Translations under genes and position numbers: made by a program
In this document: piece after piece, positions 1 through 64,000 of the stretch
Layout of the letters: the number at the start of each line of letters is the position of its first letter
Position numbering within the stretch: the first letter of the stretch is position 1
Notes under the pieces: generated by a model
Database searches by the model: none
What the model saw: the letters and a program-made list of their open reading frames with translations, nothing else
Told to the model about the DNA's origin: nothing
Origin: Minisyncoccia bacterium
GTDB taxonomy: Bacteria; Patescibacteriota; Minisyncoccia; Phycocordibacterales; UBA9973
Direction of reading: 5' to 3'
Assembly (NCBI GenBank): GCA_039809245.1
Contig: JBDHUP010000004.1
Location: 12,599-76,598 of the forward strand
Length of the DNA: 64,000 nucleotides

Positions 1-184
1 CATATACTAATCGATATTCCTTCGCATGCAGCATCCTTTTACCCTACACCTTTCTTATTCCCAATATCCGAGTATAAATTCTTGCACGGAGTTTCATGGG
101 GAAACAAATGGTATATGATTATAAATTATTCACTTTTATTATTAGTTTCATTATATTTTTTCACCAGAAAAAAGACGAGACCCG

Positions 185-700
185 ATGAGCAGAAATAAAA
201 AAGTTGTTGTAAATGATAAATTTCAACGAAAATATTCTTATATATTAAGTGCACCAATTGGTAAAGAATTTGATCCAGAATTTAAACCAGACTTAACCCC
301 AAAACAAATGCTAGAACTTGGAGTTTTTGATGGATTCTATGTAGATAATAGTTACTTAAAAGAATTTCCTAAAAGTTGGTTTATTAAAGCGAAACTAGCA
401 AAAGATAAGCCGGATCCAGAACTTAACTATTTTAAAATTCATGCTAGTCAGCCACTGTCCGTTTGGAAAAAGAACGGTTGGATATATAAAGATGACCCTA
501 GAGGTTGGTTCCAGTGGTATTGTAGATACTACATGGGTCGTCGTATACCAAAGGAGGATAAGCGCCAAATAAAGCGCTGGAAGGCTATAAGACGCCACAT
601 AGGACAAATAGTAGCTAACTGTAGGCCTCAGGATATAAACTGCCGTCCTCGCCAACGCCAAGCCTTATTACATTGGGCATATGACACCAGAAAAATATAA
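185..700 (+). CDS. conserved hypothetical protein (171 aa, basic C-terminus, WFQWYCRYYMGRR motif)
   Basis: Intact ORF with a conserved-looking tryptophan/arginine-rich core. Family not recognised with confidence. Confidence 0.45.
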   Translation: MSRNKKVVVNDKFQRKYSYILSAPIGKEFDPEFKPDLTPKQMLELGVFDGFYVDNSYLKEFPKSWFIKAKLAKDKPDPELNYFKIHASQPLSVWKKNGWIYKDDPRGWFQWYCRYYMGRRIPKEDKRQIKRWKAIRRHIGQIVANCRPQDINCRPRQRQALLHWAYDTRKI

Positions 701-701
701 A

Positions 702-1277
702 TTATTTCTTCGGGAAAATCGAATCGATCAATAAATCTTTATTAGTGTGTTTTTCAGCTGAGTAGGGAATTATTAAATGATTACCGGCAATTTTCTTAAT
801 TTCATTTAGACACTTCTGTTTTTCGCTTAGGTTAAGCTTATCAATTTTGTTTACTACGATAATTATATCTTTATCATGATTAATTAATGCATCATACATT
901 TCCAAATCTTTATCAGTCATACCTGTACGCCCGTCGATAATAAGCACAACTTTATACTGAGGAATACCTGATTCAAATAAGTACCAACGAATACGGTCAG
1001 TTATTAATTCCTTCGCATCAAAAGATCCTCTAGCATATCCATAACCTGGTAAGTCTACTAAATAAAACTTATTATTTAGTATGAATAAATTTATCTCTTG
1101 AGTACGGCCGGCGGTAGAACTTGATCGTGCTAATTTTTTATTATTGGTAATGGAGTTAATAACACTAGATTTACCAACGTTTGAGCGCCCAATAAAGGCC
1201 ACTTGGGGTAGGTCGTCATTAACCATATTTTCACTATTTGTCACTCCTCGGACAAAATCTGCAGACGTAATCTTCAT
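702..1277 (-). CDS. engB: ribosome biogenesis GTP-binding protein EngB/YsxC
   Basis: P-loop GRSNVGKSS and DxxG, and overall EngB-like layout. Confidence 0.88.
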   Translation of the reverse strand: MKITSADFVRGVTNSENMVNDDLPQVAFIGRSNVGKSSVINSITNNKKLARSSSTAGRTQEINLFILNNKFYLVDLPGYGYARGSFDAKELITDRIRWYLFESGIPQYKVVLIIDGRTGMTDKDLEMYDALINHDKDIIIVVNKIDKLNLSEKQKCLNEIKKIAGNHLIIPYSAEKHTNKDLLIDSIFPKK

Positions 1278-1343
1278 AGAATGATTATATCAGATAATGT
1301 AGTTAATAGTGATTGTATTAATTTAGAATGCTATAATGTTTAA

Positions 1344-1955
1344 ATGAAGTTAATTACTAAAAATAAAGCAGTAATCCTAGCCTTCTTGATCTTAGCGATT
1401 TTAATATTTTACAGTTATAAGATAGAAAAAAACAAAAGGGATAAATTTGAAACACTAAATAGAAACATAGCCAGCCTTGCTGAAACAACACCATCAAGAA
1501 TAAATCAATCCGTTGTTACTTTGCCAGAGGGGAATATTCTTATCGGTTTGAAAGATGGTTATGCTACTTACACACCACTAAGTAAAGGTAAGGGGGAAGT
1601 TAAAATTTTTGATAGTTTAGTTAAAACCCATATGCTAAGAGGTGTCTACAAAGAAACTTCCCCTAGACTCGACGCCTTAGTTCCTATGTCAGTAACTGGT
1701 GATTCGTATGATAATGGTTCATTATACATAGTCCTGTTCCAAGATAGGGGAAACGCTGCAATTGAAAAATCTCACGCAAGACTAGGAGGAATCGATGTTT
1801 CCGTAGAAAGTATAATAACATTACCAACAGATGGTAAAATTGATAAAGAAGAGTATCAAGTATCTATAAAGTATCTACAGAAGGGAATAGAAAAGGAGTT
1901 AATTATACCTGTAATAGACGGACGTTTTTACCCAGACGGAGCAACATCTAGATAG
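1344..1955 (+). CDS. hypothetical membrane-anchored protein
   Basis: N-terminal transmembrane helix followed by a soluble domain. No recognisable family. Confidence 0.45.
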   Translation: MKLITKNKAVILAFLILAILIFYSYKIEKNKRDKFETLNRNIASLAETTPSRINQSVVTLPEGNILIGLKDGYATYTPLSKGKGEVKIFDSLVKTHMLRGVYKETSPRLDALVPMSVTGDSYDNGSLYIVLFQDRGNAAIEKSHARLGGIDVSVESIITLPTDGKIDKEEYQVSIKYLQKGIEKELIIPVIDGRFYPDGATSR

Positions 1956-1990
1956 AAAAAGCTATTAATTTTATGATATAATATTCTCAT

Positions 1991-2611
1991 ATGAAACAAG
2001 AAAGATTGGAAGCTCTAACAGATAGTATCTTTGCTATTGTTATGACCATTTTGGTTTTCGAGATAAGGGTACCAGACACATTAAGATATGTCACAGATCA
2101 AACGCTTGCAAATGCAGTATTTGCTATTTATCCATTGTTCTTTAGTTATCTTTTAAGTTTTTCACTTTTATTTACATACTGGAGAGCTCATCATTACATA
2201 GTTTCTGCTCTTGCAAAAAATGTAGATATACGCCTGTCTAACCTTAGTGCTTTATTTTTTTTCTTTGTCGGACTCGTCCCATTCTCAGCTCACTTGTTAG
2301 GAGTATATAGTCACACTAAATTTGCAATAGCTTTATTTGGTATCAATATAATACTTATAGGTATGTCACTATGGATAATGAGAAGATATGTTATTAAATC
2401 TGCATCTATTGAAAATGCTCCTTTTACAAAAACAGAAAATGAACATGCCAATATGCGCATATTATTACCAGTAGTAGCAGCAATCATTGCCATTGCCGTT
2501 TCATTCTTCCATAAAGAGATAGCTTTAATATTCTTCACAATCGCAATTATATTTAACTTATCACGAAGAAGTACTAGATATATGTTTAATATAATAAACG
2601 CATTTCGTTAA
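1991..2611 (+). CDS. DUF1211/TMEM175-family membrane protein (putative K+ channel)
   Basis: N-terminal RLEALTDSIFAIVMTILV signature typical of DUF1211/TMEM175, with multiple transmembrane helices. Confidence 0.7.
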   Translation: MKQERLEALTDSIFAIVMTILVFEIRVPDTLRYVTDQTLANAVFAIYPLFFSYLLSFSLLFTYWRAHHYIVSALAKNVDIRLSNLSALFFFFVGLVPFSAHLLGVYSHTKFAIALFGINIILIGMSLWIMRRYVIKSASIENAPFTKTENEHANMRILLPVVAAIIAIAVSFFHKEIALIFFTIAIIFNLSRRSTRYMFNIINAFR

Positions 2612-2626
2612 TATAAACATATAAAA

Positions 2627-3169
2627 ATGAAAAAAATACTAATTATAATTCTCATAGTTGTTATTGCTGTATTCATTGGGAGTAAGCTTATTCCAAATAG
2701 TAAAAATATTAATACTCCAATACAAGAAGAAGGTAATAATGTATCAAAAGAAATAGATACCCCAATAAAAGAACAACCAGTAGCATGTACCATGGATGCA
2801 AAAGAGTGTCCTGATGGATCTTATGTGGAAAGAGTTGGACCTAAGTGCGAGTTTGCTATGTGTCCAACTCCTACAACTAACTCAACGACAGCATCAATAA
2901 ACCAATCTATATTTAATAATGGTGTATATATAAAACCTCTTGAAGTCCTAGAGGATAGTAGATGTCCTACAGGTGCAAACTGTATATGGGTGGGCACAGT
3001 AAAAATTAGAGCTAAATTATCGACAAATGATATTAGTCAAGAAATAATTTTAACACTCAATGAACCTTCATCTTTTGAAAATAAAAAAGTAACTCTAATA
3101 GGAGTTAGTCCAGAGTCAAATGGTAAACTGAAACCTTCAGATTATAAATTTACATTCTCTGTGAAGTAA
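2627..3169 (+). CDS. secreted Cys-containing hypothetical protein
   Basis: Signal-anchor N-terminus and several Cys pairs. No family call. Confidence 0.45.
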   Translation: MKKILIIILIVVIAVFIGSKLIPNSKNINTPIQEEGNNVSKEIDTPIKEQPVACTMDAKECPDGSYVERVGPKCEFAMCPTPTTNSTTASINQSIFNNGVYIKPLEVLEDSRCPTGANCIWVGTVKIRAKLSTNDISQEIILTLNEPSSFENKKVTLIGVSPESNGKLKPSDYKFTFSVK

Positions 3170-3172
3170 ATA

Positions 3173-3331
3173 CTATCTTTTCTTCTCTCGCCAATCGTAC
3201 TCTTCCTCTTCATCATCATTCTTATCTATAATAGGAGTACCACACTGAGCACAATGCGTATCATATGAGCGCAAGCCACAACGAGGACATACTGGGTCAC
3301 TTTTTTCTGTTTGTTCTATTTCTTCTTCCAT
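3173..3331 (-). CDS. small zinc-ribbon protein (52 aa, CPRCG...CAQCG)
   Basis: ORF hand-translated on the minus strand: MEEEIEQTEKSDPVCPRCGLRSYDTHCAQCGTPIIDKNDDEEEEYDWREKKR. It has two CxxC pairs and an acidic tail. It was missed by the ORF track because it is shorter than 60 aa. Confidence 0.4.
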   Translation of the reverse strand: MEEEIEQTEKSDPVCPRCGLRSYDTHCAQCGTPIIDKNDDEEEEYDWREKKR

Positions 3332-3480
3332 AGACAACTATTATACTATACTTTTATTTTTACAAAAATGTTATAATCTTCTCATTATTAGTAAACATTT
3401 TCTAAAATATCTATGGCAAAAGGAATGGGTGCGAGAAAAGAAAAGAAAAAACCAAAAGCTGCAAAGAAAAAGTAGCAAAC

Positions 3481-3512
3481 AAAAATCCCCACATTGCTGT
3501 GGGGATTTTTGT
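3481..3512. terminator. bidirectional rho-independent terminator
   Basis: Hairpin tccccaca-ttgc-tgtgggga flanked by an A-run and a T-run, downstream of the csp gene. Confidence 0.55.
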
Positions 3513-3521
3513 TTGCGTGTA

Positions 3522-3719
3522 TTATGCGCGTTGTACGTTTACAGCACTAGGTCCCTTTGCAGTTTCCTCAGTGTCAAAAGTAACAGCATCACCTTCACGT
3601 AGTTCGTCGAACTGAACGTTTACAAGAGAATTACTGTGGAAGAATAAATCCTTCGCAAGTCCTTCTGCTGTGATGAAACCGAAACCTTTATCAGTAAGCT
3701 TTTTTATTGAGCCAGTCAT
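3522..3719 (-). CDS. cspA: cold-shock protein, CspA family
   Basis: MTGSIKKLTDKGFGFI cold-shock domain with RNP1 motif. The longer track ORF (to 3812) is an upstream extension; Met32 is the likely start. Confidence 0.88.
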   Translation of the reverse strand: MTGSIKKLTDKGFGFITAEGLAKDLFFHSNSLVNVQFDELREGDAVTFDTEETAKGPSAVNVQRA

Positions 3720-3803
3720 GATTTTGATTAAGATAAATGATAAATATAAATAAGATAAATGTTCGAAAGTCGACTCTTCTAGAAGATACCCCTTATGCCC
3801 ACT

Positions 3804-3832
3804 ATAGTACAATTTCTTGAATTTTTTGTCAA
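3804..3832 (-). promoter_or_regulatory. sigma70-like promoter for csp (TTGACA-17-TACTAT)
   Basis: Near-consensus -35 and -10 elements with 17-nt spacing, about 80 nt upstream of the csp start. A long 5'UTR is typical for cold-shock genes. Confidence 0.45.
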
Positions 3833-3992
3833 TAGATTTATTTTAAAATGACTATAAATATTGACAAAATAAGCTACAAATGCTATTCTATACTCGTTGA
3901 AATACTCCGAAGTTACGTGTATATAAGTGTTTCAATTCATTGCACCAACTAGGCGCAATTATTTATTTTTGAAACACGTAAAACATAATATT

Positions 3993-5312
3993 ATGCCAAC
4001 TTATAGCAAACAAGCTCCAAAACGGAGCTCATATTCATCTGGTTCAAAGCAAGCCCCTAGAGGCCATTTTGGCGGTTCTAAGAGCCCATTTCCACCGTCT
4101 AAAGCTTCCTCATCACGACCAGCTTTCAGGACAGGGAATAAGCCATCCTTCGGGAGAGGTCGCCCATCAGGAGGAAATAATAGAAAGAGGAAAGGTAATT
4201 CATTTGAGCGTATTGATGTATCTAGATTTATTAGTAAAGCAACAATTGTTGAGAAAGAAGAGATATATCTCCCAACTCATACATTCAGTGATTTTGCTAT
4301 TGATGAGCGTTTAAAAACAGCTATCGCTAATAAGCAATATATTTATCCAAGTCCAATTCAGGATAAGGCTATACCACATGCTCTTCTTGGGCGTGATATT
4401 TTGGGTATTGCAAACACTGGTACAGGTAAGACTGCTGCTTTCTTAATACCTATTATTAATAAAATTCTAAAGAATCCTAAGGAGACTGCTATTATTATAG
4501 CCCCAACTCGAGAACTTGCACTTCAGATTGATAAAGAGTTTATAGAGTTCACACGTGGTATGAAAATGTGGTCAGTAGGGTGTGTAGGAGGAGCGCCGAT
4601 ATCTGCCCAGATTAAAAATTTACGTCGTGGATGCAACATTGTTATCGGTACACCAGGAAGGTTACTAGATCTAGTAAAGCGTAAAGAGATCGATCTTTCA
4701 GATACTCGCAGTATCGTTCTAGATGAAGCTGATAGAATGCTAGATATGGGATTTATAGATGATATAACTTATCTACTTGAGAAAACTGATAAAGAACGTC
4801 AGAGTTTCTTCTTCTCTGCAACATTACCAAAACCGATTGAAACTCTTATTGGTAAATTCTCAAATGACCCAGTTCGAGTAGTTGTGAAAACTAGAGACAC
4901 TTCAAAGAACGTAGAGCAAGATGTAGTTAGAGTTGCTCGGGGAGTAGATAAAATAGATGTTTTATCTGAATTACTCTCTGGTTCTGAATTTAAAAAAGTT
5001 GTAATCTTCTCTGAAATGAAACATGCTGTAGAAAAATTATCAAACGAATTAGTTAAGAGGGGATTTAAAGCAGGTTCAATTCATGGTGATAAGCGCCACA
5101 ATGAACGCCAAAGAACTCTTAAACGCTTCAAGGATGATGATCTAAACATCCTAGTTGCTACAGATGTAGCTGCACGCGGACTAGATATTCCAGATGTAAC
5201 TCATGTTATAAACTATGAGATACCACAAACATATGACACTTATGTCCACCGTATCGGCCGAACAGGCCGTGCAAATAAAAAAGGTATGGCTCTAACATTT
5301 GTGAATTCATAA
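3993..5312 (+). CDS. DEAD-box ATP-dependent RNA helicase with an RG/S-rich N-terminal extension
   Basis: Q motif, AxTGTGKT, PTRELA, DEAD (VLDEADRMLDMGF), SAT, and HRIGRTGR. The true start is probably at MPTYSK. Confidence 0.9.
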   Translation: MPTYSKQAPKRSSYSSGSKQAPRGHFGGSKSPFPPSKASSSRPAFRTGNKPSFGRGRPSGGNNRKRKGNSFERIDVSRFISKATIVEKEEIYLPTHTFSDFAIDERLKTAIANKQYIYPSPIQDKAIPHALLGRDILGIANTGTGKTAAFLIPIINKILKNPKETAIIIAPTRELALQIDKEFIEFTRGMKMWSVGCVGGAPISAQIKNLRRGCNIVIGTPGRLLDLVKRKEIDLSDTRSIVLDEADRMLDMGFIDDITYLLEKTDKERQSFFFSATLPKPIETLIGKFSNDPVRVVVKTRDTSKNVEQDVVRVARGVDKIDVLSELLSGSEFKKVVIFSEMKHAVEKLSNELVKRGFKAGSIHGDKRHNERQRTLKRFKDDDLNILVATDVAARGLDIPDVTHVINYEIPQTYDTYVHRIGRTGRANKKGMALTFVNS

Positions 5313-5326
5313 TTAAAATAAAATAT

Positions 5327-5358
5327 AAAACACCCATAAATTAATTTATGGGTGTTTT
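5327..5358. terminator. rho-independent terminator
   Basis: aaaacacccataaa-ttaa-tttatgggtgtttt hairpin. Confidence 0.55.
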
Positions 5359-5383
5359 ATATTTACGGCTCTGTCTTTGTTTT

Positions 5384-6811
5384 TTATAGGTTAGTTACAA
5401 AGATATTTTCATTTGATAGAGATGAATTACTAGAACCATCTTCTGATTTAATTACGAAGTAGTATAGAGTACTTGAATTAAGACCAGTAATTTCTAGTGA
5501 GTGTTCTGTTTTCAAAGTTTTATCTCCTACACTAGATGTAGAACCTAGATTCACATCAACCGGTGTATTAAGAGAATAAAATACTTCTGAAGTTGCGGGC
5601 TCGTTTGTCATCCATGTAATTGTACTACCTGAAGCTGAAACTTTTGTAGCTATATTACTAATTATAGGTGCAACAGTGTCAGTAGGATTTTCAGTAACAG
5701 TTATTTCCATTGATGAACTAGTTTTCTGGCCCTTACTATTTTCAACTGTAAAGTTTGCAGTGTATATTCCTGCTTTATTATATACATGTTCAAATGTTGA
5801 ACTTTGAATAAATATTGGCTGTTTAACTGAAAGTGCTTTTACAAACAAGTCATCGCCCCAATCTACTGAATAAGTAAGTGAATCATTGTTTGGATCATAA
5901 GCATTTACTTTAACAGTCTCAGTTTGTCCTACCACAACAGTTTTTGAGCCTGATAGACTTGTAATAACTGGAGAATTATCTGTAGATGCTGGTGTAGTGA
6001 ATGAAATCTCAGATGATATAGTTCTTCCATTCTTATTTGCTGAACCTACTACTACATAGTAAGTAGTTGATGGTTCAAGTCTATTTAGATTCATTTTGTG
6101 ATTTAGAACTTTACCGTGGTTACCTTTATTGGCTTTGATGTTTGTATTTACTGGAGAAGTAGTACTAATCCATAGCATACTTGAAGAACGGACATCTGTA
6201 TTCCATACTACTTTTGCATTATGGACCTTAACAGATTCAATAGATAAGTTACTTATGACTGGTAGACTAGCAGATTCACTTGTTACGTAAACTGTAACCG
6301 TTGAATTAGCTTTTTCTCCTGTACTATTACTTACTGTAAACTTTACAGTATATGCACCTTTATTTTGATAAGTGTGGGTAAATGTACTTGTCTGTACGAA
6401 AGCCTCTTGAGACATTCTTGAGAAGAGCTGTGAATCTTCATCGCCCCAATCTACTGAGTAGCTAAGACTTCCATTGTTTGGATCTGAAGCATTAACTTTC
6501 CATGTACCTTCCTGTCCAACTTTTAGGACAGTTGGAGCTGTTATACCAGAAATGTTTAATCCTGTACTAGCTAATGTTGAAGAATGAGATCTCTCTCCAA
6601 ACCAACCAGACAATCTCTTGAAAAAACCATGCTCATCGGAATCTTCGTCTTTATTTTTATTTAATTTTACTTTTGTACTTTGTTTTACTTCTATTTTATT
6701 TTCATTTTTATCATTATCAGCAAAACTTAATGATGGGATAGTTACAAGGACTAAAGCCATAATCAAACCTGTTGCTAATAATCTATTCTTTTGATTTTTA
6801 ATGTTTTTCAT
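5384..6811 (-). CDS. secreted protein with tandem PKD-like and Fn3-like repeats
   Basis: Signal peptide. Repeated motif SYSVDWGDxxS occurs twice, with Fn3-like beta-rich repeats. Confidence 0.6.
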   Translation of the reverse strand: MKNIKNQKNRLLATGLIMALVLVTIPSLSFADNDKNENKIEVKQSTKVKLNKNKDEDSDEHGFFKRLSGWFGERSHSSTLASTGLNISGITAPTVLKVGQEGTWKVNASDPNNGSLSYSVDWGDEDSQLFSRMSQEAFVQTSTFTHTYQNKGAYTVKFTVSNSTGEKANSTVTVYVTSESASLPVISNLSIESVKVHNAKVVWNTDVRSSSMLWISTTSPVNTNIKANKGNHGKVLNHKMNLNRLEPSTTYYVVVGSANKNGRTISSEISFTTPASTDNSPVITSLSGSKTVVVGQTETVKVNAYDPNNDSLTYSVDWGDDLFVKALSVKQPIFIQSSTFEHVYNKAGIYTANFTVENSKGQKTSSSMEITVTENPTDTVAPIISNIATKVSASGSTITWMTNEPATSEVFYSLNTPVDVNLGSTSSVGDKTLKTEHSLEITGLNSSTLYYFVIKSEDGSSNSSLSNENIFVTNL

Positions 6812-6995
6812 ATATAATTATTTAACTTACATTTAACTAATAATTTATTGTTTAGGTGTGTGGTGCCCAAGCAATACGACCGACATATAGGTAGACGTTA
6901 GTAAGTCCTGACTTCTTACCTAGACATTAATACTTTTATGTTGTATTTTTACATATGAGACATGTAAGAAATACTCAATTTGAACGTCTCAGTTT

Positions 6996-7526
6996 ATGAA
7001 AGTTAATATCACACACATATTTGAAAATATATACAAGAAAGAATCTGATGCTATTTTTAGGTTTTGTTTCATGCGAGTATCCGATAGGGAACAAGCTTTA
7101 GATATAACTCAAGAAACTTTTACTAGATTCTGGCAGAAACTACAGAAAGACGAGGATATTCAGAACAACCGAGCTTTTATTTTTATGATTGCCAGAAATC
7201 TTATAATTGACTGGTATCGTAAGAAAAAAGCTATTTCTTTAGATAAAATGATTGAAAATGATTTAGAAGATACACCTTACTTCACAGTTGATGATTCTAG
7301 TATAGATAATCTTGAATTAGGGCCAGAAGGTAGATATGTATTAGATAAAGTTAACGAACTATCTCCGAGCGCGAGAGACCCAATATATATGAGATTTGTG
7401 GAAGGATTATCACCAAGTGAAATAGGTGAGATACTGGGAATATCAACAAATGCTGCTTCGGTAAGAATAAATAGAGGACTAATAGAGCTAAAGAAAAAGA
7501 CGGGATATAATGATAATGTAAAATAA
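6996..7526 (+). CDS. RNA polymerase sigma factor, ECF (sigma-70 family) subfamily
   Basis: Region 2 (FxRFWQKL, DWYRKKK) and region 4 HTH. About 176 aa. Confidence 0.85.
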   Translation: MKVNITHIFENIYKKESDAIFRFCFMRVSDREQALDITQETFTRFWQKLQKDEDIQNNRAFIFMIARNLIIDWYRKKKAISLDKMIENDLEDTPYFTVDDSSIDNLELGPEGRYVLDKVNELSPSARDPIYMRFVEGLSPSEIGEILGISTNAASVRINRGLIELKKKTGYNDNVK

Positions 7527-7531
7527 ATAAA

Positions 7532-8584
7532 ATGAAAAACATAAATTGGAATAAAGGTTTGAAACAATTAAAGAATATTAAAATGACTGATACTGAAAAA
7601 GATCAGATCTTTAAGAGTGTCATGAACTACCCACTTCCTAAACAATCTCCTATAAAGAGTAACTGGGTGACTTATAGTCAGATCTTTGCGTTCAAAAAAC
7701 ATAAAATGGCTTACTACACAGTTATAGCTTCTTTAATAGTTATATTAAGTGGACAAGGGATAGTGTACGCTTCTCAGGATTCACTTCCAGGTGATATCCT
7801 ATATCCTGTAAAAATTAAAGTCCTTGAGCCAGTTCGTAGCGCTTTAACTCTATCAACAGAAGCAAAAGCTGAGTATGAGAGTAACCTTGCAACCAAACGC
7901 CTAGAGGAAGCAGAGAAACTTGCTTCAAATAATAAACTGGATAAGGATACAGAAAAGAGAATTAGTGAATTGGTAAAGAACCATACATCAGCCCTTGATA
8001 ATGATTTAAGTAGATTAAATAAAAGTAGTAAGAATAAGAAAGAAAAAGTTGATGATATTGTCACAAACTTCCAAGCAGGAATGAACGCCCATTCACAAGT
8101 ATTAGAAGAGATACTAGGTTCTAATGATTATATTGAAAATGAATCAGAAGATGATTCTATTTCTAAAACAGCTAGAGATAGTGGAAATAAAGTAAGACAA
8201 AACTATAGAAATGATGATCATGATTTGAAGAAGTATAAATTCAAGAAAGAATCAGTAGAATCAATAATAAATTCTACAACAAAAGATATCGAAAATATTA
8301 AAGACAATCGTTCAAAAGCAAAACAGAATGTAATAGAAAATACTCACAAAAAGCTAGATCAAGCAAAAGAATTATTAAAGAATGCTGATGATAAGAATGA
8401 AAAATCTGACAATGAGAATGCTTACAATGATTTATTGGATTCAGAAAGTTCTGCGAAGGAAGCAAATATTTTCTTAAATGTTGGTTTAAAAATAGAAGAT
8501 CACAGGAACAATAATAAGGAGCATAATGATGATAGTAAATCAGAAAGTAGAGAAGTTAGATCATTCTTAGATAATAATGATTAA
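7532..8584 (+). CDS. putative anti-sigma factor (DUF5667-like, single-pass membrane protein)
   Basis: Lies immediately downstream of the ECF sigma gene. Has one transmembrane helix and the LPGDILYPVKIK motif typical of DUF5667, followed by a long charged coiled region. Confidence 0.55.
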   Translation: MKNINWNKGLKQLKNIKMTDTEKDQIFKSVMNYPLPKQSPIKSNWVTYSQIFAFKKHKMAYYTVIASLIVILSGQGIVYASQDSLPGDILYPVKIKVLEPVRSALTLSTEAKAEYESNLATKRLEEAEKLASNNKLDKDTEKRISELVKNHTSALDNDLSRLNKSSKNKKEKVDDIVTNFQAGMNAHSQVLEEILGSNDYIENESEDDSISKTARDSGNKVRQNYRNDDHDLKKYKFKKESVESIINSTTKDIENIKDNRSKAKQNVIENTHKKLDQAKELLKNADDKNEKSDNENAYNDLLDSESSAKEANIFLNVGLKIEDHRNNNKEHNDDSKSESREVRSFLDNND

Positions 8585-8653
8585 AAAAACAGAGTCCGCA
8601 ATTGCGAACCCTGTAAGTATAGCCATGAGAGAAAGTTAAGTAAATTAAAATAA

Positions 8654-8923
8654 TTATTTTTTCCCGAATCTTCGGATACTGTCAAAATTTACAACCAGTG
8701 CATAAATCTCTTTACCTGAACTAACCTCTATGGCTTTCTGATATTTTGTAATATTTTTTTTATCAACTTTTCTTACATCAAAAGATGTAATTTTTACAGT
8801 TGGTTTTTGAGAAATGCTTTTTGATTTAAACAAGTTTATGAAGCTTGTTAAATGAATAGGGGATTGCCCATTCACATTTATCGCTATTATCATAACAATA
8901 AATAAGACAATAATCTTTCTCAT
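8654..8923 (-). CDS. small secreted hypothetical protein
   Basis: Signal peptide. No family. Confidence 0.4.
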   Translation of the reverse strand: MRKIIVLFIVMIIAINVNGQSPIHLTSFINLFKSKSISQKPTVKITSFDVRKVDKKNITKYQKAIEVSSGKEIYALVVNFDSIRRFGKK

Positions 8924-9017
8924 AATGATTAAGGTTGTTTTAGTTGTTTACCAAAAAATATTTCCAATAAAAAGAACTATTTACATTAAACCACCATTTA
9001 CATAACAATGTAAATAC

Positions 9018-9046
9018 TTGACATTACAACTAATAACAGTTATAAA
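9018..9046 (+). promoter_or_regulatory. consensus sigma70 promoter (TTGACA-17-TATAAA)
   Basis: Perfect -35, 17-nt spacer and good -10. An 8-bp inverted repeat ATTTACAT-AACA-ATGTAAAT sits just upstream at 8993-9012. Confidence 0.5.
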
Positions 9047-9098
9047 TCATATAGGTTCCCAAACAACTATTTACTGACCTTTAAAAATTTTATTATTT

Positions 9099-9233
9099 AT
9101 GAGAAAACTATTTTTTTCATTACTTAAACTATTAACTCCAGAAAAAAAGAAAGCTCCTCAGAAGAATAAGGGGTCTAAGAAAAATTTCAGAGACGGTGCT
9201 GTTTTCATGGGACAAACACATTGGAAAAGATAA
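9099..9233 (+). CDS. small ORF (44 aa, MRKLFFSLLKLLTPEKKKAPQKNKGSKKNFRDGAVFMGQTHWKR)
   Basis: Lies between a strong promoter and a strong terminator. Could instead be a noncoding RNA. Confidence 0.3.
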   Translation: MRKLFFSLLKLLTPEKKKAPQKNKGSKKNFRDGAVFMGQTHWKR

Positions 9234-9247
9234 TCTCTTTTCCGCAA

Positions 9248-9280
9248 GGCAGGTTTATATACATAAACCTGCCTTTTTTA
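9248..9280 (+). terminator. rho-independent terminator
   Basis: ggcaggttta-loop-taaacctgcc followed by TTTTTT. Confidence 0.6.
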
Positions 9281-9366
9281 TTTAATAATTAATAATATTG
9301 ACTATTCTTAATTTAATATGTAATCTTAAAATAAGAAACCATATTGCTCATCTTAAAACTAAAGTT

Positions 9367-9864
9367 ATGCCTATAAAAGGAAAAGTATACGCAAGTCCAT
9401 ATGATCATAGAGTTGAGAATATGGAAGTTGGATCTAGTGGATATATCCACGAAAACCAATTAACTATCACAAAGCCTGCAATTTTTATGGATATTCTTTC
9501 TTCTATAATCCCGTGCGATGACACTGATAACGACGAACCAGGATTTATACCAATAAAAAGAATTGGTGCTGGACTTACAGAGTCAGATTTTGAGTTAGAT
9601 TTCGAAAGTGCCATCGATTACGATCTAACATATGAACCACAGGGAGTATATCTTGACTTTATGAAAGAAAAAGAAAGATACGTAATTTTTACAGAGTTCG
9701 AAATCTGTTTACAGTTCAATACTAATAAGGAGACTCCTGAAGAGAAGTTAGATAGACTAAAAGATGAACTTGAGAAAGCAAACTCTGCAGAAGATTTCGA
9801 GATGTCAATTGTATTAAGAAATGATATTGAGAAGTTAGAAGAAGAATTAAAGAATAAAAAATAA
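9367..9864 (+). CDS. hypothetical protein with acidic coiled-coil C-terminus
   Basis: ORF. The start is probably at MPIKGK; the track ORF begins at 9298. Confidence 0.45.
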   Translation: MPIKGKVYASPYDHRVENMEVGSSGYIHENQLTITKPAIFMDILSSIIPCDDTDNDEPGFIPIKRIGAGLTESDFELDFESAIDYDLTYEPQGVYLDFMKEKERYVIFTEFEICLQFNTNKETPEEKLDRLKDELEKANSAEDFEMSIVLRNDIEKLEEELKNKK

Positions 9865-10094
9865 ATAGTTGCTTCCGCTTAGCAATTGGAAAATCCGGTA
9901 AACATACTTATGTTATACCGGCTTTTTTTATTAATTAATGATAATTTGCTACAATTAGTACATTATGAAAAAGCCAATTTTGTTCGCGACGCTAGCCACA
10001 ACATACATAGTGTCGTAAAAGATATATTGTGCGACACTCATATGTTTTCTATATATAGCTATAAAGGGCTTTCTTGACCCCTTCCCTCTATGGC

Positions 10095-11009
10095 TTAAGA
10101 TGTGCTTTTGGCTAGACAATCATTAAAGGCGCGAACTCCAGTATTATAAGTTGAAACTTTATTTTTTAAATCTATGATCATCTGATTATAAATTCCTACT
10201 AGGGAATTGTACTCGTTTATTTGCTCGTTAGTGGTCTTCCCTTCATACACTACCCCACTGTCGATTTTCTCACGACGAAGGGAAAGATCAGCTTCTTTTG
10301 TATCTAATTCTTTCTGGGTTAACTTTATAATTCCACGTAAGAAATCATCTATGTTTGGACATGCACTACGAGGTAGCCCGAAGTGCTGTACCGCAAGCCA
10401 AGTATCCTGACCTCTAAACATCCCATGACCAACAGCCACACCTATCTCGGTATACTTAGTATTCAAAATATTTGCCCTGTGGCCTGGACTTGCCATCCAT
10501 GCATTTAGTAGTGACTGCGCGTCTTTGAAGTTACCGAGAGCTAAGTTCTCACCGATCACAATATATTCATAATCAACTTTCTTACCTAAATCAGAAACTC
10601 CTACACCATCTGGTGACACGTGCTCGAAGTATTGCTGTTTAAACATATCATCTACTTTCATTTGTGCAGATTCATCTAGCTTCGCATTCTCTGTTAATGC
10701 TTCTAGACCTCCATTATCTGCTCTATTCTTATTTGTCCAAGTTATCACATCAGCAACTGAGAGCTTCACCTTACTTGCCGATGTAAGGCCTTCTGTGACT
10801 TTTAACGCTCCTGGAGTATTTGCTGATTGTGATGAAGTCGATATTTCATCGGCTTTAATAGCGATAGTATTTGATGATTTTGAAGGAAGATTTATCTTTG
10901 AAGATACATAGTTTGCGACGCTATTATAGACTTGCTTAGCGTCATCTCGTACCATAAAAAGCACTGAACAAATAAAAGCAACTATAACAATTTGATAAAT
11001 TAATTTCAT
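10095..11009 (-). CDS. CAP/SCP (PR-1-like) domain protein, membrane anchored
   Basis: N-terminal transmembrane helix. Has the CAP-domain motifs GHRANIL and YTEIGVAVG and a C-terminal coiled region. Confidence 0.65.
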   Translation of the reverse strand: MKLIYQIVIVAFICSVLFMVRDDAKQVYNSVANYVSSKINLPSKSSNTIAIKADEISTSSQSANTPGALKVTEGLTSASKVKLSVADVITWTNKNRADNGGLEALTENAKLDESAQMKVDDMFKQQYFEHVSPDGVGVSDLGKKVDYEYIVIGENLALGNFKDAQSLLNAWMASPGHRANILNTKYTEIGVAVGHGMFRGQDTWLAVQHFGLPRSACPNIDDFLRGIIKLTQKELDTKEADLSLRREKIDSGVVYEGKTTNEQINEYNSLVGIYNQMIIDLKNKVSTYNTGVRAFNDCLAKSTS

Positions 11010-11015
11010 ATGATA

Positions 11016-11393
11016 TTAACAAGATGAAGATGCCGTATACCCAGACTTCTCTGCATCACCTGATGTCGCAAAGTATACTTTGTTCTCATCTTTAATTCTA
11101 TTGGCACCTTTGCAACCTACTGTGTAATATAGTTTACCATTTTTTGAAGCAACATAGTTCTTTTCTGTGCTTATACTTGATGTTTTCGCTTGAGGTTTAG
11201 GATTTGTAGCAGTATAAGCATTAGCTGTGCCAGTAATACTAATATCGGTGTTTTGAGGCTTATTTATGGCTGAAAGACGACCAAAACCAAAGGCAGCTAC
11301 CCCTACCCCAACAATGAGAAGTAGGTGTAGGAACGTTGTATTATCAATACCGATTTTGCTCTTGATTTTATTGGGCAAATCATGTATACTCAT
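11016..11393 (-). CDS. membrane-anchored hypothetical protein with C-terminal Cys motif
   Basis: Transmembrane helix. The C-terminal segment YYTVGCKGANRIKDENKVYFATSGDAEKSGYTASSSC loosely resembles an Ada-like metal-binding pattern. Confidence 0.45.
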   Translation of the reverse strand: MSIHDLPNKIKSKIGIDNTTFLHLLLIVGVGVAAFGFGRLSAINKPQNTDISITGTANAYTATNPKPQAKTSSISTEKNYVASKNGKLYYTVGCKGANRIKDENKVYFATSGDAEKSGYTASSSC

Positions 11394-11443
11394 ATAACTT
11401 AATTATAAATAAAAAAGAAGCTTTAGACTAGCTTAAATATTAT

Positions 11444-11716
11444 ATGGCACATAGGAAAGCCGGAGGTTCGGCCAAAAACTTAACAGACTCAAATCCAAAG
11501 TATCTCGGTACTAAGCTTTACGCTGGAGAAAAAGCAAAAGCAGGGTCTATAATCATACGTCAGCGTGGTACAAAAATCCTTCCTGGAACAAATGTTAGTA
11601 TGGGTAAGGATCATACTCTGTTCGCCCTTAAAGAAGGTACTGTTAAATTCGGAACTAAGAGAAAGGTAAATTTCAACCGCTCATCTTCAGTTAAAAAAGT
11701 AGTTCACGTAATCTAA
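11444..11716 (+). CDS. rpmA: 50S ribosomal protein L27
   Basis: MAHRKAGGS...IIIRQRGTK...DHTLFAL signature. Confidence 0.92.
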
Positions 11717-11718
11717 AA

Positions 11719-11748
11719 ATAAAACCCGCAATTGCGGGTTTTATTTTT
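11719..11748. terminator. bidirectional terminator between rpmA and rplI
   Basis: aaaacccgcaattgcgggtttt palindrome flanked by A and T runs. Confidence 0.6.
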
Positions 11749-12184
11749 GAGCTTCAATTTGTATCTTACACTTCCCTACCTTATCTCCTTTTTTGATTGT
11801 GACTTCGTGCTCACCTAGCTCTTTTATATGATCCATTATAAGAGTTGATTCCTCAATCTCAACCCCGGAAGATTGTTTAATAGCTTCTACAACATCACGA
11901 GGACTCACGGCCTTGAATAGGTGGCCTTTCTCGTTTGCTTTCACATATATCTTTACAGTTGTACTACCAACTTTCGATATAAGATCTTCAAAAGCCTTCA
12001 TCTCATCTTCTTTCTTTTTATTCATCTGGGCTTTTTTAGCTTCTAGTTTTGCTAGAGCTTGTGGAGTAGCGAGTTCAGCTAAACCTTTCGACAATAGAAC
12101 ATTCTGCGCATAGCCCTGCGCAAAATCCTTCACATCATATCTATTCCCTACTTTAGGAATATCTGTAAGTAATATAACTTTCAT
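11741..12184 (-). CDS. rplI: 50S ribosomal protein L9
   Basis: MKVILLxDIPKVG N-terminal domain, linker helix, and C-terminal domain. Confidence 0.9.
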   Translation of the reverse strand: MKVILLTDIPKVGNRYDVKDFAQGYAQNVLLSKGLAELATPQALAKLEAKKAQMNKKKEDEMKAFEDLISKVGSTTVKIYVKANEKGHLFKAVSPRDVVEAIKQSSGVEIEESTLIMDHIKELGEHEVTIKKGDKVGKCKIQIEAQK

Positions 12185-12191
12185 AATTTAA

Positions 12192-13421
12192 TTATGGTCT
12201 TGCTTCTAATATACTGACCGCTTTATCAAGCTGAGGATCACGACCAGCATCTAAATCTTTTTGATTTATTGAAACTTCCACATCTGGATCTAGTCCATGG
12301 TCGGATATAGAGACTCCATTTGGAGTAAGCCATCTAGCAACTGTAATCTTGAGTGATGTATCATCTGTGATATCTACAAGTTCCTGAACTGAGCCTTTAC
12401 CGAAAGTCTTCTCCCCTACTAGTGTTGCAATACCATGCTCTTTTAGAGCTCCTGCAAGAATTTCGGAAGCAGAAGCAGATCCACCATCAACCAGAACAAC
12501 GAGTTGTAGTGACTTATCGAAAAGTTTTGGTCCGTGGCTTCTATAGATAATCGGCTTCCTATTTTCACCGAAATCTTCCGAGACTACAGTCTTACCTTGA
12601 TCGACAAACCAAGAAGCAATATTAACAGCAGCATCAAGATATCCACCAGGGTTACCTCTTAAATCTATAATAAGCTTGTGTGAACGGGTATCTATAAACT
12701 TTTGAAGCGCATCTTTAAATAAGTTAGCTGAATTCTCAGAGAAGCTATAGAACTTCAAAACGAAAATGTTATCATTACGGAATTCGGTATCAATAGTAGG
12801 AATAGCAATTTCATCGCGGGTAATCTTAAACTCACGAGTAGTCTTTTCTCCTGGGCGAAGAACAAGCAAGGTCACGATAGTACCTTTTGGTCCACGAATT
12901 AAATTAATAGCCTCGTCAACCGTCATTTCATTTGTAGCAGTTTTATCTATCTTAAGAATCTTGTCGCCAGACTTTAGACCTACCTTCATCGCAGGATTAT
13001 CTTTAAGTGGAGCAACAACTGTTAACACTTGATCTTTTATACCAACTTCAGCTCCTATACCTCCAAATGATCCTTTAATCTCGTCTGTGAAGAGCTTATT
13101 CTCTTCAGGTGGAAAGAATACTGTGTATGGATCTTTGAGTGATGATGCTAACCCTGATATTGCTCCATAGACTCTATCTTGGTCACTAATCTTTTTTGCA
13201 TATAATGATTTCTCATTTATCAGATTCCAAGCTTTCCAGAATGAATTGAAGTCTGCTGTTGTTTCTACTTGTGTATTTTTATTAGTTATAGAAAAAACTT
13301 TCTCTATTTCTGGCCTACGAGAGTAACCCATATATGTACCTAAACTAAAAACTCCTATGAGTAAGATCAAGGAAGTTAGCACATATATAGATGTTCGAAC
13401 ATTTTTTCTAGATATATTCAT
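12192..13421 (-). CDS. ctpA: carboxyl-terminal processing peptidase (S41 family, PDZ domain)
   Basis: PDZ (GLKSGDKILKID) and S41 catalytic region (GGSASASEILAGAL), with an N-terminal transmembrane anchor. Confidence 0.85.
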   Translation of the reverse strand: MNISRKNVRTSIYVLTSLILLIGVFSLGTYMGYSRRPEIEKVFSITNKNTQVETTADFNSFWKAWNLINEKSLYAKKISDQDRVYGAISGLASSLKDPYTVFFPPEENKLFTDEIKGSFGGIGAEVGIKDQVLTVVAPLKDNPAMKVGLKSGDKILKIDKTATNEMTVDEAINLIRGPKGTIVTLLVLRPGEKTTREFKITRDEIAIPTIDTEFRNDNIFVLKFYSFSENSANLFKDALQKFIDTRSHKLIIDLRGNPGGYLDAAVNIASWFVDQGKTVVSEDFGENRKPIIYRSHGPKLFDKSLQLVVLVDGGSASASEILAGALKEHGIATLVGEKTFGKGSVQELVDITDDTSLKITVARWLTPNGVSISDHGLDPDVEVSINQKDLDAGRDPQLDKAVSILEARP

Positions 13422-13441
13422 CTGTGGCTATTATCTCAGAA

Positions 13442-14674
13442 TTATTGCTTTACTTCAAGCTCTAAAGCAGAAGGGGTGTACTTATTCCTTGGGTCCCAAA
13501 GCATCCAAGAATTAATACCATTATCAGCGGCGGCTTTCATTTGAGCTCGTATTAAATCCTTCGTATAAACTGCTCCTAAATTGAAATCTTGAAGCCATGG
13601 TCTAATCTTCTTAATATCCTCTCCTTGAGCTTTTGTTTTAGCGACCGCGCTTGATATAGATTTATTAATAACTTCATATGGATGATCAGCTGGGTTTTTA
13701 AAACCATTATAATTCGGTGGATAATGAGATGGATAAACCATAGGAGAAATAAAGTCGAAGTATGGCAGTGCTTTCTCCCATACCTGACCAATTCCCATAT
13801 CATCTTGGGCTTCTGTTGTCAGACCAAATAAATCAGCTGACATTGGTATATCTTTATCCTTCTTAACTTCACTATGTAAATACTTGAAGAAAGCTTCTAT
13901 GTTATCTGCTCGTGTCTTACCATCGACTAAGTGGTAATTTATATTATTCAAATCTCCATCTGATGGATAACGTATGTAATCGAAATTTATTTCATCAAAT
14001 CCTTCTTCGTATGCATCGTGAGCTATGCTTACAATATACTTCCACACATCCTTACTTGCTGGATCCATAAATGATAAACCTTTGCGATCTTTCCATACAG
14101 TACCATCGCTAATCTTGGTTATAGACCATTCTGGTTTTAATTTGGTAAGAGTCGGATCTTGGAAAACTGCTACACGACCTATAATATAAATATTCTTCTG
14201 GTGGAGTAGATTCGTTAGAGCACGAACATTTGAAATACGATTTTCGGTCGTACCCATTTTTTGTAAATCTTGATCGGCCACACTAAAGCCGATACGTCCT
14301 GTGGAATCTTTAACGTCAATAACAATAGAGTTCAGTTCTGTATTGTCTATAAGCTTAATTAATGGGTCTCTATACTTTTGTGCTCCTGCTGTCCAACTTG
14401 ATAGGTATATGGCTTTAACGACAGATGGGGTTTTTATATGTGTAACCGGAGTATTATCTACACCAGCCTTAACTTCTGGAATAATATCTTTACTTTCAGA
14501 TTTTACTTTGTTCTCATCAATTGTATCTTGTGGCGAAGCGTCCCCTATTGAGTATTTAATATTGCTAGATGATGTCCCAAATATAAAATAAAGTACCAGC
14601 CCGCACGATATACATGCGAGGCATACTAGGATAAAGTTTATTTTACCTTTTGTCGATGGCATTTTATTCACCAC
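13442..14674 (-). CDS. DUF4015-family putative glycoside hydrolase (TIM barrel)
   Basis: GFDEINFDYIRYP motif and overall GHL/DUF4015-like layout with an N-terminal membrane anchor. Confidence 0.55.
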   Translation of the reverse strand: MVNKMPSTKGKINFILVCLACISCGLVLYFIFGTSSSNIKYSIGDASPQDTIDENKVKSESKDIIPEVKAGVDNTPVTHIKTPSVVKAIYLSSWTAGAQKYRDPLIKLIDNTELNSIVIDVKDSTGRIGFSVADQDLQKMGTTENRISNVRALTNLLHQKNIYIIGRVAVFQDPTLTKLKPEWSITKISDGTVWKDRKGLSFMDPASKDVWKYIVSIAHDAYEEGFDEINFDYIRYPSDGDLNNINYHLVDGKTRADNIEAFFKYLHSEVKKDKDIPMSADLFGLTTEAQDDMGIGQVWEKALPYFDFISPMVYPSHYPPNYNGFKNPADHPYEVINKSISSAVAKTKAQGEDIKKIRPWLQDFNLGAVYTKDLIRAQMKAAADNGINSWMLWDPRNKYTPSALELEVKQ

Positions 14675-14879
14675 TACCTATATTATCTACAAATGTCTTA
14701 CTTTGATTACTAGTATTTGACTGACGTGCTTTTACCTGTTTATAGAATAGATATGAAATATAGATGATAGCGAATCCTACAATAACAAAAAATAATTTCC
14801 TCCAACTATTTGGAAATCCTAAAAATGGCAACACTGCCACAAATATACCTAAAATAAGTAATGTTCTTTCTTTTCTCAT
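14664..14879 (-). CDS. small 2-TM membrane protein
   Basis: ORF overlapping the downstream gene start by 11 nt, suggesting an operon. Confidence 0.4.
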   Translation of the reverse strand: MRKERTLLILGIFVAVLPFLGFPNSWRKLFFVIVGFAIIYISYLFYKQVKARQSNTSNQSKTFVDNIGSGE

Positions 14880-14899
14880 ATTTGTAGATTATACATTAT

Positions 14900-15589
14900 T
14901 TACTTAGGAGCAACAATAACTACAAACTCACCTCTTTGCTTGTCAGGATTATTTGTAAAATGATCTAACACTTCTCTGGGTGTACCTTGTACAAACTCTT
15001 CGAATTGCTTAGTTATTTCACGAGCTATCATTACCTTTGATTCTGGAGTATGCTCATCTAGAGATGCGAGTGTCTTTAAAATCCGATGAGTCGATTCATA
15101 GAAAACAACAACTCTGGAGGATAGAGCTATATCTTTAAAGATTGTTTCTCTCCCCTTTTTATGAGGAAGAAAACCTAAGAATATGAATTCAGCTGAAGAA
15201 ATACCACTTGCAGATAGTGCCGATATTAATGCGCTTGGGCCCGGAATAGGTACTACTTGAGCCTCTTTTCCAAAATGCTCTCTTATATGAGAGACTAGCA
15301 ACACCCCAGGATCAGAGATACATGGAGTCCCTGCATCAGAAACTAGAGCCAAATTCTTCCCTTCAGATAGCATTCGAATAATAGCTGACTCTTTTGAATC
15401 CGTAGCATGAGCGTTATAACTCATTGTCTTATTATTGATATCGTATTTCTTTAAGAGCTTGCCAGTAGTGCGAGTATCTTCACATAAAATACAATCAACT
15501 TCTTTCAGAATACGGATAGCTCTAAGTGTAATATCTTCTAGGTTACCGATCGGTGTTGCGACTATGTATAGCTTACCTATTTCGTTCAT
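14900..15589 (-). CDS. rsmI: 16S rRNA (cytidine1402-2'-O)-methyltransferase RsmI
   Basis: LYIVATPIGNLEDITLRA...CEDTR tetrapyrrole-methylase-like motifs. Confidence 0.88.
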   Translation of the reverse strand: MNEIGKLYIVATPIGNLEDITLRAIRILKEVDCILCEDTRTTGKLLKKYDINNKTMSYNAHATDSKESAIIRMLSEGKNLALVSDAGTPCISDPGVLLVSHIREHFGKEAQVVPIPGPSALISALSASGISSAEFIFLGFLPHKKGRETIFKDIALSSRVVVFYESTHRILKTLASLDEHTPESKVMIAREITKQFEEFVQGTPREVLDHFTNNPDKQRGEFVVIVAPK

Positions 15590-15649
15590 ATATAGTAATT
15601 ATATCATAAAACAAAATCCCTCAGATAAACCTGAGGGATTTTAAGAAAA

Positions 15650-16000
15650 TTACAACATCATCAACAGTACACCAATTAGTGCCATATTCTTCATGAAGTT
15701 AATCTGATCATTCATACGGTGAGTAGGATCACTGACTTTCCAAAAAGCATGCATCATAAAAGTTGTAGGTACAAGGAATACAAGTAAGGCTATAACTGAC
15801 TCTTGTAAGAACATATTTGATATAAAACCAAGTCCTCCGAGCATAATAAGAGCTCCTCCTAGTAATACTGCAAGTCTTGGAGATGGAACCCCTTTACTCT
15901 TTGCATAACCTGTTAGCATTTTCTCATTCTTGAAATGATTAAAGCCTGATATTAAAAAATAAGCACCAAAGATAACACGCCCTAAAATATAAATTGCCAT
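15650..16000 (-). CDS. DoxX-family membrane protein
   Basis: 4-TM DoxX layout with RVIFGAYFLISG motif. Confidence 0.7.
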   Translation of the reverse strand: MAIYILGRVIFGAYFLISGFNHFKNEKMLTGYAKSKGVPSPRLAVLLGGALIMLGGLGFISNMFLQESVIALLVFLVPTTFMMHAFWKVSDPTHRMNDQINFMKNMALIGVLLMML

Positions 16001-16144
16001 GATAGTTTTCTCTAAATTATTATAATAGTCGTATTATACCATAGTCGCATTAAATTAAGATATAAAATCCTTTTTGACAAAATTCGATTAGATGCTAATA
16101 TATGCGTGAACAACTTTCTAAATAACCCTCAAAATTTACCGTTT

Positions 16145-16678
16145 ATGAAAAAAGTATTATTGTTATTTGTAATTTGCTTTGCAACGATTGCAACTGAAGC
16201 CCAAGAGAAGAAAGAAGGATTAAAGCTTGAAGAAATCACTTTCGGTATTGAGTTAACTGGCACAGCCAGATATGCGGCAGAAAAAAACAGTGAGAAAGAA
16301 TCCCTTGAAAAAAAGAGATTCGACTTTTCTTATGGTTTTGGTCCCTTAATAGGAATTGAGACCAACCGGACAAAGCATGAGTTAGGATACAATATAAAGT
16401 CCCATGGCTTTGAGGTGTTTACCGGGTACTTCATACCTAGGTCATATTGTGCCTATATTAGGTTTGAAAAAAATCTAAAAGAAAAAAATGAAAAGTACCT
16501 TGGTATTGGGATTCAAAAAGTTTTAGTTTTTAAAGATTGGGAATGGCTAGAAATTTCCCCATACCTTGAATTTGGTGCAAATTTTCCGGAAAAATCTGGG
16601 TCTGTTGGGATATTTATTTACCCTAACTTAAAATTATTTAGTTTAGATAAAATTCCAAGGATTAGTTTGGGATTTTAA
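16145..16678 (+). CDS. secreted hypothetical protein (signal peptide, beta-rich)
   Basis: MKKVLLLFVICFATIATEA signal peptide. The track ORF starts at an upstream GTG (16106). Confidence 0.45.
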   Translation: MKKVLLLFVICFATIATEAQEKKEGLKLEEITFGIELTGTARYAAEKNSEKESLEKKRFDFSYGFGPLIGIETNRTKHELGYNIKSHGFEVFTGYFIPRSYCAYIRFEKNLKEKNEKYLGIGIQKVLVFKDWEWLEISPYLEFGANFPEKSGSVGIFIYPNLKLFSLDKIPRISLGF

Positions 16679-16686
16679 AAAAGAAA

Positions 16687-16725
16687 GTGCGGAAGTTCAA
16701 TATGAACTTCCGCACGTTTTATTTT
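16687..16725. terminator. bidirectional rho-independent terminator
   Basis: gtgcggaagttca-ata-tgaacttccgcac followed by a T-run. Confidence 0.6.
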
Positions 16726-16967
16726 CCGATGTCTTCATAAGACTTTTCTAGTTCTACTAAATCATTATCGTGTTTTAGTTTAATACTCTCATAAATTAAA
16801 TATGAAATCAGAATTAAAACAGCAGCAGTTCCTAGTATAATTTTGCCATTATAATTTCTAAGGGTAAATTCTTCATTAGTAAAGAAACCTACAAAAAGTA
16901 TAACTGCAATGAACCCTGAAAATGAATATAGTAAGAAGAGAAAAAAGCAAAAAATTTTCATAAACAA
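16719..16967 (-). CDS. small membrane protein
   Basis: Two hydrophobic helices. Confidence 0.4.
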   Translation of the reverse strand: MFMKIFCFFLFLLYSFSGFIAVILFVGFFTNEEFTLRNYNGKIILGTAAVLILISYLIYESIKLKHDNDLVELEKSYEDIGK

Positions 16968-17347
16968 TAATTTATGTAAGTCGTTCCCCAGATTTCAGTT
17001 TTAGGAGTTTGCGGTTTTATTTTTACCTCTTTCGGATCAACTTCTACAACTTTTATCCTGTAATTAATATCATTAATATCTATCCTAATAATAAATTTAC
17101 TGTCCTTATAATCTGATACTTTTACATATCCGGATTCAGTAAACTCTATATCGTCTATGTAGAGCCTACGCATTGGAGTACCTTTTAACATAGCAAGACA
17201 AATATTATTTTCCAGCTGCTCCTGAGAGTACCAAAACTTTAAATCGTTTTCCTTCATTATATTCTCTCTTTTATTATTCACTTGTTGCGAACAACTTGTT
17301 TGAGAACAAAAAAAGATTACCATTAATATGAATATTATCTTTTTCAT
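16958..17347 (-). CDS. secreted/lipoprotein-like hypothetical protein
   Basis: Signal peptide with Cys near the cleavage region. Confidence 0.45.
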   Translation of the reverse strand: MKKIIFILMVIFFCSQTSCSQQVNNKRENIMKENDLKFWYSQEQLENNICLAMLKGTPMRRLYIDDIEFTESGYVKVSDYKDSKFIIRIDINDINYRIKVVEVDPKEVKIKPQTPKTEIWGTTYINYCL

Positions 17348-17548
17348 GATTGTAGTTTTTTGGGGTTATATAAATTGGTTGCCTTAACTTCCCTATTTGA
17401 GAACCTAGGGCAACCAATTTATCTATCCTTTAAACTTCTGTCGAAGAACTACTTATAAACCTAAAGTATCATAAACAACTGATATGTCAATTGATTTGAC
17501 ATATTCACTATTTTTATGTAGTTTGAAGTTAAACAAAATATAAATAAC

Positions 17549-18136
17549 ATGAAAAAGACTACTCAAAGTAACTGGGTAGTCTTGGCTACCTTGTTTATAT
17601 TTTACGGCCTTTATCTGGTTGTAAACCAATGGCCCTTAGAAAGATATAAAATATTCTTCATGCCTTGCGAAGAAAAAATCCCCTTCCTGCCGTGGACAAT
17701 ATTCATATACCTTTCATTGTTCTTCCAAGCAGTAATATTCCTAAAGTATCTTCCTGAGAAACTATTCTGGAAGACTATGGTACTTGGATTTGTAATTCTA
17801 GCAGTGCATCTGGCTTTTTTTATTCTAATTCCAGCTAGGTATCCTAGAGAAAGTTATCCAAGTGATAATATTGTTCTTAAGCTTTTCAGGATTATTGATA
17901 CCTCTGGAAACTGTCTGCCCTCCCTGCACGTATCTTGTGCGATACTTTTCGCCAATTGCTACTGCTTATGGAAGGAATCAAAGTTTAAAAAGGTTATAGC
18001 TTGTATATGGTCAGTGTTGATAATACTATCTACATTAACCACCAAACAGCATTACATCCTAGATATCCTTGCTGGCATAATTGTAACTAGGTTAGTGATA
18101 ATAACATTTAATAGAATTTCAACGCTTCGTGAATAA
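17549..18136 (+). CDS. PAP2-superfamily-like integral membrane protein
   Basis: Six transmembrane helices. PSLHVS and QHYILDILAG resemble PAP2 motifs 2 and 3. Confidence 0.5.
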   Translation: MKKTTQSNWVVLATLFIFYGLYLVVNQWPLERYKIFFMPCEEKIPFLPWTIFIYLSLFFQAVIFLKYLPEKLFWKTMVLGFVILAVHLAFFILIPARYPRESYPSDNIVLKLFRIIDTSGNCLPSLHVSCAILFANCYCLWKESKFKKVIACIWSVLIILSTLTTKQHYILDILAGIIVTRLVIITFNRISTLRE

Positions 18137-18150
18137 CGAAGCGTTTTTGT
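18121..18150 (+). terminator. rho-independent terminator overlapping the stop codon
   Basis: aacgcttcgt-gaata-acgaagcgtt followed by a T-run. Confidence 0.6.
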
Positions 18151-18304
18151 TGTAATAAAACGTGGTCCACAATAACTCGCTTACCGCCTTAAGCGAGTTT
18201 TCCAGACCCGAACTCAGCTATTCGCCTACTGGCGAATTATGCTTCCGTTTTCACAAACGCGAAATAGACTGAAGCAGTTCAGTCTATTTGCATTCACGCG
18301 TTTG

Positions 18305-18376
18305 TGACCCTACCGGGAATCGAACCCGGATTACCGGCTTGAGAAGCCGATGTCCTAACCGTTAGACGATAGGGCC
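18305..18376 (-). tRNA. tRNA-Glu (anticodon CTC)
   Basis: Cloverleaf folded by hand: acceptor 7 bp, D arm, anticodon stem, loop TTCTCAA, T arm GGTTCGATTCC. No CCA encoded. Confidence 0.8.
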
Positions 18377-18388
18377 AGAAATGTTGAT

Positions 18389-18443
18389 GGCTTCTCTGGA
18401 AGCCGATGTCCGCTATATTCTAACTTGGTTAGACGATAGGGCC
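18389..18443 (-). pseudogene. partial tandem copy of the tRNA-Glu 5' half (acceptor, D arm, anticodon 5' stem) with a 9-nt insertion
   Basis: GGCCCTATCGTCTAAC...GGACATCGGCTTC matches tRNA-Glu positions 1-33, then diverges into a GGCTTC-CAGA-GAAGCC hairpin. It lies 12 nt upstream of the intact gene. Confidence 0.45.
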
Positions 18444-18474
18444 ATGTGAGAAAAATATAGCATTTTTAGCCTAA

Positions 18475-18517
18475 AATGCAAAAATTTAAGCGTGTTAATC
18501 ATAAGATTAACACGCTT
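18475..18517 (-). terminator. rho-independent terminator downstream of murF
   Basis: Perfect 13-bp stem aagcgtgttaatc-ataa-gattaacacgctt followed (minus sense) by AAATTTTTGCATTTT. Confidence 0.55.
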
Positions 18518-18792
18518 CTGGGTTAGAAAATATTTTTACTCATCTTTCCGCTGTTCATTCCGCTCTCTTTGGTGCTTATGGCCACCATTGCCATTGTTCT
18601 TTGCAGCTGCATTTAGCATTGCATTTGCATTTTGTAATTGCTTTGCATTGAACTTATCTCTTGGAGAAGAAAAGTTCCGGTGGGTTGTTTTTTCGAAAAC
18701 GAAAGCCATAATTTAACAGTTTTGGTGGTTAAAAAATAAAAATAACAAAATATGGAGGATATTCTATATCCTTTATTCAAATCTGTCAATAA

Positions 18793-20091
18793 CTACCGAT
18801 TTTGCCACTCTTTCTCCTGACGGCATAATAGCTTCCCTTTCTGCTCAGGATGGGCCATTATGGCCTCTACAGCGCGTTCTAGGCGTACTCCTTGCGAACC
18901 TTTCAGTAGTACTATATCCCCTTTCTCAATGACCCCAGTAAGGAATTTAGCCACCGTCTGGGATGAATCAAAGCTATAGACTTCCTTCTGTGGGAACCCA
19001 GCATCTATAGCCCCTTCCGCTATAAACTTAGCCCTTGGTCCCACGACTATAAGCATATTTGCAATACCAATAATCTTCTCCCCTATTGCCCTATGAGCTT
19101 CTTCGGTCATTTTGCCGAGTTCAAGCATATCACCAAGGACGGCAATTTTACGGGAACCTTTCACTTCTTTCAGTACATCGATAGCAGCTTCTGTGGCTAC
19201 TGGTGAGGCGTTATAAGTATCGTCTATAATGATAGATTCATTCATTCCTTCAATCAGAGAGAGTCTTCCAGGTGGAGTCACATATTCAGAAACTTTGTTT
19301 ATAGATTCAAGTAGATCACAACCGATTTCATTTGCTACAGCAAGAGCTGCCATTACAGATCCAACATAATGCATACCCATAATATGAGGTAAATTTACAG
19401 GGAAAGTATTTGCTCCGTATTTTAATTTAAAATTAATTCCTTGAGGTATATTTGAACCATTTGATGGCTCATGTAGATACATAGGGTGAAGAGCACTATA
19501 AGTCGCATTCTCATTCATACCATATGATACAGTACGGCATGGTGACTTATGATGAAGGGCATACACTTTCTCATCATCATGATTTAGAACAAGTAAACCA
19601 TCTGGTTTAAGAGCATGCATTAGAGCAGTCTTCTCTTCAATTATTTTTTCTGCTGTTCCAAAGAATTCCACGTGGACAGGCTTATCCGGGAACCTTGTTA
19701 TGACTACGATGTCGGGTGAAAGCCACTTTGCTACACTCTTTATATCTCCAGGTTTACCAGCTCCAACTTCAAGAATAAGCCACTCTGGGTATGAATGCTT
19801 CCAGGCTATTAATAAGAAACCTTTCGCAATTGTCTCAATCCATATGAAAGGATTACTCCATCCATTCGGACTTCCAAGGATAGTAAGGGGTAAACCAATT
19901 TCGCTATTGAAACTTTTTTCACTTTTACGAACTATTTTAAATTTAGATAAAATAGTAAAAATAGCATCCTTCGTAGAAGTCTTACCTACTGATCCAGTAA
20001 TAGCAATAATCTTTGGATGATATCTTTTTAGCACTAGCTTCGCTTGCCAAGTTACAATTGAAACAATGATTTTTTTAAAAACTTTTTTCAT
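18793..20091 (-). CDS. murF: UDP-MurNAc-pentapeptide synthetase MurF (short N-terminus)
   Basis: Mur-ligase P-loop ITGSVGKTSTK, DDTYNASP, and GDMLELG motifs. Confidence 0.82.
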   Translation of the reverse strand: MKKVFKKIIVSIVTWQAKLVLKRYHPKIIAITGSVGKTSTKDAIFTILSKFKIVRKSEKSFNSEIGLPLTILGSPNGWSNPFIWIETIAKGFLLIAWKHSYPEWLILEVGAGKPGDIKSVAKWLSPDIVVITRFPDKPVHVEFFGTAEKIIEEKTALMHALKPDGLLVLNHDDEKVYALHHKSPCRTVSYGMNENATYSALHPMYLHEPSNGSNIPQGINFKLKYGANTFPVNLPHIMGMHYVGSVMAALAVANEIGCDLLESINKVSEYVTPPGRLSLIEGMNESIIIDDTYNASPVATEAAIDVLKEVKGSRKIAVLGDMLELGKMTEEAHRAIGEKIIGIANMLIVVGPRAKFIAEGAIDAGFPQKEVYSFDSSQTVAKFLTGVIEKGDIVLLKGSQGVRLERAVEAIMAHPEQKGKLLCRQEKEWQNR

Positions 20092-20100
20092 ATATGATGA

Positions 20101-21813
20101 TTATCTATCAGGCGGAACATCATAATAGTTCAGCAAGAATTTCGTAATATTTAAAAATGGAGGTATGAGTGTCTGAGAGGCATACTTAATCTGCTTTGGA
20201 TTCTTCAAGAATAGGAATACTAAGAATTTAGGTTCATATGCCGGGAAATAGCCGAAGAATGAGTGCATATGCCTATCTTCATAATAACCTTTTCCGTTTT
20301 CCATTGCCACTTGTGCAGTTCCAGTCTTCGTGGCCACACTATAATGCTCAAATTTATGACTCCCTCCGTCATAGGATTCAAATACGTGCACAAGCATTCG
20401 AGATATAGTCTCTGATGTTTCTTTCTTTATTAGACCTTCTTTCGTTATTGGATAATCTATAACCTTTGATAATCCATCATCGTATCTTATCTGCTTAACC
20501 AGATGAGGAGTAACGAGCTTACCACCATTTGCAATAGAAGAGAAAGCACGAGCAGCCTCTATGGGAGTAAGGGCTATACCTTGCCCAAAGGCCGCATTGG
20601 CATACTCGATATCACGAGGGCTATCTAGGTTACTTATAAGTCCTGAAGTTTCATTCGGCAGATCAATACCAGTCTTCTCCCCTATACCGTAAGCTTTCAT
20701 ATAAGTTCTAAACTTATCATTCCCAAGCTTACTTTCGACGAACACCATTCCAGTGTTAAGGGACTGATCTAGAACTGTCTGCATAGAAGCAAGGCCACGG
20801 GCTTTCAAGTCGAAGTTGTGAATCTCTTTCTTGTTAACAACCACCACTCCCTTATCGATATAAGTTGTCTCAGGAGTTAGAACATTTGCATCTAGGGCTG
20901 CGGCCATTACAAGAGGCTTAATGACTGATCCGAATTCAAATACGTTCTCAACAATAGGATTACGATATACACTAGGATTATCTACACTTCCGAAATTATT
21001 AAGATCAAAATCTGGCACCCCAGCAATTGCATATATCTCACCATTTTCTGGATTAATAATTATTCCACCAGCTTGATCAGCGTTCCATTTAGAAAGAGTG
21101 CTCTTAAGTTCCGATTCTAGAGTATGTTGAGTAGAAGGCTCTATGGTTGTCACTATATCACCCTGACTATCATTACTATCAGTTGTTAGCTCTCTTAGAT
21201 TAGAGAAAACTTCTGCGAAAAAGTTAACATAAGCCTCATCTTTTGGTTTTGCTAATGTTGAATTATAAAATCTCTCAAGCCCATATTGGCCAACTTTATC
21301 ATCATTCTTATACGCTAAAAACCCGAGTGAATGAGAAGCCAGTGATCCACCCGGATAGAAACGCCAGTTATCTTTATATATTGAAAGCCCTACTATCTTT
21401 AACGCTTCAATCTCAGTGACTTGTTCTTTTGTTAAGTGATTACCTACTTCTTCGTAAGGATCATTCTTTTTGGTAGCACGAGATATAAATGTATCATGAT
21501 CCATATCTATATACGGATCGAGAAGTTTATATGTCGCTTCAGGGTCTGTTACCTCTTTAGGATTAATAGCAATCTTAAATCCTGAAGATATCGTTCCAGC
21601 AGCGACTAAAGAGCCATCTTTTTTAGAAAAGAAAATCGAACCACGTTTAAAAATATCGCCAGAGGGTGTGGCGTACTGCTTGTCAGCTTTTTCAGCATAT
21701 AAGTTCTTGTGTACTATCTGAACAAAAAATAGCTTGCTAATTAAAATTAGTGCAATTAAAAATACGAATACGGATACAATCCTTATTCGTACTTGGAACG
21801 ATGAGAGCTTCAT
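20101..21813 (-). CDS. ftsI: penicillin-binding protein (class B transpeptidase, FtsI-like)
   Basis: N-terminal transmembrane helix and dimerisation domain. Transpeptidase motifs SVIKP, SLN, and KTGTA. Sits in the dcw position after ftsL. Confidence 0.82.
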   Translation of the reverse strand: MKLSSFQVRIRIVSVFVFLIALILISKLFFVQIVHKNLYAEKADKQYATPSGDIFKRGSIFFSKKDGSLVAAGTISSGFKIAINPKEVTDPEATYKLLDPYIDMDHDTFISRATKKNDPYEEVGNHLTKEQVTEIEALKIVGLSIYKDNWRFYPGGSLASHSLGFLAYKNDDKVGQYGLERFYNSTLAKPKDEAYVNFFAEVFSNLRELTTDSNDSQGDIVTTIEPSTQHTLESELKSTLSKWNADQAGGIIINPENGEIYAIAGVPDFDLNNFGSVDNPSVYRNPIVENVFEFGSVIKPLVMAAALDANVLTPETTYIDKGVVVVNKKEIHNFDLKARGLASMQTVLDQSLNTGMVFVESKLGNDKFRTYMKAYGIGEKTGIDLPNETSGLISNLDSPRDIEYANAAFGQGIALTPIEAARAFSSIANGGKLVTPHLVKQIRYDDGLSKVIDYPITKEGLIKKETSETISRMLVHVFESYDGGSHKFEHYSVATKTGTAQVAMENGKGYYEDRHMHSFFGYFPAYEPKFLVFLFLKNPKQIKYASQTLIPPFLNITKFLLNYYDVPPDR

Positions 21814-22136
21814 TAGCGGATAGCAACACTAGTAGTAGTTCGTGTTGCAAAGATACTATTATGAACATCGACAAAGCCTAGCGATAGAGCATAATTCTTA
21901 TCAATTTTATTTGTTGCATTCAAATATGCAAGTTCAAGCTCACTTACATGACTCCCTAGAGTACGAGCAGCGCTTTCAAGTGATTTCCGAGCAAGAACAT
22001 TGAAAGTAATAGATCCTATAAGATACACATACACAATCGAAAGCATTATGATACCAGAAATTAGAACCTTAAATATAGTCCTTTGTGTTTGACTATTTTC
22101 TATTAAATTTGATGTTAATGTTTTTGCTTTGCTCAT
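21813..22136 (-). CDS. ftsL: cell-division protein FtsL-like (small bitopic)
   Basis: Position between rsmH and ftsI, with a single transmembrane helix and coiled coil. Confidence 0.5.
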   Translation of the reverse strand: MSKAKTLTSNLIENSQTQRTIFKVLISGIIMLSIVYVYLIGSITFNVLARKSLESAARTLGSHVSELELAYLNATNKIDKNYALSLGFVDVHNSIFATRTTTSVAIR

Positions 22137-23038
22137 ATTTTTTCTATTATTCTTAATTTTGCACTGCGTGCACGTGGGTTATTAATAATTTCGTCGCTTG
22201 TTGGTATTATTGGCTTTTTTGTTATTAAATTTGCATTTCCTTTATGTCTTAACTCTACAAATGCATGTTTGACTATTCGATCCTCTAAGCTGTGGAATGT
22301 AATGATTGCGATTCTTCCTCCTTTAGATAATCTATTAAATCCATTCTCTATAACTTTCTCTAGATTTGTCAGTTCGCTGTTCGTTGCTATCCGAAGGGCT
22401 TGGAATGTCCGAGTGCTTGGGTGGATCTTCATACCTCTATAAGATCGGCCTACTGCACCATCGATAATCTTTACTAAATCAAATGTTGTCTCAATGGGTT
22501 TCTCGATTCTTGCTTTGACTATTGCTTTTGCAATTCTTCTTGAATACTTCTCTTCTCCGAAGCCGTAGATTATATCTGCAAGCGTCTTTTCTTCCCAGGT
22601 GTTTACAATATCTCTTGCGGTAAGGTCTTCATCTGTCGGATTTTTCTTCATAGTCATTAGGAGGGGTTCATCTTTAAGGAAAGAGAATCCTCGACCAGCA
22701 ACTTCAAGTTGAAATGATGATAGCCCTAGATCAAGCAGTATGCGGTCTACATGAGGAATGTTTAGCTCATCTAGTACTTTCTCCATATCTTGGAACCCGA
22801 TTGTTCTGAAGACTGTGTCGCAAGGCGTGCCACCTAGTAGGGCTTTCGCTCTGTCTATTGCATCAGAGTCAAAATCAAGACCGATAACTTTCACCCCAGA
22901 TCCAAATCTTCGAATTATCTCAAAAGTATGTCCTCCACCACCAAGTGTGCCATCGACTATGATGTCACCGGAGCGGATACTTAATCCACTTATAGATTCA
23001 TCTAGTAATACAGGAATATGATTCATATTAAAGAACAC
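22133..23038 (-). CDS. rsmH: 16S rRNA (cytosine1402-N4)-methyltransferase RsmH (MraW)
   Basis: HIPVLLDE and GGGGH SAM-binding motifs. The start may be at Met5. Confidence 0.9.
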   Translation of the reverse strand: MFFNMNHIPVLLDESISGLSIRSGDIIVDGTLGGGGHTFEIIRRFGSGVKVIGLDFDSDAIDRAKALLGGTPCDTVFRTIGFQDMEKVLDELNIPHVDRILLDLGLSSFQLEVAGRGFSFLKDEPLLMTMKKNPTDEDLTARDIVNTWEEKTLADIIYGFGEEKYSRRIAKAIVKARIEKPIETTFDLVKIIDGAVGRSYRGMKIHPSTRTFQALRIATNSELTNLEKVIENGFNRLSKGGRIAIITFHSLEDRIVKHAFVELRHKGNANLITKKPIIPTSDEIINNPRARSAKLRIIEKI

Positions 23039-23462
23039 CTATCTGCCCTAACTTATCTGCGAGGGCGTCTGCCTGTTTCTCTACAACCTTCTTGTAGTCA
23101 TTCCATGCCTTTTCGTTCCAGATTTCTGCGCGATTCTGAACTCCGATAACAATCACCTTAGTAGAAAGTCCTGAACGGTTCTTCAAATTTTCCGGGATTA
23201 ATATTCGTCCATTTGCATCAACGTCTACTATGACCGCTTGACCAAACATAAATCTCGAGAAACTTCTATTATCAGTAGCGAGCATTGAAGAGTCAGAAAG
23301 CTTGCTTGAAATCTTGTCCCACTCTTTTGTTGTAAAGATAGATAAACAATTATCTAGCCCTGGAGCAACCACAACACTCTTCCCCATCTCCTTTCGGAAC
23401 TTTACTGGAAGTGACATTCTGTTCTTGTCGTCTAATGTGTGGGTGTATTCGCCGATAAGCAT
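23028..23462 (-). CDS. mraZ: transcriptional regulator MraZ
   Basis: Tandem MraZ domains (GEYTHTLDDKNRMSLP, DANGRILIP). The shorter start at 23462 is preferred because MraZ-box repeats overlap the longer ORF start. Confidence 0.85.
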   Translation of the reverse strand: MLIGEYTHTLDDKNRMSLPVKFRKEMGKSVVVAPGLDNCLSIFTTKEWDKISSKLSDSSMLATDNRSFSRFMFGQAVIVDVDANGRILIPENLKNRSGLSTKVIVIGVQNRAEIWNEKAWNDYKKVVEKQADALADKLGQIGVL

Positions 23463-23495
23463 AAATAATTCGTGGAATTTGTAGATTAATTTATT

Positions 23496-23541
23496 TCCCA
23501 CAATATCCCACTAGACTTAATTATAAACCACTTCATCCCAC
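23496..23541 (-). promoter_or_regulatory. MraZ-box-like direct repeats (GTGGGA at 10-bp spacing) upstream of mraZ
   Basis: In the mraZ sense: TGTGGGAtgaa...GTGGGAtattGTGGGAaata. Two copies are exactly 10 bp apart and a third is 30 bp away. Confidence 0.4.
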
Positions 23542-23654
23542 AACACAAACATAATCCCCCACCTTAACTGTGGATAAATAATCGCTTGACTTGTAATTAA
23601 TTTAATTGTGTGGTATTGTATTCATGAAAAAGTATTTTTAACCCCATAAAATTA

Positions 23655-23855
23655 TTGTTTATGAACACTCCTTTTATTGCTGTAACTCAAATAGGAACAG
23701 ATGGGATAATAAACCTCATTCCTGTTAAAACACCAGTTCAAAGCCTTGAAGAGCAATCTAATTATTTTAAAGCGAAAGCTGAATTAGATTTCGCCATAGA
23801 TAAGGAAAGAGGGTTAGTTCCTGCCGGACAACGTACTAAAAAATCTGTAGCCTAA
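23655..23855 (+). CDS. small hypothetical protein (66 aa)
   Basis: ORF followed by a terminator. Confidence 0.35.
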   Translation: MFMNTPFIAVTQIGTDGIINLIPVKTPVQSLEEQSNYFKAKAELDFAIDKERGLVPAGQRTKKSVA

Positions 23856-23862
23856 AATTATT

Positions 23863-23905
23863 AAACACGTAGTTTTGCATTAATGCGAAACTACGTGTTT
23901 TTTAT
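23863..23905 (+). terminator. rho-independent terminator
   Basis: aaacacgtagttttgcat...atgcgaaactacgtgttt followed by TTTT. Confidence 0.55.
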
Positions 23906-23977
23906 TTATCTATACATTTAAATTATTTAGGAGTATTATAAAGGCAAGACTTTAATAACTCATTTAAAACTACCGTC

Positions 23978-24376
23978 ATGAAAATATTACAGTTATTACT
24001 CGATATGTTTTATGAAGAGCCTCAAATATACCAAGAATACGATGATTCTGAACAAAGGTTAACCCTAAAACAGATATTCAAAAAACTTGGAATTAAGAGT
24101 ACTCATAGACAATGGTTATTTCAAAAAATTTTATTTAAAATTAAAGCTTTTGAAAGAATCGATATTATTGATGTGGATTTTATAATCCATGAAATGAATC
24201 AATATTCTGAAATGCTAATCAAAAGATCTTGGCCAAAAGAATCATTTGATTTTTTAGAGAATGAACTCGTAAATATTGCTGAACCATTAGTTAAAAATCT
24301 AGAATCAGCAAACGAAATAATGGAAAAAGAGATCAATCTAAAATTTCTTAATTTTAAAAAAATTTACTTAAACTAA
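23978..24376 (+). CDS. hypothetical protein (132 aa)
   Basis: ORF with a terminator downstream. Confidence 0.45.
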   Translation: MKILQLLLDMFYEEPQIYQEYDDSEQRLTLKQIFKKLGIKSTHRQWLFQKILFKIKAFERIDIIDVDFIIHEMNQYSEMLIKRSWPKESFDFLENELVNIAEPLVKNLESANEIMEKEINLKFLNFKKIYLN

Positions 24377-24405
24377 AAAAGACTTCATGAAAATGAAGTC
24401 TTTAC
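24376..24405. terminator. bidirectional terminator
   Basis: aaaaagacttcat-gaaa-atgaagtcttt. Confidence 0.55.
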
Positions 24406-24408
24406 TGA

Positions 24409-25896
24409 CTAATCTCTTGGTTTCATTATTGGGAAGAATATAACATCTCGGCAATTCTTTTGATTTGTTAGGATTGCTACCAGTCTGTCTATTCCCATTC
24501 CAAATCCAGTCATCGGTGGCATACCATGCTCCATAGCATCTAGGAACCTCTCATCTGTTTCCATCGCTTCGGTGTCTCCACCTTTTTTAGCTTCTGACTG
24601 AGCTTTAAGTAGATTCCTTTGTATAGTAGGGTCGACAAGCTCTGCATACTGATTCGTAATCTCAGCACCAGCTATTATAAGCTGGGCTACTTGGGCAGTG
24701 CCATCTTCATTCTGCTGTGCAAGGGGTTTTAGATCTCCTGGGAAGTTCGTCACAAATGTTGGATTTATTATTTTTGATCTTGAAGACTTTTTATATATAT
24801 GATCAAGCAGATTACCACGACCGGTAACCTTTGCTTCCTCTTCAGGCATTCCCCACTTTATAGCAGCTTTTCTTGCTTCTTCTAATGTAATAGTTGATAT
24901 ATCGATACCAGCATCATCTAAAAGTAATTTACCAAAAGTCACACGTGGCCAATAACCATCAAGACTCACTTCTTTACTATTGCCATCTTTGTCGTAGACA
25001 TTGAATACAGTTTTACCAACAACATCACGAGCTATCTGCTTGAGCATTTCTTCAGTCCAAGTCATATTTGTCTCCAAAGTTTGGTAAGCAGCATACCACT
25101 CGATCATTGTGAACTCTTGAATATGTGTAGGGTCAGAACCTTCATTGCGAAACATTTTACCTATCTCATACACTCTTTCATATCCACCTACCATTATCAT
25201 TTTATGATCAAGCTCAACAGCAATACGAAGAACCATATCCATATCATAATCATTGTGGTGAGTTTTAAAGACTTTCGCCATAGCACCTCCAGCTTGATTC
25301 TGAAGTATTGGCGTCTCTATTTCCATGAAATTCTTATTGTCCAGGAAAGCTCTAACTGCTTTTATAATATTTGAGCGGGTTATGAATCTATCATAGACTT
25401 CATTATCCATCGTTATATCGAGATACCTTTTTCTGTATGTCTCTTCTACGTCTTGGAGGCCGTGCCATTTATCAGGAAGAGGTAAAAGAGCTTTTGTAGC
25501 CATTCGCCAGTCTTTAATAAGCAAGCTTTGTTCCCCCCTATTTGTAACAAAAAGCGATCCAGTAACTCCTATAAAATCACCATTATCAACAGTATCAACA
25601 AAAAGCGAAAATACTTCTGGTGATAGTACATCTTTTTTAAGCACTGCTTGGAAGCGATCCTTGCCATCTTGTAGGACAATAAACAGTATTGATCCTTGTC
25701 CACGCACAATCATAACTCGACCAACAATAGATATAGGCTCTATATCTGATGATGGAGCAAGTGTGTCAAAAGACTTTTTTAATTCTGATATTGAGTAGTC
25801 ACGAGGCACAGAGCTTGGATATGGATCCATTCCAGCTTTGCGTAGTTTTTCAATTTTTGTAATTCGAGCAGATCTTAACTCTTCGATTGAGGCCAT
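24409..25896 (-). CDS. lysS: lysine--tRNA ligase (class II)
   Basis: OB-fold N-domain. Class II motifs FRNEG and GxGxGxDR. Start placed at MASIEEL; the track ORF extends to 25917, overlapping greA. Confidence 0.9.
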   Translation of the reverse strand: MASIEELRSARITKIEKLRKAGMDPYPSSVPRDYSISELKKSFDTLAPSSDIEPISIVGRVMIVRGQGSILFIVLQDGKDRFQAVLKKDVLSPEVFSLFVDTVDNGDFIGVTGSLFVTNRGEQSLLIKDWRMATKALLPLPDKWHGLQDVEETYRKRYLDITMDNEVYDRFITRSNIIKAVRAFLDNKNFMEIETPILQNQAGGAMAKVFKTHHNDYDMDMVLRIAVELDHKMIMVGGYERVYEIGKMFRNEGSDPTHIQEFTMIEWYAAYQTLETNMTWTEEMLKQIARDVVGKTVFNVYDKDGNSKEVSLDGYWPRVTFGKLLLDDAGIDISTITLEEARKAAIKWGMPEEEAKVTGRGNLLDHIYKKSSRSKIINPTFVTNFPGDLKPLAQQNEDGTAQVAQLIIAGAEITNQYAELVDPTIQRNLLKAQSEAKKGGDTEAMETDERFLDAMEHGMPPMTGFGMGIDRLVAILTNQKNCRDVIFFPIMKPRD

Positions 25897-25900
25897 ATCT

Positions 25901-26374
25901 CTATTGTATCTTAACAATAGTGTATTTGACTAGTCCTTTAGGTGTTTGAATAGAAACAGTATCATCTTTTGACTTACCAAAAAGTGCTTCACCGAGTGGT
26001 GATTTATTTGAAATTTTATTTTTAGACATATCGGCTTCTTCCGCTCCAACTATGCTGTATGTAATAATTTCCTTTGATCCTTCTTTCTTAACATCGACAG
26101 TTGTACCTATTTCAACTTTAGTACTGTGGTGCTTTTTTACAACAACTGCTGATTGAAGCATATATTCAATCTGATTTATGCGGTCCTCAGTCTTACCTTG
26201 ATCTTCACGAGCTTGGTGATATTCTGCATTTTCAGAAAGGTCGCCAAGTGCTTTGGCGGCCTCGAGAGCTTCGAGTATTTCTTTTCTTTTAACAGTCTTT
26301 AAGGTGTTTAATTCTTCTATTAATGACTGTTTCTTTTCTTCTGTAATATAATGTATTTCATCCATAATCGGCAT
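25901..26374 (-). CDS. greA: transcription elongation factor GreA
   Basis: N-terminal coiled coil with DLSENAEY and a C-terminal FKBP-like domain. Confidence 0.9.
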   Translation of the reverse strand: MPIMDEIHYITEEKKQSLIEELNTLKTVKRKEILEALEAAKALGDLSENAEYHQAREDQGKTEDRINQIEYMLQSAVVVKKHHSTKVEIGTTVDVKKEGSKEIITYSIVGAEEADMSKNKISNKSPLGEALFGKSKDDTVSIQTPKGLVKYTIVKIQ

Positions 26375-26406
26375 AGTATATAGGTTTTATAGCTAAAAGT
26401 CAAAGG

Positions 26407-28104
26407 CTATTTCAGGTATTCTGGGGTATAGATACTCATATAGTCTACGACTTCCCTCATAACGCGAGTGGCATTACCACTAGCAGCCTTTGGTCCACGC
26501 TCCATTAATATCGCAAAGCTATATTTAGGATTCTCGTATGGGAAAAATCCAACTATCCAGGAGTTCGTATTTGTGTTACCCACTCCCACCTGAGCAGTAC
26601 CTGATTTTGCCGCGACTTTTACCCCGGGTATATTAAGCGCTGTACCAGTTCCTTCCGTAACAACTAAACGCATTCCTGATTTAATTATATTCATCTTATC
26701 TTGATCTACCTGTACTACCAACTTATTGTTTTCAAATTTCGTATCATTCATTAATAAATGCGGTGTAGGAATTACTCCATCATTTGCGATACCTGCTACA
26801 GCGCGTGCCATCTGAAGAGGAGTAACTTGAAATCCATACTGACCGATAGAAGTGTTATAAGTATCTCCTACTCGCCATATATCACCTTTGAATGTTTTTG
26901 CTTTCCACTCTGGAGTAGGTATGACTCCTACCTTCTCACCTCCTATGTCAACGCCAGTTTTATCAGCAATTCCAAACATACGAGAATACTTATCAATATT
27001 GGCTATTCCCAGACCTTTCTGATCCTGGAAACCACCTCCAACTTCATAGAAATAAACGTCAGATGATACAGCAATAGCATGCTCCATATCTACATATCCG
27101 AATGAACCGTGGTCTTTAAAAATAGATTTTTTATCTGGGAAGTAAGGGTTAGGGATGGAGATTGATCCATTAGCATATATCTGCTTGAAAGGGCTTATAA
27201 CTTCCTCTGCAAGAGCTCCATAACCAATGAAAGGCTTAACAATAGATCCAGGAGTATAAAGACCTGAGACAGCTCTATTTAGAAACACTTTACGCTTATC
27301 TTGGAAATATCCATTTATAGTACTCGCATCTTGTCCACTTGAAAGAATAGTCCCGTTATATTCAGGATAACTAGTAAGAGCAAGTAATTCTCCTGTTTTA
27401 ATATCGACAAGAGCTCCAGCTCCACCAGAGAAAGAAGCATTTCGAGCCATATCGACTATTGATTTGTACATTTGTTCTTGGATACCTGCATCTATAGATA
27501 ACACAAGGTTCTGACCTGATTTCGGTTGAGAGACTGTATTCTCTGATTGGATTTCACCCTTTACATTTGTCTCTGTAATACGAACACCATTCTCTCCAGT
27601 TAGAGCATCGTTGTATGACTTCTCGATTCCATCTTTACCTATAAATTCATCTTGCCAATAATTACCAGAAGAATCTTTAGCTGGAGAACTAACATAGCCA
27701 AGAAGTAATCCAAAGCCTGGCTTATTTATATAAACTCTTGTTGGTGAAGAGAATCTGTTTGTGTCACCTTTGTCCCAAGAGTTCCAGGCAAGTAATTGAT
27801 TCTTTCGATCATATATTAAACCACGGTCAGCAAATATTGGTTGTTTGTTTAGTGTATTATTCTCACTTTTTTTAAAGTATGCTTCACCTTTGGCAATTTG
27901 TAGTTTCCCAACTTGGTACATAAACACAAATGACGTTAAAACGAAGAAAGTGCCTAACAGGTATATAGCCCGTTTGGGTATGGAACTTTCAAGTCTACCT
28001 TCAAACTGTTGAGTATTGAAGTTAGGTAGGTTCTTTGAATCAAGAAAGATCTCGTCGGGAGCTATGTCGGCTTTTATTCTTTTGTGATTAATTCTAAATT
28101 TCAT
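26407..28104 (-). CDS. mrdA: penicillin-binding protein 2 (class B, MrdA-like)
   Basis: N-terminal transmembrane helix. Motifs SIVKP, SSD-like, and KSGTAQV. Confidence 0.8.
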   Translation of the reverse strand: MKFRINHKRIKADIAPDEIFLDSKNLPNFNTQQFEGRLESSIPKRAIYLLGTFFVLTSFVFMYQVGKLQIAKGEAYFKKSENNTLNKQPIFADRGLIYDRKNQLLAWNSWDKGDTNRFSSPTRVYINKPGFGLLLGYVSSPAKDSSGNYWQDEFIGKDGIEKSYNDALTGENGVRITETNVKGEIQSENTVSQPKSGQNLVLSIDAGIQEQMYKSIVDMARNASFSGGAGALVDIKTGELLALTSYPEYNGTILSSGQDASTINGYFQDKRKVFLNRAVSGLYTPGSIVKPFIGYGALAEEVISPFKQIYANGSISIPNPYFPDKKSIFKDHGSFGYVDMEHAIAVSSDVYFYEVGGGFQDQKGLGIANIDKYSRMFGIADKTGVDIGGEKVGVIPTPEWKAKTFKGDIWRVGDTYNTSIGQYGFQVTPLQMARAVAGIANDGVIPTPHLLMNDTKFENNKLVVQVDQDKMNIIKSGMRLVVTEGTGTALNIPGVKVAAKSGTAQVGVGNTNTNSWIVGFFPYENPKYSFAILMERGPKAASGNATRVMREVVDYMSIYTPEYLK

Positions 28105-28372
28105 TTTTATATAAAATTATATGACGACGTATAAATTGGATTCCTAGATAAATGATAGATAAACAGAGAGAAAACCAGAAAGGTGAAGTTATAAAAATTG
28201 ATCCAGGAATAGTATAAATTGCGTATATAATTATTCCAACTCCTAAAAACTCATAGAACTGTTGGTAGATAAATATACCTATAACTGCAAAGATAGAAGC
28301 CACCCACCATGGGAAAATAAATACTGATAAAAACAGGATAATATCAAAAATTAGGCGCTTCATAAGAAGCAT
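28094..28372 (-). CDS. small 3-TM membrane protein (possibly MreD-like)
   Basis: Overlaps the pbp2 start by 11 nt. Called by position and hydrophobicity only. Confidence 0.3.
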   Translation of the reverse strand: MLLMKRLIFDIILFLSVFIFPWWVASIFAVIGIFIYQQFYEFLGVGIIIYAIYTIPGSIFITSPFWFSLCLSIIYLGIQFIRRHIILYKNEI

Positions 28373-28404
28373 TATACGCTATGAGTCAATGAGTTGACAA
28401 ACAC

Positions 28405-29253
28405 TTACCTACGTCTTATTTTGCGAAAAATGAAGCGGATAATTATAAATATTAGTAGGGCTGCAATTCCATAGAAAACTATTTTACTCCCAAATATAAA
28501 ACTAAGTAGAGAGAATAGAAATAGTTTTACATAGGTAATAGGTTTATCTGTGGCATCTAATGGTTTAGTCTGTGCAACTTCTACCTTATTAGTTTTAGAA
28601 TCTGGATTTGAAGTCTTCTCATCTTTTTTCTCAAGAGCATCTATTTCTTTTTGAGTTTGGATTTTTGTATCTAAGATTTTAGTATAAGTATTATCTCTAA
28701 ATGTATCGATAGACCCTAGACTACTTGCAACAGGAGCGCCGACAGATTCTGGTATCACATCTTTGAGTGCAGTAGTGGCTTTTGTTATTTCATTCTTCAT
28801 AACATCCACACTCTTCAGATCTGTCCCATCTTCTTTCTTTGTTGAAACTGGAACAAAAGTATGATCCTCTATCGTCTTTGCATTATCTAATGTTATGTTT
28901 TCTTTCTTTCCACCAGTTGTAATGCTTGAAGAACTAATCTTAGCAGAGATGATATGGTCACCTGAGGTAACCTTCCAAGAAACAGAGACGTCTTGTATTT
29001 TTGAAGGTTCGACTGTTAGGTCTCTAGCCCCAAGGATAACTTTTGAATCATAGAATTCGACATGCACTGTTACCGGATCTTTATCACCATTCCAGATTGC
29101 GGTGTAAATTTTAACAGTGTTACCTTCTACTAATGGTTCAGAGTACCAAATCTGACCCGGAATAAAACCAGTTCCAGATGCTGTGTCTGCATAAGAAAAA
29201 CCTGTATTTAATAAGAACGAAGCTAGAATAAAAATAAATATATATTTTCTCAT
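28405..29253 (-). CDS. cell-surface hypothetical protein (signal peptide plus C-terminal TM anchor)
   Basis: Signal peptide MRKYIFIFILASFLL and C-terminal hydrophobic helix with an RKIRRR tail. Confidence 0.45.
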   Translation of the reverse strand: MRKYIFIFILASFLLNTGFSYADTASGTGFIPGQIWYSEPLVEGNTVKIYTAIWNGDKDPVTVHVEFYDSKVILGARDLTVEPSKIQDVSVSWKVTSGDHIISAKISSSSITTGGKKENITLDNAKTIEDHTFVPVSTKKEDGTDLKSVDVMKNEITKATTALKDVIPESVGAPVASSLGSIDTFRDNTYTKILDTKIQTQKEIDALEKKDEKTSNPDSKTNKVEVAQTKPLDATDKPITYVKLFLFSLLSFIFGSKIVFYGIAALLIFIIIRFIFRKIRRR

Positions 29254-29274
29254 TTACAGAGTTATTATAACACT

Positions 29275-30606
29275 TTAATTATTATTCTTAAGTAGATTAT
29301 CCCCTATTTGGAAAGCAACACCTGCTCCCATTGTGACAATAATATCTTTCTCATTCATTTTTGGTATCCAAACTTTTAGATATTCTTCTGCACTCTTGAA
29401 ATCATCAAATGACATAGCTTTAACACCAGCTTCATTTATTCTTTCAGATAATATTTTAGAAGATATCGTTCCATCATCTTCTTCACGAGCGTAATATATA
29501 GGCAAAATTATCACACTGTCAGCATCTTTGAAGCTTTTAGCAAAGTCTGGAAGTAGTAATTTGGTACGACTGAATAGGTGTGGTTGGAATGCAACTGTGA
29601 TAGCCCATCCTTCACTCTTAGGGTATAACTCACGGAAACCTTGAAGAGTTGCTTTTATCTCAGCTGGATGATGAGCATAGTCGTCATATACTAAAGTACC
29701 ATTATTGAGTTTACCTTTGTATTCAAACCTCCTCCATGTACCAGGAAATACGGCTAAGGCAGAGTTTGCATTGGTATATGATGTAGCAAGAATAGACGCA
29801 ACAGTGAAAGCGGCGGCGGCATTTTGCTTGTTATGAATTCCAGGAATTTGAAGCTTAGTGACCGCACTCATAAAATCTGTATAATTCATAACTTTGGCTT
29901 TTATATCTTTTATAACATCAGCGATGTTTTCATCATCTGGATTACAAACTACAAATCCATCTGCTGGGACTTTCATTGCAAGCTCATGGAAGGCACTCTT
30001 TATATCTTCTATGTTTTTATAGTAGTCTAAATGGTCAGCATCTATATTTGTAATAACTAAAACATTTGGATTGAGATTTAGAAAAGACCTTTTATACTCA
30101 CAAGCCTCAGCAATAAATAAATCACTCTTACCTGCTATGAAATTACTCTTATCACCCACAAGTAAACTACCAATAATAACTGTCGGGTCTTTACCTTCAT
30201 CACGAAGAATCTGAGCTATCATTCCTGTGGTTGTCGTCTTGCCGTGTGTTCCTGAAATAGCGACGGTATATTTACCTTCACTCACTATTCCAAGCATTTC
30301 TGGATATGAACGAACTTCTATTTCTTTCTGTTCCTTTAATTGATTAAAGAGACTCTTACTCCAGCTCTCTATCGCAATAGTATAAACAATAAGATCTACA
30401 CCACTTGGAATATTCTCTATTGAAGATGAGCCTATAGTCACTTCTGCTCCTATATCTGTAAGCTCATGAACTATTTCAGAGTCTTGAATATCTTGTCCAC
30501 TAACCTTCTTACCTTCATACATCATCATCCGCGCAATCGCCGAAATACCAATACCTCCGATACCAATAAAGTGCACGTGTTTAATTTTTGATAAGTCTAA
30601 ATTCAT
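29275..30606 (-). CDS. murC: UDP-N-acetylmuramate--L-alanine ligase MurC
   Basis: HFIGIGGIGIS N-terminus, GTHGKTTT P-loop, and Mur-ligase C-domain. Confidence 0.9.
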   Translation of the reverse strand: MNLDLSKIKHVHFIGIGGIGISAIARMMMYEGKKVSGQDIQDSEIVHELTDIGAEVTIGSSSIENIPSGVDLIVYTIAIESWSKSLFNQLKEQKEIEVRSYPEMLGIVSEGKYTVAISGTHGKTTTTGMIAQILRDEGKDPTVIIGSLLVGDKSNFIAGKSDLFIAEACEYKRSFLNLNPNVLVITNIDADHLDYYKNIEDIKSAFHELAMKVPADGFVVCNPDDENIADVIKDIKAKVMNYTDFMSAVTKLQIPGIHNKQNAAAAFTVASILATSYTNANSALAVFPGTWRRFEYKGKLNNGTLVYDDYAHHPAEIKATLQGFRELYPKSEGWAITVAFQPHLFSRTKLLLPDFAKSFKDADSVIILPIYYAREEDDGTISSKILSERINEAGVKAMSFDDFKSAEEYLKVWIPKMNEKDIIVTMGAGVAFQIGDNLLKNNN

Positions 30607-30610
30607 ATTT

Positions 30611-31192
30611 TTATAATACTACAAATTCCCCCTCAGAAAGAGTATACACTGGCAAATCTTCTTTATATTCTTTTAATTCATTCAGGGCATTATCAAAATC
30701 AAAATTTTTCGGAATTTCATCAAAATCCTTAGACTTCCAGTGTGGAATAACTTTAACAGGTAAGAGACCGAATCCATGACCAGTTCTACTAGAACTCAAT
30801 ACATGATAATATTTTGCTATCACTTCAGCTCCAGCAGAAGTTCCAGCTAAAACTTTGCCATCTAATTCTTTAATCCAGCTTGTATCCTTATTTAATAATT
30901 TAAACAATTCTTGAGTATGTCCTCCTCTTAAAAATATAACATCTGAATTCTTAACCTGTTCTTTAAATTTCATAGGATCAGCAAGTTCCAAAGTAAAATC
31001 TTTTATATATTTTGAAAGTAGAACTTTGTCAGAGTTAAATGTTTCTTCCCAATCTTCTTTTGGACGAGCAAACATACAGTCAAGGATTTTTACGGGTTTC
31101 TTATTAATTCCTTTTACTAATTCTTCGTAAAAAGCGCGTCCTCCATCTTTTGATCTATTTACAAAACCTCCAGCTAGAATATATTTAGTCAT
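30611..31192 (-). CDS. peptidase S51 family (PepE/cyanophycinase-like)
   Basis: GTSAGA nucleophile-elbow motif and overall S51 fold signature. Packed between murC and murD with 2-4-nt gaps. Confidence 0.65.
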   Translation of the reverse strand: MTKYILAGGFVNRSKDGGRAFYEELVKGINKKPVKILDCMFARPKEDWEETFNSDKVLLSKYIKDFTLELADPMKFKEQVKNSDVIFLRGGHTQELFKLLNKDTSWIKELDGKVLAGTSAGAEVIAKYYHVLSSSRTGHGFGLLPVKVIPHWKSKDFDEIPKNFDFDNALNELKEYKEDLPVYTLSEGEFVVL

Positions 31193-31194
31193 GA

Positions 31195-32532
31195 TTATTT
31201 TAATTTATTTATTATTTTCATAAACTGATCATTGCGGTCGTATTCGTTGGTGAACATTCCAAATGATGCAAATGCTGGTGAGAATAATAACACGTCGCCC
31301 TTCTTTGCATGACTTAGACCTTTCCTTACTGCTTCATCTAATGATTTTACGTATTCGTGTTTAATTTTAATTTTATTGGTAGCCACAAATTTATCAGTAC
31401 CTGTTCCTGGAATTAGTATTACTTCTTTACAATACTTTTCTATCGATTTTTTTAGGTTCTTTGTGTCCAAATTTTTATCAGCTCCACCTAGTATAAGTAT
31501 TATACGAATACGCTTCATATCTTTACCTAGTGCTTCAAGGCCTGAGATAGTTGCCTCTGGTGTCGTAGCATTATTATCATTATAAACCTTCACACAATTT
31601 ACTTCTTTTACAAACTGCAACCTTCCTTCTACACCTTTGAAGTTTTTAATTACTTTCTTTATTGAAGTTTCTGGAATCTTAAATAGCTTCGCGACTTCTA
31701 CCGCGCAAGCAAGATTCTCCTTCTGATACTTACCAGGTACAACGAAATCGTATTTCTCTACATCTTTGGCTTTTGCAACAATAAGTTTACTTTTAACTTT
31801 CGGTATAAGCTTCTTCATATCTGGGCGAATTACAAGAGTGTCGCCTTTCTTCTGAAATTTAAAGATATTTGCCTTATCATCAAAATACTTCTTCATATCA
31901 TCTTTATAGTAGTTCATATGGTCTGGCATAAATGAAGTAAACACTGATATCTGTGGAGAAATTTTCGCACCACCGAAGCCTTGCAACTGCCATGAATCAA
32001 GCTCGAGTACCACAATATCCCCTGCTTTTACTTTATTAAGTAATGGAAGAGTCGCGCCACCACGTACATTGCCACCAATGTAAACTTTTCTATTTAATTT
32101 CTTTTCATTTGCTTTCAGTATCTCGTAGATAAGGGTTGTGGCCATAGTCTTACCACGAGTACCAGTCACTCCTATGATAGTAACTTCTGGTGCAAGTTTA
32201 GCAAAAAGTGAAGCATCCATTTCTACTGGAATCTTATTCTTCTCTGCTTCTTTTATATAAATAGAATCCATAGGCACTCCAGCGGCTTTTATAACCATAT
32301 CTGCATTTTTGAAATCTTTTAGGTCATGCTTTCCTAGAACATATTTTATATTTTTATATTTTGAAAGTTGCTTAAGTGATGAAGATAGCTGATCTTTGGT
32401 CTTTAAATCAGTCACAGTAAGATCCGCTCCACATTCTGCTAGGAATTTAGTATAAGCGATAGACCGACCGAGAAGGCCAAGACCCATAACCGTAATCTTT
32501 TTATCTTTAAAATATTTTTTGTAATTATTCAT
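31195..32532 (-). CDS. murD: UDP-N-acetylmuramoylalanine--D-glutamate ligase MurD
   Basis: N-terminal Rossmann MGLGLLGRS, GTRGKT P-loop, and Mur-ligase domains. Confidence 0.9.
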   Translation of the reverse strand: MNNYKKYFKDKKITVMGLGLLGRSIAYTKFLAECGADLTVTDLKTKDQLSSSLKQLSKYKNIKYVLGKHDLKDFKNADMVIKAAGVPMDSIYIKEAEKNKIPVEMDASLFAKLAPEVTIIGVTGTRGKTMATTLIYEILKANEKKLNRKVYIGGNVRGGATLPLLNKVKAGDIVVLELDSWQLQGFGGAKISPQISVFTSFMPDHMNYYKDDMKKYFDDKANIFKFQKKGDTLVIRPDMKKLIPKVKSKLIVAKAKDVEKYDFVVPGKYQKENLACAVEVAKLFKIPETSIKKVIKNFKGVEGRLQFVKEVNCVKVYNDNNATTPEATISGLEALGKDMKRIRIILILGGADKNLDTKNLKKSIEKYCKEVILIPGTGTDKFVATNKIKIKHEYVKSLDEAVRKGLSHAKKGDVLLFSPAFASFGMFTNEYDRNDQFMKIINKLK

Positions 32533-33718
32533 GTAAATATTTCTTCAATTCTTCCATATCATCGAAGTGATTCCGAACTCCATTAACCTCTTGGTACTTC
32601 TCATGACCCTTACCTGCAATTAAAAGAAAGTCTCCTCTCTTTGCGACAGAGCAAGCTCTCTCGATAGCCTTCTGTCGATTAGTCACTATGAAAACTTTTT
32701 CTTCCTTTGTTAAATCTATACCACGAGCCATATCTTCTATAATAGTATCTGGATTCTCAGTTCTAGGGTTGTCAGATGTCAGTATAACTATATCAGATAG
32801 ATCGTACCCAATGCGTGCCATTATTGGGCGCTTTGTTTTATCACGATCACCTCCACAACCAAATACAGAAATAATTCTTCTTGTATTTTTCGCAGGCAGT
32901 GCATCACCCCTCATTTCTATAATAGCCTTAAGTATATTCTCTAAGGCATCAGGAGTGTGGGCATAGTCTACAATTGCAGTCACTCCACTTTTACTTTTTA
33001 TATAATCAAATCTTCCTTCAACTGGCTTCAAACTCTTGATTAATTCTTTTACATTCTTTTTATCTTCTCCAAGCAAAGAAGCTGTCGCATATATAGAGAG
33101 TGCATTGTAAGCATTGAACTCTCCTAGTAACTTTGTCTCCAACCTTTCATTAAAATCTGCACTTGTTTTAAGTGAGTAAGTGTAGCTCTTTGCTTTTATA
33201 TCTTCTAGCATTGGGAGGCCATACTTATCATCAATATTAGCAAGTGCAAAGGCATCAGGTGGAAGCATCTCGAAGAACTTTTTCTTAGCTTTAAAATAGT
33301 TATCGAAATTCTTATGGTAATCCAAGTGGTCGTGAGTCAGATTTGTAAAAACCCCTCCAGCAAATTTAATACCGGCTACTCTGTTCTGATCCATAGCATG
33401 AGAAGATACTTCCATAAAGCAGTATTCACAACCTTCTTCCACCATTTTATTAAGTAACTTATTGAGTGTTATCGGGTCAGGGGTTGTATGACTTGCTTCT
33501 ATCGCTTCATCATTAACTTTATTTACAACTGTACCTATTAAGCCAGCCTTATGACCTAAATTACGAAAAAGCTGGTGGAGTAGAGTTGTAACAGTAGTCT
33601 TACCGTTTGTACCAGTAACACCTATAACTTTAATCTTCTCTGACGGATTACCATAAAAGTGGTTCTTCGCCATAAAGACTATAGAATTCCTCTTTATTTT
33701 CTTATATAGACTACCCAT
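32525..33718 (-). CDS. murE: UDP-MurNAc-tripeptide synthetase MurE (meso-DAP type) lacking the canonical N-terminal domain
   Basis: GVTGTNGKTT, DYAHTPDAL, and DNPR motifs. The P-loop sits at residue 33, and an in-frame stop lies immediately upstream. Confidence 0.8.
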   Translation of the reverse strand: MGSLYKKIKRNSIVFMAKNHFYGNPSEKIKVIGVTGTNGKTTVTTLLHQLFRNLGHKAGLIGTVVNKVNDEAIEASHTTPDPITLNKLLNKMVEEGCEYCFMEVSSHAMDQNRVAGIKFAGGVFTNLTHDHLDYHKNFDNYFKAKKKFFEMLPPDAFALANIDDKYGLPMLEDIKAKSYTYSLKTSADFNERLETKLLGEFNAYNALSIYATASLLGEDKKNVKELIKSLKPVEGRFDYIKSKSGVTAIVDYAHTPDALENILKAIIEMRGDALPAKNTRRIISVFGCGGDRDKTKRPIMARIGYDLSDIVILTSDNPRTENPDTIIEDMARGIDLTKEEKVFIVTNRQKAIERACSVAKRGDFLLIAGKGHEKYQEVNGVRNHFDDMEELKKYLHE

Positions 33719-33779
33719 AAACTAACTTTAGCATAAGATAAAAACAAAAAACAGCATGTCATTTAAACATACTGTTCCA

Positions 33780-34361
33780 TTACTCCTCTAGCCATTTGTT
33801 ATATGCTTCTACAATAATTCTAGGTACTACTTCTTTGTTGTTCTTAGGGTTTGAGGTATCAATTACGAGATTGAAATTTTTAGGATCAGTGTGGTTTTCT
33901 ATACCATACATTTCCTTATACCTTTTTCTTTCACTTTCCAAACGATCCTCTAAAGATTTGGCAACTTCTTCAATAGTATTTAATCCTTGCCTTGTTTCAT
34001 TATGTCTGTTTGGGTTATTTTTTGAATCCTCTATTACTCTTTTAGCAGCAGTTTTAGAATCGCAAAAAAGGAAAACTTTGAAAGCTTCAGGTATGAAATG
34101 AAAACCTAATCTTGAATCAAGAACTATGTTTTCTTCTTTACCAATTTCACGATTATAGTCATCAAGAGCAATATCAATACTAGGATCTTTCTCAGCAAGT
34201 TCAGCGAGTTCTTCTAGTGTTATACCTCTTTCTGATGCCATCTTTCTCATAAAATCACCTGTTGATTTCTTTTGATAACCCAAAAGGTTTGAAACCCCAG
34301 TTGAAGCGGAAGATTTTCCACCTCCATTATTACCAGCTATTGTAATTATATGTTTTTTCAT
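33780..34361 (-). CDS. cmk: cytidylate kinase-family P-loop kinase
   Basis: IITIAGNNGGGKSS P-loop and NMP-kinase layout. Confidence 0.55.
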   Translation of the reverse strand: MKKHIITIAGNNGGGKSSASTGVSNLLGYQKKSTGDFMRKMASERGITLEELAELAEKDPSIDIALDDYNREIGKEENIVLDSRLGFHFIPEAFKVFLFCDSKTAAKRVIEDSKNNPNRHNETRQGLNTIEEVAKSLEDRLESERKRYKEMYGIENHTDPKNFNLVIDTSNPKNNKEVVPRIIVEAYNKWLEE

Positions 34362-34433
34362 AATCGTAGTTTTATTTTCACATTATACTACAATATTTAA
34401 ATAATATAGTCAAAATATACCATTTCTGATAGA

Positions 34434-35495
34434 ATGAGCCTTATGAAAATTCTAGCAATAGAAACTTCCTGTGATGATACATGTGTAGCAGTAATTGAAG
34501 TAAAAGAATCGAAAGAAAAATCTACTTTCAAAGTACTTGCCAATATCGTCCAATCTCAAGATATACATAAAGAGTATGGGGGTGTCTTCCCTATGATGGC
34601 TAAACGCGAGCATATGAAAAATATTGGCCCAATATTTGATCTTGCTATGAAAAAAGCAAAAAATCCTAAGATAGATGCTATAGCTGTCACTGTCGGCCCT
34701 GGACTCGAGCCAGCTCTATGGGTAGGAATAACTTTCGCAAAAGAGCTTGGTGAGAAACTGGGCGTTCCCATCATTCCAGTAAACCACATGGAAGGACATA
34801 TCCTATCTATATTCCCAAAGAAAACAAAAACTTTCACAATAGATAAAAAAGCTAAGATATTCCCTAGCCTTTCACTTCTAATTTCTGGTGGACATACGGA
34901 GATAGTTCTATCAAAAAAATTCGGAGAATATAAAATTATAGGTAGTACGCGCGATGACGCCGTCGGTGAAGCTTTCGATAAGGTTGCACGTATGCTAGGG
35001 CTTCCTTATCCTGGAGGACCAGAGATATCTAAACTGGCAAAAGAACAAAGAAAGATTAATAAGCAAAGTAAGATTATACTCCCTCGCCCTATGATACATT
35101 CTAAAGATTATGACTTCTCTTTCTCTGGACTCAAAACTGCAGTTCTCTACTATATTCGCGACTATGGACCACTTACCGAAAAAATGAAGAGAGAGATAGC
35201 TCGTGAATTCGAAGATGCTGCTATTGAAGTACTCATACACAAAACTCTTCGTGCTGTAAAACAATATAAAGCAAAAACTTTAATAGTTGGAGGTGGCGTA
35301 TCAGCAAATACATACCTAAAGAAAATATTAAAGAGGAGTCTGAAGGAAGTTGATTTAAAAACTAAAATATACTTCCCTGTAAAAGGATTGAGTACTGATA
35401 ACGCTCTCATGATAGCTATAGCTGGATACTTTCAATATAAAAAAGGGTCTAAATCAAAGAGTAAACTAAAGGCGATCGGAAATTTAGCCTTATAG
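34434..35495 (+). CDS. tsaD: tRNA N6-adenosine threonylcarbamoyltransferase TsaD
   Basis: ILAIETSCDDT and Kae1/TsaD metal-binding HMEGH motifs. Confidence 0.9.
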   Translation: MSLMKILAIETSCDDTCVAVIEVKESKEKSTFKVLANIVQSQDIHKEYGGVFPMMAKREHMKNIGPIFDLAMKKAKNPKIDAIAVTVGPGLEPALWVGITFAKELGEKLGVPIIPVNHMEGHILSIFPKKTKTFTIDKKAKIFPSLSLLISGGHTEIVLSKKFGEYKIIGSTRDDAVGEAFDKVARMLGLPYPGGPEISKLAKEQRKINKQSKIILPRPMIHSKDYDFSFSGLKTAVLYYIRDYGPLTEKMKREIAREFEDAAIEVLIHKTLRAVKQYKAKTLIVGGGVSANTYLKKILKRSLKEVDLKTKIYFPVKGLSTDNALMIAIAGYFQYKKGSKSKSKLKAIGNLAL

Positions 35496-35532
35496 CGTTG
35501 GAGAAAGCACTCTAAAATGCTATATTTTAGGT

Positions 35533-37725
35533 ATGAAAGAAGATATGCCTGATATTAATCCGAAGTTACTTTCACCTTATAATCCAAAAGAAACAGAAGA
35601 TCGCATATATAAACTCTGGGAAGAGAGCGGTTTTTTTAACCCTGATACTTGTATTGAAAAAGGCATAACAAAGGCTGATGCAGAACCTTTCTCTATTGTT
35701 CTTCCCCCACCAAACGTAACTGGAACATTACATATAGGACACGCATCAATGCTCGTGATAGAAGATATAATGGTTCGCTTTGCTCGCATGCAAGGTAAAC
35801 GCACACTCTGGATTCCAGGTACTGATCATGCAGCAATAGCCACCCAATCAAAAGTAGAGAAAATAATAGAGAAAGAGGAAGGCAAAAGAAAAAGTGATTT
35901 AGGACGTGAAGAATTCTTAAAACGTGTAGAGAAATTTGCCCAAGAGAGCCACGACACGATAGTCTCCCAAATTAAAAAGATGGGGGCTTCTATTGACTGG
36001 TCTCGTGAAGCTTTTACACTCGATGAGAAACGGAGCCTTGCTGTTCGAACAGCATTTAAGCAAATGTATGACGATGGGCTTATCTATAGAGGGCATCGCA
36101 TAGTGAACTGGGATCCAAAAGGTCAAACCGTAATATCGGATGACGAGATAGTATATAAAGAAGAGAAAACAAAATTTTACTATTTAAAGTACGGGCCTTT
36201 CACTATTGGGACTGCTCGCCCCGAAACAAAGTTCGGCGACAAGTATGTAGTTATGCATCCAGATGATGCTAGATATAGTAAATACAAACATGGCGATAAG
36301 TTAATCGTAGAATGGATTAATGGTCCTATCGATGCAACAATAATCAAAGATGAAAGTATAGATATGGAATTCGGTACAGGAGTTATGACTATTACTCCAT
36401 GGCACTCTGCAATAGACTTTGAGATAGCCGAGCGACACAACTTAGATAAAGAACAAATAATAGATAAATATGGCAAGCTCCTCCCTATCGCCGGAGATTT
36501 TGCCGGTATGAAGATAAAAGATGCTCGTGCAAAAATAATCGAAAGACTTGAAGAAAAAGGTCTTGTAGAAAAGACTGAGGATTATACACACAACATAGCT
36601 ACAGCAGAACGCACAGAAGCAGTTATAGAACCACAGATTATGAATCAATGGTTCATAAATGTAAATAAACCTATTCCCGCTCGCAATAACAAAACTCTAA
36701 AAGAACTGATGCTTGACCCTGTGAGTAATGAGCAGATAGATATCTTGCCAGAGAATTTTAAGAAAGTTTACTTCAACTGGGTAGAAAATTTGCGTGACTG
36801 GTGTATATCAAGACAAATATGGTATGGGCACAGAATTCCAGTCTGGTACAAAAATGAAGAAATATATTGTGGAATAGAAGCACCAAAAGAAGCTGGTTGG
36901 ATTCAAGACGAAGATACACTTGATACTTGGTTCTCTTCTGGGCTTTGGACATTCTCAACTCTAGGCTGGCCAGAGCAAACAAAAGATCTAGCAGATTACC
37001 ATCCTACTACAATACTTGAAACTGGGTACGATATTATATTCTTCTGGGTTGCGCGTATGATACTTATGTCGCAATACCTGCTTGGTGAAATTCCATTCAA
37101 AACTGTATATCTTCATGGGCTTGTTCGTGACGCTCAAGGTAGAAAGATGAGTAAATCTCTTGGAAATATTATCGACCCACTTGATGTCTCTGCCAAATAC
37201 GGAGCGGACGCTGTACGAATGTCACTAGTCATAGGGACCGGTCCCGGAAACGACAGTAAGATGAGTGAAGATAAAATAAAAGCATATAAGAACTATGCGA
37301 ATAAACTATGGAACATAACTCGCTTTGTCCTCTCCTCTACTGAAAATATTGAATATGATGAAAAGTTCGATAGTTGGACAGATAAAGATAGAGCACTTAT
37401 CGAAGAAAGAAATTCTATTATGAAAACTATTACTAAAGAGATGGAAGAGTATAAATTCTATCTAGTTGGTGATAAAATATATCAGTACACTTGGGCAAGA
37501 TTTGCAGACGTTATAATAGAAGAAAGTAAGCCGATACTTCAAGGAGATAATACTGAGGATAAGAATTCACGCGCACAATTCCTACTTGAAACTCTCCGAG
37601 AAATTATAACTGTGCTTCATCCATTCATGCCATTTGTGACAGAAGAAATATGGTCAATGCTTCCGATTAAAAATAAAAACTTACTAATGGTAACTCCATG
37701 GCCTATAGATAATAAAAATGCTTAA
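35533..37725 (+). CDS. valS: valine--tRNA ligase (C-terminal coiled-coil domain absent)
   Basis: PPPNVTGTLHIGHA, TARPET, DWCISRQIWYGHRIP, and KMSKS. 730 aa versus about 880-950 typical. Confidence 0.9.
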   Translation: MKEDMPDINPKLLSPYNPKETEDRIYKLWEESGFFNPDTCIEKGITKADAEPFSIVLPPPNVTGTLHIGHASMLVIEDIMVRFARMQGKRTLWIPGTDHAAIATQSKVEKIIEKEEGKRKSDLGREEFLKRVEKFAQESHDTIVSQIKKMGASIDWSREAFTLDEKRSLAVRTAFKQMYDDGLIYRGHRIVNWDPKGQTVISDDEIVYKEEKTKFYYLKYGPFTIGTARPETKFGDKYVVMHPDDARYSKYKHGDKLIVEWINGPIDATIIKDESIDMEFGTGVMTITPWHSAIDFEIAERHNLDKEQIIDKYGKLLPIAGDFAGMKIKDARAKIIERLEEKGLVEKTEDYTHNIATAERTEAVIEPQIMNQWFINVNKPIPARNNKTLKELMLDPVSNEQIDILPENFKKVYFNWVENLRDWCISRQIWYGHRIPVWYKNEEIYCGIEAPKEAGWIQDEDTLDTWFSSGLWTFSTLGWPEQTKDLADYHPTTILETGYDIIFFWVARMILMSQYLLGEIPFKTVYLHGLVRDAQGRKMSKSLGNIIDPLDVSAKYGADAVRMSLVIGTGPGNDSKMSEDKIKAYKNYANKLWNITRFVLSSTENIEYDEKFDSWTDKDRALIEERNSIMKTITKEMEEYKFYLVGDKIYQYTWARFADVIIEESKPILQGDNTEDKNSRAQFLLETLREIITVLHPFMPFVTEEIWSMLPIKNKNLLMVTPWPIDNKNA

Positions 37726-38431
37726 AGATCCGAAAACTCTACTATTTGCAATTATAGGCGGTGCATTACCTGCTATATTTTGGTTATGGTTTTGGCTAAA
37801 AGAAGAAGATTCCGAAAATACAGCTCCAAGAGGTCTGGTTATTTTGTCATTTATACTTGGAGGAATCATAGTAGTCATCGCTATTTGGCTTGAAAAATAT
37901 TCACTTAAGTATATATTCGACAATACAAGGCAAGTCATAGTCTGGGCCTCGATAGAAGAATTATTAAAGTTTGCTGGAGTCGCAGTCATAATCTTAAGTA
38001 TTAGAGAAGTGAAAAAGCCTATTGATTACCCTATGTACTTTATTGCTGTTGCACTTGGATTTGCCGCCTTAGAGAATATCCTATATCTTCTTCAACCACT
38101 ATATGTAAATGGAACAGTAGTTGGACTTTTAACTGGTAATCTACGCTTCCTAGGGTCAACTTTATTACACGCCATAGCGAGTGGTATGATTGGCAGTGCT
38201 TTAGGCTTATCATTTTTCCTACAAAAATACAGAGGAATATACCTATTATTCGGAATTATCTTTGCGATTGTGTTGCATAGTACCTTTAATTTTTTTATAA
38301 TGAAAGGAAGCGGTGAAAACTTCCTTAGTGTGTTCGGATTGTTATGGGTCGTCGCGATTATCAGTATACTTATTTTTGAAAAATTAAAACGTATGGGGAA
38401 TTATATTGTTCCTTCTACGTCGTTAAAATAA
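37718..38431 (+). CDS. PrsW-family intramembrane protease
   Basis: EELLK, FAALENILY, HAIASGMIG, and HSTFN motifs across multiple transmembrane helices. Confidence 0.65.
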   Translation: MLKDPKTLLFAIIGGALPAIFWLWFWLKEEDSENTAPRGLVILSFILGGIIVVIAIWLEKYSLKYIFDNTRQVIVWASIEELLKFAGVAVIILSIREVKKPIDYPMYFIAVALGFAALENILYLLQPLYVNGTVVGLLTGNLRFLGSTLLHAIASGMIGSALGLSFFLQKYRGIYLLFGIIFAIVLHSTFNFFIMKGSGENFLSVFGLLWVVAIISILIFEKLKRMGNYIVPSTSLK

Positions 38432-38437
38432 ATCTAT

Positions 38438-38941
38438 ATGTCAAACAAAAAATCATTTTTAGAACGCCTAACAGGTAGTATACGCTTCGAAGACGAAGAG
38501 GAAGATAAGTCCCCTGCTTCATCAGATATGATTAAGAAAATATCTGTCTCAGAGAAAGATGACTTCGATCATAAAGAAATAAAGAAAGAATCAAAATGGG
38601 AAGAGGAAGAAGAAGCTCAACTTACAGTAGACCTATACCAAACACCTACAGATATAATTGTCCAGACTATGGTTGCAGGAGTTTTGCCAGATAACCTTTC
38701 TATATCTATTACTCGCGATATGATAACAATAAGAGGTAAAAGAGAGGAAAACCAGTCTATAAACAGCGACAACTATTTCGTACAAGAGCTGTATTGGGGA
38801 ACATTTTCAAGAACTATTTCCCTTCCAGAAGAAGTTGATCCTGAGGAGGCGGAAGCTATCGAAAAGCACGGGTTACTTATCATAAAGCTACCAAAGATAA
38901 ATAAAAATAAAGAGACTAAACTCAAAGTAAAATCAATCTAA
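38438..38941 (+). CDS. Hsp20/alpha-crystallin family small heat-shock protein
   Basis: Alpha-crystallin domain (LTVDLYQTP...ISITRDMITIRG...GLLIIKLPK). Confidence 0.85.
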   Translation: MSNKKSFLERLTGSIRFEDEEEDKSPASSDMIKKISVSEKDDFDHKEIKKESKWEEEEEAQLTVDLYQTPTDIIVQTMVAGVLPDNLSISITRDMITIRGKREENQSINSDNYFVQELYWGTFSRTISLPEEVDPEEAEAIEKHGLLIIKLPKINKNKETKLKVKSI

Positions 38942-38946
38942 ACAAT

Positions 38947-38977
38947 AAACCCCGCATCTGTGCGGGGTTTATTATTT
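38947..38977. terminator. bidirectional terminator
   Basis: ccccgca-tctg-tgcgggg followed by a T-run. Confidence 0.6.
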
Positions 38978-38984
38978 AATAGTG

Positions 38985-39057
38985 TGCCGAGACCCAGATT
39001 CGAACTGGGGACCTATCCCTCTTCAGGGGAGCGCTCTACCAACTGAGCTATCTCGGC
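38985..39057 (-). tRNA. tRNA-Phe (anticodon GAA)
   Basis: GCCGAGATAGCTCAGTTGGTAGAGC...CTGAAGA...GGTTCGAATCC cloverleaf. No CCA encoded. Confidence 0.85.
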
Positions 39058-39064
39058 ATAAATC

Positions 39065-39358
39065 TTACTTTAGTGAATCAAAGAAATCCTGCATCTGCTG
39101 TCTATTGCTCAAGTTATTTATGACATCATTAACTTTTGGAGTACCAGACAATCCTCCAGTATAAACATTAAAGATATTACTTATAAATGGCTTTATGAAA
39201 TACAGAGCACCAAATGTTGAGAGTATTATAATACCCCAATAGACAAACCGATAAACCATAGCCATCTTTTGAGCACGAACAAGCTTATTAAGCATCTCAT
39301 TATTCTGCTTAGCAAGTTCGATACTTTCCATTAAAAGCTGTTTTGTTTCAGCGTCCAT
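39065..39358 (-). CDS. hypothetical membrane protein
   Basis: ORF with one central hydrophobic helix. Confidence 0.4.
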   Translation of the reverse strand: MDAETKQLLMESIELAKQNNEMLNKLVRAQKMAMVYRFVYWGIIILSTFGALYFIKPFISNIFNVYTGGLSGTPKVNDVINNLSNRQQMQDFFDSLK

Positions 39359-39368
39359 TAATGGAACT

Positions 39369-39440
39369 TTAGCATATTTACATAGAAAATAAAAGTGTGC
39401 CCTCGGCGGGAATCGAACCTACATCTATTCCTTAGGACGG
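39369..39440 (-). tRNA. tRNA-Arg (anticodon CCT)
   Basis: GCCCTCGTAGTTCAATGGATAGAAC...GTCCTAA...GGTTCGATTCC cloverleaf. One A-C mismatch in the T stem. Confidence 0.72.
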
Positions 39441-39446
39441 AACTGT

Positions 39447-39470
39447 TCTATCCATTGAACTACGAGGGCA
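39447..39470. terminator. bidirectional terminator
   Basis: aaaagcacca-tttc-tggtgctttt. Confidence 0.55.
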
Positions 39471-39527
39471 ATACTATAAAAGCACCATTTCTGGTGCTTT
39501 TATAATACGTTATAATCCCTCAAAATG

Positions 39528-39767
39528 CTACCCTGTTATACCTAGAAGTTCAACAATTTTAGGCTTATTAAAACCTACAACGATATTGTTCCCTATGACT
39601 ATAACTGGTACACCCATTTGACCACTCTTTTCAATCATTTCTTTGCGTTTATCTTGATTACCAGCTACATCGAAATCTTCAAAAGGGACATTCTTTTCTG
39701 TGAAAAATTCTTTAGCCATATGGCAGAAGTGGCATGATGGAGTACTATATATTGTTACTTTATTCAT
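39528..39767 (-). CDS. glutaredoxin-like protein (thioredoxin fold, CHFC active site)
   Basis: TIYSTPSCHFC active site and glutaredoxin/NrdH layout. Confidence 0.7.
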   Translation of the reverse strand: MNKVTIYSTPSCHFCHMAKEFFTEKNVPFEDFDVAGNQDKRKEMIEKSGQMGVPVIVIGNNIVVGFNKPKIVELLGITG

Positions 39768-39850
39768 AATTTTTATTCCGCAACGCGGTGTTATTGATAA
39801 ATGAACCTCTATTATATCATACGAGTAAATATTGCAACACTTGACACCTG

Positions 39851-39921
39851 TGCGGGATACGAGAATCGAACTCGTGTCTCAACCTTGGGAAGGTCGCATG
39901 CTACCACTATACCAATCCCGC
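39851..39921 (-). tRNA. tRNA-Gly (anticodon CCC)
   Basis: GCGGGAT acceptor, anticodon arm CGACC-TTCCCAA-GGTTG, T arm ACGAG-TTCGATT-CTCGT. The D stem is weak. Confidence 0.68.
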
Positions 39922-39924
39922 AAT

Positions 39925-40347
39925 CTACTTACCAAAAATTCTTTTTATAAAATTCCAAAACCCGTGTTCTTGAGACTCTTCAGTAGGTGTAGCCTGATCC
40001 TGATCTTCAACAATCAGAACTTCTTTCTCTCCTGGCTTAACGACTTGAAATTTATCTCTAACGGATTCCTCTACACCTTCTTCTGTGTTTAATTTGTCTA
40101 TATCAGCTGAGAGTTTAGATTCTCGCTTTCTTAATTCATCCATTTTGTTAAGTTCAGAGGCTCTATTCTTACTTGTCTCACGCTCTTTCTTTATAAGTCC
40201 AACCATATTATAAGCAAAGCCTACGAAAACACAAAAAAGTACTATCAAAGCTAGCGGTGAATGCCATAATGCGTATTTATTTTTCTTCTTGAATTCTGAC
40301 ATAAAAACTAGTATAATTATATCATGATTTTCAGCGTGAAAGGCCAA
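39925..40347 (-). CDS. septum formation initiator FtsB/DivIC-family protein
   Basis: Transmembrane helix, coiled coil, and the C-terminal VRDKFQVVKPGE motif. The start may be at MSEFKK. Confidence 0.55.
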   Translation of the reverse strand: MAFHAENHDIIILVFMSEFKKKNKYALWHSPLALIVLFCVFVGFAYNMVGLIKKERETSKNRASELNKMDELRKRESKLSADIDKLNTEEGVEESVRDKFQVVKPGEKEVLIVEDQDQATPTEESQEHGFWNFIKRIFGK

Positions 40348-40430
40348 AAAAGAATGAAAAAAGCTTTTACTATAATATCTATAATAGTTATTATAAGTAT
40401 GATATTGCTCTACCTTCCAGGGTTATTTAA

Positions 40431-42227
40431 TTAGTCACCACTCCTCATCATTTTAAGGAAAACATCATGTGAGATGTTTATTTTTCCTCTGCCAGCCATC
40501 TTCTTCTTTCCCTTCTTTTGCTTCTCTCTTAGCTTCATTTTACGTGTTATATCACCTCCGTACATATGCTGAGTCACATCCTTCATAAAAGCACTGACTG
40601 ATTCGGATGAGATTATCCGGCCAAGAGCTTTACCTTGAATTTTGAAAGCAAACTGCTGACGAGGTATAACTTTCTTTAATCTTTCGACTTGAGTCTTGGC
40701 TTCTTCCTCTACTCTGCGACGCGACACTACTCTCGTAAAAGCGACCATTGGTTCATCGGCTACAAGTATATCTAAGCGAACAACATCAGCTTCCCTGTAC
40801 TCGCCTATTTCATATGATATTGAAGCGTATCCAGAAGTTAGACTTTTTAGTTCGTCAAAGAAATCACGCATAAGTTCACGAAGTGGCATTTCTAAATCTA
40901 TCGAAGATCGGTTATCTCCGAAGTTCTCTGTCATTTTAACCTCAGCTTCATGTTCATAGAAAAATGGCATCAAGAAACTCATATATTTCGAAGGCACTAT
41001 AATCTTCACATCTACCCATGGCTCAAATATTTTCTGGACATTACCGTCATCAGGAAAAAGGTGAGGAGAATAAATCATCTGCTCTTTGCCATTCCTTAGA
41101 ATAACCTTATAAGTGATGGAAGGCATAGTAACCACAAGATCTAGATCGAACTCTCGATTAAGTCGCTCTGTAACTATCTCTAAATGTAGCATTCCTAGGA
41201 AGCCACATCGAAAACCTCTTCCCAAACTACCTGAAGTCTCTTCTTCGTACGAAAATGAAGAGTCTGATAGCTTTAGCTTACCTAAGGCAGCCTTTAACTC
41301 TGGAAAATCATCTGCAGACTCAGGGTAAACAGAAGCCCAAACTACAGGTGAAGGATTCATATATCCGGGAAGCGCAGGGAGTGGGCGCTTTGTATAAGTA
41401 ATAGTATCTCCTACAGATGCGATACCTGGCTTTTTAATACCAGTTACTATATAGCCAATCTCACCTCCACTTATCTTATCTCGTGGAAATTCTTCGGGAG
41501 AAAAAGTTCCAACTTCAAGCGAAATAAATTTTTCATTGGAAACAGCAAAGAGAAGTGATTCCCCCTTTTTAAAGCTTCCGTCTATAACGCGTACGTAAAC
41601 TATAACTCCACGATGGTTGTCATATTTGAAATCAAAAACAAGAGCTCTACCTGAGGTACTCTCTTCGATAACTTTAGGAGGTGGAATTCTTTTAACGAGT
41701 TCATCAAGTAGAGTTTGGACACCTTGGCCAGTCTTACCTGATACCTCTAGGATTGTATCTGGATCAATATCTAAAAGTAGAGCAAGTTCCATCTTCGTCT
41801 CATCTACTCGAGCAAGCGGTGAATCAACCTTCGAAAGTACTGGCACAATAACAAGCCCAGACTCACGAGCCATGCCTAGAGTTGTCAGTGTTTGAGCTTG
41901 CACTCCTTGAGTACTATCCACGAGCAGTATAGAACCCTCTACAGCTTTTAGAGCACGAGATACTTCATAAGAGAAGTCTATATGTCCAGGGGTATCGATA
42001 AGGTTAAGAACATAAGTCTGACCATCAACAATATGCTCCATGCGAACTGGTTGCATTTTAATAGTAATACCACGCTCACGCTCAAGCTCCATAGAGTCTA
42101 GAACTTGGTCTTTCATCTTACGCTTCTCTATTGTACCTGTGACTTCAAGCATACGGTCAGCAAGAGTACTTTTACCGTGGTCAATATGCGCAATAATTGA
42201 GAAATTTCTAATAGACTTAACATCCAT
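40431..42227 (-). CDS. lepA: elongation factor 4 (LepA)
   Basis: NFSIIAHIDHGKSTL G-domain and the LepA-specific C-terminal domain. Confidence 0.93.
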   Translation of the reverse strand: MDVKSIRNFSIIAHIDHGKSTLADRMLEVTGTIEKRKMKDQVLDSMELERERGITIKMQPVRMEHIVDGQTYVLNLIDTPGHIDFSYEVSRALKAVEGSILLVDSTQGVQAQTLTTLGMARESGLVIVPVLSKVDSPLARVDETKMELALLLDIDPDTILEVSGKTGQGVQTLLDELVKRIPPPKVIEESTSGRALVFDFKYDNHRGVIVYVRVIDGSFKKGESLLFAVSNEKFISLEVGTFSPEEFPRDKISGGEIGYIVTGIKKPGIASVGDTITYTKRPLPALPGYMNPSPVVWASVYPESADDFPELKAALGKLKLSDSSFSYEEETSGSLGRGFRCGFLGMLHLEIVTERLNREFDLDLVVTMPSITYKVILRNGKEQMIYSPHLFPDDGNVQKIFEPWVDVKIIVPSKYMSFLMPFFYEHEAEVKMTENFGDNRSSIDLEMPLRELMRDFFDELKSLTSGYASISYEIGEYREADVVRLDILVADEPMVAFTRVVSRRRVEEEAKTQVERLKKVIPRQQFAFKIQGKALGRIISSESVSAFMKDVTQHMYGGDITRKMKLREKQKKGKKKMAGRGKINISHDVFLKMMRSGD

Positions 42228-42233
42228 AGACCT

Positions 42234-42266
42234 ATCCTATCAGAAAAAGGCTTAAAATAAAAGGCT
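42234..42266. repeat. 33-nt repeat copy A (atcctatcagaaaaaggcttaaaataaaaggct)
   Basis: Identical 33-mer also at 44039-44071. Both sit 6-7 nt upstream of a minus-strand start codon. Confidence 0.8.
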
Positions 42267-42271
42267 AAAAA

Positions 42272-44032
42272 TTATTCTATAAATCCTCCAACCTGATGAT
42301 TCCAGAGTTCAGCATAACTACCATTCTTAGCAATAAGCTCTTTATGCGTTCCTTCTTCAACTATTTTACCATCTTCGAGAACTATGATTCTGTCCATTTT
42401 CTGTATGGTTGATAAACGATGAGCTATGACTATGGTGGTTTTACCTTTCATGAGCTCGTTAAAAGCGTCTTGAATATATTGTTCACTAATACTATCAAGT
42501 GAGCTTGTAGCCTCATCTAGAATAAGAACTGGTGCATCTTTTATCATTGCACGGGCAATGGCTATACGTTGACGTTCGCCACCAGAGAGCTTAATTCCTC
42601 TTTCACCAACATACGTATCATACCCATTGGGTAATTTACTAATGAATTCATGAGCATAAGCTTTTTTAGCTACTTGTATTATTTCTTCATCAGTAGCATT
42701 TGGTTTTCCATAAGCTATATTTTCACGTATTGTTCGATGAAAAAGTATAGACTCTTGAGGAACATAAGATATTACACTCCTTAGATCATCTTGAGTTACA
42801 CTTCTTATATCTTGTCCATCTATACTTATATTACCTTCACTGACATCACTAAATCTAAGTACTAAATTAGTAAAAGTAGATTTACCTGCTCCAGAGTGAC
42901 CCACTAGTCCTATTCTCTCTCCTGGCTTTATATCAATGTTAAATTTTTCAAAAACACTTTGTCCATTTTTATACTTAAAAGATACATCTTTAAAAACAAT
43001 ATGGCCTTCTTTTATCTTTATTTTCTCTGGTTTAACTGGATCCAATATATCAGGCTTCACCTCAAAGAGATCTATCATTTCTTTCATATCAGCAGCAGAT
43101 TTCATAAACTTCATAAAAGCTGTACTCAACTGCCACAATTTATCCATCATAATTACAATATATGTCTGAATAAGCACGACAGTACCGGTAGATATTTTAT
43201 TTTGTAACCACAATTTTGCAGTTATATACAAGATTAAACTTAACATTATTGCTGAAAAAAATCCTTGAATAACTTCTATTTTGCCACTAAAAAACCAAGC
43301 TTTTTTGCTTTTTATATTTGCATCTTGTGTAATTTCTTTAAATGATTCTTCTTCTTTATCTCTATTAGAGAAAATTTTAACTGCAAATATATTACTAAAA
43401 ACATCAGCTAATCTTCCTCCAATTCTAGAATCACTCTGAGCTTCAATTGTGTCATATTTTATTTTCTTTTTTAGAAAGAAAAATATTATAGACATATAAA
43501 CAAGTATGAATATTGAGAAAAATAGAGCTATAATTTTTGATTGAGGTAAAATCACAATAAACACACCAATGAAGAAAATAATAGATGAGTAGAAATCATA
43601 AATTAATATATCAAACATAGTTTCAAAAGAACCAACAAAACGCCTTGATTTTGTGACAAGACTTCCAGAAAAATTATTAGAGAAGAAAAGTTGAGATTGT
43701 TTACTTATTTTTCGGAAAGAAAAGTTTCGTAACTCTTTTGCAACATTTACCTCAAAAGCATATATTATAAATTTACAAATTCTCGCAATAGTCGTAACTA
43801 GAAAATTTAAACCTATTGTTATAAAAACAAGTTTAAATAAATCACTTGAAACTGTAATTCTATCAAAAGAAGAGAAAGAAATAGTATCTATGATCTTTTT
43901 AAAATAAACCGGTCTTAAGATCCCTTCAAGAAAAATCCTGGTGCCAAACAGAATAAATATAGAATAAAAAGCAAGTCTATACTTCTTAATCTGTGGCCAA
44001 ACATATTTAAATATAGCTTTAAATAAAGACAT
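42272..44032 (-). CDS. ABC transporter permease/ATPase (type I exporter, MsbA-like)
   Basis: Six-TM domain, then Walker A GHSGAGKST, the LSGGERQR signature, and Walker B ILDEATS. Confidence 0.85.
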   Translation of the reverse strand: MSLFKAIFKYVWPQIKKYRLAFYSIFILFGTRIFLEGILRPVYFKKIIDTISFSSFDRITVSSDLFKLVFITIGLNFLVTTIARICKFIIYAFEVNVAKELRNFSFRKISKQSQLFFSNNFSGSLVTKSRRFVGSFETMFDILIYDFYSSIIFFIGVFIVILPQSKIIALFFSIFILVYMSIIFFFLKKKIKYDTIEAQSDSRIGGRLADVFSNIFAVKIFSNRDKEEESFKEITQDANIKSKKAWFFSGKIEVIQGFFSAIMLSLILYITAKLWLQNKISTGTVVLIQTYIVIMMDKLWQLSTAFMKFMKSAADMKEMIDLFEVKPDILDPVKPEKIKIKEGHIVFKDVSFKYKNGQSVFEKFNIDIKPGERIGLVGHSGAGKSTFTNLVLRFSDVSEGNISIDGQDIRSVTQDDLRSVISYVPQESILFHRTIRENIAYGKPNATDEEIIQVAKKAYAHEFISKLPNGYDTYVGERGIKLSGGERQRIAIARAMIKDAPVLILDEATSSLDSISEQYIQDAFNELMKGKTTIVIAHRLSTIQKMDRIIVLEDGKIVEEGTHKELIAKNGSYAELWNHQVGGFIE

Positions 44033-44038
44033 CGTTAT

Positions 44039-44071
44039 ATCCTATCAGAAAAAGGCTTAAAATAAAAGGCT
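44039..44071. repeat. 33-nt repeat copy B
   Basis: Identical to 42234-42266. Confidence 0.8.
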
Positions 44072-44073
44072 TA

Positions 44074-45762
44074 TTATAGTTCCTTCTGTTCTGGGGCGAT
44101 GACGCGTCCTTTCCAGAATTTACGATTTATAGCTTTAGTTATATCAGCAAGTTCTTTGTTTTTCATTAAAGAAAGGACTAGTATTCCAGAGGCAATACCA
44201 ATTATACCTGACATTAGTCCCTGTAATAGAATTCCAAGTCCAGTTGAAATAGTAAATATATCATCAAAGAATCCGAGAGCTAAGTAAGCCACTGCACCCA
44301 TAACTATTGCCCCAATAGCACTTTGAATAAAGGTGGTAAAAAGTTTTGATGAAGCCCCATGAAGGAAATCCTTCTTGAATAAAATCCATATAAGGAAGAA
44401 GTTAAGCAAAGATCCAAGAGCATAAGCAAGTGGAAGGGCAAGCATCATTGTCCCTGGGACGTCTTTTACACGAAGAAGGCTTTCTAAACTAGAAAGAATG
44501 GAAGGGTAAGAGCGGAATATATCTATGATAATAAAAGCAAAGACTATAACCATAAGCGATGAGAAAACATTAACAGCAAGTGGTTTCTTTGTATTCCCTG
44601 CTGCATAGTACCCACGAACAAAAAGTAAAACTAAACTCTGTGATGTAAGAGAAATGATGAATAATGCCACCGCAGCAGCAGTTAGACGTGTATCTGCCCA
44701 AGTGAAAGTATTTGATCCTAAAATTACACGGACAATCTGAGCACGTAGTACGGCCAAGAGTGTTATTACGGGTAGTGACCAGAATATTATCTGTTTTGAA
44801 GCTGATATTATTTGCCCTATAAAATTATTCATATCCTTCATTGAGAATGACTTCACAAGTATAGGAAATGCAGCGACAGAGTATGATATACCGATAATTC
44901 CTACCGGGACAGACTGTAAGTTATATGAAAATGTAAACAAAGATATGGAACCAGCTTTCAGAGTAGAAGCCATAGCTATAAGAACCACGAAGGCTAAACT
45001 ATTACAAGAAAGCGTAAGAGTTCTAGGAGCAGATATTTTTATCACATTAACAACTTCTTTCCAAATAATTTTTGAAGTAAACTTAGGGAAAAATCCATGC
45101 TTGATAACAATAGGAATCTGTATAGATAGATGGAGTATTGCACCGATTATAACTCCCCCAGCAAGACCATATACTCCAAATAAAGGATACAGGAATATTA
45201 TACCGATTAAGATACCTACATTATAAAATATTGGTGACAATGAAAATATAAAAAAGTTTCTGAATAACTGCGTAATAGTACCAATAAGATTTGATAATCC
45301 TATAAATATAGGTGAGAGTAGCATTATACGACTAGTCATGATAAGTGAATGCAATTGAGATTCACTAAACCCTGGAGCTATATAAGAGGCTATATAAGGC
45401 ATCAGAATTGCAACCAAAAGACTTACTACAACCATAAAAATCATAAAGGCGCTGAATATATTATTTATGAAAGCTTGAGCTCTTTCTTTTCCATGATCTC
45501 CTGAATTTATCTTATCCATCAGAAATGGCATCAAGACTGTAATTGAAGCAAGGGATGCAACAGAGATATAAAGAAAGTCAGGTATACGAAAAGCTGCATA
45601 ATATACATCAAGAACTGGCCCTGCCCCTACAATATGAGCTAAAGTTCTATCACGAATAAGACCTAGCAACTGAGAGAGAAAAGCAAAACCGCCAAGCAGT
45701 AAGGCGGCTTCGTTTACCCCATGAAACTCCTTATTAAGAAATGTCAGAATGCGCTTTACCAT
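44074..45762 (-). CDS. murJ: lipid II flippase MurJ (MviN)
   Basis: 14-TM MOP-superfamily layout. The N-terminus RDRTLAHIVGAG...DVYYAAFRIPD is typical of MurJ. Confidence 0.85.
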   Translation of the reverse strand: MVKRILTFLNKEFHGVNEAALLLGGFAFLSQLLGLIRDRTLAHIVGAGPVLDVYYAAFRIPDFLYISVASLASITVLMPFLMDKINSGDHGKERAQAFINNIFSAFMIFMVVVSLLVAILMPYIASYIAPGFSESQLHSLIMTSRIMLLSPIFIGLSNLIGTITQLFRNFFIFSLSPIFYNVGILIGIIFLYPLFGVYGLAGGVIIGAILHLSIQIPIVIKHGFFPKFTSKIIWKEVVNVIKISAPRTLTLSCNSLAFVVLIAMASTLKAGSISLFTFSYNLQSVPVGIIGISYSVAAFPILVKSFSMKDMNNFIGQIISASKQIIFWSLPVITLLAVLRAQIVRVILGSNTFTWADTRLTAAAVALFIISLTSQSLVLLFVRGYYAAGNTKKPLAVNVFSSLMVIVFAFIIIDIFRSYPSILSSLESLLRVKDVPGTMMLALPLAYALGSLLNFFLIWILFKKDFLHGASSKLFTTFIQSAIGAIVMGAVAYLALGFFDDIFTISTGLGILLQGLMSGIIGIASGILVLSLMKNKELADITKAINRKFWKGRVIAPEQKEL

Positions 45763-45775
45763 TACTTAATAAGAA

Positions 45776-48109
45776 TTATTGTTTTTCTGGTAATTGTTTT
45801 TTTGTTTGTGTGTCTGCTCCTGATGGTGTTGTCACTGCTGAATGTGACACTGAGTTTATAGCATCTTTAACATCTTGATTATCTGGTAGAACTTGTTCAA
45901 GAAGTTTGAATTGGGTTAGAGCATCATTTGCTCGACCCACTTTCTGATATGCTTGACCTAGGAAGAATCTTGCATTTAAGTAGCTATTATTTAGTATTAC
46001 AGCTTTCTCAAAAGCACTAACAGCCCCAGAATAATCAGAATTATTATATCTTAGTAATCCAAGTCTAAAGAAGATTGTAGGGTCATTAGGATTTAGTTGA
46101 GCAGCACGTTCAGCTTGTTTAATAGCTCCCCCTGCATTACCTTCATTTGTTTCTATTTGAGCAAGTAGGAATAGTGCATCAGTATAGTTAACTTTTAAGG
46201 CCAGTGCTTGATCTATTAACTTTCTAGCCTCAGAAGTATTCTTATTTTCAACCTCTAATGAAGCACGAGAAAGAATTACAGAAGGGTTGCTAGGTGCAAG
46301 TTCCTGAGCTTTAGTATACTGAGTCACCGCATTTTCATAACTCTTATCAATACCAATAGAAGCAAATGATCCGTATATGTTTCCTAGATTTACATAGTTA
46401 AGATACTGTTTAGGATTTTGACTAATAGCTGCTGCTCCGGTAGCTTCAGCTGAGTTAACTAACTGTTGGACATTTGACTTCAACGTATCCTCTGATATTG
46501 ATTTGTCATTTATTAAAGCCCTAATTTCTGCAATATAAATCTGAGATAGTGTACGGTAATATACGTCGTTCTTATCAAGTGTAAGAGCGTTCGAAAGCAT
46601 GCTTTCTGATCTTGCTAATGATTCTAGCGAGTCTGTCCCAGTAGAACCTTTTGAGAAGTAAATTATTGAAGTGAATTTTTCTGCATATAGATATGTAGTA
46701 GATAGTGTCGCAATCATAAGAACCATAAGACCTAGTATTGAGAAGAAGCTATTCCTAGGATCATCCAGGAATGAGAAATTCTTTACTGGTATGACATTAT
46801 TCGAAACTAGAATACCTACAAGCATTCCACTTGAAGCAAAAGCAAGTACAACCATAATAATATTAGGTGTATAAAGTATGATACTAACCCAAGCATATAT
46901 AGAAGTTATAATCGTCGTCATTGTGAAATAGTTTGAAAGTCTATTTTGCAATGCAATCTTTAGTGATTTTATACCTCTTATGAAAAATGCTATTAAGAAA
47001 AGTAACCACGCAGCTATACCGAGCACTCCAGTAGTTATAGCAAACGTAGCTAAAGAACTATAACCATTAGTAAAGTCTGTATTCCAGAAAACTGTCTGAG
47101 CTATTGATTGTGGCTGCCAAAGTGACCAGTCAATAACGAATGTATTTGGCCCTGTACCTAGAAGTGGATTATGCTTTATAGCTTTCCAAGCTATTTGAGC
47201 TGTAGTACTTACTGAAGGACGAACATCAATATTTGAAACACTAACATACTTCGCGATAAGACCTCCTATTGAACCACTTCCAACTAGAAAGATAAAGCTT
47301 ATAAACACTACAATAAGTGCTGCAAAAGGAAATTTCTTTGGTTCACTAGGGTTTGCTACAGCTTGAGGTCCTGTATGCTGAATTGAAATACTGTAGACAA
47401 ATATGATAGCAGCGAAAAGACCTACTAAAATCCAAACTAGAGTTATATTAATTATTGCTAAGAAAAATAATCCTATAACAATAAGGAAAATCTGCATTGC
47501 TTTAAAAAGCTTTTTTACTTTTAGAAATTCAAGAGAGAAAACAGATAGGAGAACAATTAGACCAAATAGCAGAGCAAAATCATTCCAACTACCAACAAGG
47601 TTCCCAGATGATATACCTTTTAGAAGACCTGGGGCAAAAGCAAAACCTCCGAAAACATTAACTAGTTCAAAGACAGCAAGTATCATTCCACCTAAGAATA
47701 AGAAAGCGTAGAAATACCAGATACGCTTTTCAGTTTGGAAATAAATTGAAGATAAGAAAAATAACAAGAACAATACGAGCATTGAGCCGAATGTTCCAAT
47801 CTCAAAACCACTTCCAAAGAATGAAGAGTATTTTGAGTAGGAGAAAAATGAAGAGATTAAGAAAACTAGAGGAATCAAAGCTCCAAATAAAATTAACCTG
47901 TCCTTAGGAATCGTAAACTTCCCTTCACCAAGCCTCGCTATTAACCAGAAGAATAATGATAGTGTGACTCCTACAGACACAAGGAACCCTTTACTAGCAT
48001 CGAGAGTTACTGGTAAATAAGGGATAAAGAAAAATAAGGATAAAAATAAGGTACCTAATAGAGTTGTAAATGATAATTTATTAAAAAAGCCTACTGTTTT
48101 TGATTCCAT
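45776..48109 (-). CDS. O-antigen ligase (Wzy_C)-like polytopic membrane protein with C-terminal TPR repeats
   Basis: Many transmembrane helices, then TPR-like repeats (YxxLGxxY, AxxxFxKAxxLxP). Confidence 0.6.
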   Translation of the reverse strand: MESKTVGFFNKLSFTTLLGTLFLSLFFFIPYLPVTLDASKGFLVSVGVTLSLFFWLIARLGEGKFTIPKDRLILFGALIPLVFLISSFFSYSKYSSFFGSGFEIGTFGSMLVLFLLFFLSSIYFQTEKRIWYFYAFLFLGGMILAVFELVNVFGGFAFAPGLLKGISSGNLVGSWNDFALLFGLIVLLSVFSLEFLKVKKLFKAMQIFLIVIGLFFLAIINITLVWILVGLFAAIIFVYSISIQHTGPQAVANPSEPKKFPFAALIVVFISFIFLVGSGSIGGLIAKYVSVSNIDVRPSVSTTAQIAWKAIKHNPLLGTGPNTFVIDWSLWQPQSIAQTVFWNTDFTNGYSSLATFAITTGVLGIAAWLLFLIAFFIRGIKSLKIALQNRLSNYFTMTTIITSIYAWVSIILYTPNIIMVVLAFASSGMLVGILVSNNVIPVKNFSFLDDPRNSFFSILGLMVLMIATLSTTYLYAEKFTSIIYFSKGSTGTDSLESLARSESMLSNALTLDKNDVYYRTLSQIYIAEIRALINDKSISEDTLKSNVQQLVNSAEATGAAAISQNPKQYLNYVNLGNIYGSFASIGIDKSYENAVTQYTKAQELAPSNPSVILSRASLEVENKNTSEARKLIDQALALKVNYTDALFLLAQIETNEGNAGGAIKQAERAAQLNPNDPTIFFRLGLLRYNNSDYSGAVSAFEKAVILNNSYLNARFFLGQAYQKVGRANDALTQFKLLEQVLPDNQDVKDAINSVSHSAVTTPSGADTQTKKQLPEKQ

Positions 48110-48168
48110 TTTTGTTTGATTTTACGAGTAATAATACTAATTATTATACATAATATACCTAGATAATA

Positions 48169-50991
48169 CTAGACGACTATGTTTATAAGCCTACCTTTGA
48201 CATATATGACCCTTTTGACCTCTTTGTCTTTAATCCAAGGAATTATAACCTCGTTTGCTAATGCCTCCTTCTTTATATCTTCTTCCCCTTTATCGCTCTC
48301 AACAGATATCTCGGTTCTAACTTTTCCATTAACTTGAATTACTAACTTTAAAGTATTGTCTACTATCTTGTCTTTATCCCATTTCGGCCAAGCTTGAAGG
48401 TGAATAGATTCTTTCTCTCCAATCAAGCTCCATAGCTCTTCAGTCATATGTGGAGCAAAAGGGGCGAGGAGTTTTAATAATAATTTGTATTCATCTTTCG
48501 CTATTGACTCTTGCTTATCCCATTCATTCAAAAGTATCATCATTTGAGATATTGAGGTGTTAAATTTATACTCTTCCATATCTTCACTTATCTTTTTTAT
48601 AGCTTTATGAATTAGAGAAGTCGTAGTTCCTTCAGATAATTTATCTTTAAATCTCCAAACACGCTCTAAGAATCTTCTAACTCCCACAACTCCATTAGGA
48701 TCCCAAGGATAGTTAACAGTTAGACCGTACGGGCCCATAAAGGCAAGATACATACGTACTGTATCAGCCCCAAGTAAATCCACTATCTCATCTGGGTTTA
48801 TGACGTTACCTTTCGATTTACTCATCTTGTTTCCATCAGGCCCAAGGATAAGACCTCTGTTTCGACGAACTTTGTAAGCTTCGTCGTCAGAAACTAGCTT
48901 TAAGTCATACATTGCCTTAACCCAAAATCTAGAATAAAGCAGATGCATTGTAGTATGCTCTGCCCCACCCATATATAGATCAATCGGCATCCATGCTTTC
49001 ATTCTTTCTTTTGAAGCAAATTCATCTTTATTTTTATTATCTAAATATCGATAGAAATACCAAGAAGAGTCGACAAATGTATCCATTGTCTCTACTTCTG
49101 GCTTCCATCCTTTGCCAAAAATTTTCTCTGTTCGATCAAAGAGCTCTTTACTTCGAGCAAGAGGTGAGGTTCCGTCTGGAGTATGATCGACATCTGTAGG
49201 AAGTATCCATGGTAAATGTTCATCCGGCACAGGGTGAACTTTCCCTTCCGGATCATAGACTATTGGAATCGGACAGCCCCAGTACCTCTGACGGCTAATC
49301 CCCCAGTCACGAAGCCGGTAAGTTTTTACAATTTTACCTCCTACAGCTTTTGTAATCTTCTCTCGAGCTTCTTCTGAATTTAAACCATTAAAATCTTTTG
49401 AATTTGTAAGGATGCCTTCTCCTGTAAACATATATTGTCCATTATTATCTATAAGAAGTAGAACAAATTCACCTTCTATGACTGAAAAGAAATTATTTAA
49501 CTCATCTCTAGTTTTCCAGACTACATCGTGAATAGCAGCTTCCTCTTCGCTTATGGGATCTTGCTCTTCATTTATCAAATCAAAAAATAAATAATTAAAT
49601 TTAGCTTCTCTATTTATCTCTTTCTTGCGATGAAAGAAAAAGCTATGTATAGCAACTTCAGGATTATTAACAAGTTTTAGATTCTTATATCCTGTCTCTT
49701 CATAAATTTCACGCAGTGCTCCTTCTACCATGTCTTCACCTTCTTCTATGCCGCCAGTTATCAACCCGTGCATCAATATATCTCTCCATACACTACATAA
49801 ATATTTTCCATCTTTAGGATTCCTTATAATCGCACAAACACAATTTCTACTTATAATTGGTAAATCTTTTTTAAGCGGGCTATCAGAAGAAAAGAATACT
49901 GGCTCGATAACTCTTTTAATTTCCAAATTATATTTCTTTGCGAATTCATAATCGCGTTCATCGTGTGCAGGGACGGCCATAACGGCACCTGTACCATAAC
50001 CAGAAAGTACGTAGTCGGCAATCCATATTGACACCTCTTCATTATTTATGGGGTTTATAGCTTTTAGACCTTTTACTTCTACTCCAGTTTTTTCTTTGGA
50101 TTGTTTACGATCGAGTTCGGATTTCTTTTTAGTATCATTAATATATTTCTCAACATCTTTGATGTTCTCAATTTTTGATTCTAAGCTTTTGATTAGGTCG
50201 TGTTCAGGGGCAAGAACTACATAAGTCACACCGTATATAGTATCGGCTCGAGTTGTGAAAACTTTAATACTTTCACTAGTATCTTTTATTTTAAAATCAA
50301 TTTCACTACCTTCGGTTCGGCCGATCCAGTTACGCTGAGCAGCTTTGATTTCATCGGGCCAAGCAAGTCCATCTAAGTCGTCGATAAGTCGATCTGCGTA
50401 CTTTGTAATGCGGATCATCCATTGTTCTTGGTTGCGTTGCTCTACTTCCTCTCCACAACGTTCACACTTACCATCTACAACTTGCTCATTTGCAAGGATA
50501 GTCTGATCTTTTGGACACCAGTTAACTTTCGTAATATCCCTATATACTAAGTCATTCTTTAAGAATTGGTTAAATAGCCATTGAGTCCATTTATAGTATT
50601 CAGGTTCACAAGACACAACTTCTCGATCCCAGTCAAAAGATGCCCCCATTGAACGGAGTTGTGCGCGCATTGTATCCATTTGAGTATGTGTCCAAACTTT
50701 TGGATCAGCTCCAAGCTTAATAGCAGCATTTTCAGCAGGAAGACCGAATGCGTCGAAACCCATAGGGTATAACACATTATACCCTTGCATCCTTTTGTAA
50801 CGAGCAAAGATATCTGGTACAGCGAAAGCATACCAGTGACCTACGTGTAAATTCCCAGAAGGATACGTGAACTCTACAAGTTGGTAGAAATTGTCCTTGC
50901 CTTCTACTTTATCTTCTACTTTATATAGAGCTTGATCTTCCCAAGTACTCTGCCATTTTTTTTCTATTTTTTTATGGTCGTAATTTTTCAT
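48169..50991 (-). CDS. leuS: leucine--tRNA ligase with an inserted NUDIX hydrolase domain
   Basis: HVGH, CP1 editing motifs TTRADT and AVPAHDERD, YRLRDWGISRQRYWG, and KMSKS. About 160 extra residues carry a perfect Nudix box GGIEEGEDMVEGALREIYEETGY. Confidence 0.9.
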   Translation of the reverse strand: MKNYDHKKIEKKWQSTWEDQALYKVEDKVEGKDNFYQLVEFTYPSGNLHVGHWYAFAVPDIFARYKRMQGYNVLYPMGFDAFGLPAENAAIKLGADPKVWTHTQMDTMRAQLRSMGASFDWDREVVSCEPEYYKWTQWLFNQFLKNDLVYRDITKVNWCPKDQTILANEQVVDGKCERCGEEVEQRNQEQWMIRITKYADRLIDDLDGLAWPDEIKAAQRNWIGRTEGSEIDFKIKDTSESIKVFTTRADTIYGVTYVVLAPEHDLIKSLESKIENIKDVEKYINDTKKKSELDRKQSKEKTGVEVKGLKAINPINNEEVSIWIADYVLSGYGTGAVMAVPAHDERDYEFAKKYNLEIKRVIEPVFFSSDSPLKKDLPIISRNCVCAIIRNPKDGKYLCSVWRDILMHGLITGGIEEGEDMVEGALREIYEETGYKNLKLVNNPEVAIHSFFFHRKKEINREAKFNYLFFDLINEEQDPISEEEAAIHDVVWKTRDELNNFFSVIEGEFVLLLIDNNGQYMFTGEGILTNSKDFNGLNSEEAREKITKAVGGKIVKTYRLRDWGISRQRYWGCPIPIVYDPEGKVHPVPDEHLPWILPTDVDHTPDGTSPLARSKELFDRTEKIFGKGWKPEVETMDTFVDSSWYFYRYLDNKNKDEFASKERMKAWMPIDLYMGGAEHTTMHLLYSRFWVKAMYDLKLVSDDEAYKVRRNRGLILGPDGNKMSKSKGNVINPDEIVDLLGADTVRMYLAFMGPYGLTVNYPWDPNGVVGVRRFLERVWRFKDKLSEGTTTSLIHKAIKKISEDMEEYKFNTSISQMMILLNEWDKQESIAKDEYKLLLKLLAPFAPHMTEELWSLIGEKESIHLQAWPKWDKDKIVDNTLKLVIQVNGKVRTEISVESDKGEEDIKKEALANEVIIPWIKDKEVKRVIYVKGRLINIVV

Positions 50992-51012
50992 TCCTATCGC
51001 GCGAGAGCGGTA

Positions 51013-51570
51013 CTATTTATTAAACTTCTTTACAGCAAGCCATATCAGCAAACCTAGTGCCAAAGCCAGTATGATGACTTTTGCTACATTATCAGCAAGT
51101 GACCAGTAACGAACAGAAGCAATAATTAGAGAGAGTACACCACCCCAAGCAAATGAAATAGATAAAATAAGTACAGACACAAATCCAGCAAGAACAAATA
51201 GTAAAACACCAAAAATAATAAGTGTTATAAATACTTTCTTTTCATAACTTGAATGGGCTTTGTCGTAATTTAATCTGTTTGTATAGTCAGTATCGCAATA
51301 CCCTTCTACTTTAGTCTGTCCTTTCTCTACTGGATAAGAATTTTCACTCCATTGTCCACCTATGCTTACACACTTTTCTTTTGTCTTTACTTCTTCCACC
51401 ACCTGCATTGGTTTTACATACGAGCTATATACAGGCTCTTTGTAAATAAGTGAAGCAGTGTAATTAGAGAACAAATTTAAAACAATAACAATAGCTATAA
51501 TAATTGAAACGTGAACAAATTTTGAAGTTTTTCTCTCAGGGGCCTGAGATTGTTGTATTGGTGTATCCAT
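51013..51570 (-). CDS. hypothetical membrane protein
   Basis: ORF with N- and C-terminal transmembrane helices. Start moved to Met22 to avoid a divergent overlap. Confidence 0.4.
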   Translation of the reverse strand: MDTPIQQSQAPERKTSKFVHVSIIIAIVIVLNLFSNYTASLIYKEPVYSSYVKPMQVVEEVKTKEKCVSIGGQWSENSYPVEKGQTKVEGYCDTDYTNRLNYDKAHSSYEKKVFITLIIFGVLLFVLAGFVSVLILSISFAWGGVLSLIIASVRYWSLADNVAKVIILALALGLLIWLAVKKFNK

Positions 51571-51615
51571 ACTATAGAGTATACCAAAAAGTAGTGTATA
51601 ATACACTCTATAATT

Positions 51616-52083
51616 ATGAAGCGTATAAGGCAAAAATCAAACGAAACTCTAGAGCGTATAGCTTACAAGGCCACCCGTTGGATTGGCTCTACTAACTCCA
51701 TACTTGTCCATACGGCATTTTTTATAGTGTCGTTTGTCTTATACTTTTATGGAGTGCCAATAGATAAGATTCTCCTAGTTGTCACGACTCTTGTGTCTCT
51801 TGAAGCTATATATCTATCGATATTTATACAGATGAGTATGAATCGCCAAGCTAGGCGTTTGCGTGAAGTTGCTCGTGATGTTGAAGAGATTCAAGAAGAT
51901 GTTGAAGAAATCGAAAAAGACGTGGATGAGATTCAGAAAGATGTGGATGAGATTCAAGAGGATGTCGAAGATATCCAAGAAGAAGATGAAGCCGAAGATA
52001 AAGAAGAAGATATCTCTCTAACTAAAATTCAGAATACCTTAGAGAAACTAATGAGTGAGATTAATGAGCTGAAGAAAAAGTAG
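51616..52083 (+). CDS. DUF1003-family membrane protein with C-terminal acidic heptad repeats
   Basis: SLEAIYLSIFIQMSMNRQ motif. Five repeats of DVEEIQE are encoded by a 21-nt tandem repeat. Confidence 0.55.
   Translation: MKRIRQKSNETLERIAYKATRWIGSTNSILVHTAFFIVSFVLYFYGVPIDKILLVVTTLVSLEAIYLSIFIQMSMNRQARRLREVARDVEEIQEDVEEIEKDVDEIQKDVDEIQEDVEDIQEEDEAEDKEEDISLTKIQNTLEKLMSEINELKKK
51877..51981 (+). repeat. 5 x 21-nt in-frame tandem repeat (encoding DV[ED]EI[QE][EK])
   Basis: The gatgttgaagagattcaagaa unit repeats with minor variation. Confidence 0.7.
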
Positions 52084-52084
52084 G

Positions 52085-52660
52085 CTATACTTTAACAGCT
52101 CCTTGGCGTAAGACTATAATCTTATCGTTCTCATATTTAATCAAAGTAGATGGCTTTGATACTTTTGTACCCACACATACATAAGCATCTACAGAACTAC
52201 CGAAGTATTTCCTAGCTTCACTTCTCTTTTTCGCTGGAGGCATACCTTGCGGGTTTGCACTTGGCGCAACCATTGGACCCATTCTTTTTAATATATTAAA
52301 AAGATTTTTATTCCTTGGTCCTATCATTCGAAATGCTATAGCCTTCTTGCCTCTATGTAGATACTCAAATTTCTTATTAGGACAAGGTAGTATAACGCTT
52401 ATCTTGCCTGGCCATACACTTTCTAGGAATTTCTTTTGATCTGAAGTTAGCGTAATACTAAACTTTTTAAAATCATTAAAAGATGACACGAGTACTATGC
52501 AAGGTTTATCTTTATCGCGTCCGCGGATTTTGTATATTCTCTCAACCGCTTTCTTATCAAAAGCATTAGCGAGTAGTCCATACAAAGTATCAGTAGGAAC
52601 AAAAGCAACCCCACCTTTCTTGAGAGCTATTTCTGCTTTTTGCCAATCATTTAATTTCAT
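52085..52660 (-). CDS. tsaC: L-threonylcarbamoyladenylate synthase (YrdC/TsaC family)
   Basis: YrdC-domain motifs VAFVPTDTLYGL and KxRGRDKxKP. Confidence 0.8.
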   Translation of the reverse strand: MKLNDWQKAEIALKKGGVAFVPTDTLYGLLANAFDKKAVERIYKIRGRDKDKPCIVLVSSFNDFKKFSITLTSDQKKFLESVWPGKISVILPCPNKKFEYLHRGKKAIAFRMIGPRNKNLFNILKRMGPMVAPSANPQGMPPAKKRSEARKYFGSSVDAYVCVGTKVSKPSTLIKYENDKIIVLRQGAVKV

Positions 52661-52982
52661 TTATTTTTGCCGCAACAATAAAATCGTTCTGTGAAAGTCC
52701 ACTTATCGCATGAGTTGAAAGAGTGATGTTTACTCTACCCCAACCAAGCTCTATATCAGGATGATGACCTTCACTCTCTGCAATATCCCCTACTTTATTT
52801 ACAAAAGAAAGCGCCTCTTTAAAATCTTTGAATTTAAATTCTTTATATATACTTTTTGCATCAGTCGAAAGAACCCAATCTTTCACATGGAATTCTATCA
52901 TCGCTTCGGCATCAATTTTGGTCATAGGGTCTACTCCTCCCTCACATGGTACACATTTTTGTTCTAGTAAATTCATAATCAA
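52647..52982 (-). CDS. pterin-4a-carbinolamine dehydratase (PCD/DCoH)
   Basis: EGHHPDIELGWGRV catalytic motif. Confidence 0.8.
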   Translation of the reverse strand: MIMNLLEQKCVPCEGGVDPMTKIDAEAMIEFHVKDWVLSTDAKSIYKEFKFKDFKEALSFVNKVGDIAESEGHHPDIELGWGRVNITLSTHAISGLSQNDFIVAAKINEIK

Positions 52983-52983
52983 A

Positions 52984-54096
52984 TTATATCTTAAATTCTA
53001 TTACATCTCCATCTTTGACTATATACTCCTTGCCTTCAGTGCGGACTTTCCCCTTTGCTCGTGCTTCGCCATAACTTCCTGCATCAAGTAAATCTTTCCA
53101 GTAGACAACTTCGGCACGAATGAACTTATCTTTAAAGTCAGTATGTATAGCCATCCCTGCTACAGGTGCGGTAGAGTTGTGGACTATGGTCCAAGCTCGA
53201 GTCTCATCTTCCCCTGTTGTGAAGTATGTATCAAGGCCAAGAAGTTTGTATCCTTCGCTAATCAGATTATTGATACCATCATCTTCCCCACCAAGTTCTT
53301 TGCGGAACATTTCTTTCTCTTCGCCTTCGAAATCTTTCAACTCTTCTTCGACTTTCGCATCAAGCACTACGTATCGTGAACCAGTGCTTTCTATGTAGTC
53401 AGTAAGTTCTTTAAATATCTCAGGGTTCATAGTATCTAGGTTGTCTGATCCACCGCGCTTATTTAGCCCATATATGAATGGCTTGAATGTCAGTAAGTTT
53501 AGCATTTTTACTTTTTCCATTTCTTTTTCATTTAGATCACAAGAGTTCGCAAGCTTACCACTCTCAAGTGTTACTACTAGCTTCGCAAGTGCAGCATCTT
53601 CAATAATGGCCTCCTTATCATTTTTCTTTAAATCTTTCTGTATATTGTTTCTGCGTTTTACCACTGTCTCAAGGTCAGCGAGTATAAGCTCGAGATTTAT
53701 AACTTCTATATCACGAAGTGGATCTATATCACCATAGACGTGAACTACTTCGTTCCCTTTATGACTACCCAGCGGAAAGATGCGCACCATCTCAAGTATT
53801 GCATCGACTTCACGAATATTCGCCAAGAATTTATTCCCCAGTCCTTCGCCTTTTGAAGCACCGGCGACAAGCCCGGCGATATCTACGAACTCAATCACAG
53901 CAGGAATAGTTTTTGCAGATTTTGAGAATTCAGAAAGTTTCCAAAGTCGTGCATCAGGCACAGGCACAATCCCTACTGATGGATCAATAGTACAGAATGG
54001 GTAGTTCTCAGCTGGAACACCCTTCTTAGTAAGCGCATTAAAAAGCGTGGACTTACCCACGTTCGGCAACCCGACAATTCCGATAGATAGTGACAT
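52984..54096 (-). CDS. ychF: ribosome-binding ATPase YchF
   Basis: GIVGLPNVGKSTLFNA, TGS domain, and Obg-like ATPase layout. Confidence 0.93.
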   Translation of the reverse strand: MSLSIGIVGLPNVGKSTLFNALTKKGVPAENYPFCTIDPSVGIVPVPDARLWKLSEFSKSAKTIPAVIEFVDIAGLVAGASKGEGLGNKFLANIREVDAILEMVRIFPLGSHKGNEVVHVYGDIDPLRDIEVINLELILADLETVVKRRNNIQKDLKKNDKEAIIEDAALAKLVVTLESGKLANSCDLNEKEMEKVKMLNLLTFKPFIYGLNKRGGSDNLDTMNPEIFKELTDYIESTGSRYVVLDAKVEEELKDFEGEEKEMFRKELGGEDDGINNLISEGYKLLGLDTYFTTGEDETRAWTIVHNSTAPVAGMAIHTDFKDKFIRAEVVYWKDLLDAGSYGEARAKGKVRTEGKEYIVKDGDVIEFKI

Positions 54097-54097
54097 A

Positions 54098-54400
54098 TTA
54101 TTTCTGCATTAGGTTCATTAATGGGGCAAGCTCGTCACGATACTTCATAACTTCAGATTTATACTTACCCATCACAAGAACTGCTGCATACTGCTCATCG
54201 AGGCCTCCCTTTTTCTTCTCTTCGATTTCTTTTGTAATTTTATCGAAAAGAGCTTTCACTTCTTTGTTAGATTCTAGAGCCTTTAGACTATTGGCAAGTT
54301 CTGGATTCTCTGATAATTGCTGGCTTATTTTCTCAGCTTGATCTTTTGAAACACCCTTCATCTGTAGGGCTTTCTTCATTAAAAATGATTTGATTGACAT
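54098..54400 (-). CDS. hypothetical helical protein (100 aa)
   Basis: ORF tightly coupled to ychF. Confidence 0.4.
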   Translation of the reverse strand: MSIKSFLMKKALQMKGVSKDQAEKISQQLSENPELANSLKALESNKEVKALFDKITKEIEEKKKGGLDEQYAAVLVMGKYKSEVMKYRDELAPLMNLMQK

Positions 54401-54437
54401 GTAGCTACTATATCAAAAAAAATGCTACTATGCGAGC

Positions 54438-55313
54438 ATGAAAGCAAAGCCGAAAATCATTGTCGTTCTAGGGCAAACTTCCACTGGGAAGAGTGATTTC
54501 GCAGTAAAGATTGCAAAGAAAATAGATGGCGAAGTAATCTCGGCTGACTCTCGGCAAGTCTACAAAGGCATGGATTTAGGGACTGGGAAAATTACCAAGA
54601 AAGAAATGCGAGGTGTCCCCCATCATTTGCTAGATGTCGCCAACCCCAAGAAAGTATTCTCGGTTAGTGACTACAAAAAGCTCGCTGATAAAAAGATAAA
54701 AGAAATAATCGCCCGTGGTAAAGTGCCCATACTCTGCGGTGGCACAGGATTCTACATAGATGCAGTTATCAATGGAACAATCCTTCCCCAAGTCGCTCCG
54801 AACCCGAAGCTCCGCGCAACATTATCGAAGAAGTCACCAGAAGCTTTATTTAAAATACTTCTCAAGCTTGATCCGACTCGAGCAAAAAGTATCGACAAGC
54901 AGAACCCTGTCCGCCTTATCCGCGCCATAGAGATAGCGAAGGCTCTAGGCAAAGTTCCTAAAGTAAAACAAAGTATAAACTATGATGCACTCAAAATAGG
55001 TCTGACTCTGCCAGATGAAATATTAAAAAAGAAAATCTATACTAGGCTACTCGCGCGTATCAAGAAAGGAATGCTGAAAGAAATACAGAACCTGCATAAA
55101 AGTGGTGTATATTGGAAGCGAATGGAAGAGCTAGGGCTTGAATACAGATACGGAGCACTACACTTGCAAGGCAAAATGACAAAACAAGAAATGATAGAGA
55201 AAATAAATACCGAGACTTGGCACTACGCCAAACGCCAAAAAACTTGGTTCAAAAGAGATAAAGATATAGTTTGGGTAGATGCGATAAATACAAAAATAGA
55301 TTTAGATTTATGA
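54438..55313 (+). CDS. miaA: tRNA dimethylallyltransferase MiaA
   Basis: VVLGQTSTGKS P-loop and DSRQVYKGMDLGTGK. Confidence 0.9.
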   Translation: MKAKPKIIVVLGQTSTGKSDFAVKIAKKIDGEVISADSRQVYKGMDLGTGKITKKEMRGVPHHLLDVANPKKVFSVSDYKKLADKKIKEIIARGKVPILCGGTGFYIDAVINGTILPQVAPNPKLRATLSKKSPEALFKILLKLDPTRAKSIDKQNPVRLIRAIEIAKALGKVPKVKQSINYDALKIGLTLPDEILKKKIYTRLLARIKKGMLKEIQNLHKSGVYWKRMEELGLEYRYGALHLQGKMTKQEMIEKINTETWHYAKRQKTWFKRDKDIVWVDAINTKIDLDL

Positions 55314-55391
55314 ATAAAAATTATAGAAATCTGGAATAAAAAAAGAGCCAAAAAAATCTGACCCTTTTATTGAACACACCCCCTATTAAAG

Positions 55392-55697
55392 TTATTTATT
55401 TCTCAACACTATGTTGAGAGATGAATCCATTTGTGACAATATTCGCAATTGAACATCATACAAACTATCAGTTTTAGCTTCCCAATAAGACGAGGTATCT
55501 TCTTTGTTAGAAGAATGGCTAATCTTATTAACTGAAAAGTTAAAAATTAAGAGAGTTAATAAAAAACAAATCATCATTATTTTCATTTTGGTAGTTTTTA
55601 GCTGAACGGAAGAGACTATTAATCTCGCCTGTTCAGCCAAAAACACACCACAAAAAACTATTATTACTAATATAACATAATTATACCTATTTGTCAA
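55392..55697 (-). CDS. small membrane hypothetical protein
   Basis: ORF with hydrophobic helices. Confidence 0.35.
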   Translation of the reverse strand: MTNRYNYVILVIIVFCGVFLAEQARLIVSSVQLKTTKMKIMMICFLLTLLIFNFSVNKISHSSNKEDTSSYWEAKTDSLYDVQLRILSQMDSSLNIVLRNK

Positions 55698-55842
55698 TCT
55701 CTGAGGGCGATGGAAGGTAATCTCGCTGACGGCGCGTGATTGGTGGTTTTGTAGCTAAAACAACACCAATCTTTCGATTCCTCCACACGAGTAAAGCAGT
55801 TTACTCGCTATCGCCCAAAACAGCAAAAGCTGTTTTTCACTG

Positions 55843-55913
55843 CGGGCGATGGAGGAATCGAACCCCCGCCAACGGTTTTGGAGACCGTTGTACTACCACT
55901 ATACTAATCGCCC
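55843..55913 (-). tRNA. tRNA-Trp (anticodon CCA)
   Basis: GGGCGAT acceptor, anticodon arm ACGGT-CTCCAAA-ACCGT, and T loop TTCGATT. No CCA encoded. Confidence 0.85.
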
Positions 55914-55954
55914 AATAGGGCTAGTATACACTTTTTGACCACATTTTCAATATA

Positions 55955-55984
55955 AAAACACCCTATATTTAGGGTGTTTTTATT
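55955..55984. terminator. bidirectional terminator after rpmG
   Basis: aaaacaccct-atattt-agggtgtttt. Confidence 0.55.
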
Positions 55985-56147
55985 ATCCAGTTAATTTTGC
56001 TTCTTTGTGCTTTGTGTTCTTCTTGCAAGTCTTGCAGAATTTTTTAAGCTCAATCTTTTTAGTTACGAGTTTTTTATTCTTACTTGTATAGTAATTGCCG
56101 TTCTTGCAGACGGTGCATTTAAGTTTTAACAATCGGTCTTGTGACAT
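55983..56147 (-). CDS. rpmG: 50S ribosomal protein L33 (zinc-ribbon type)
   Basis: Hand translation: MSQDRLLKLKCTVCKNGNYYTSKNKKLVTKKIELKKFCKTCKKNTKHKEAKLTG. It has CxxC...CxxC and YxTxKNK motifs. It is absent from the ORF track because it is shorter than 60 aa. Confidence 0.75.
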   Translation of the reverse strand: MSQDRLLKLKCTVCKNGNYYTSKNKKLVTKKIELKKFCKTCKKNTKHKEAKLTG

Positions 56148-56185
56148 AGTGGGTATAGGATACTATAAAAGCCTCTAAAATGCAA

Positions 56186-57319
56186 CTATTTTATGATCCT
56201 AGGTAGAAGTGGGTTTATTCGAGTCGTAACCTCATAGTTAATAGTTTGTGTTTTGTTAGCTATATCCTCAGAGGTTATAGTTTCACCCTTCTGGGAGCCC
56301 AGTATTACTACCTCATCTTCAGGTTTTACGCCCTTTATATGGCTTACATCTACTACGAACATATTCATAGCTACACGCCCCAAAATAGGTGCATTCTTCC
56401 CTTTTATTAAGACAGAGCCATTGTTTGAAGAGAGTCTGTTTACTCCGTTTGAATACCCTTGTGGGATGACAGCTATCATCATATTCTTTCTTGTTGTAAA
56501 TGAAGTCCCGTAGCCGATAGATTCACCGACTGGGATTTCTTTCACTTGAGCCACATGAGTGACATAGCGCATCACAGGCTTGAGCTCTATCTTCTTCTGC
56601 CACATTTTCTTCAAATTCTCACTTGGCCACATACCATAGAGTCCGACACCGACGCGGACAATAGCGTTGTATCCATTCCACTTCTCATAAGCGAGCACTC
56701 CAGAAGTTGCCGACATATGAGTCTTAATATTTTTGAATCCATTCTCTCTGAATAACTTTACGGCTTCTTCGTAAGCCTTGATCTGCTTTGACGCATAAGT
56801 GAAGTCAGTCGTATCTTCGATGTTCGCAAAGTGCGCATAGATTCCATCTACACTTATATTCTTCATCTTCTTTATTTCTTTTATGAAAGTCGCCACTTGC
56901 GAAGGAAGAATCCCCTCACGACCCAAGTGCGCATCGATACTGACATGCACTTTCTGCTTCACTCCTAATTTCCGAGCACTTTCATTTATAAGTAGTGCGT
57001 GGTGTAGATCAAACACAGTTAAAATACATCCGAGCTTTATGGCTTCTTTTATATCGCTCTTGCCTACGTAACCAAGAAGAAGTATCGGCTTCTTAGTAAC
57101 TTGTCGGACTTTCTCTAATTCTTCCACACTGTTTATCTGAAAATAATCTACATATGGAGCAAGAATCTTCACTACTTCCAAGTCACCGTGACCGTAAGCA
57201 TTAGCTTTCACCACTCCTGCAATCTTTGTCCCTCTTTTCACAATACGTCGAAACTGCTTGATATTATGGATCAGATTTTTCTTACTTAATTCTATATATG
57301 ATAATGGAAGACTTTTCAT
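56186..57319 (-). CDS. alr: alanine racemase
   Basis: PLP site VVKANAYGHG and a C-terminal beta domain. Start set at MKSLPLSY; the longer track ORF runs into tRNA-Leu. Confidence 0.85.
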   Translation of the reverse strand: MKSLPLSYIELSKKNLIHNIKQFRRIVKRGTKIAGVVKANAYGHGDLEVVKILAPYVDYFQINSVEELEKVRQVTKKPILLLGYVGKSDIKEAIKLGCILTVFDLHHALLINESARKLGVKQKVHVSIDAHLGREGILPSQVATFIKEIKKMKNISVDGIYAHFANIEDTTDFTYASKQIKAYEEAVKLFRENGFKNIKTHMSATSGVLAYEKWNGYNAIVRVGVGLYGMWPSENLKKMWQKKIELKPVMRYVTHVAQVKEIPVGESIGYGTSFTTRKNMMIAVIPQGYSNGVNRLSSNNGSVLIKGKNAPILGRVAMNMFVVDVSHIKGVKPEDEVVILGSQKGETITSEDIANKTQTINYEVTTRINPLLPRIIK

Positions 57320-57321
57320 TG

Positions 57322-57403
57322 TGCCGGAGGAGAGACTTGAACTCTCATCCCTTGCGAGACGCGATTTTGAGTCGCGCGCGTATACCAATTCCGCCACTCC
57401 GGC
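57322..57403 (-). tRNA. tRNA-Leu (anticodon CAA), class II with long variable arm
   Basis: GCCGGAG acceptor, 3-bp D stem, anticodon arm CGCGA-CTCAAAA-TCGCG, long variable arm, T arm GAGAG-TTCAAGT-CTCTC. 82 nt, no CCA. Confidence 0.85.
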
Positions 57404-57432
57404 ATACAAGAAATATACCTCAACTTAAGAAT

Positions 57433-58455
57433 TTAGACAAACTCGGGTTCGGTTTCAAGCTTGATGCCGAACTTATCAAATATTATTTTCGTTATCTCAT
57501 CTCGAACTTTCTCTACATCAGAGCGAGTTGCCCCACCGTTGTTCACGAGGACCATCGCATTGTTGGCATAAGAAGAAATAGTTCCGAAGCTTTTGCCTTT
57601 GAGTCCTGCTTGCTCAATTAGGAATCCTGATGGAACTTTCGTTTCAGTATCGCTAACTGGGAATACTACCATATCTGGATACTCATTCTTTAAACTCTTC
57701 GCGACACTTGCAGGCACAATAGTGTTCTTGAAGAATGACCCCACGCTCGGTATATCTTTCGGGTCTGGTAGTTTATTGCTTCGTATATGTATAATTGCTT
57801 CACGAATCTCTGATATTGAAGGATTATTAATATTGTTATCTATAAAATACCTTTTTACCCCGGGATAGTTAGGCATACTGGGTTTAGTTTTCTGAAGTCT
57901 TAGAGTTATAGAAGTTATCACATACTTCCCTCGTGCTTCCCCTTTGAAAATACTATTTCGATAAGAGAATCTACAGTCGCTATTGTTCAGGATTTTAAAA
58001 TCTCCATTTGCAATATCGTAAACTTCTACAGAAAGCAGAGTATCCTTTATCTCTTGGCCATATGCACCGACGTTCTGCACTGGTGTCGCACCCGCTGTCC
58101 CAGGAATTGCAGACATTGCTTCTATCCCTGATAGATTCATATCTACACTTCGCTTCACAGCACTGTCCCAATTCTCTCCGGCTCCAATTTTTATATCAGT
58201 ATACGAATCCGTATCATCTAGAACTTCAAAACCTAAAATATTTATTTTCAAAACGACAAAATTAAATAAACCATCAGGGAAAACCATATTCGATCCACCA
58301 CCGAGCACGAAAACTGGTAGATCTTTTTCTTTGGCAAATTTATACGCTTCTTCTAGATCATTCTTATCTGAAATCTCTACAAAATAGCGGAATTGCCCTC
58401 CAACTCGCAGTGTACAGTAGCTTTTTATATCCACATTTTCTTTAATCTCTAACAT
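57433..58455 (-). CDS. murB: UDP-N-acetylenolpyruvoylglucosamine reductase MurB
   Basis: FAD-binding LRVGGQ...VLGGGSN and MurB C-domain. Confidence 0.9.
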   Translation of the reverse strand: MLEIKENVDIKSYCTLRVGGQFRYFVEISDKNDLEEAYKFAKEKDLPVFVLGGGSNMVFPDGLFNFVVLKINILGFEVLDDTDSYTDIKIGAGENWDSAVKRSVDMNLSGIEAMSAIPGTAGATPVQNVGAYGQEIKDTLLSVEVYDIANGDFKILNNSDCRFSYRNSIFKGEARGKYVITSITLRLQKTKPSMPNYPGVKRYFIDNNINNPSISEIREAIIHIRSNKLPDPKDIPSVGSFFKNTIVPASVAKSLKNEYPDMVVFPVSDTETKVPSGFLIEQAGLKGKSFGTISSYANNAMVLVNNGGATRSDVEKVRDEITKIIFDKFGIKLETEPEFV

Positions 58456-58496
58456 CTTGCCATTATATCACATATGATATATAATCATCAAATATT

Positions 58497-60008
58497 ATGA
58501 AAAAACAATCAGATCAGCAAAAAATAGGCTTTTTTATTAAGGAATTAAGGGAAAAACGTAAATTAACCCAAGGAGCATTTGCCAAAGAACTAGGTACATC
58601 TCAGAGCGCCGTAGCCCGCATGGAGAAGGGTGAGCAGAACTTCACAACAGAGCTTCTGTCTAAAATAAGTACTGTCTTAGACCACCAGATAGTATCGATA
58701 AATGATTCTATAGATTTCCAAATCGTTGGTGGGAAGAAATTAAGTGGAAGTATTACAACCAGCTTCTCTAAAAATGGATCAGTTGGGCTTCTTTGTGCTT
58801 CCCTTCTGAATAAAGGTAAGACGACACTTCATGGTATCGCACGTATTGAAGAAGTTTATAGGGTTATAGAAATACTAGAGAGTATCGGTGTGAAAGTCTC
58901 TTGGATAAAGCAAAACTGTGTAGAAATAACACCGCCAAAGAAACTAAAACTTGAAAACTTGAACGTAGAGTCAGCGATAAAAACAAGATCTATAATTATG
59001 CTTATAGGTCCACTTATACATTTGCTTCCATCTTTCTCTATTCCCCACGCTTCGGGTTGCAACTTGGGTAAGCGAACTATCTCGGCACACAAATACGCTC
59101 TTGATGAATTGGGAGTTAAAATAAAAACTACAAATACATCCTACGACATAACAGTAAATACACTTAAGCCCGCAGACATAGTAATGTACGAGACTGGAGA
59201 TACCGCTTGTGAAAATGCTTTAATGGCTGCTGCCAAGATTGATGGTATAACAAAGATAGAGTGTGCTAGTGGAAACTACATGGTCCAAGAAGTTTGCTTC
59301 TTCTTGCAATCACTTGGAGTAGAGATTGAAGGTATAGGCACAGGTACTCTTACTATAAAAGGTAACCCTAATATAAATATGGATGCTGAATATCACAATA
59401 GTGAAGATCCTATTGAATCAATGATGTTTATATCTGCAGCTATCGCAACTGATTCTACTCTTACTATCAACCGCTGCCCTATCGACTTTCTTACGCTTGA
59501 ACTTTATAGATTAAAAAAGATGGGATTAAAATATAAAATCCTAAATAAATATCTATCGAAAAACGATAAAACAAAGCTCATAGATATAGAGATCCTGCCG
59601 AGTGTTCTGAAAGCTCCTTACGATAAAATCCACGCTAACCCATACCCAGGTATAAATATAGATAACCTTCCTTTCTTCGTGCCTATTGCTGTGCGTGCCG
59701 CTGGTACAACACTTATACATGACTGGTTCTACGAGAATCGTGCTATTTATGCTACAGAGCTTAACCGCCTAGGAGCAAGTGTTACTCTAGCCGACCCTCA
59801 CCGTGTATATATAACTGGTGGGACTCCTCTGACTTCAGCTCAAGTGGTCTGCCCTCCAGCACTCCGCCCTTCTATGGTTATCCTTATATCTATGCTTGCC
59901 GCAGAAGGTACTTCAATCCTTCGAAGTGTCTATATGATTAACCGTGGCTATGAAGATATAGCTCGTCGCTTGAACTCCATCGGTGCAGATATTACAATAC
60001 TTAAGTAA
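58497..60008 (+). CDS. murA: XRE-family HTH domain fused to UDP-GlcNAc 1-carboxyvinyltransferase MurA
   Basis: Residues 1-65 form a classic XRE HTH (LTQGAFAKELGTSQSAVARMEKG). The rest is the EPSP-synthase-fold MurA, with the catalytic Cys in SGCNLGKR and a C-terminal NRGYEDIARRL. Confidence 0.8.
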   Translation: MKKQSDQQKIGFFIKELREKRKLTQGAFAKELGTSQSAVARMEKGEQNFTTELLSKISTVLDHQIVSINDSIDFQIVGGKKLSGSITTSFSKNGSVGLLCASLLNKGKTTLHGIARIEEVYRVIEILESIGVKVSWIKQNCVEITPPKKLKLENLNVESAIKTRSIIMLIGPLIHLLPSFSIPHASGCNLGKRTISAHKYALDELGVKIKTTNTSYDITVNTLKPADIVMYETGDTACENALMAAAKIDGITKIECASGNYMVQEVCFFLQSLGVEIEGIGTGTLTIKGNPNINMDAEYHNSEDPIESMMFISAAIATDSTLTINRCPIDFLTLELYRLKKMGLKYKILNKYLSKNDKTKLIDIEILPSVLKAPYDKIHANPYPGINIDNLPFFVPIAVRAAGTTLIHDWFYENRAIYATELNRLGASVTLADPHRVYITGGTPLTSAQVVCPPALRPSMVILISMLAAEGTSILRSVYMINRGYEDIARRLNSIGADITILK

Positions 60009-60924
60009 TCTGCTTCTTAATTTTATATCCCTTACAATGTTTGAGTATACCTAGATACGATTGCTTTACTTCTGGTGGGACTTCTTTTTTGAATAGTCTT
60101 AACATTCGCTTCTTTGTATTTGTACGTAAGGTAGTATGGTAAGGAAAAATGACATACCCGAGGAAATCAATACCTTGAGACGCTTTCCTTATTTCTACTT
60201 TTCGTGGATGCAGAGATAATTTTAATTCAGTTTCTAAGAAATTAGAAACTCTTGGAATCAGTTTCTCTGTATATTCTCTATCTTTTGAGACTACTACAAA
60301 ATCATCACAATACCGGATATAGTGTTTTACTTTAAGTATATGTTTTACAAACTTATCAAATTCATTCAGATATACATTTGCAAAAAGCTGACTTGTGACA
60401 TTACCGAGCGGAAGACCACATCCTTTTGATTTTTCAAAACTTGAAATAATATTTTCAATCAACCAGTGAGTATCACGGTCTTCTATATACTTAAAAAGGA
60501 TATTTTTCAATATCACGTGGTTAATAGAGTCAAAGAACTTGGAGATGTCACACTTAAGCACCCAAATGTTCTGCGTATTATTCTTGCTTTCTTTGCGAAT
60601 GAATTCTCTAAGTCTTTCCACCCCTTTGTGCGTTCCTTTATTATTCCTACAAGAATATGAATCATAAATAAAAGTGGGGTCATATATTTTATACAATACT
60701 CGATATATTGCTTGATGTACTACCCTATCGCGAACATTCGCTTTATGTATATGCCGTCGCTTTGGATCATAAACATAGAAAGGGATATATGGCTGATTCT
60801 TATATATCTTATCTCGTAAGTTATAATGAAGATTGAATATATTACTCTCTAAATTAAAATCAAATTCTAAAACATCCTTCTTTTTATTCTTGCCTTTTTT
60901 GAATTCCCACCAAGCACCAAGCAA
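60001..60924 (-). CDS. DGR reverse transcriptase (N-terminus interrupted by a G10 tract; as called, it starts at TTG)
   Basis: RT motifs 1-7, including LPLGNVTSQLFANVYLNEFD (DGR hallmark [ILV]GxxxSQ, closely matching Bordetella phage bRT) and YCDDF. An ATG at 61009 becomes in-frame with 9 instead of 10 G. Confidence 0.85.
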   Translation of the reverse strand: MLGAWWEFKKGKNKKKDVLEFDFNLESNIFNLHYNLRDKIYKNQPYIPFYVYDPKRRHIHKANVRDRVVHQAIYRVLYKIYDPTFIYDSYSCRNNKGTHKGVERLREFIRKESKNNTQNIWVLKCDISKFFDSINHVILKNILFKYIEDRDTHWLIENIISSFEKSKGCGLPLGNVTSQLFANVYLNEFDKFVKHILKVKHYIRYCDDFVVVSKDREYTEKLIPRVSNFLETELKLSLHPRKVEIRKASQGIDFLGYVIFPYHTTLRTNTKKRMLRLFKKEVPPEVKQSYLGILKHCKGYKIKKQIT

Positions 60925-60966
60925 ATTTTCAATTGATATGATATTATTAAAAACACCATGAGTATA

Positions 60967-60976
60967 CCCCCCCCCC
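60967..60976. repeat. homopolymeric C10/G10 tract
   Basis: Ten consecutive C on the plus strand in a roughly 33% GC context. It lies inside the probable 5' coding region of the RT. Confidence 0.9.
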
Positions 60977-61051
60977 GACAGAATTATTGAGCTTCCTATC
61001 CTTGGTCATATAAAGAGATTATATAAAATCTTGTACCAAATAGGAATGAAA

Positions 61052-61339
61052 ATGCCTAAAAATAATAAACTCGGTATTCATAATGTTTTACAAGAAAAGT
61101 GTCTTGAAATACTTACGACTGTCGTAGATGCTTCACTTCGTTCAAAACAAGATAAAATTCCTTATCTTGTAAAAGCTCGTAGAGATATAGAAGTACTTAA
61201 ACATTTAGTTCGAATGGAGTACGAATTAGAAATCATAACAGAGAAGACATATCTAGCTAGTGCGCATATATTGCAAGACATTTCAATGATGGCAACAGGC
61301 TGGCAGAAATCACTGCAAACACAAAAGCCCTTGATGTAA
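61052..61339 (+). CDS. avd: Avd-like DGR accessory protein (putative)
   Basis: Basic helical protein of about 95-100 aa ending 25 nt upstream of the TR. RBS AGGAA lies before Met8. Orientation is opposite to the RT and target. Confidence 0.4.
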   Translation: MPKNNKLGIHNVLQEKCLEILTTVVDASLRSKQDKIPYLVKARRDIEVLKHLVRMEYELEIITEKTYLASAHILQDISMMATGWQKSLQTQKPLM

Positions 61340-61363
61340 ATCAAGAGCTTTTACGAGAAACTT

Positions 61364-61472
61364 CTGACGTGGACCGTTGTCGGGATTGCGATTGTCACGA
61401 TTGTCGTTGCTCACGTTGAACTGGTCATTGTCATTACGGTTCATGTTCAAAGCGTTGCCGTCGGAATCAAGT
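61364..61472 (-). repeat. DGR template repeat (TR)
   Basis: 109-nt repeat. In target-gene sense it reads ...GGC AAC GCT TTG AAC ATG AAC CGT AAT GAC AAT..., with 14 AAY codons. It is invariant relative to the VR except at A positions. Confidence 0.8.
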
Positions 61473-61702
61473 CTCTGTATGTAGTCATCTTTATCTCCGT
61501 GTATCGTTTACACAACACACTGTGTTATCTAGCTCTTTACTAGTCTTTGTTTAGAATCTTAATTTAATTCCCTAACTACATACAGGCAGTTTCTAAATAT
61601 TGGCGAACCGTCATCTCTTTAAAGATCAGCTCAACAGCCGTTTATAGTATATATAAAAAATTCCCCTTGGCAAAATAAATTGCAAAGGGGAAAAGTTAAA
61701 AG

Positions 61703-62467
61703 CTACGCAGTTTTAGAAAGCTTAAGCTGACGTGGACCGTGGACGGGATAGCGATTGACACGAAGGCCGAGGCACACGTTGAACCGGTCATAGTCATAAC
61801 AGAGCATGCCCAAAGCGTAGCCGTCGGAATCAAGTGCATGGAAGCGGGTCAAACCTTTTACGTCCAACATGTTGCCTGTTTCAAACCTTTCACGGAAAGC
61901 GGCAATAATACCTTCTTTCGGAATCATGTAATCGTTGCCATCATTGCAAAAATCATCATAACTCTTATTGAGGTGCTCTGTATCAGGCTCGATAGTTCCT
62001 GCCCAAGCAAAGCAATAGTTGCCTTTTGGACGATCCTGCTGTGTATCTATTGCATTATCCGGATTCTGCGAATATGAATTGCTGGAAACTTTATCGTCAC
62101 CAAATTTTTTCTTATAAGCAGTAATATATCGCTTGCAATTAAAACCTGCGTGAACGTATTCCAACCGCGGAAATTTTTTATCATATTCGGGTAATGTTGT
62201 GGTAGACCAGTCTATAATATGATTGAAGTTGCTTTTGTAAAAGCGTTCAATCTTTTTCTTCTGGTCAGCCCAAGGGTCAATTTCTATAGCAAGTAATTTT
62301 GCTACAATTTTAGCCGTGGCGTTTTCAACAAGTTTTTCATCTCCGAGAATTTGTTGCATTTCTCCTAAATTGAAATGTCCATCAATGGCATTAATAACAC
62401 CATTGGAAATAGTGAGGCCTAAGCGTGCATATTGCGCGCCAGTAGCCGGGATTTTCGCGTTGTTCAT
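61703..62467 (-). CDS. DGR target (variable) protein, 254 aa, VR at C-terminus
   Basis: The ORF's last roughly 45 codons include the VR. About 20 TR/VR differences, all but one at TR adenines. Confidence 0.75.
   Translation of the reverse strand: MNNAKIPATGAQYARLGLTISNGVINAIDGHFNLGEMQQILGDEKLVENATAKIVAKLLAIEIDPWADQKKKIERFYKSNFNHIIDWSTTTLPEYDKKFPRLEYVHAGFNCKRYITAYKKKFGDDKVSSNSYSQNPDNAIDTQQDRPKGNYCFAWAGTIEPDTEHLNKSYDDFCNDGNDYMIPKEGIIAAFRERFETGNMLDVKGLTRFHALDSDGYALGMLCYDYDRFNVCLGLRVNRYPVHGPRQLKLSKTA
61727..61835 (-). repeat. DGR variable repeat (VR)
   Basis: Direct-repeat partner of the TR, encoding ...LDSDGYALGMLCYDYDRFNVCLGLRVNRYPVHGPRQ. The TR encodes N at most varied codons. Confidence 0.8.
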
Positions 62468-62603
62468 AACTCTGCGTTTTTGTTTTAATGTAAAGAACTA
62501 GAGGGTAAAAGAGTATTACCATATTTGTTCTATATTATACACCTAAAATAAGCTTATGTCAATAATACATAATTCCTTTCAAATAAAGCTTTTTAGGCTA
62601 TAA

Positions 62604-63200
62604 TTGGCTTATATGGCGAAAATGTCTAATCGTGAGAAGCTTGATGAATTAAATACATACTGGCAGGAGCATTGTACTTGTGAGCTAAAAAAGACTGCAA
62701 CACAAGCTGTCTTTGGTGATGGAAATGCTGATAGCGATATAGTTTTCATTGGTGAAGCACCAGGTAAGAATGAAGACCTCGAAGGTAGGCCTTTTGTCGG
62801 AGCTGGGGGTAAATTCTTAGCTGAAATGCTTGAGAGTATAAAAATGAAACGAGAAGATATCTATATTACCAACATTGTAAAATATCGCCCACCGAACAAT
62901 CGTGATCCTCTACCAGAAGAAAAAGAAGCTTGTAATGAATGGCTTATGAGTGAACTCAAAATAATTAACCCAAAGTTAATAGTATTCCTAGGTCGCCACT
63001 CAATGATGCGATTCTTCCCTGAAGAAAAAATATCGGATGTTCATGGAAAACTTTTGATAAAAAATATTACGGAACTTAATAAGAAGCAAGCCTTCCTCCC
63101 TCTCTACCACCCAGCGGCCGCACTATACAACGGAGGCTTACGCGAAACATTAATTAAAGATTTTAAGAAAATCCCAAAAGCACTATTAAAACTTGGGTAA
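62604..63200 (+). CDS. uracil-DNA glycosylase, family 4
   Basis: GEAPG motif (FIGEAPGKNED), HPAA motif, and Cys residues for an Fe-S cluster. Confidence 0.8.
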   Translation: MAYMAKMSNREKLDELNTYWQEHCTCELKKTATQAVFGDGNADSDIVFIGEAPGKNEDLEGRPFVGAGGKFLAEMLESIKMKREDIYITNIVKYRPPNNRDPLPEEKEACNEWLMSELKIINPKLIVFLGRHSMMRFFPEEKISDVHGKLLIKNITELNKKQAFLPLYHPAAALYNGGLRETLIKDFKKIPKALLKLG

Positions 63201-63292
63201 AATAGTCTTTGAGAAAAGCCTTGCGCAGGCGGGTAGCCGAGCAGAGAAATTTTTCAACAGAAAAATATTCGTGCTTTTAGAGAAGAGCTATT

Positions 63293-64000
63293 TTACCCAA
63301 GCCTCTTCACTTCAATACACATAAATAAAGGTATTTCTTTTCGAGCTGTGTCTTCGGCGCTTTGTCGTGGACCAGTTTGGCTTTTCTTGTGAGATATCCA
63401 TTCCTCAAGGCGAGTCATAGCGAAGCCATTCTTAGAAAGTAGCTTCATATAGTATTGAAGTGGTCTGTGGAATGAAATAGTTTTAATTTTCTTCTTTGGG
63501 TCTTTTTCACCTGGGGTCATATCTATGGACACTTTCGATTCCGAAAGATACTTACCTACTGTGCGATACTGCACACCATCTTTAAAGTACCAATCACTCC
63601 CTTGCGGTACACGAAAGGATGGGTGGTTAAGAACAAATACTATTCTTCCACCCTTTTTTAATATTCGAGAACACTCAGCAAATACTTCATTTACATTTTC
63701 AATATTTTGAATTGCGAGAACCACTACAACAGTATCGATAGTATGATCTTTTATAAAAGGAGCCTTGTGAGCTGGAGTTACGTGAAAATTTATATTTTTA
63801 GGAGAGTTTTTGATAGCTTTCTCTATTAATCTTTTAGATAAATCAGAAGCTACAACATTTGCTCCATTTGCCGCAAATACATTCGCAAAATAACCTTGCC
63901 CACAAGCAAGATCATATACTATCTCCCCTTTCTTTATATCTAAAACTCTTAGAAGATTCGGAGCTATAACCTTTGCTTGATAACTATCGGCATCAGTCGT
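63293..64000 (-). CDS. class I SAM-dependent methyltransferase (5' end beyond the window)
   Basis: Minus-strand ORF continues to the window edge. Motif I DLACGQGYF was translated by hand from 63990-63720. The track shows only the part after the internal Met. Confidence 0.7.
   Translation of the reverse strand, partial: TTDADSYQAKVIAPNLLRVLDIKKGEIVYDLACGQGYFANVFAANGANVVASDLSKRLIEKAIKNSPKNINFHVTPAHKAPFIKDHTIDTVVVVLAIQNIENVNEVFAECSRILKKGGRIVFVLNHPSFRVPQGSDWYFKDGVQYRTVGKYLSESKVSIDMTPGEKDPKKKIKTISFHRPLQYYMKLLSKNGFAMTRLEEWISHKKSQTGPRQSAEDTARKEIPLFMCIEVKRLG

Follow-up and report, generated by a model that had tools for sequence, protein, structure and literature searches.

The reverse transcriptase (RT) gene in the 64-kb stretch of DNA analysed here (the window) has its conserved start codon and its conserved body in different reading frames, with a run of ten G residues between them. 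Two questions are treated here: whether the locus is a genuine diversity-generating retroelement (DGR), as had been claimed in a first-pass annotation, and what the G tract may do to the expression of its RT.

The repeats, the proteins and the order of the genes

The first-pass annotation had described a DGR with an RT, an Avd-like protein, a template repeat (TR) and a target protein bearing a variable repeat (VR). The repeats are found where it had placed them. The 109-nt TR (61364..61472, - strand) is intergenic and non-coding and lies 355 nt from the RT start, and the VR, of the same length (61727..61835, - strand), makes up codons 211-247 of the 254-codon target gene (61703..62467, - strand), at its 3' end. 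When the two are aligned on the - strand (61472..61364 against 61835..61727), no gap is needed over 109 nt and 19 positions mismatch. TR adenines account for 18 of these (A>T 10, A>G 4, A>C 4), and the other is a C>T change. A repeat search of 59900-62700 has revealed no other long repeat, and each conserved repeat end occurs in exactly 2 copies in the window, compared with a chance expectation of ~0.03. The 3'-terminal 14 nt of TR and VR (ACGGTCCACGTCAG), as candidate IMH/IMH* sequences, are identical and carry no mutation; beyond them the flanks differ, with CTTAAGCTTTCT following the VR and AAGTTTCT following the TR. The TR contains 35 adenines, and 33 of the 34 that are in frame occupy codon positions 1 or 2; 11 of its 36 codons are AAY. 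Relative to the TR, the VR specifies 15 amino-acid differences, which fall within residues 217-243 of the target. The adenine bias is family-wide, since 1427 of 1499 TR/VR mismatches in 80 related loci (95%) lie at TR adenines. Furthermore, activity in a relative is indicated by one strain seen in six samples, which across them has two VR alleles with 20 differing positions, all within the VR, while the TR and the spacer are identical. The sole second assembly of the present locus, which is independent, has an identical VR.

For the C-terminus of the target, a test for a C-type-lectin/FGE-like fold had been proposed, and structure prediction models the domain bearing the VR as a C-type-lectin fold. 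By this model, the target is a C-type-lectin-fold DGR variable protein. It has no match to the FGE-sulfatase or DUF1566 families of Pfam, no evident signal peptide and no detectable sequence similarity to Treponema denticola TvpA, Thermus TaqVP or the FGE-type CLec variable proteins. Its N-terminus is a helical region of ~100 residues. Ahead of the gene, a putative promoter, TTGACA-17-TATAAT (62534..62562, - strand), matches the consensus at 12/12 positions. Directly after the target stop codon and ~37 nt beyond the VR, CCCCTTTGC and GCCAAGGGG form a hairpin that is followed by a T-run (61663..61690, - strand) and that was missed by a terminator scan because its loop is 10 nt long. From its sequence, this hairpin is likely to be a terminator and is possibly the DGR hairpin found downstream of a VR.

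The RT body (60001..60966, - strand; Pfam RVT_1, 90 bits) has a DGR-type motif 4 ([LIV]GxxxSQ), in which LGNVTSQ replaces the QGxxxSP of group II RTs. Both LGNVTSQ (in 15 family members) and YCDD are invariant. Its best PDB match is Bordetella bRT (8ub7, 143 bits, E 1e-40), whereas group II, retron-type and Drt RTs score at most 84 bits, with E values of 1e-22 or worse for the group II and retron-type enzymes. Homologs number more than 7900, and those with names come from MAGs of Paceibacterota, Nomurabacteria and Patescibacteria. Thus, the earlier assignment to the DGR RTs stands. The 307-aa ORF is present as annotated (60001-60924, - strand) but is N-terminally truncated, beginning at an internal TTG at 60924, while conserved sequence reaches upstream to the tract and the conserved start is ATG 61009.

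It might be argued that there is no DGR here but only an RT of the group II intron or retron kind near a chance repeat, because the NCBIfam model that scores highest, with 151 bits, is that of the group II intron RT/maturase and homologs are labelled "retron-type" in some source databases. However, 151 bits is far under the 300-bit cutoff of that model, the retron model gives 63 bits against a cutoff of 235, and the RT has no maturase or endonuclease extension. In addition, Rfam matches nothing in 60800-62000 at E values of 1 or below, intron and retron RNA families included. These sub-cutoff scores, together with the SQ motif, bRT as the best solved relative and the adenine-specific repeats, refute a group II intron or retron identity, to which we assign practically no probability.

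An Avd-like ORF is present as claimed, but on the + strand, the reverse of that carrying RT, TR and target (95 aa, 61052..61339, from ATG 61052; the ORF list has the start at TTG 61031). It scores under the curated cutoffs, with 37.5 bits for Pfam bAvd (cutoff 40) and 40.9 bits for NCBIfam DivGenRetAVD (cutoff 80), and PF22296 is found in its homologs. A search of the PDB with the Avd-family sequence profile found no relative. The structural model (pLDDT 88), which consists of three long helices, does have an Avd-like fold: Foldseek gives TM scores of 0.74-0.81 to 2rld, 2gsc and bAvd (4dwl), with three helices instead of four.

The order on the - strand is the target with its 3' VR, the terminator-like hairpin, the TR RNA gene, avd on the opposite strand and finally RT. 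In window coordinates, a TR upstream of a reverse-strand avd and then of RT is what defines architecture B3 (PMC5758913), and TR-(avd)-RT constitutes 90% of that study's CPR set (Wu et al. 2018, PMC5758913). The same layout is also seen in relatives L001-L003 and L127, and the VR-TR-(avd)-RT arrangement is kept in 80 of 99 non-redundant related loci. Because this layout has been reported as typical of CPR DGRs, the element belongs to a known kind. The neighbouring gene is murA, as previously noted (NF006873, 305.7 bits, cutoff 297), and its product carries an N-terminal HTH. Taken together, the repeats, the RT motif, the bRT match and the modelled target fold confirm the earlier claim, and there is little doubt that the locus is a genuine, chromosomal DGR of the Patescibacteria (CPR) lineage, situated between murA and a gene for a family-4 uracil-DNA glycosylase. 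A DGR as such is ordinary for CPR bacteria.

The RNA around the template repeat

Directly 5' of the TR lies a conserved structured RNA domain (61466..61599, - strand), to which covariance model R1 gives its sole match in the window (101 bits, E 1e-18). The P1 arms (61583-61574 and 61486-61477, - strand) enclose hairpins P2-P4, and P1-P4 are present in the MFE structure predicted for the window RNA. Pairing is kept in 94% of the P1 and P4 cells. Changes on both sides affect 170 cells, compared with 47 after shuffling, and none of 500 shuffles attains the observed value. A further helix, P0, joins GAAACUGC (61593-61586, - strand) to GAAGUUUC (61357..61364, - strand) at the 3' edge of the TR. In 33 loci, this eight-position helix is kept, one of its positions being a conserved G.A, and its flanking pair covaries, being paired in 25/33 loci versus 15.0 +/- 2.5 after shuffling (0 of 2000 shuffles reach the observed value).

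A promoter-like site, TTGCCA-16-TATACT (61646..61673, - strand; 10/12 consensus match), could serve a separate TR RNA. On the other side of the TR, the sequence and the MFE fold show a stem-loop with a tetraloop, followed by a T-run in the TR sense (61323..61352), which overlaps the avd stop codon; in relatives, GC-rich hairpins with T-runs likewise follow the TR. This stem-loop is likely to be a bidirectional terminator. By analogy with the Bordetella RNA used for comparison (bioRxiv 10.1101/2023.10.23.563531), it is possibly also the counterpart of the Avd-binding stem-loop downstream of TRs.

These features have led to a model in which the TR RNA is its own unit, composed of the promoter-like site, the ~130-nt structured domain, the 109-nt TR, the closing helix and the terminator hairpin. 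Such an RNA would be bound by RT-Avd, and cDNA synthesis would be primed in cis at the TR 3' end. Priming would take place at the P0 helix if the analogy holds with Bordetella, in which an Sp:TR primer duplex is followed by G57-C58 and then by the stop duplex. During cDNA synthesis, the RT would miscopy adenines; the cDNA would then replace the VR, and up to about 15-20 residues (217-243) would be recoded on the predicted C-type-lectin-fold binding surface.

With the DGR of Bordetella phage BPP-1 (mtd-avd-TR-brt; 8ub7-8ube), the locus shares the RT family and its SQ motif, a putative Avd-like partner, adenine-specific transfer from TR to VR and a CLec-fold target with a C-terminal VR. In both RNAs, a short helix at the TR 3' end is followed by "GC" and then by a helix abutting the TR 5' end, so that the local topology here is that of BPP-1 Sp47-56:TR118-129, G57-C58 and the avd:Sp "cPRT stop" duplex. 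However, the structured RNA here is 5' of the TR, whereas the BPP-1 Sp is 3'. Consequently, the RNA domain together with the TR resembles, by this analogy, an apparent circular permutation of the Bordetella DGR RNA. The present element differs further in that its avd lies on the opposite strand and encodes a product about one helix shorter, its TR RNA appears to be a separate transcription unit, it is chromosomal rather than phage-borne, and a homopolymer separates its RT start from the RT body.

The G tract and the reading frame of the reverse transcriptase

The conserved ATG 61009 opens the leader codons MTKDRKLNNSV (60977..61009, - strand), and an M-[NDE]-[NDQ]-R-like peptide is kept in relatives, both where it shares the frame of the RT body and where it does not. 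The divergent avd/RT intergenic region (61010..61051) contains a conserved TATAAT 9 nt ahead of the RT ATG, which may act as a promoter, and the intergenic ...TTTTATATAATCTCTTTATATG is conserved in L001-L003 and L127. Since this region has no Shine-Dalgarno sequence and the TATAAT lies so close to the ATG, the sequence suggests that the RT mRNA is leaderless or near-leaderless. The G10 homopolymer (C10 on the + strand; 60967..60976, - strand) encodes a conserved Gly-Gly-Gly. As assembled, this tract puts ATG 61009 in another frame than the RT body, although the body itself is intact; G9 or G12 would bring the leader into frame. In the body frame, there is no ATG, GTG or TTG from the upstream stop to the conserved N-terminal helix of RT. 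Consequently, the element is probably "off" in the sequenced population or expressed via slippage only. The frameshift bears on current activity, not on membership in the DGR family.

Homopolymers are prone to errors, and one G fewer gives a full-length RT with the conserved N-terminus; thus, it could be postulated that G10 is a sequencing or assembly error and that a true G9 makes RT an intact 335-aa gene. However, the same G10 is present in an independent Logan assembly. Out-of-frame tracts are also found in 41 of 58 relatives, from many groups and pipelines, and the out-of-frame state repeats across samples of one population (L088 and L116, both G9). We therefore consider an error of this kind unlikely. 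The frameshift and the lack of a canonical start in the body frame might instead mark a decaying remnant, with RT as a pseudogene and VR differences that date from the past. Yet the sole lesion is the repeat tract: the RT body, the catalytic motifs, Avd, TR, the structured RNA with its 101-bit match and the target ORF are all intact. Furthermore, the same pattern is seen in dozens of species, a recurrence that fits a switch better than independent decay, and decay is, in our judgment, quite improbable.

The distribution of such tracts could reflect a hypermutable switch under selection, in which a slipped-strand change in length, or slippage by RNA polymerase or the ribosome, would join the leader ATG to the RT body. 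G10 is the only G/C run of at least 7 in the window, where GGG makes up just 14% of glycine codons. In 73 of 99 non-redundant related loci, a G7-G13 tract is found upstream of the conserved RT body, at a distance of no more than 145 nt, compared with 5 G/C runs of at least 7 outside the tract site in 576 kb of the same loci. In 5 further loci, the tract site holds (GA)6-13, (AG)11 or (CT)18, so that some repeat is present in 78/99. The ORF includes the tract in 58 related loci. Of these, only 16 have the conserved leader ATG in frame, while a change of -1/+2 nt would be required in 30 and one of +1/-2 nt in 11, yet 57 have an intact RT body ORF of 304-348 codons. The TR/VR adenine bias is alike in the in-frame and out-of-frame loci. 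In addition, one and the same strain has G9 in five of its samples but G10 in a sixth, and two related species that share the leader MNNWQLDAC have G7 and G9, on either side of the in-frame G8.

Other results are less compatible with a switch. Four other near-identical contig groups, from different samples, each have a constant tract length, and the frame states are unevenly represented (chi-square about 10), the "+1 nt" state being in excess. A sister subclade has its tract upstream of what appears to be the RT start codon; consequently, one mechanism may not fit all. The cognate tRNA-Gly(CCC) is present, so there is no special reason for ribosomal stalling on the tract. On balance, we put selection of these repeats as a hypermutable switch at even chances; it would refine, not replace, the DGR explanation. 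Judged from sequence comparison, the conserved tract may be a contingency switch, by phase variation or slippage, that turns mutagenesis on and off.

Relation to known elements and significance

The poly-G contingency loci of Neisseria, Haemophilus and Campylobacter (PMC4965091, PMC5084427) likewise have a G8-G13 tract a few codons past the start, all three frame states among genomes, an intact downstream ORF and, in some lineages, other repeat types. Here, in contrast, the putative switch occurs in CPR bacteria that are uncultivated, would gate a gene that is itself a mutator, the DGR RT, and is proposed from sequence comparison. With the B3 DGRs of CPR/Patescibacteria (PMC5758913) and DGR clade 2 (Roux et al. 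2021, PMC8144416), the locus shares gene order and orientation, the host group, a target without known domains and RT homologs in the thousands; it is one more B3 CPR DGR, with no essential difference. The structured RNA 5' of the TR matches no Rfam family, and neither it nor the RT 5' repeat tract was found in Rfam or the searchable literature; no description of the RT 5' SSR and the structured RNA was found in PMC5758913 or PMC8144416.

These considerations have led to a tentative proposal, which we rate at somewhat under even odds: a CPR DGR lineage combines an RT gated by a hypermutable repeat (stochastic on/off, through phase variation or slippage) with a circularly permuted DGR RNA that has an Sp-like scaffold and a primer strand 5' of the TR. 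If the permutation is real, the Bordetella ribonucleoprotein design tolerates rearrangement, and the compact, separately transcribed template RNA of ~330 nt is potentially useful in engineering. If the RT is indeed gated, the frequent truncation or splitting of such RT genes by automated annotation would be explained. Targeted hypermutation would itself be stochastically switched, and a repeat-length switch on the RT would provide a simple way to restrain DGR mutagenesis after a useful variant arises.

A routine DGR beside murA

The first-pass annotation had described a complete diversity-generating retroelement (DGR) with a 109-nt repeat pair, and the pair is borne out: on the minus strand, the template repeat (TR, 61472..61364) and the variable repeat (VR, 61835..61727) align over 109 nt with no gap and 19 mismatches. 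The adenine bias that it had posed as a check is also seen, with 18 of the 19 mismatches at adenines of the TR, the copy proximal to the reverse transcriptase (RT) gene (A>T 10, A>G 4, A>C 4), and the remaining one a C>T change. A repeat search found this pair to be the sole long repeat of the DGR region. Furthermore, each of the two conserved repeat ends is present in exactly two copies in the 64-kb window (chance expectation ~0.03), and a search with both ends revealed no additional VR there; consequently, the element has a single VR. The TR has 35 adenines. Read in the target frame, it gives LDSDGNALNMNRNDNDQFNVSNDNRDNRNPDNGPRQ; AAY accounts for 11 of its 36 codons, and 33 of the 34 in-frame adenines occupy codon positions 1 or 2. 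The TR-encoded and VR-encoded targets differ at 15 residues, which lie within 217-243.

The ORFs listed earlier are all present in the window. The RT ORF carries an RVT_1 domain (Pfam), and its proposed likeness to the RT of Bordetella phage BPP-1 (bRT) holds, since bRT is its best solved relative (8ub7, 143 bits, E 1e-40), far ahead of RTs of the group II and retron types (at most 84 bits). It scores under the cutoff of all NCBIfam RT models (for group II, 151 versus 300). The LGNVTSQ motif is present as claimed and, like YCDD, does not vary across the RT family; there are >7900 homologs, and those sources that give names list Paceibacterota, Nomurabacteria or Patescibacteria MAGs. The target protein has no match in Pfam, NCBIfam or PDB sequence searches. 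The accessory gene is an Avd-like ORF on the plus strand. The model of its product consists of three long helices and superposes on the Avd family (2rld, 2gsc) and bAvd of BPP-1 (4dwl, 8ube) with TM 0.74-0.81. Its scores in Pfam (37.5, curated cut-off 40) and NCBIfam (40.9, curated cut-off 80) fall just short. A profile of the family finds no relative among PDB sequences, and the Avd assignment is thus based on the sub-threshold HMM matches and the fold.

The DGR does adjoin murA, with murB further out. MurA (58497-60008) scores above the NF006873 cutoff and has an N-terminal Cro/C1-type HTH fused to it (residues about 10-65); the same 501-aa HTH-MurA fusion is also found in the syntenic relative L001, which shares the order UDG-target-avd-RT-murA. 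The family-4 uracil-DNA glycosylase (UDG) gene (62604-63200) lies directly beside the target in both, probably by coincidence, since other relatives have different neighbours. Elsewhere, the alr ORF as mechanically listed (56186-57409) has a 5' extension that contains a tRNA-Leu(CAA) (57321-57403), and the true start of alr must therefore be further downstream.

The order target/VR, TR, avd (reverse strand within this order) and RT is repeated in L001 and in three further related loci, L002, L003 and L127, which keep it in different genomic contexts. Of 99 non-redundant related loci, 80 have a detectable VR/TR pair that precedes the RT and shares its strand, and 1427 of the 1499 mismatches in these 80 are at TR adenines. 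The arrangement matches architecture B3, TR-(avd)-RT, which makes up 90% of the set from the CPR (the Patescibacteriota) in Wu et al. and is nearly absent elsewhere (PMC5758913), and DGRs of the CPR belong to clade 2 of Roux et al. (PMC8144416). Given this match and placement, the window DGR is one more example of an established type; the earlier finding is correct, and the element is a routine CPR DGR. L002 also encodes a second target-family paralogue of 264 aa downstream of its RT (5197-5991), which was rejected as a second target because a search at E up to 1e-3 revealed no VR in it that matches the TR.

One strain, recognised in six samples (L127-L132) by its identical Avd, shows directly that such elements of the lineage diversify. 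It has two VR alleles, the deviating one carried by L132, with 20 differing positions that all lie within the VR; the TR and spacer are identical. The sole second assembly of the window locus (Logan, SRR19427084) is an identical contig, VR included.

A repeat tract at the 5' end of the RT gene

The 307-aa RT ORF exists as described, from a TTG at 60924, but this is not the conserved beginning of the protein. The alignment to bRT begins only at bRT residue 19, and full-length homologs extend further upstream (M-x-N-N-R-x-L...GGG..H..F..IIS.ENLL). The window encodes this N-terminus from an ATG at 61009 (minus strand), which a run of ten G residues (60967-60976, minus strand) shifts out of the frame of the RT body; from the upstream stop to the conserved helix, the window has no ATG, GTG or TTG in the body frame. 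A tract of G9 or G12 would yield an RT of 335 or 336 aa.

G10 is the only G/C run of at least 7 in the 64-kb window, where only 14% of glycine codons are GGG; the window also carries a tRNA-Gly(CCC) (39850-39921), which is cognate to the GGG codons of the tract. Conservation of the tract extends to the DNA itself. Of 99 related loci with 43-75% identity in the RT N-terminus, 73 carry a run of G7-G13 in the 145 nt that precede the RT body, and five others have (GA)6-13, (AG)11 or (CT)18 at the tract position. Thus, 78 of the 99 carry poly-G or a dinucleotide repeat at the RT 5' end; elsewhere in the same loci, G/C runs of at least 7 number five in 576 kb. Two loci present odd cases: L084 has no proximal tract and has a C10 run at 2139-2148, 862 nt upstream of the RT, and the contig of L095 opens (1-55) with a long imperfect poly-C right at the expected tract site, which looks like an artefact of assembly or sequencing there.

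Of the 58 loci whose tract lies within the ORF, 16 have the conserved leader ATG in frame. In 30, a group that includes the window, L001 and L002, a change of -1/+2 nt would be required to bring it into frame, in 11 a change of +1/-2 nt, and one locus lacks it. The RT body is open over 304-348 codons in 57 of the 58, and the TR/VR adenine bias is equal in in-frame and out-of-frame loci. Tract length also varies between close relatives: the tract of the six-sample strain is G10 in L130 and G9 in the other five samples, and two species with an identical leader peptide have G7 and G9, flanking the in-frame G8. One could propose that the out-of-frame tracts arise by random assembly error. However, this does not explain them, since the Logan assembly of the window locus also gives G10, and an out-of-frame G9 was found again in two samples (L088 and L116).

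Given its position early in the gene, its occurrence in three frames, the intact downstream ORF and the turnover of repeat type, the tract looks, as a sequence pattern, like a contingency locus. It might act through phase variation at the DNA level or through transcriptional or ribosomal slippage, all of which would be compatible with this pattern. Some tract states may be rescued by alternative starts: the full-length RT that the gene caller recovered in L130 begins at a TTG that precedes the ATG by 5 nt and lies in the shifted frame. The mechanism may be different in a sister subclade (N-terminus MKIQL...), whose apparent start codon comes 13-27 nt after the tract. Other roles have been rejected. 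Poly-G as a Shine-Dalgarno mimic fails both in the window, which has no in-frame start after the tract, and in this downstream-ATG subclade because of the 13-27 nt from tract to ATG. A strand-specific polypurine or G-specific RNA function is unlikely given (CT)18 at the tract site of one relative.

A structured RNA 5' of the template repeat

The VR-TR spacer is conserved among relatives. In an alignment of 34 sequences (A3), it contains P1, a 10-bp helix whose 3' arm abuts the TR, and P4, a hairpin. For these two helices, 94% of cells are paired, where shuffles give 67% and slid partners no more than 53%, and 170 cells are changed on both sides, versus 47 in shuffles; none of 500 shuffles reached the observed values. 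A further helix, P0, pairs GAAACUGC (61593-61586), at the 5' edge of the domain, with GAAGUUUC (61364-61357), at the 3' edge of the TR. Its core is nearly invariant, with a conserved G.A at one position, and its flanking pair covaries (A-U, U-A, G-C, C-G), being paired in 25 of 33 sequences versus 15.0 +/- 2.5 in shuffles (0 of 2000 reaching this value). P0, P1 and P4 are thus themselves supported by covariation. P2 and P3 come from the fold of a single sequence; the MAFFT alignment could not bring them into register, and no stacked complementary columns turned up in a scan.

A covariance model of the domain, which in the window matches 61599-61466 (minus strand, 101 bits), gives exactly one match per locus in 61 of 98 sources, including 27 sequences outside the seed alignment. 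All matches end at the TR, and all are on the RT strand except that of L046 (234-376, minus strand), which lies on the opposite strand about 2 kb upstream and may reflect a differently oriented TR unit. No Rfam family matches in 60800-62000.

The window RNA folds into P1-P4 and a long terminal hairpin (z = -3.1). Past the TR, a hairpin that precedes a T-run overlaps the avd stop codon; upstream, there is a promoter-like site (61673-61646, minus strand). Together, these signals suggest that the TR RNA would be its own transcript of ~330 nt rather than part of the RT transcript.

The primer:template duplex of the Bordetella RNP forms between Sp47-56 and TR118-129. After Sp47-56 come G57-C58 and then one strand of a second duplex, the "cPRT stop", which is completed by a strand immediately 5' of the TR (bioRxiv 10.1101/2023.10.23.563531). 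The window RNA likewise has a primer-like GAAACU, then GC, then a P1 strand whose partner is just 5' of the TR, as well as a template-like strand at the TR 3' end, so that the local topology is equal. In the window RNA, however, the scaffold lies upstream of the TR, an apparent circular permutation of the Bordetella arrangement. By this analogy, we infer that the window RNA may serve in a priming-type mechanism, for which the predicted priming nucleotide is at the U-G of GAAACUGC (61588-61587).

Neither the RT tract nor the RNA domain is mentioned in Wu et al., Roux et al. or the Mobile DNA review, and neither is described in the literature found on DGRs, although an earlier description may exist. 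Beyond a routine DGR, the locus thus adds a frameshifting repeat in the RT and a proposed permuted, separately transcribed TR RNA. Both features are lineage-wide, and both are open to testing by public reads or simple biochemistry.

Follow-up and report, generated by a model that had tools for sequence, protein, structure and literature searches.

A MurA enzyme fused to an XRE-type DNA-binding domain and a conserved promoter palindrome suggest self-regulated peptidoglycan synthesis in Patescibacteria

MurA catalyses the first committed step of peptidoglycan synthesis and is the target of fosfomycin. In the window analysed here (the whole 64-kb stretch of DNA), one open reading frame (ORF) joins this enzyme to an XRE-type helix-turn-helix (HTH) domain, which raises the question of whether the join is genuine and what a DNA-binding domain would do on a cell-wall enzyme. 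The ORF starts with ATG and encodes 503 amino acids: residues 6-61 form an XRE-type HTH, a linker of ~10 residues follows, and residues 73-503 make up a complete MurA; its neighbours in the window are murB and a DGR reverse transcriptase. The gene and its parts are as follows:

58497..60008, + strand: HTH-murA gene, including the stop codon (ORF list, Pfam and NCBIfam domain matches)
58512..58679, + strand: XRE/Cro-C1-type HTH domain, aa 6-61 (HTH_3, AF2 helices, PDB sequence matches)
58680..58712, + strand: short linker, aa 62-72, DHQIVSINDSI (low-confidence model; conserved sequence)
58713..60005, + strand: complete MurA domain, aa 73-503 (PRK09369 score, 5ujs match, Foldseek, catalytic residues)
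59058-59060, + strand: catalytic Cys188 codon TGC, within the MurA domain

No stop lies between the two parts, and the codons that span the HTH/MurA junction (codons 60-79: gtc tta gac cac cag ata gta tcg ata aat gat tct ata gat ttc caa atc gtt ggt ggg) hold no in-frame ATG, GTG or TTG; the first methionine past the junction is M168, deep within the MurA domain. A separate MurA product could therefore not be made from this gene, and an internal translation start yielding one is ruled out. This agrees with the initial annotation, which had seen neither a stop nor an alternative Met between the parts and had also described an 8-nt overlap with a convergent reverse transcriptase ORF, correctly by the ORF list (60001..60924, - strand). 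That ORF is part of a real DGR.

The same protein, 100% identical, is present on an independent 79.7-kb contig, and hundreds of homologues of ~503 aa occur in NCBI, JGI, ENA and Logan assemblies. All 120 of the 120 best database homologues (75-100% identity, ~503 aa) combine HTH_3 with EPSP_synthase, and the same continuous fused ORF is found in at least 79 species-level Patescibacteria genomes, including Saccharibacteria/Nanosynbacter, with fused representatives reaching down to 32% identity. The best 80 genome loci all match across the HTH/MurA junction (80/80) and span Paceibacterota, Nomura-, Zambryski-, Uhr-, Doudna-, Taylor- and Liptonbacteria, Gracilibacteria and Saccharibacteria/Nanosynbacter, and the linker motif h-x-h-[IVL]-S-[IL] is retained in distant fused members. 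The independent assemblies, the many genomes and the conserved linker refute the idea that an assembly error or frameshift has joined two separate genes; we found no point in favour of such an artefact and regard its probability as practically negligible. The architecture, which had been called unusual, is not rare at all: in much of Patescibacteria, MurA usually takes this form. The few non-fused relatives have no HTH gene beside them and lack the palindrome described below (P0122 and P0123 are truly unfused in this sense), and for this reason we read them, from their sequences, as cases of domain loss or non-acquisition and not as a split gene. Databases name these proteins only 'UDP-N-acetylglucosamine 1-carboxyvinyltransferase', and we found no description of an HTH-MurA fusion in the literature searched, the coverage of which is incomplete, so that novelty is unproven.

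The first ~65 residues, initially recognized as an XRE/Cro-like HTH, match Pfam HTH_3 at aa 14-62 (E 5e-13, 49.3 bits vs a cutoff of 23), along with HTH_31, HTH_19 and HTH_26. AF2 places four helices here (6-20, 25-32, 36-43 and 51-61), with the recognition helix at about aa 36-43, inside the conserved motif TSQSAVARMEKGEQNF. By sequence, its best counterparts in the PDB are XRE proteins that bind DNA, such as PezA, HipB-type antitoxins, C.AhdI, SinR, P22 C2 and the 434 repressor. Residues T34, S35, Q36, S37, A38, R41, E43, G45, Q47 and N48 do not vary even among fused proteins with 32-50% overall identity. Among 40 close homologues, 24 of 56 HTH positions (43%) are invariant vs 173 of 431 MurA positions (40%), and HTH identity tracks MurA identity across fused proteins; judged from these alignments, the constraint on the HTH is the same as that on the enzyme.

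The remainder of the protein has the two-domain EPSP-synthase/MurA fold by Pfam, AF2 and Foldseek alike. Pfam EPSP_synthase covers aa 78-492 (E 6e-38, profile positions 3-417 of 417), the MurA subfamily model NCBIfam PRK09369 scores 305.7 bits at aa 74-501 vs a cutoff of 297, and the MurA 5ujs from the PDB matches in sequence (E 4e-52), while the equivalog model TIGR01072 scores 295.1, below its cutoff of 392.7. The full-length AF2 monomer model (pLDDT 87.4) combines the four-helix HTH with a MurA fold that Foldseek aligns to more than 40 solved MurA structures at TM 0.85-0.91; the linker is modelled with low confidence (pLDDT <50 at aa 66-70). The initial annotation had read this part as a complete MurA with its catalytic Cys in SGCNLGKR, and the quoted peptides are indeed found, with C188 aligning to E. 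coli C115. In full, the residues aligned with E. coli K22, N23, R91, C115, R120, D305, L370, R371 and R397 are K92, N93, R164, C188, R193, D389, L456, R457 and R483. The window protein, 122 close homologues and all 73 full-length fused proteins in the comparison retain the equivalents of K22, N23, R91, C115, R120, D305, R371 and R397. The counterpart of E. coli D369 lies in the invariant motif CPPALRP and is a different residue, Pro in some alignments and Ala in others; the substitution is a trait of the clade and extends to the unfused relatives P0122-P0124 and P0131. Canonical MurA (E. coli b3189; PDB 1uae, 5ujs) thus shares the fold, the catalytic residues and the association with murB, but differs in sequence (30% identity to E. 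coli), in having D369, in lacking an insertion of ~14 aa near aa 355-375, and in lacking the 72-aa N-terminal HTH plus linker, which is absent from every solved MurA matched. By its residues, the window MurA looks catalytically competent.

We then considered where such a protein might bind. The gene lies divergently from murB, which encodes the next step of the pathway, and the 41-bp region between them is filled by an 18-bp palindrome, flanked and overlapped by predicted promoters:

57433..58455, - strand: murB, UDP-N-acetylenolpyruvoylglucosamine reductase (Pfam FAD_binding_4 and MurB_C)
58464..58481, no strand: perfect 18-bp palindrome TATATCA-CATA-TGATATA (TATATCACATATGATATA), the proposed operator (conservation, uniqueness)
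58457..58485, + strand: predicted murA promoter, TTGCCA-17 nt-TATAAT (promoter scan 11/12)
58462..58491, - strand: predicted divergent murB promoter, TTGATG-18 nt-TGaTATAAT (promoter scan 10/12 with TG)

The palindrome occurs once in the 64-kb window, where 0.00 copies are expected by chance; a 15.4-bit match at 12356, inside an S41-peptidase-like coding region, was considered as a second operator and judged a chance match. The predicted murA -10 (58480-58485) overlaps the right arm and is followed after 11 nt by the start codon, leaving a very short leader, and the predicted murB extended -10 (58467-58462) overlaps the left arm, with the murB ATG 6 nt past it, so that the predicted murB transcript would be leaderless. 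murB is a likely co-regulated target.

To place this site in context, we scanned ~12 kb per genome at 79 related loci. At 73 of the 79 the fused gene is preceded by the site, with 83 matches in the 280 bp upstream vs 6 in the remaining ~786 kb. Fourteen positions carry 1.6-2.0 bits each, compared with about 0.1-0.5 bits in the flanks. Its presence does not depend on the upstream gene, which may be murB, glyA, parB, uvrD or a co-directional transporter; murB itself is divergently adjacent in ~17 related loci and within 6 kb in 36 of 79. At one locus (L032), a second site stands directly upstream of a murC-like Mur ligase. Six loci have no scoring site, one of them for want of upstream sequence and three with the right half only. 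The loci of two non-fused relatives do not contain the palindrome. A palindrome upstream of the own gene is the arrangement on which XRE regulators typically autoregulate as dimers (PMC12565409), and it is present in the window and conserved in these 73 orthologous loci.

Further evidence comes from outside the murA genes. An unbiased scan of metagenomes for the palindrome returned 125 sites, of which 23 lie by HTH-MurA genes, 14 by operons of a Gp49 toxin and an XRE antitoxin, and 7 by small XRE proteins; about two-thirds of the matches adjoin unrelated or unclassified ORFs, and chance matches are expected at that collection size. The identical palindrome, TATATCAYATRTGATATA, stands at the promoter of Gp49/HigB-toxin plus XRE-antitoxin operons, and the antitoxin HTH is 47% identical and 75% similar to the window HTH across 59 aa, and both have the recognition helix T-x-QS-x-[IV]-ARME-x-G-x-QNF. 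Autorepression is the established mode of control for type II antitoxins. The HigA-like antitoxins of these operons, which resemble the window protein in HTH and palindrome, are stand-alone proteins of ~100 aa encoded after the Gp49 toxin, whereas the window gene has no toxin partner (no Gp49/HigB toxin gene adjoins HTH-murA in the window) and carries a C-terminal enzyme. The window protein therefore shares its HTH and operator with HigA-like antitoxins but is no antitoxin, and a Gp49/HigB-HigA-type toxin-antitoxin module is the probable source from which the two elements were taken together.

A second set of relatives has lost the enzyme. Seven HTH-MurA-like paralogues (P0129, P0130, P0137, P0141, P0144, P0206 and P0256) have lost most catalytic residues and retain both the HTH and the palindrome, and at one locus (L082) the palindrome lies between such a dead paralogue and a divergent stand-alone murA-murB operon. 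In these paralogues the enzyme fold probably survives as the ligand-sensing domain of a transcription factor, a parallel to NrtR-type regulators, which combine an enzyme-derived effector domain with an HTH (PMC2330246). NrtR has a Nudix fold and a C-terminal winged HTH (wHTH), and the window protein differs in that it still looks catalytically competent.

Together, these comparisons make it probable, in our judgement, that the window protein is a bifunctional 'trigger enzyme': an active MurA that would autorepress murA and murB through an HTH bound to the promoter palindrome. In this model the N-terminal XRE-type HTH, presumably as a dimer, would bind the 18-bp palindrome on its own promoter. 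Both predicted -10 elements lie partly within that site, so a bound protein would keep RNA polymerase from the murA and murB promoters alike. The result would be a negative feedback from MurA abundance to transcription of the first two committed peptidoglycan steps. Enzyme and DNA-binding domain sit in one polypeptide, with activity judged by residues only, and the predicted sites fall on genes of the same pathway, at murA and murB, at the murC-like ligase of L032 and at the murA-murB operon of L082. We infer DNA binding, dimerisation, and repression rather than activation. Of the two functions first suggested for the domain, moonlighting autoregulation is strongly supported by the conservation of the palindrome on the gene's own promoter and by its sharing with stand-alone antitoxins of related HTH; general tethering to DNA is disfavoured because the window holds a single specific site, placed exactly on the promoter. 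Counting against the trigger-enzyme reading are the replaced D369, the TIGR01072 score below cutoff, the six loci without a scoring site, the many metagenome matches beside unrelated or unclassified ORFs and the general view of MurA as monomeric; with 64 kb of the genome in view, a second, unfused murA may also lie elsewhere. More speculatively, DNA binding might be tuned by what the MurA domain has bound (leaving it open, closed, or 'dormant' with UDP-MurNAc/PEP), by analogy with the effects of substrates and products on BirA and RbkR. A broader version of this idea, which we offer as tentative, is that the MurA state (free, closed on UDP-GlcNAc, or dormant) sets the affinity of an HTH dimer for the operator, such that precursors would feed back on murA, murB and sometimes murC across Patescibacteria, the module having arisen by capture of a HigA-type HTH and operator and having then split repeatedly into a pseudo-enzyme regulator and a stand-alone MurA.

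Could the palindrome be conserved for reasons that do not involve the HTH? It might be only a symmetric bidirectional core promoter for murB and murA, with back-to-back extended -10 elements (ATTATATCA / TGATATAAT) and the HTH acting elsewhere. Each arm is overlapped by one of the predicted -10 hexamers, TGATATAAT matches an extended -10 perfectly, the upstream gene is divergent in 57 of the 69 loci with the palindrome, and start codons usually fall 6-12 nt past the right arm. The right arm TGATATA(AT) is itself an extended -10, a point that counts against the operator reading, and its conservation could partly reflect such a promoter. However, the concentration of matches upstream of the fused gene would be hard to square with a general promoter element, since the ~786 kb that hold only six matches must contain hundreds of other promoters. 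The left arm is perfect in 12 loci despite a co-directional upstream gene; a 70%-GC genome keeps the variant ATCTCATATGTGAGAT directly upstream of the fused gene, behind a co-directional gene; the 4-bp spacing and YATR centre are conserved although the distance to the start codon ranges from -6 to -251; unidirectional toxin-antitoxin operons pair this palindrome with an HTH of the same subfamily; and non-fused murA relatives do without it. We consider a promoter-only palindrome unlikely. An RNA hairpin in the 5' leader, acting as a translational operator or stability element in place of a DNA operator, is extremely unlikely: if transcribed, the palindrome can form a 7-bp hairpin, and symmetric variants (TATCTCA...TGAGATA, for example) resemble compensatory changes, but a homodimer site predicts symmetric changes equally well, the hairpin is weak (-4.1 kcal/mol, z = -0.01 vs shuffles), Rfam gives no match, the predicted -35/-10 elements put the left arm upstream of the transcription start, and it is the primary sequence, not pairing alone, that is nearly invariant.

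Other explanations concern the protein. It might be mainly a transcription factor whose MurA domain senses a ligand with little or no catalysis, the real MurA being encoded elsewhere. The enzyme-dead fused paralogues, one of them beside a stand-alone murA-murB operon, lend this idea some support, as do the TIGR01072 shortfall and the D369 replacement, and the portion of the genome in view is 64 kb. Against it, no tested catalytic residue other than D369 is missing from the window protein or from any of the 73 full-length fused orthologues, while most are gone from the dead paralogues; the D369 change also occurs in unfused close relatives that are the sole EPSP-fold gene in their loci; the 64-kb window contains no second copy of murA or of the HTH; and the MurA domain is as conserved as expected for an essential enzyme. 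We hold this to be quite unlikely. Alternatively, the HTH could be a protein-protein interaction module that tethers MurA to cell-wall or cytoskeletal proteins, and not to DNA. RodZ, whose XRE-like HTH binds MreB, is a precedent for such a non-DNA-binding domain. In Firmicutes, MurA is controlled through the protein partners IreB/ReoM (PMC12077105), which is also in keeping with this possibility. It is very unlikely nonetheless: the four Pfam families matched include no RodZ-type family, the PDB sequence matches at E<=1 consist entirely of DNA-binding repressors or antitoxins with RodZ absent, MurA follows directly after the HTH where RodZ would have a transmembrane segment, the invariant residues cluster in the recognition helix, and an interaction module leaves unexplained both the conserved cognate palindrome and the operator common to antitoxins.

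The trigger-enzyme reading that we favour has a close parallel in RbkR, an archaeal riboflavin kinase fused to an N-terminal wHTH (PMC5397151). Like HTH-MurA, RbkR places an N-terminal DNA-binding domain on an active enzyme (here predicted) of its own pathway, whole phyla have the fused form as their principal or sole orthologue although some lineages have secondarily become monofunctional, and palindromic sites upstream of pathway genes were found by comparative genomics (PMC5397151). The two differ in that RbkR carries a MarR-type winged HTH, not an XRE domain, and serves cofactor metabolism in Archaea, and in that its binding and ligand control are experimental (CTP activates, FMN inhibits; PMC5397151), whereas HTH-MurA is read from sequence. 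BirA, PutA and NadR, classed as 'trigger enzymes' (Commichau & Stulke 2008, as cited in PMC5397151), likewise combine a catalytic and a DNA-binding domain in one polypeptide and repress genes of their own pathway, according to that citation, with other DNA-binding folds (wHTH, RHH) and other enzymes; in BirA, on the same account, a reaction intermediate drives dimerisation and operator binding, while ligand control of HTH-MurA is speculative. The known trigger enzymes all belong to vitamin/cofactor or amino-acid metabolism, none to cell-wall synthesis (PMC5397151), and we found none in peptidoglycan synthesis in the literature searched, coverage of which is incomplete. The known controls of MurA, feedback through a dormant complex with UDP-MurNAc (PMC9975281) and proteolysis or inhibition through IreB/ReoM-ClpCP (PMC12077105), are post-translational and do not act via a DNA-binding domain in the same polypeptide.

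If the trigger-enzyme reading is true, cell-wall synthesis would gain its first trigger enzyme, a MurA that brings its own repressor domain and has a conserved operator. Current database naming hides the regulatory half of these proteins, and the HTH and operator of a toxin-antitoxin system have apparently been reused as one unit for housekeeping regulation, with enzyme, bifunctional form and pseudo-enzyme regulator found side by side in related genomes. Patescibacteria have few transcription factors and are mostly uncultivated. Relatives of Nanosynbacter-type Saccharibacteria have been cultivated on host bacteria and, because the predicted circuit is also found in Nanosynbacter-type Saccharibacteria, the prediction is open to experiment. 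If borne out, the circuit would be one of very few regulatory circuits readable directly from Patescibacteria genomes.

The initial annotation described an XRE-type helix-turn-helix (HTH) domain and MurA joined in one continuous frame in the window, and domain searches bear this out. The protein matches HTH_3 (aa 14–62, E = 5e-13) and EPSP_synthase (aa 78–492, E = 6e-38) in Pfam, and NCBIfam assigns aa 74–501 to MurA (subfamily PRK09369, 305.7 bits against a cutoff of 297; for the stricter equivalog TIGR01072, 295 bits against 392.7). As described, no stop codon separates the halves, nor does the sequence at the junction contain an in-frame ATG, GTG or TTG; the first methionine past it is M168, so MurA cannot be translated separately. 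The window has a GC content of 35.9%, and its nearest genomes are Paceibacterota/Nomurabacteria (loci L002–L006). The gene and its upstream features are as follows.

58497–60008, forward strand: HTH-murA, 503 aa, ATG start
58464–58481: perfect 18-bp palindrome TATATCA-CATA-TGATATA, within the murB/murA gap
58457–58485, forward strand: murA promoter predicted by promoter scan, TTGCCA-17-TATAAT
58491–58462, reverse strand: divergent promoter (murB side) predicted by promoter scan, TTGATG-18-TATAAT, with upstream TG
57321–57403, reverse strand: tRNA-Leu(CAA), between murB and alr
56186–57409, reverse strand: 'alr' ORF, 407 aa, TTG start as listed

Divergent from HTH-murA lies murB, and beyond it tRNA-Leu and alr; because the listed alr ORF crosses the tRNA, the true alanine racemase start is probably an internal methionine (MKSLPLSY...). 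On the other side, HTH-murA overlaps a convergent reverse-transcriptase ORF by 8 nt, as the initial annotation stated, and is thereby adjoined by a complete diversity-generating retroelement (60001–62467), in which 18 of 19 differences between template and variable repeats fall at template adenines.

60001–60924, reverse strand: reverse transcriptase (RVT_1)
61031–61339, forward strand, opposite to the others: bAvd-like ORF, 37.5 bits, just below the cutoff of 40
61364–61472: candidate template repeat
61727–61835: variable repeat, at the 3' end of the 254-aa ORF
61703–62467, reverse strand: 254-aa ORF carrying the variable repeat, without a Pfam match

The fusion had been called unusual, and here the data disagree. 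HTH_3 and EPSP_synthase occur together in all 120 best matches (75–100% identity, 499–510 aa) from a collection of 5.8 billion proteins, drawn from NCBI, JGI, ENA and Logan assemblies; those that carry names are called only 'UDP-N-acetylglucosamine 1-carboxyvinyltransferase' and come from Patescibacteria, Paceibacterota or Nomurabacteria. In a library of 50%-identity representatives, fused proteins extend down to 32% identity, and unfused close relatives also exist (e.g., P0122, 58% identical, 443 aa; P0123). A search of species-representative genomes for the recognition-helix motif SQSA[VI][AN]R[IM]E yielded at least 592 confirmed relatives of the N-terminal query. The 80 best loci all match across the junction, and 79 contain a delimited, continuous fused ORF, usually of 500–515 aa. 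These loci belong to Paceibacterota, Nomura-, Zambryski-, Uhr-, Doudna-, Taylor- and Liptonbacteria, Gracilibacteria and, in many cases, Saccharibacteria, including Nanosynbacter. The recurrence of one architecture in 120 homologues and 79 genomes rules out an assembly artefact, and the HTH plus EPSP-fold arrangement can be seen in public annotation.

Judging from its residues and predicted fold, the MurA half resembles a functional enzyme. Alignment with E. coli MurA (30% identity) shows that K22, N23, R91, C115, R120, D305, L370, R371 and R397 are all kept, as K92, N93, R164, C188, R193, D389, L456, R457 and R483; C188 is thus the catalytic cysteine noted initially. The same residues are kept in 122 close homologues and in every one of the 73 full-length fusions that the genome scan supplied. 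The sole exception, D369, is Pro or Ala within the invariant motif CPPALRP, and since unfused relatives share the replacement, it is not tied to the fusion. In the window this site lies at 59856–59876 (aa 454–460, PPALRPS), and the replacement is clade-wide, in fused and unfused proteins; D369N is associated with fosfomycin resistance. When superposed on solved MurA structures, an AlphaFold2 model of the full-length protein (pLDDT 87.4, pTM 0.81) matches more than 40 of them at TM 0.85–0.91; none of these has an N-terminal HTH. The 64-kb window contains no second murA, and 36 of the 79 related loci have murB no more than 6 kb away.

The HTH half is, by its sequence, a conserved domain of DNA-binding type. 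Its model comprises four helices (aa 6–20, 25–32, 36–43 and 51–61), followed by a linker of low model confidence (aa 62–72). Its sequence matches in the PDB are exclusively DNA-binding XRE proteins: PezA, HipB-type antitoxins, C.AhdI and other restriction-modification controller proteins, SinR, and the P22 C2 and 434 repressors. In a set of 40 close homologues, 24 of the 56 HTH positions do not vary, versus 173 of 431 in MurA, and across the 79 genomes the identities of the two parts vary together. T34-S-Q-S-A38, R41, E43, G45, Q47 and N48 stay unchanged even where the MurA parts of fused proteins are only 29–40% identical.

The 41-bp gap between the starts of murB (58455, reverse strand) and murA (58497) contains the palindrome, which occurs once in the window against 0.00 expected from shuffles. 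Each predicted −10 element overlaps one arm and lies 11 nt (murA) or 6 nt (murB) from its start codon, distances short enough to suggest that both mRNAs are leaderless or nearly so. Comparison of upstream regions revealed the same motif before nearly all 79 fused genes. We built a symmetrised operator matrix from 51 seed sites (consensus TATATCAYATRTGATATA), in which 14 positions carry 1.6–2.0 bits, the flanks carry about 0.1–0.5 bits, and the outermost TA/TA positions, unconstrained by the seed, are 94–98% conserved. At a threshold of at least 10 bits, the 808,653 bases of the 79 loci yield 83 matches in the 280 bp before the fused gene, spread over 73 loci, and only six elsewhere; among the six loci without a match, one lacks upstream sequence and three have the right half only. 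The palindrome is centred at −6 to −251 from the start codon (median −19) and persists beside different upstream neighbours: murB, glyA (Saccharibacteria), parB, uvrD or a transporter read in the same direction. It is absent from both unfused relatives examined (L087, L088).

In a 70%-GC genome, the AT-rich variant ATCTCATATGTGAGAT directly precedes fused protein P0121 (53% identical; L209 4970–4989, GCA_018603905.1, an 876-kb contig of 69.7% GC), whose genomic surroundings (MerR, GyrI-like, AMP-binding, ECH) seem atypical for Patescibacteria. In eight Saccharibacteria loci (L059, L061, L063–L066, L069, L076) the full palindrome is preceded, at about 10 bp, by one more left-type half-site, TTATATCATTG, and three Doudnabacteria-like loci (L027, L040, L052) have two full sites 60–90 bp apart; these may be cooperative or dual operators. 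A second palindrome in L032 (3913–3932, 24 bits), about 2 kb from fused murA, directly precedes a murC-like Mur ligase (2616–3911, reverse strand), which suggests a regulon wider than murA and murB in some genomes. Within the window, a weak match at 12356–12375 (15.4 bits, ATGTATCATCTGTGATATCT), in the 3' part of an S41-peptidase-like ORF (12192–13421, reverse strand), is most likely due to chance.

The HTH and palindrome also occur together outside intact fusions, independent evidence that ties one to the other. In seven divergent fused representatives most catalytic residues are gone, but the HTH is kept.

L082 4624–7503 (also L083, L084) and L085 1451–2952: enzyme-dead HTH-MurA-like proteins with HTH and palindrome (P0129, P0206, others)

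The gene for P0129 points away from a stand-alone murA-murB operon, and ddl and a Mur ligase lie downstream of it; the 60-bp intergenic region reads TTGACA-ATATATCATATATGATAT, and the stand-alone MurA keeps K22, N23, R91, C115, R120, D305 and R397. In P0206 the palindrome lies 4 nt ahead of the start. These proteins look like pseudo-enzyme regulators derived from the fusion, as would follow from the division of a bifunctional ancestor into regulator and enzyme.

Used as an unbiased query against metagenomes, the palindrome returned at least 125 sites. Those listed include 23 flanking HTH-MurA genes (seven of which also flank murB), 14 at operons that encode a Gp49/HigB-like toxin (PF05973) and then a roughly 100-aa XRE antitoxin, and seven beside small XRE proteins; the others adjoin unrelated or spurious ORFs, as expected for an AT-rich pattern of 16 specified bases in a large collection. 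Over 59 aa, the HTH of these antitoxins shares 47% identity and 75% similarity with that of the window, and both have the recognition helix T-x-QS-x-[IV]-ARME-x-G-x-QNF. At eight toxin-antitoxin loci (L114, L115, L141, L175, L177, L178, L197, L200) the palindrome directly follows a TTGACA −35 element, and the toxin's first codons, ATG ATA TA. (M-I-Y), are the palindrome's centre and right arm, pointing to leaderless transcripts. Type II antitoxins are classical autorepressors, and the HTH-operator pair probably originated in such a system. XRE regulators commonly bind palindromes ahead of their own ORFs as dimers (PMC12565409).

We consider it likely, from sequence comparison, that HTH-MurA is a bifunctional autorepressor: an active MurA whose HTH represses its own gene. 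The autoregulation proposed initially thus gains support and is sharpened by a candidate operator, predicted promoters and phylum-wide conservation. The active enzyme would bind the palindrome through its HTH, presumably as a dimer on one DNA face, since the centres of the 7-bp arms lie 11 bp, about one helical turn, apart. Bound protein would occlude the −10 elements of murA and murB, such that MurA accumulation would lower transcription of the first two committed steps, and the fusion would couple repressor concentration exactly to enzyme concentration. What computation shows is the fused frame, the conserved residues, the fold, the specificity of the motif, its overlap with the promoters and an HTH-operator pair shared with toxin-antitoxin operons; DNA binding, dimerisation and the direction of regulation are inferred from these. 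That the ligand state of MurA (the closed UDP-GlcNAc form or the UDP-MurNAc/PEP 'dormant complex') tunes DNA binding is speculative; the dormant complex has been described for other MurAs (PMC9975281).

Were the palindrome solely a bidirectional promoter, its right arm (TGATATAAT, an extended −10) and the commonly divergent orientation of the neighbour would be accounted for, but its gene specificity, fixed spacing, conserved left arm beside co-directional genes, and presence in the 70%-GC genome and at toxin-antitoxin operons would not, and we regard this as unlikely. Slightly less likely still, on the 64 kb covered, is that HTH-MurA acts only as a regulator, which its full catalytic conservation, in contrast to the dead paralogues, contradicts. 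We give little credence to the HTH being a RodZ-like protein-protein module, which lacks family or PDB similarity and leaves the palindrome unexplained. Least probable is an RNA hairpin: folding is weak (−4.1 kcal/mol, z −0.01), Rfam gives no match, and the left arm would precede the transcription start set by the predicted promoter.

Functionally, an autorepressing HTH-MurA comes closest to the trigger enzymes BirA, PutA and NadR and, above all, to archaeal RbkR, which likewise has an N-terminal HTH on a pathway enzyme, in its case riboflavin kinase (PMC5397151). RbkR binds palindromes in promoters of its own pathway, and is the main orthologue across phyla with reversion to monofunctional forms in some lineages (PMC5397151). 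MurA regulation as known is post-translational (PMC9975281, PMC12077105), and our search of the full-text literature, whose coverage is incomplete, found neither a description of an HTH-MurA fusion nor a trigger enzyme in peptidoglycan synthesis. Every trigger enzyme known so far belongs to vitamin/cofactor or amino-acid metabolism (PMC5397151); one in peptidoglycan synthesis, if HTH-MurA proves to be such, would be new.

Follow-up and report, generated by a model that had tools for sequence, protein, structure and literature searches.

A ten-G run in the leader of a DGR RT is probably a conserved slippery switch in dozens of related CPR bacteria and not a sequencing error

DGRs are most abundant in the CPR/Patescibacteria group. 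Continuous mutagenesis by a DGR would erode useful variants, and to our knowledge little is known about how DGR activity is regulated. We know of no repeat in the 5′ end of brt, the RT gene of the Bordetella phage BPP-1 DGR. Coding repeats that set gene expression or mutability have been described in other settings: poly-G contingency loci in Campylobacter (in the available text of PMC4965091), intragenic G-tracts in Bifidobacterium breve pilus genes, for which replication slippage is documented (PMC9187656), phase-variable methyltransferases of phasevarions (available text of PMC5909438), and coding homopolymers of MSH6 and MSH3 that toggle mutability (available text of PMC11250277). Productive transcriptional slippage in bacteria, as documented in the accessible parts of one study (PMC6260861) and one review (PMC5009743), involves A/T runs, not G. 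In a literature search, neither poly-G or homopolymers nor phase variation or slippage turned up in any paper in connection with DGR RTs, a mention in the CPR DGR survey of Paul et al. 2017 being possible; Roux et al. 2021 mention neither frameshifts nor homopolymers.

The locus reported here lies in the window, meaning the whole 64 kb stretch of DNA that was analysed, and comprises the following features.

60001-60924, minus strand: called RT ORF with a TTG start (ORF list)
60001-61005, minus strand: RT reading frame, from TGA 61006-61008 to its own stop (Pfam RVT_1, 2.2e-25)
60947-61009, minus strand: leader ORF at 10 G, MTKDRKLNNSVGGGVYSWCF followed by a stop, conserved in relatives
60967-60976, minus strand: G10 homopolymer, the putative slippery tract, RT leader codons 12-15, with homologous G7-13 runs in 73 non-redundant loci
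61018-61023, minus strand: TATAAT, candidate -10 box 8 nt 5′ of the leader ATG (sequence reading and cross-locus conservation)
61052-61339, plus strand: avd (accessory variability determinant), 95 aa, ATG 61052 (Pfam bAvd, 37.5 bits)
61364-61472, minus strand: template repeat (TR), 109 nt (repeat comparison)
61703-62467, minus strand: DGR target ORF, 254 aa, with the variable repeat inside (ORF list)
61727-61835, minus strand: variable repeat (VR), 109 nt, 3′ end of the target gene (repeat comparison)

The element is a bona fide DGR, combining an RT of the appropriate type, an adenine-biased TR/VR pair and an Avd-type neighbour. TR and VR differ at 19 of 109 positions, 18 of which are TR adenines replaced in VR (TR-A to VR-N) and one a C to T change; this sole non-adenine mismatch falls at 61438 in TR and 61801 in VR, and the VR alleles of related strains carry one to three non-A differences each. 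A Pfam search with the target ORF (61703-62467) gave no match. The avd hit of 37.5 bits is slightly under the bAvd cut-off of 40 bits, and close homologues are precomputed as PF22296. Since avd and the RT point away from each other, with avd antisense to the TR-to-RT direction, an arrangement that 59 of 81 related loci share, the RNA of the TR and the mRNA of the RT may be separate transcripts. With avd taken as 61031-61339 (plus strand) and the RT as 60001-61009 (minus strand), the two start codons lie about 40 nt apart. An Rfam search of 59500-63000 at E<=1 returned no match.

The RT is otherwise intact, with no other lesion and with all motifs kept, including LPLGNVTSQLFANVYL and YCDD, and residues F20, N28 and L29 do not vary across 26 aligned homologues. 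Once the frame is repaired, residues 19-305 align with residues 8-283 of Bordetella bRT (8ub7_A, the best solved relative, E=2.6e-43), so the N-terminal likeness to bRT that the original prediction proposed is real. Because this alignment begins at repaired residue 19, the called TTG start, which corresponds to L29, would cut off a conserved N-terminal segment. A 503-aa ORF at 58497-60008 (plus strand), in which an N-terminal HTH_3 domain is fused to an EPSP-synthase/MurA-family enzyme, is convergent with the RT, overlaps its 3′ end by 8 nt and is also the neighbour in the closest relative, locus L081. An alanine-racemase-like ORF at 56186-57409 (minus strand) has a listed TTG start that spans tRNA-Leu(CAA) 57321-57403, and its first ~30 residues are spurious.

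A plus-strand C10 at 60967-60976, G10 on the minus strand, parts ATG 61009 from the DGR RT frame. On the minus strand the leader reads TATAAT-ctctttat-ATG ACC AAG GAT AGG AAG CTC AAT AAT TCT GTC, followed by GGGGGGGGGG and then TAT ACT CAT GGT, and codons 1-11 of this leader ORF correspond to a conserved RT N-terminal leader of the M-x-[ND]-R type. With 10 G, translation from ATG 61009 (minus strand) gives MTKDRKLNNSVGGG, VYSWCF and then TAA at 60949-60947; deletion of one G yields a 335-aa ORF beginning MTKDRKLNNSVGGGYTHGVFNNIISIENLLGAWWEF. The leader shares the RT frame at 9 or 12 G and misses it at 10 G. The RT ORF as called (307 aa) starts at TTG 60924, and in the RT frame no ATG, GTG or TTG occurs between the upstream TGA at 61008-61006 and that codon. 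Positions 60925-60966, which hold no canonical start codon themselves, code for the conserved YTHGVFNNIISIEN segment. The sequence bears out what had been predicted here, namely an RT ORF that starts at a TTG with no in-frame ATG after the upstream stop (GTG and TTG being absent as well), an ATG at 61009 that crosses the run into a stop, and a single-G deletion that joins this ATG to the RT.

No other G or C homopolymer in the window, whose GC content is 35.9%, exceeds a length of 6; from base composition alone, ~0.004 runs of at least 10 would be expected per window (0.18^10 x 128,000), and GGG makes up 14% of the Gly codons. The proposed rarity of G10 therefore stands, and the GC content of roughly 33% quoted with it does not, the window being at 35.9%.

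Several other ways of reading through or past the run were considered for the window and rejected. Four-base decoding is ruled out by the normal 7-nt anticodon loop of tRNA-Gly(CCC) (39850-39921), and an alternative genetic code in which TGA encodes Gly is not needed, since table 11 already gives full-length neighbouring genes. Termination at the end of the leader ORF followed by reinitiation is ruled out because the stop, at 60949-60947, comes only after the invariant F20 codon. A role of the G-run as ribosome-binding site for a downstream start is ruled out in the window since the only ATG, at 60959, is in the wrong frame. This ATG, 7 nt 3′ of the G-run, opens an out-of-frame ORF of 31 codons (60959-60864, minus strand; MVFLIISYQLKICLVLGGNSKKARIKRRMF followed by a stop), which the G-run could serve as a ribosome-binding site; ATG 60959 is absent from the relatives inspected by eye.

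Searches with the repaired RT recovered thousands of homologues, roughly 8,000, the window's own RT call being P0001. P0001 itself was found on no other contig, whereas the Avd of the window did lead to a second assembly. Loci were taken from 80 species-representative genomes (all CPR/Patescibacteria MAGs) and 80 metagenome loci, to which the four closest relatives, several same-strain sets and, as outgroup, 80 viral-contig loci were added; the tract-bearing set consists of 73 non-redundant CPR loci whose RTs are ~50-78% identical to that of the window. Comparison with related DGRs, proposed as a check on the original prediction, recovered a homologous tract in these 73 loci and an out-of-frame RT in 53 of them. 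The tract is an uninterrupted run of G7-13 (mode 9-10) located 16-55 nt 5′ of the IISxENL codons, and nearly all of the 88 G/C runs of at least 8 in the fetched loci (754 kb) sit at this RT-leader site. As far as these sequences reach, the tract is a clade-wide feature and not a peculiarity of the window genome. In the viral DGR RT loci (73), no homopolymer of at least 7 or other simple repeat was found within 110 nt 5′ of the RT motif (0/73).

What surrounds the tract is conserved as well. Related loci carry an ATG 5′ of the run, usually 25-37 nt ahead, in the order TATAAT box, N8-11, ATG with an 'M-N-N-R' leader, G-run. An exact TATAAT is present in 28 of 72 related loci, compared with 1% of control ATGs, and a match of at least 5/6 in 47 of 72, compared with 11%; among the 47 loci with a match of at least 5/6, 40 have a gap of 8 or 11 nt from box to ATG. 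This spacing points to an RT mRNA that is leaderless or nearly so and has the leader ATG as its first AUG. A generic sigma-70 promoter scan did not call an RT promoter, which it would miss because a good -35 is absent, so the promoter case rests on the cross-locus conservation of TATAAT. Leader codon 4 encodes Arg through AGG, CGG, AGA, CGA or CGT in in-frame and out-of-frame loci alike, and this use of both AGR and CGN codons in the two frame classes argues for selection on the translated peptide. Full-length homologues begin M-x-N-N-R-x-L-N-x...GGG..HS..F..IIS.ENL, which indicates that leader and Gly run belong to the protein when in frame. Minimum free energy (MFE) folds of the leader-tract RNA vary by locus, and no common structure or motif was found among them.

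The relation between leader and RT frame is labile. Among the 73 tract loci, 20 are in frame, 37 need +1 (the class of the window) and 16 need -1, whereas all of the 45 relatives that lack a tract and have an identifiable start are in frame (tract versus tract-less, Fisher p=4e-17; four seeming tract-less exceptions are mis-picked ATGs). Several loci that lack a tract retain the leader but have their Gly stretch interrupted (one case being ...EGGGH from gagggaggtggc) and look like locked-on derivatives, judging from their sequences; GGAGGTGGC would be the 'locked' counterpart of the slippery tract. Frame state carries no phylogenetic signal, nearest neighbours agreeing in 26 of 73 cases where permutation predicts 27.1+-4.7. 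The four closest relatives, from independent datasets, are all +1 (L081, L083 and L084 with G10, L082 with G9). The +1 class is in excess (37/73, chi-square p=0.006) and the in-frame state, at 27%, is not enriched; lengths of G9-10 account for 33 of the 37 members of the +1 class versus 17 of 35 in the other classes (p=3e-4). This excess and confinement of the +1 class resemble the outcome of selection that favours a single out-of-frame configuration.

Repeats other than poly-G occupy the same end of the gene in sister lineages. Daviesbacteria-like loci carry (GA)9-13 inside the ORF, in frame in L057 and L106 and out of frame in L046 and L101, and repeats lie 5′ of the ATG in L065 and L075, with (CT)18-28, and in L109, with (CCTGT)12. 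What all these repeat types have in common is instability when a polymerase copies them, not a specific codon or amino acid.

Other possible starts are present in some relatives. A canonical start (ATG, GTG or TTG) in the RT frame 5′ of the invariant F20 is absent from 33 of the 53 out-of-frame loci, the window included, and an ATG, GTG or TTG is present in the RT frame near the tract in the other 20. The latter loci, together with L100, L113, L078, L096 and L120, which keep a G9-11 run although the RT has its own ATG (MKI...) 3′ of the tract, would fit a different role for the run, as an upstream element of the avd promoter or as an RNA or DNA structural signal, with the RT starting at a non-canonical ATA, ATT or CTG (60999-60979) or at a fortuitous start beside the tract. 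The C-run does lie 11 nt upstream of an avd-facing, promoter-like TTGAGC-N16-TATAAA, identified by reading the sequence, yet it falls outside the -35/-10 spacer of that site, and the Rfam search gave no match. Such a role would also leave unexplained the conservation of leader ATG, -10 box and Arg codon in out-of-frame loci, and the finding that tract-less loci are always in frame; we consider it improbable. In L100 the G-run stands 5 nt ahead of the RT's own ATG, where a ribosome-binding site would be, and in this sub-lineage the tract has a second role or was co-opted; in a few relatives of this kind it may act as a ribosome-binding site.

The possibility that the run is a homopolymer sequencing or assembly error, or that the RT is a pseudogene being lost, draws on the difficulty that short-read assemblies have here. 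Some contigs are interrupted at the tract, and in L099 and L036 the poly-C/poly-G sequence is messy and includes an N gap. Contigs L002, L017, L065, L099 and L117 end at or beside the repeat, L099 in a long messy poly-C, and in L036 a C15 adjoins G11 beside an N gap; in all, the contig ends no more than 200 nt upstream in 14 of 160 loci, a count that is anecdotal. Contig ends at the repeat could reflect either within-sample length heterogeneity or trouble in sequencing poly-G. Against an artefact, the Logan assembly of SRR19427084 (L251) is 100% identical to window positions 60898-64000 (3,103 nt), C10 included, and the consensus tract length is unchanged in 8 of 10 same-strain assembly sets, which indicates that length calls are reproducible and that the consensus state can be stable. 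Against decay, the RT has no other lesion and all of its motifs, the TR/VR signature is adenine-specific, the four closest relatives share the +1 state and out-of-frame relatives are active as judged by VR diversification. With 53 of 73 loci out of frame, the homopolymer error that the original prediction had weighed is very unlikely, and we give artefact and decay together only a very small chance.

The two remaining same-strain sets show the tract changing in DNA. L087 and L159 (JGI contigs of ~60 kb) differ over 3,993 nt only by G9/G10 and by a T/TT indel 19 nt 5′ of the tract (position 1490 in L087, 1480 in L159), both in the RT leader, and the pair suggests compensatory frame changes within the leader. 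In five samples of another strain, L260, L261, L263 and L264 are G9 and in frame and L262 is G10; L260 and L262 are separated by one gap, the G itself, with zero mismatches over 1,616 nt. Repeat-length polymorphism between otherwise identical genomes is thus seen in two related strain sets, the window's strain being G10 in both of its assemblies, and on the evidence of these assemblies one-G change at the DNA level does occur.

We assign a probability of roughly 0.85 to the reading that the G-run works as a slippage gate on the DGR RT and is conserved as such, a core that holds for slippage at either the DNA or the RNA level. The ten-G run would then be a selected simple-sequence repeat on which RT synthesis hinges through polymerase slippage, and the RT, the driver of targeted hypermutation, is probably made only upon such slippage. 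The RT mRNA would begin nearly at ATG 61009, with 11 leader codons translated before the G-run. At 10 G translation would stop after 20 codons; at 9 G (or 12 G) it would run on into the full 335-aa RT, and the full-length trans-frame product would carry the junction peptide ...NSVGGGYTHGVF over the tract.

As to the layer at which slippage operates, the tract is uninterrupted, lies within an ORF and sets the frame by its length, as in the structural definition of an SSR contingency locus. The slipped-strand switch put forward in the original prediction fits the conserved tract, the labile frame, the one-G differences and the other repeats in sister lineages. One-G flips, varied repeat types, the lack of phylogenetic signal and the poly-G precedent favour a DNA-level switch, in which tract length would flip among three states, a single in-frame one ('on/high') and two that are out of frame ('off/low'), so that the mutator would be silent in most cells and a minority would diversify the target gene. 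Switching would be reversible and frequent, for which the missing phylogenetic signal of the frame state offers indirect support, in-frame cells would be the source of RT activity, and the gating may be adaptive, with bursts of diversification after which a variant is locked in. RNA-level slippage on the same run would probably add some leak. We put replication slippage, as the operative layer that makes the RT phase-variable, at about even odds.

The DNA-level reading is weakened by an in-frame state that is not enriched, by the excess of the +1 class with its narrow G9-10 range, and by consensus lengths that stay the same in 8 of 10 same-strain sets. One strain in particular complicates a strict on/off switch in DNA. 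The strain with Avd P0146, represented in at least 8 samples, is G10, +1 and out of frame in 8 of 8 assemblies with identical flanks, and carries four VR alleles with 25 differing columns, 22 of them TR adenines. The DGR has therefore diversified its target even though the consensus RT of this lineage is out of frame, and a pure DNA switch would need each diversified lineage to have come back to exactly G10; since out-of-frame alleles support VR diversification, the switch may be leaky or act at the RNA level. The assemblies L252-L258 (locus positions ~1382-1491), otherwise identical and holding the four VR alleles, make up a natural time or space series of DGR activity.

These data open the way to constitutive recoding, in which a G is lost or gained by RNA polymerase, or ribosomes change frame by +1/-1 on GGG GGG G, such that out-of-frame alleles, especially +1, would yield a steady little full-length RT and the DNA length changes would be a by-product. 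Besides a G10 strain that diversifies its VR in several samples with the tract unchanged, this reading gains from the +1 class being commonest and confined to G9-10, close to the length of the RNA:DNA hybrid, from an in-frame state that is not favoured, and from an apparently leaderless mRNA, which leaves no alternative ribosome entry. At its mode of 9-10, the homopolymer is at least as long as the hybrid (about 9), the length expected for transcriptional slippage. The three frame relations among close relatives are unlike a fixed programmed frameshift, however, no conserved stimulatory structure was found in MFE folds around leader and tract, and the bacterial cases of productive transcriptional slippage cited above use A/T runs. 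In-frame and out-of-frame loci are likewise mixed in the (GA)n lineages, although (GA)n is no known slip site for ribosome or RNA polymerase, and the tRNA-Gly(CCC) of the window has an ordinary 7-nt anticodon loop. Constitutive recoding is thus a possibility to be taken seriously, if one that we lean against. A fixed programmed ribosomal frameshift is unsupported, given that in-frame, +1 and -1 states all occur among close relatives and neighbours differ like random pairs.

A repeat that gates the RT would be a simple answer to DGR regulation in the group richest in DGRs, and would connect simple-sequence contingency loci with retroelement-driven hypermutation. Whether targeted hypermutation is phase-variable throughout a large CPR/Patescibacteria clade, with the DGR silent or barely on in about three quarters of genomes and stochastically released, is in our estimate a question with equal weight on both sides. 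If so, bursts of diversification would be heritably locked in, amounting to a second-order switch of evolvability, and many of the DGR RTs that databases list as 'truncated' would be working alleles caught in the off phase. Among 120 homologues, the called start lies fewer than 8 aa ahead of the Gly run in 44, while the conserved S-x-ENL is missing from 18 (5′-truncated or partial calls). Gene callers put RT starts at arbitrary downstream or neighbouring codons, and DGR surveys may for that reason count such elements as defective. Were the RNA-level reading true instead, that too would be new, a leaderless mRNA being productively recoded at a G-run.

Set beside known systems, the locus shares with the Bordetella phage BPP-1 DGR (bRT-Avd, TR/VR; 8ub7) a homologous RT, an Avd-family gene, adenine-specific TR/VR and a VR at the target 3′ end. 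It differs in that avd is divergent from the RT, where Bordetella has an avd-TR-brt operon, and in that the RT has an ~11-aa extra leader, a homopolymer-coded Gly-run and its own -10 box beside the ATG.

The G-run resembles a Shine-Dalgarno sequence, as does the prfB stimulator, and might function as one. As in the prfB +1 frameshift, dnaX and IS-element transcriptional slippage (PMC5009743), a full-length product here needs a frame change at an early slippery run; unlike in those cases, the frame relation in the window's family is not fixed, the run is G rather than A/T, and no conserved hairpin, pseudoknot or slow codon was found in the relatives. The G-tracts of Campylobacter jejuni and B. 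breve offer a close likeness in their uninterrupted run near the ORF 5′ end, one-G frame toggling, AT-rich genome and lengths that vary between near-identical genomes. The gated gene, however, is here a targeted-mutator polymerase and not a surface structure or restriction-modification enzyme, the tract is single in 64 kb and not part of a genome-wide set, and the +1 out-of-frame state predominates and is seemingly length-constrained. Phasevarions and MSH6/MSH3, as far as the available text of their sources describes them, likewise have a repeat that gates an enzyme with many downstream outcomes; enzyme, organisms and target are different, and what would be gated here is the site-directed hypermutation of a single variable repeat.

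Follow-up and report, generated by a model that had tools for sequence, protein, structure and literature searches.

A diversity-generating retroelement of the Patescibacteria type with a poly-G tract at the start of its reverse transcriptase gene and a structured leader before its template repeat

Two copies of a repeat stand close together on the minus strand of the 64,000-nt stretch of DNA analysed here (hereafter the window; all positions refer to it), and almost all differences between them fall where one copy has an adenine. This raises the question of whether the locus is a diversity-generating retroelement (DGR), whether it is complete, and how its mutagenesis might be controlled. The results described below indicate that it is very probably a complete DGR of the CPR/Patescibacteria type that works by the mechanism proposed at the end of this account. 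Read 5' to 3' on the minus strand, the locus consists of a target gene with the variable repeat (VR), a terminator, a separate gene for the RNA of the template repeat (TR), an inverted avd gene and a reverse transcriptase (RT) gene.

A repeat search followed by alignment showed that the TR (61,364–61,472, minus strand) and the VR (61,727–61,835, minus strand) form a single ungapped direct repeat of 109 nt, at an offset of 363 and with 83% identity. The TR is non-coding and adenine-rich and is kept across the aligned related loci with invariant adenines; the VR, which differs from it at 19 positions, supplies the codons for residues 212–247 of the target protein. An earlier note on this DNA, made from its letters, had described adenine-specific differences and counted about 19 of 20 of them at TR adenines. 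Tallied base by base over the alignment, the substitutions are indeed not spread over the four TR nucleotides: in the minus (gene) sense 18 of the 19 lie on TR adenines, which upholds the bias and corrects the count. With 35 adenines in the 109 nt of the TR, at least 18 of 19 differences on A has a probability of P = 4.3 × 10−10 (hypergeometric/Fisher). The changes comprise ten A>T, four A>G and four A>C. The single difference at another base is the C-to-T exception already recognised in the earlier note (plus-strand G at 61,438 versus A at 61,801), which turns codon CGT into TGT and arginine into cysteine.

The pattern is equally pronounced at the codon level. All but two of the 35 TR adenines occupy codon position 1 or 2, and the mutated ones are found at position 1 in ten cases, at position 2 in eight and at position 3 in none. 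AAY codons make up 11 of the 37 TR codons; nine of these are changed and they hold 13 of the 18 adenine substitutions, in agreement with the claim that the differences lie mostly in AAC or AAT codons. Every one of the 15 changed codons is non-synonymous and none has become a stop, as had been expected of an AAY-rich template that diversifies without creating stop codons. The peptide strings that had been given for the two repeats were exact on retranslation. The proposed search for more VR copies, run on the 64-kb window by blastn, nhmmer and an A-masked scan, found none.

To place the locus among its relatives, we used 32 retrieved related loci, a covariation alignment of 17 loci, and a survey of 24 distinct related loci for the poly-G tract described below. 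An adenine-only TR/VR pattern was found in 20 related Paceibacterota/Nomurabacteria loci, typically with 11–21 differences at A sites and 0–3 at others, and every retrieved related locus that has a TR shows the adenine-site pattern. A contig identical to the studied one exists in Logan, in sample SRR19427084. A repeat could also be an ordinary duplicated gene fragment that diverged neutrally and came by its adenine bias by chance, a reading for which nothing speaks beyond the existence of the repeat itself. Against it stand the probability of about 4 × 10−10, the lack of third-position changes, the 15 of 15 non-synonymous codon changes, the RT and Avd genes adjoining the repeat, and the same pattern in 20 independent loci. 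We regard a neutral duplicated fragment as refuted by the adenine bias and its recurrence in 20 loci, and give it next to no chance of being correct.

The target gene (61,703–62,467, minus strand) encodes a protein of 254 amino acids whose N-terminal domain is helical and whose C-terminal domain, which bears the VR, is C-type-lectin/FGE-like. The C-terminal domain is predicted to adopt the C-type-lectin fold known from DGR variable proteins, and the VR makes up the C-terminal face of the lectin-fold protein. The family to which the target belongs consists of proteins of about 250 amino acids from Candidatus Paceibacterota/Nomurabacteria, and its members are conserved outside the C-terminal positions that match the AAY codons of the TR. 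Compared with the variable proteins TvpA of Treponema denticola and TaqVP of Thermus, identity is only 9–11%, and the N-terminal four-helix domain is unrelated to those proteins.

The last 14 nt of the VR, ACGGTCCACGTCAG (61,727–61,740, minus strand), are identical to the 3' end of the TR (61,364–61,377) and contain 64% G+C versus 36% in the window. The block CGGTC.(.)CGTCAG is kept in both TR and VR of all 17 aligned loci. The VR 3' end is indeed GC-rich, as had been noted, and by analogy with the BPP-1 DGR the block may act as the IMH. The TR and VR copies differ only farther downstream, and because they are identical over the 14-nt G+C block, the directionality of homing cannot be read from the IMH and IMH* blocks. 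In relatives, the VR is followed by CAG-nn(n)-AGTTTCT, with a spacer of 2–3 nt, whereas the TR is followed by CAG-A-AGTTTCT, with a spacer of 1 nt.

A 10-nt palindrome, AGCTTAAGCT, had also been pointed out after the VR; it is present at 61,719–61,728, but it is a chance occurrence without conservation. It is absent from 16 of 16 related loci and unique to the studied window, where it comes from a small insertion that also alters the last residues of the target. Perfect palindromes of 10 nt number 89 in the window, or about one per 719 nt, and the region around this one folds no better than its shuffles (z = 0.08). A cruciform at this site was rejected on these grounds, namely lack of conservation, the 89 such palindromes and the lack of a fold signal. 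The nearest conserved inverted repeat is a hairpin about 35 nt downstream of the VR, followed by U6 (61,655–61,692, minus strand; −17.5 kcal/mol and z = −4.6 on folding), and it is most simply taken as the terminator of the target gene. Every related locus has a hairpin and T-run at the same place, with stems that differ in sequence and covary. A simple terminator scan missed the hairpin of the window because its stem is imperfect.

Genes for an Avd homologue and an RT lie next to the repeat. The avd homologue (61,031–61,339, plus strand) lies on the strand opposite to the TR, the RT and the target; its likely start is the ATG at 61,052, and it encodes 95–102 amino acids. It matches Pfam bAvd with E = 3.5 × 10−9 at 37.5 bits, below the gathering score of 40, and NCBIfam DivGenRetAVD with E = 2 × 10−10 at 40.9 bits, against a cut-off of 80. 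Its position and orientation are the same in 20 related loci that have the whole cassette, and its homologues carry precomputed bAvd matches. The RT body (60,001–60,966, minus strand) comprises 322 codons with no internal stop; the listed open reading frame covers 60,001–60,924 and the frame is open back to 61,005. It matches Pfam RVT_1 with E = 1.7 × 10−25. The best PDB match is bRT, the RT of the Bordetella phage DGR (8ub7_A, E = 2.6 × 10−43, residues 19–305 versus 8–283), and the best NCBIfam match is a group II RT model, at a score below its cut-off. The motif LGNVTSQ fits the DGR-type [LIV]GxxxSQ (motif 4), and YCDD fits the catalytic YxDD. The reading of the locus as a DGR, as the earlier note proposed, is therefore supported by the adenine bias, the lectin-fold target, the adjoining RT, the Avd homologue and the 20 related loci.

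The order TR-(avd)-RT, with avd reversed, is constant in the 20 related loci that have the whole cassette; in two others (L001 and L033) avd and the poly-G tract are kept and the sequence ends before the RT. This order corresponds to architecture B3 of Wu et al. 2018 (PMC5758913), found in 90% of CPR DGRs; an inverted avd as a novelty was rejected for that reason. A CPR-restricted DGR clade (clade 2) with targets lacking known domains has also been described (Roux et al. 2021, PMC8144416). In gene order, reversed avd, small target without a recognisable domain and with a C-terminal VR, and host lineage, the locus is like these CPR DGRs, and it is an ordinary member of this known group. Although there is no difference in gene order, the poly-G tract and the structured 5' leader described below are not mentioned in either study (PMC5758913, PMC8144416). 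Our literature search for DGRs in connection with homopolymers, phase variation, frameshifting or slippage found nothing relevant.

Since avd is inverted, the TR, avd and the RT cannot share a single transcript. A promoter-like site for the TR RNA (61,646–61,673, minus strand), detected by a simple promoter scan, directly follows the target terminator; it has a −35 box TTGCCA, a 16-nt spacer and a −10 box TATACT, and agrees with the consensus at 10 of 12 positions. Across the 17 aligned loci the −10 box reads TATA(A/C)T without exception. We infer that the TR is transcribed as its own RNA of about 320 nt, with a structured 5' leader of about 170 nt; its predicted 5' end lies near 61,640 and its predicted 3' end in the U-tract at 61,326–61,315. 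At the gathering threshold, Rfam returned six tRNAs only in the window and no known family for the TR RNA.

The leader (61,473–61,639, minus strand) was folded with RNAalifold on the 17 loci. On the minus strand, its consensus structure contains a helix of 61,639–61,622 with 61,617–61,602, a 12-bp helix of 61,585–61,574 with 61,486–61,475 that ends 3 nt before the TR, and two smaller helices of 61,572–61,569 with 61,556–61,553 and of 61,520–61,512 with 61,507–61,499. Across the 46 consensus pairs, 98.1% of the cells are paired, and compensatory changes were found in 32 of the 46. Controls support this structure: none of 500 shuffles was as good, and slid alignments were paired at 34–53%.

A further, long-range helix would join the leader to the other end of the TR. 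The strand AGAAACU (61,594–61,588, minus strand), 2 nt upstream of the 5' strand of the 12-bp helix, can pair with AGUUUCU (61,356–61,362, minus strand), which starts 2 nt after the TR; the same AGTTTCT motif is the one that also follows the VR in relatives. Five of its seven pairs are invariant, one shows a compensatory change of C-G to U-A (in L005) and one a mismatch (in L011). The helix is absent from the single-sequence minimum-energy fold. It would close the TR into a loop, a suggestion with weaker support than the rest of the leader structure. Directly after the TR there is a stem-loop (61,320–61,355, minus strand) with a 16-bp stem, a UUAC tetraloop and a U-rich tail (−16.7 kcal/mol, z = −4.7). 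It is found in 17 of 17 loci, with covarying stems, and the stop codon of the convergent avd gene falls in its loop. By analogy with BPP-1, it probably binds Avd and terminates transcription, and it is a putative bidirectional terminator common to the TR RNA and avd. The simple terminator scan did not list this hairpin, which was confirmed by folding.

The DGR of phage BPP-1 (mtd-avd-TR-brt) offers the closest comparison for these elements. The two systems have in common adenine-specific mutagenesis, a lectin-fold target with a C-terminal VR, an RT homologous to bRT, an Avd protein and a G+C-rich block at the 3' end of TR and VR. In both, a tetraloop stem-loop directly follows the TR, here at the position of the Avd-binding element Sp3-33, and a duplex abuts the 5' end of the TR, here at the position of the cPRT Stop. 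In BPP-1, nearly all of the accessory RNA lies in a 140-nt spacer 3' of the TR, which holds the primer strand, the Stop strand, the thumb ring, the bRT-binding stem-loop and the Avd-binding stem-loop (Handa et al., bioRxiv 10.1101/2023.10.23.563531). In contrast, the 3' flank here is limited to about 45 nt, and the covarying structure, some 170 nt long, precedes the TR. The accessory RNA thus appears to have its place upstream of the TR, not downstream as in BPP-1. The order of the strands in the leader (the strand pairing with the TR 3' flank, a 2-nt linker, and the strand pairing just upstream of the TR) matches the BPP-1 order of primer strand, 2 nt and Stop strand, and the two arrangements may be equivalent. 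The systems also differ in that avd is inverted here and that the start of brt in BPP-1 has no homopolymer.

That homopolymer is a run of ten G on the minus strand (C10 on the plus strand; 60,967–60,976), which encodes Gly-Gly-Gly at the RT N-terminus and is a putative tract for phase variation by slipped-strand mispairing. Upstream of it, an ATG (61,009–61,007) opens an 11-codon peptide, MTKDRKLNNSV (60,977–61,009, minus strand), that runs into the G tract. A −10 box TATAAT (61,018–61,023, minus strand), conserved in 16 loci, lies 9 nt upstream of this start codon, within the 40 nt that separate avd from the divergently oriented RT gene; its position implies that the RT mRNA may be leaderless or nearly so. 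The promoter scan did not list this box because it has no −35 match. With G10, one nucleotide too many separates the conserved ATG from the RT body, and the two are in different frames. Ahead of the conserved N-terminal helix, the RT frame itself lacks ATG, GTG and TTG codons and offers only CTG, ATT or ATA before the tract; the listed RT ORF begins at a TTG inside that helix. With the ATG out of frame and no canonical in-frame start, the assembled sequence does not contain an intact translatable RT gene. This defect lowers the claim of activity as assembled, not the claim of DGR identity; the description of the locus as a DGR in the earlier note holds, and the RT start put out of frame by the G10 tract had escaped it.

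The tract is an exception in its surroundings. It is the sole run of at least seven G or C in the 64-kb window, in which GGG makes up 14% of the glycine codons. Among the relatives, a tract of G8–G20 is present in 23 of the 24 distinct related loci surveyed, down to 56% RT identity, and the N-terminal peptide M-x-(N/D)-N-R-(K/Q/E)-L-(N/D) is conserved as well. The upstream peptide is in frame with the RT in L013, L026, L037, L039 and L040, and also in L025, the sole tract-less locus. There, Gly-Gly-Gly is written GGT GGA GGT, in frame with the upstream ATG, which shows the intended open reading frame to run from the ATG peptide through GGG into the RT. A wider rule drawn from protein N-termini, that a broken tract is always in frame, was set aside because gene callers define this class by construction; its DNA-level support is L025 only.

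Tract length varies between otherwise near-identical sequences. Over 1.9 kb, L039 matches L034 at 99.8% identity apart from the tract, which is G9 and in frame in the former but G10 and out of frame in the latter; L040 (G20) and L041 (G13) show no other difference. Such differences in length may in part be assembly noise: coverage is about 9x for the contigs of L034 and L039, both from Hainich samples, and the same data may underlie L040 and L041. Clusters of RT proteins at 90% identity likewise contain identical bodies whose members differ only in the number of glycines (3–8) or in frame. The locus shares with contingency genes a homopolymer of at least eight nucleotides in the 5' coding region that is kept against codon bias; length polymorphism with a change of frame among near-identical genomes was found in the relatives, not in the studied organism. 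These sequence comparisons suggest that the poly-G tract is a phase-variable on/off switch of the RT, with the assembled consensus of the window probably in the OFF phase.

The same frameshift could instead mark a relic, in which the RT has decayed into a frameshifted pseudogene and the differences between TR and VR date from an earlier period when the VR was still being diversified. In favour of this reading, the conserved ATG and the RT body are in different frames, and the RT frame offers no ATG, GTG or TTG before the N-terminal helix. Decay does occur in related loci, since L003 and L018 have kept the TR and a diversified VR and have lost the RT and most of avd. However, the RT body of the window runs through its 322 codons uninterrupted, and its sole defect lies in a homopolymer that is conserved among relatives. 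Those relatives hold in-frame and out-of-frame alleles on identical backgrounds, and the leader RNA, avd, the promoters and the terminators are all intact and conserved. We therefore consider a relic improbable.

Another possibility is that the DGR is active and the tract is no switch, with RT made from every allele through frameshifting or transcriptional slippage, from a non-canonical or tract-adjacent start, or with the ATG peptide serving as a regulatory short open reading frame. In eleven loci the RT frame offers an ATG, GTG or TTG immediately ahead of the tract (L004, L006, L009, L011, L019, L024, L029, L030, L034, L036 and L038), and bRT starts at about the point where GGG lies, which suggests that the 11 upstream residues are dispensable for the fold. 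The frame with one extra base was moreover counted in 11 of 16 tract-bearing loci, a plain count in which L033 was read by eye. Such starts are nevertheless missing from several alleles: the window, L002, L005, L010 and L015 have no canonical in-frame start, and L005 and L015 have a stop directly before the tract in the RT frame. As for frameshifting, the zero frame has neither a stimulatory stop nor a rare codon after the tract, and slippage by RNA polymerase is best documented for A/T runs, which also weighs against this reading. An upstream ATG is in frame in 5 of the 23 tract-bearing loci against an expected one third, a fraction compatible with random tract length (P = 0.17); this too counts against production from every allele, and a bias toward OFF alleles was rejected because the deviation is not significant. 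Overall, we think it unlikely that the tract is no switch, while allowing this reading some weight.

A switch of this kind would resemble the poly-G/C contingency loci of Campylobacter, Neisseria, Haemophilus and Helicobacter (PMC8355987, PMC5084427), which share with the present locus a tract of G8–G13 near the 5' end of a coding sequence and an A+T-rich genome. As in those loci, tract length here varies among close relatives and sets the reading frame. The difference is in what is switched and where: most contingency genes described so far specify surface structures or restriction-modification enzymes, no DGR RT is known among them, and the hosts here are uncultivated CPR bacteria.

Taking the locus as a complete DGR of the CPR type, we propose the following mechanism. 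A separate TR RNA of about 320 nt would be made from the promoter just past the target terminator, as the comparative data suggest. Its leader would clamp both ends of the TR, through the helix abutting the 5' end and through AGAAACU pairing with the 3' AGUUUCU, and the stem-loop right after the TR would probably bind Avd and end transcription. By analogy with BPP-1, RT and Avd would bind the TR RNA and reverse-transcribe it, inserting random nucleotides opposite adenines. The resulting cDNA would then replace the VR, with the G+C-rich block and AGTTTCT as the 3' homing boundary, again on the model of BPP-1. Production of the RT would be set by the hypermutable poly-G tract that separates the RT body from its conserved start codon; the G10 found here has one base too many and is probably OFF, and a G9 variant would restore the full open reading frame. 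We extend this only tentatively, as a proposal with somewhat less than an even prospect of being right, to a large clade of CPR DGRs in which the RT would be gated by a hypermutable poly-G tract and the RNA for template positioning and priming would be permuted to the 5' side of the TR.

As a DGR, the locus adds one example to the thousands of catalogued CPR DGRs, and it illustrates that a reading of the sequence alone suffices to spot such an element. The structured 5' leader would be a natural variant of the DGR RNA, with which it can be tested which RNA–protein contacts of the BPP-1 particle are essential and which are merely needed somewhere in the RNA; the variant is also relevant to the engineering of compact DGR-based mutagenesis tools. 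A homopolymer of the contingency type at the RT would explain in a simple and testable way how DGR mutagenesis is controlled. If the proposal for the clade is true, heritable and reversible slips of one base would toggle the RT, and only a sub-population of these bacteria would diversify its binding protein at any time.

The start codon of the DGR reverse transcriptase (RT) in the window is out of frame with the RT body (60001–60966, minus strand). Between this conserved start codon and the RT body lies a poly-G tract (60967–60976, G10 in the minus sense), which is conserved across the window and the related loci L002–L042 but variable in length, ranging from G8 to G20. Between near-identical genomes, tract length was the sole difference (G9 versus G10 and G13 versus G20). 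An independent assembly of the same sequence, the Logan contig L001 from SRR19427084, ends at position 5930, 69 nt beyond the tract. This break near the homopolymer could result from heterogeneity among the reads or from low coverage there.

One related DGR cassette, L025 (4105–6825), has target genes on both sides, and its single TR diversifies both of them. The L025 RT carries GGT GGA GGT instead of the homopolymer, and is locked in frame after homopolymer loss.

The TR and VR of the window differ at a single site other than adenine, with plus-strand bases G at 61438 (TR) and A at 61801 (VR), which converts CGT to TGT (Arg to Cys). The change was assigned to the VR side because the TR codon at 61438 agrees with the family consensus CGY. 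Two origins would fit: an ordinary point mutation, or misincorporation that in rare cases strikes a base other than adenine.

The VR and TR of the related locus L023 (3019–3104 and 3385–3470) are 100% identical over 86 nt, all that the contig holds before its end. Apparently, this target has either escaped mutagenesis altogether or was recently reset. Loci L003 (4499–4700) and L018 (1218–1344) both keep a TR together with a VR bearing 19 differences, all at adenines. Their avd is cut down to its last 19 codons, and RT is absent within 3.5 kb; these loci look like a DGR that has decayed or been split.

Adjoining the RT, a 503-aa ORF (58497–60008, plus strand) appears to encode a MurA enzyme of the EPSP-synthase family with an XRE-type helix-turn-helix fused N-terminally. 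Its homologue in the related locus L002 has precomputed HTH_3/HTH_31 and EPSP_synthase matches. On the target side, a divergent family-4 uracil-DNA glycosylase gene adjoins the DGR target in the window (62604–63200, plus strand) and in the two closest relatives, L001 (3628–4215) and L002 (5270–5860).

The TR is probably contained in an RNA of its own (61315–61651, minus strand), with a structured 5′ leader of ~170 nt that is backed by covariation. A predicted 7-bp helix between the leader and the TR 3′ flank would clamp the TR. Since the structured leader lies 5′ of the TR, the accessory RNA of this DGR is located upstream of the TR, whereas that of the Bordetella phage BPP-1 DGR resides in the 3′ spacer.
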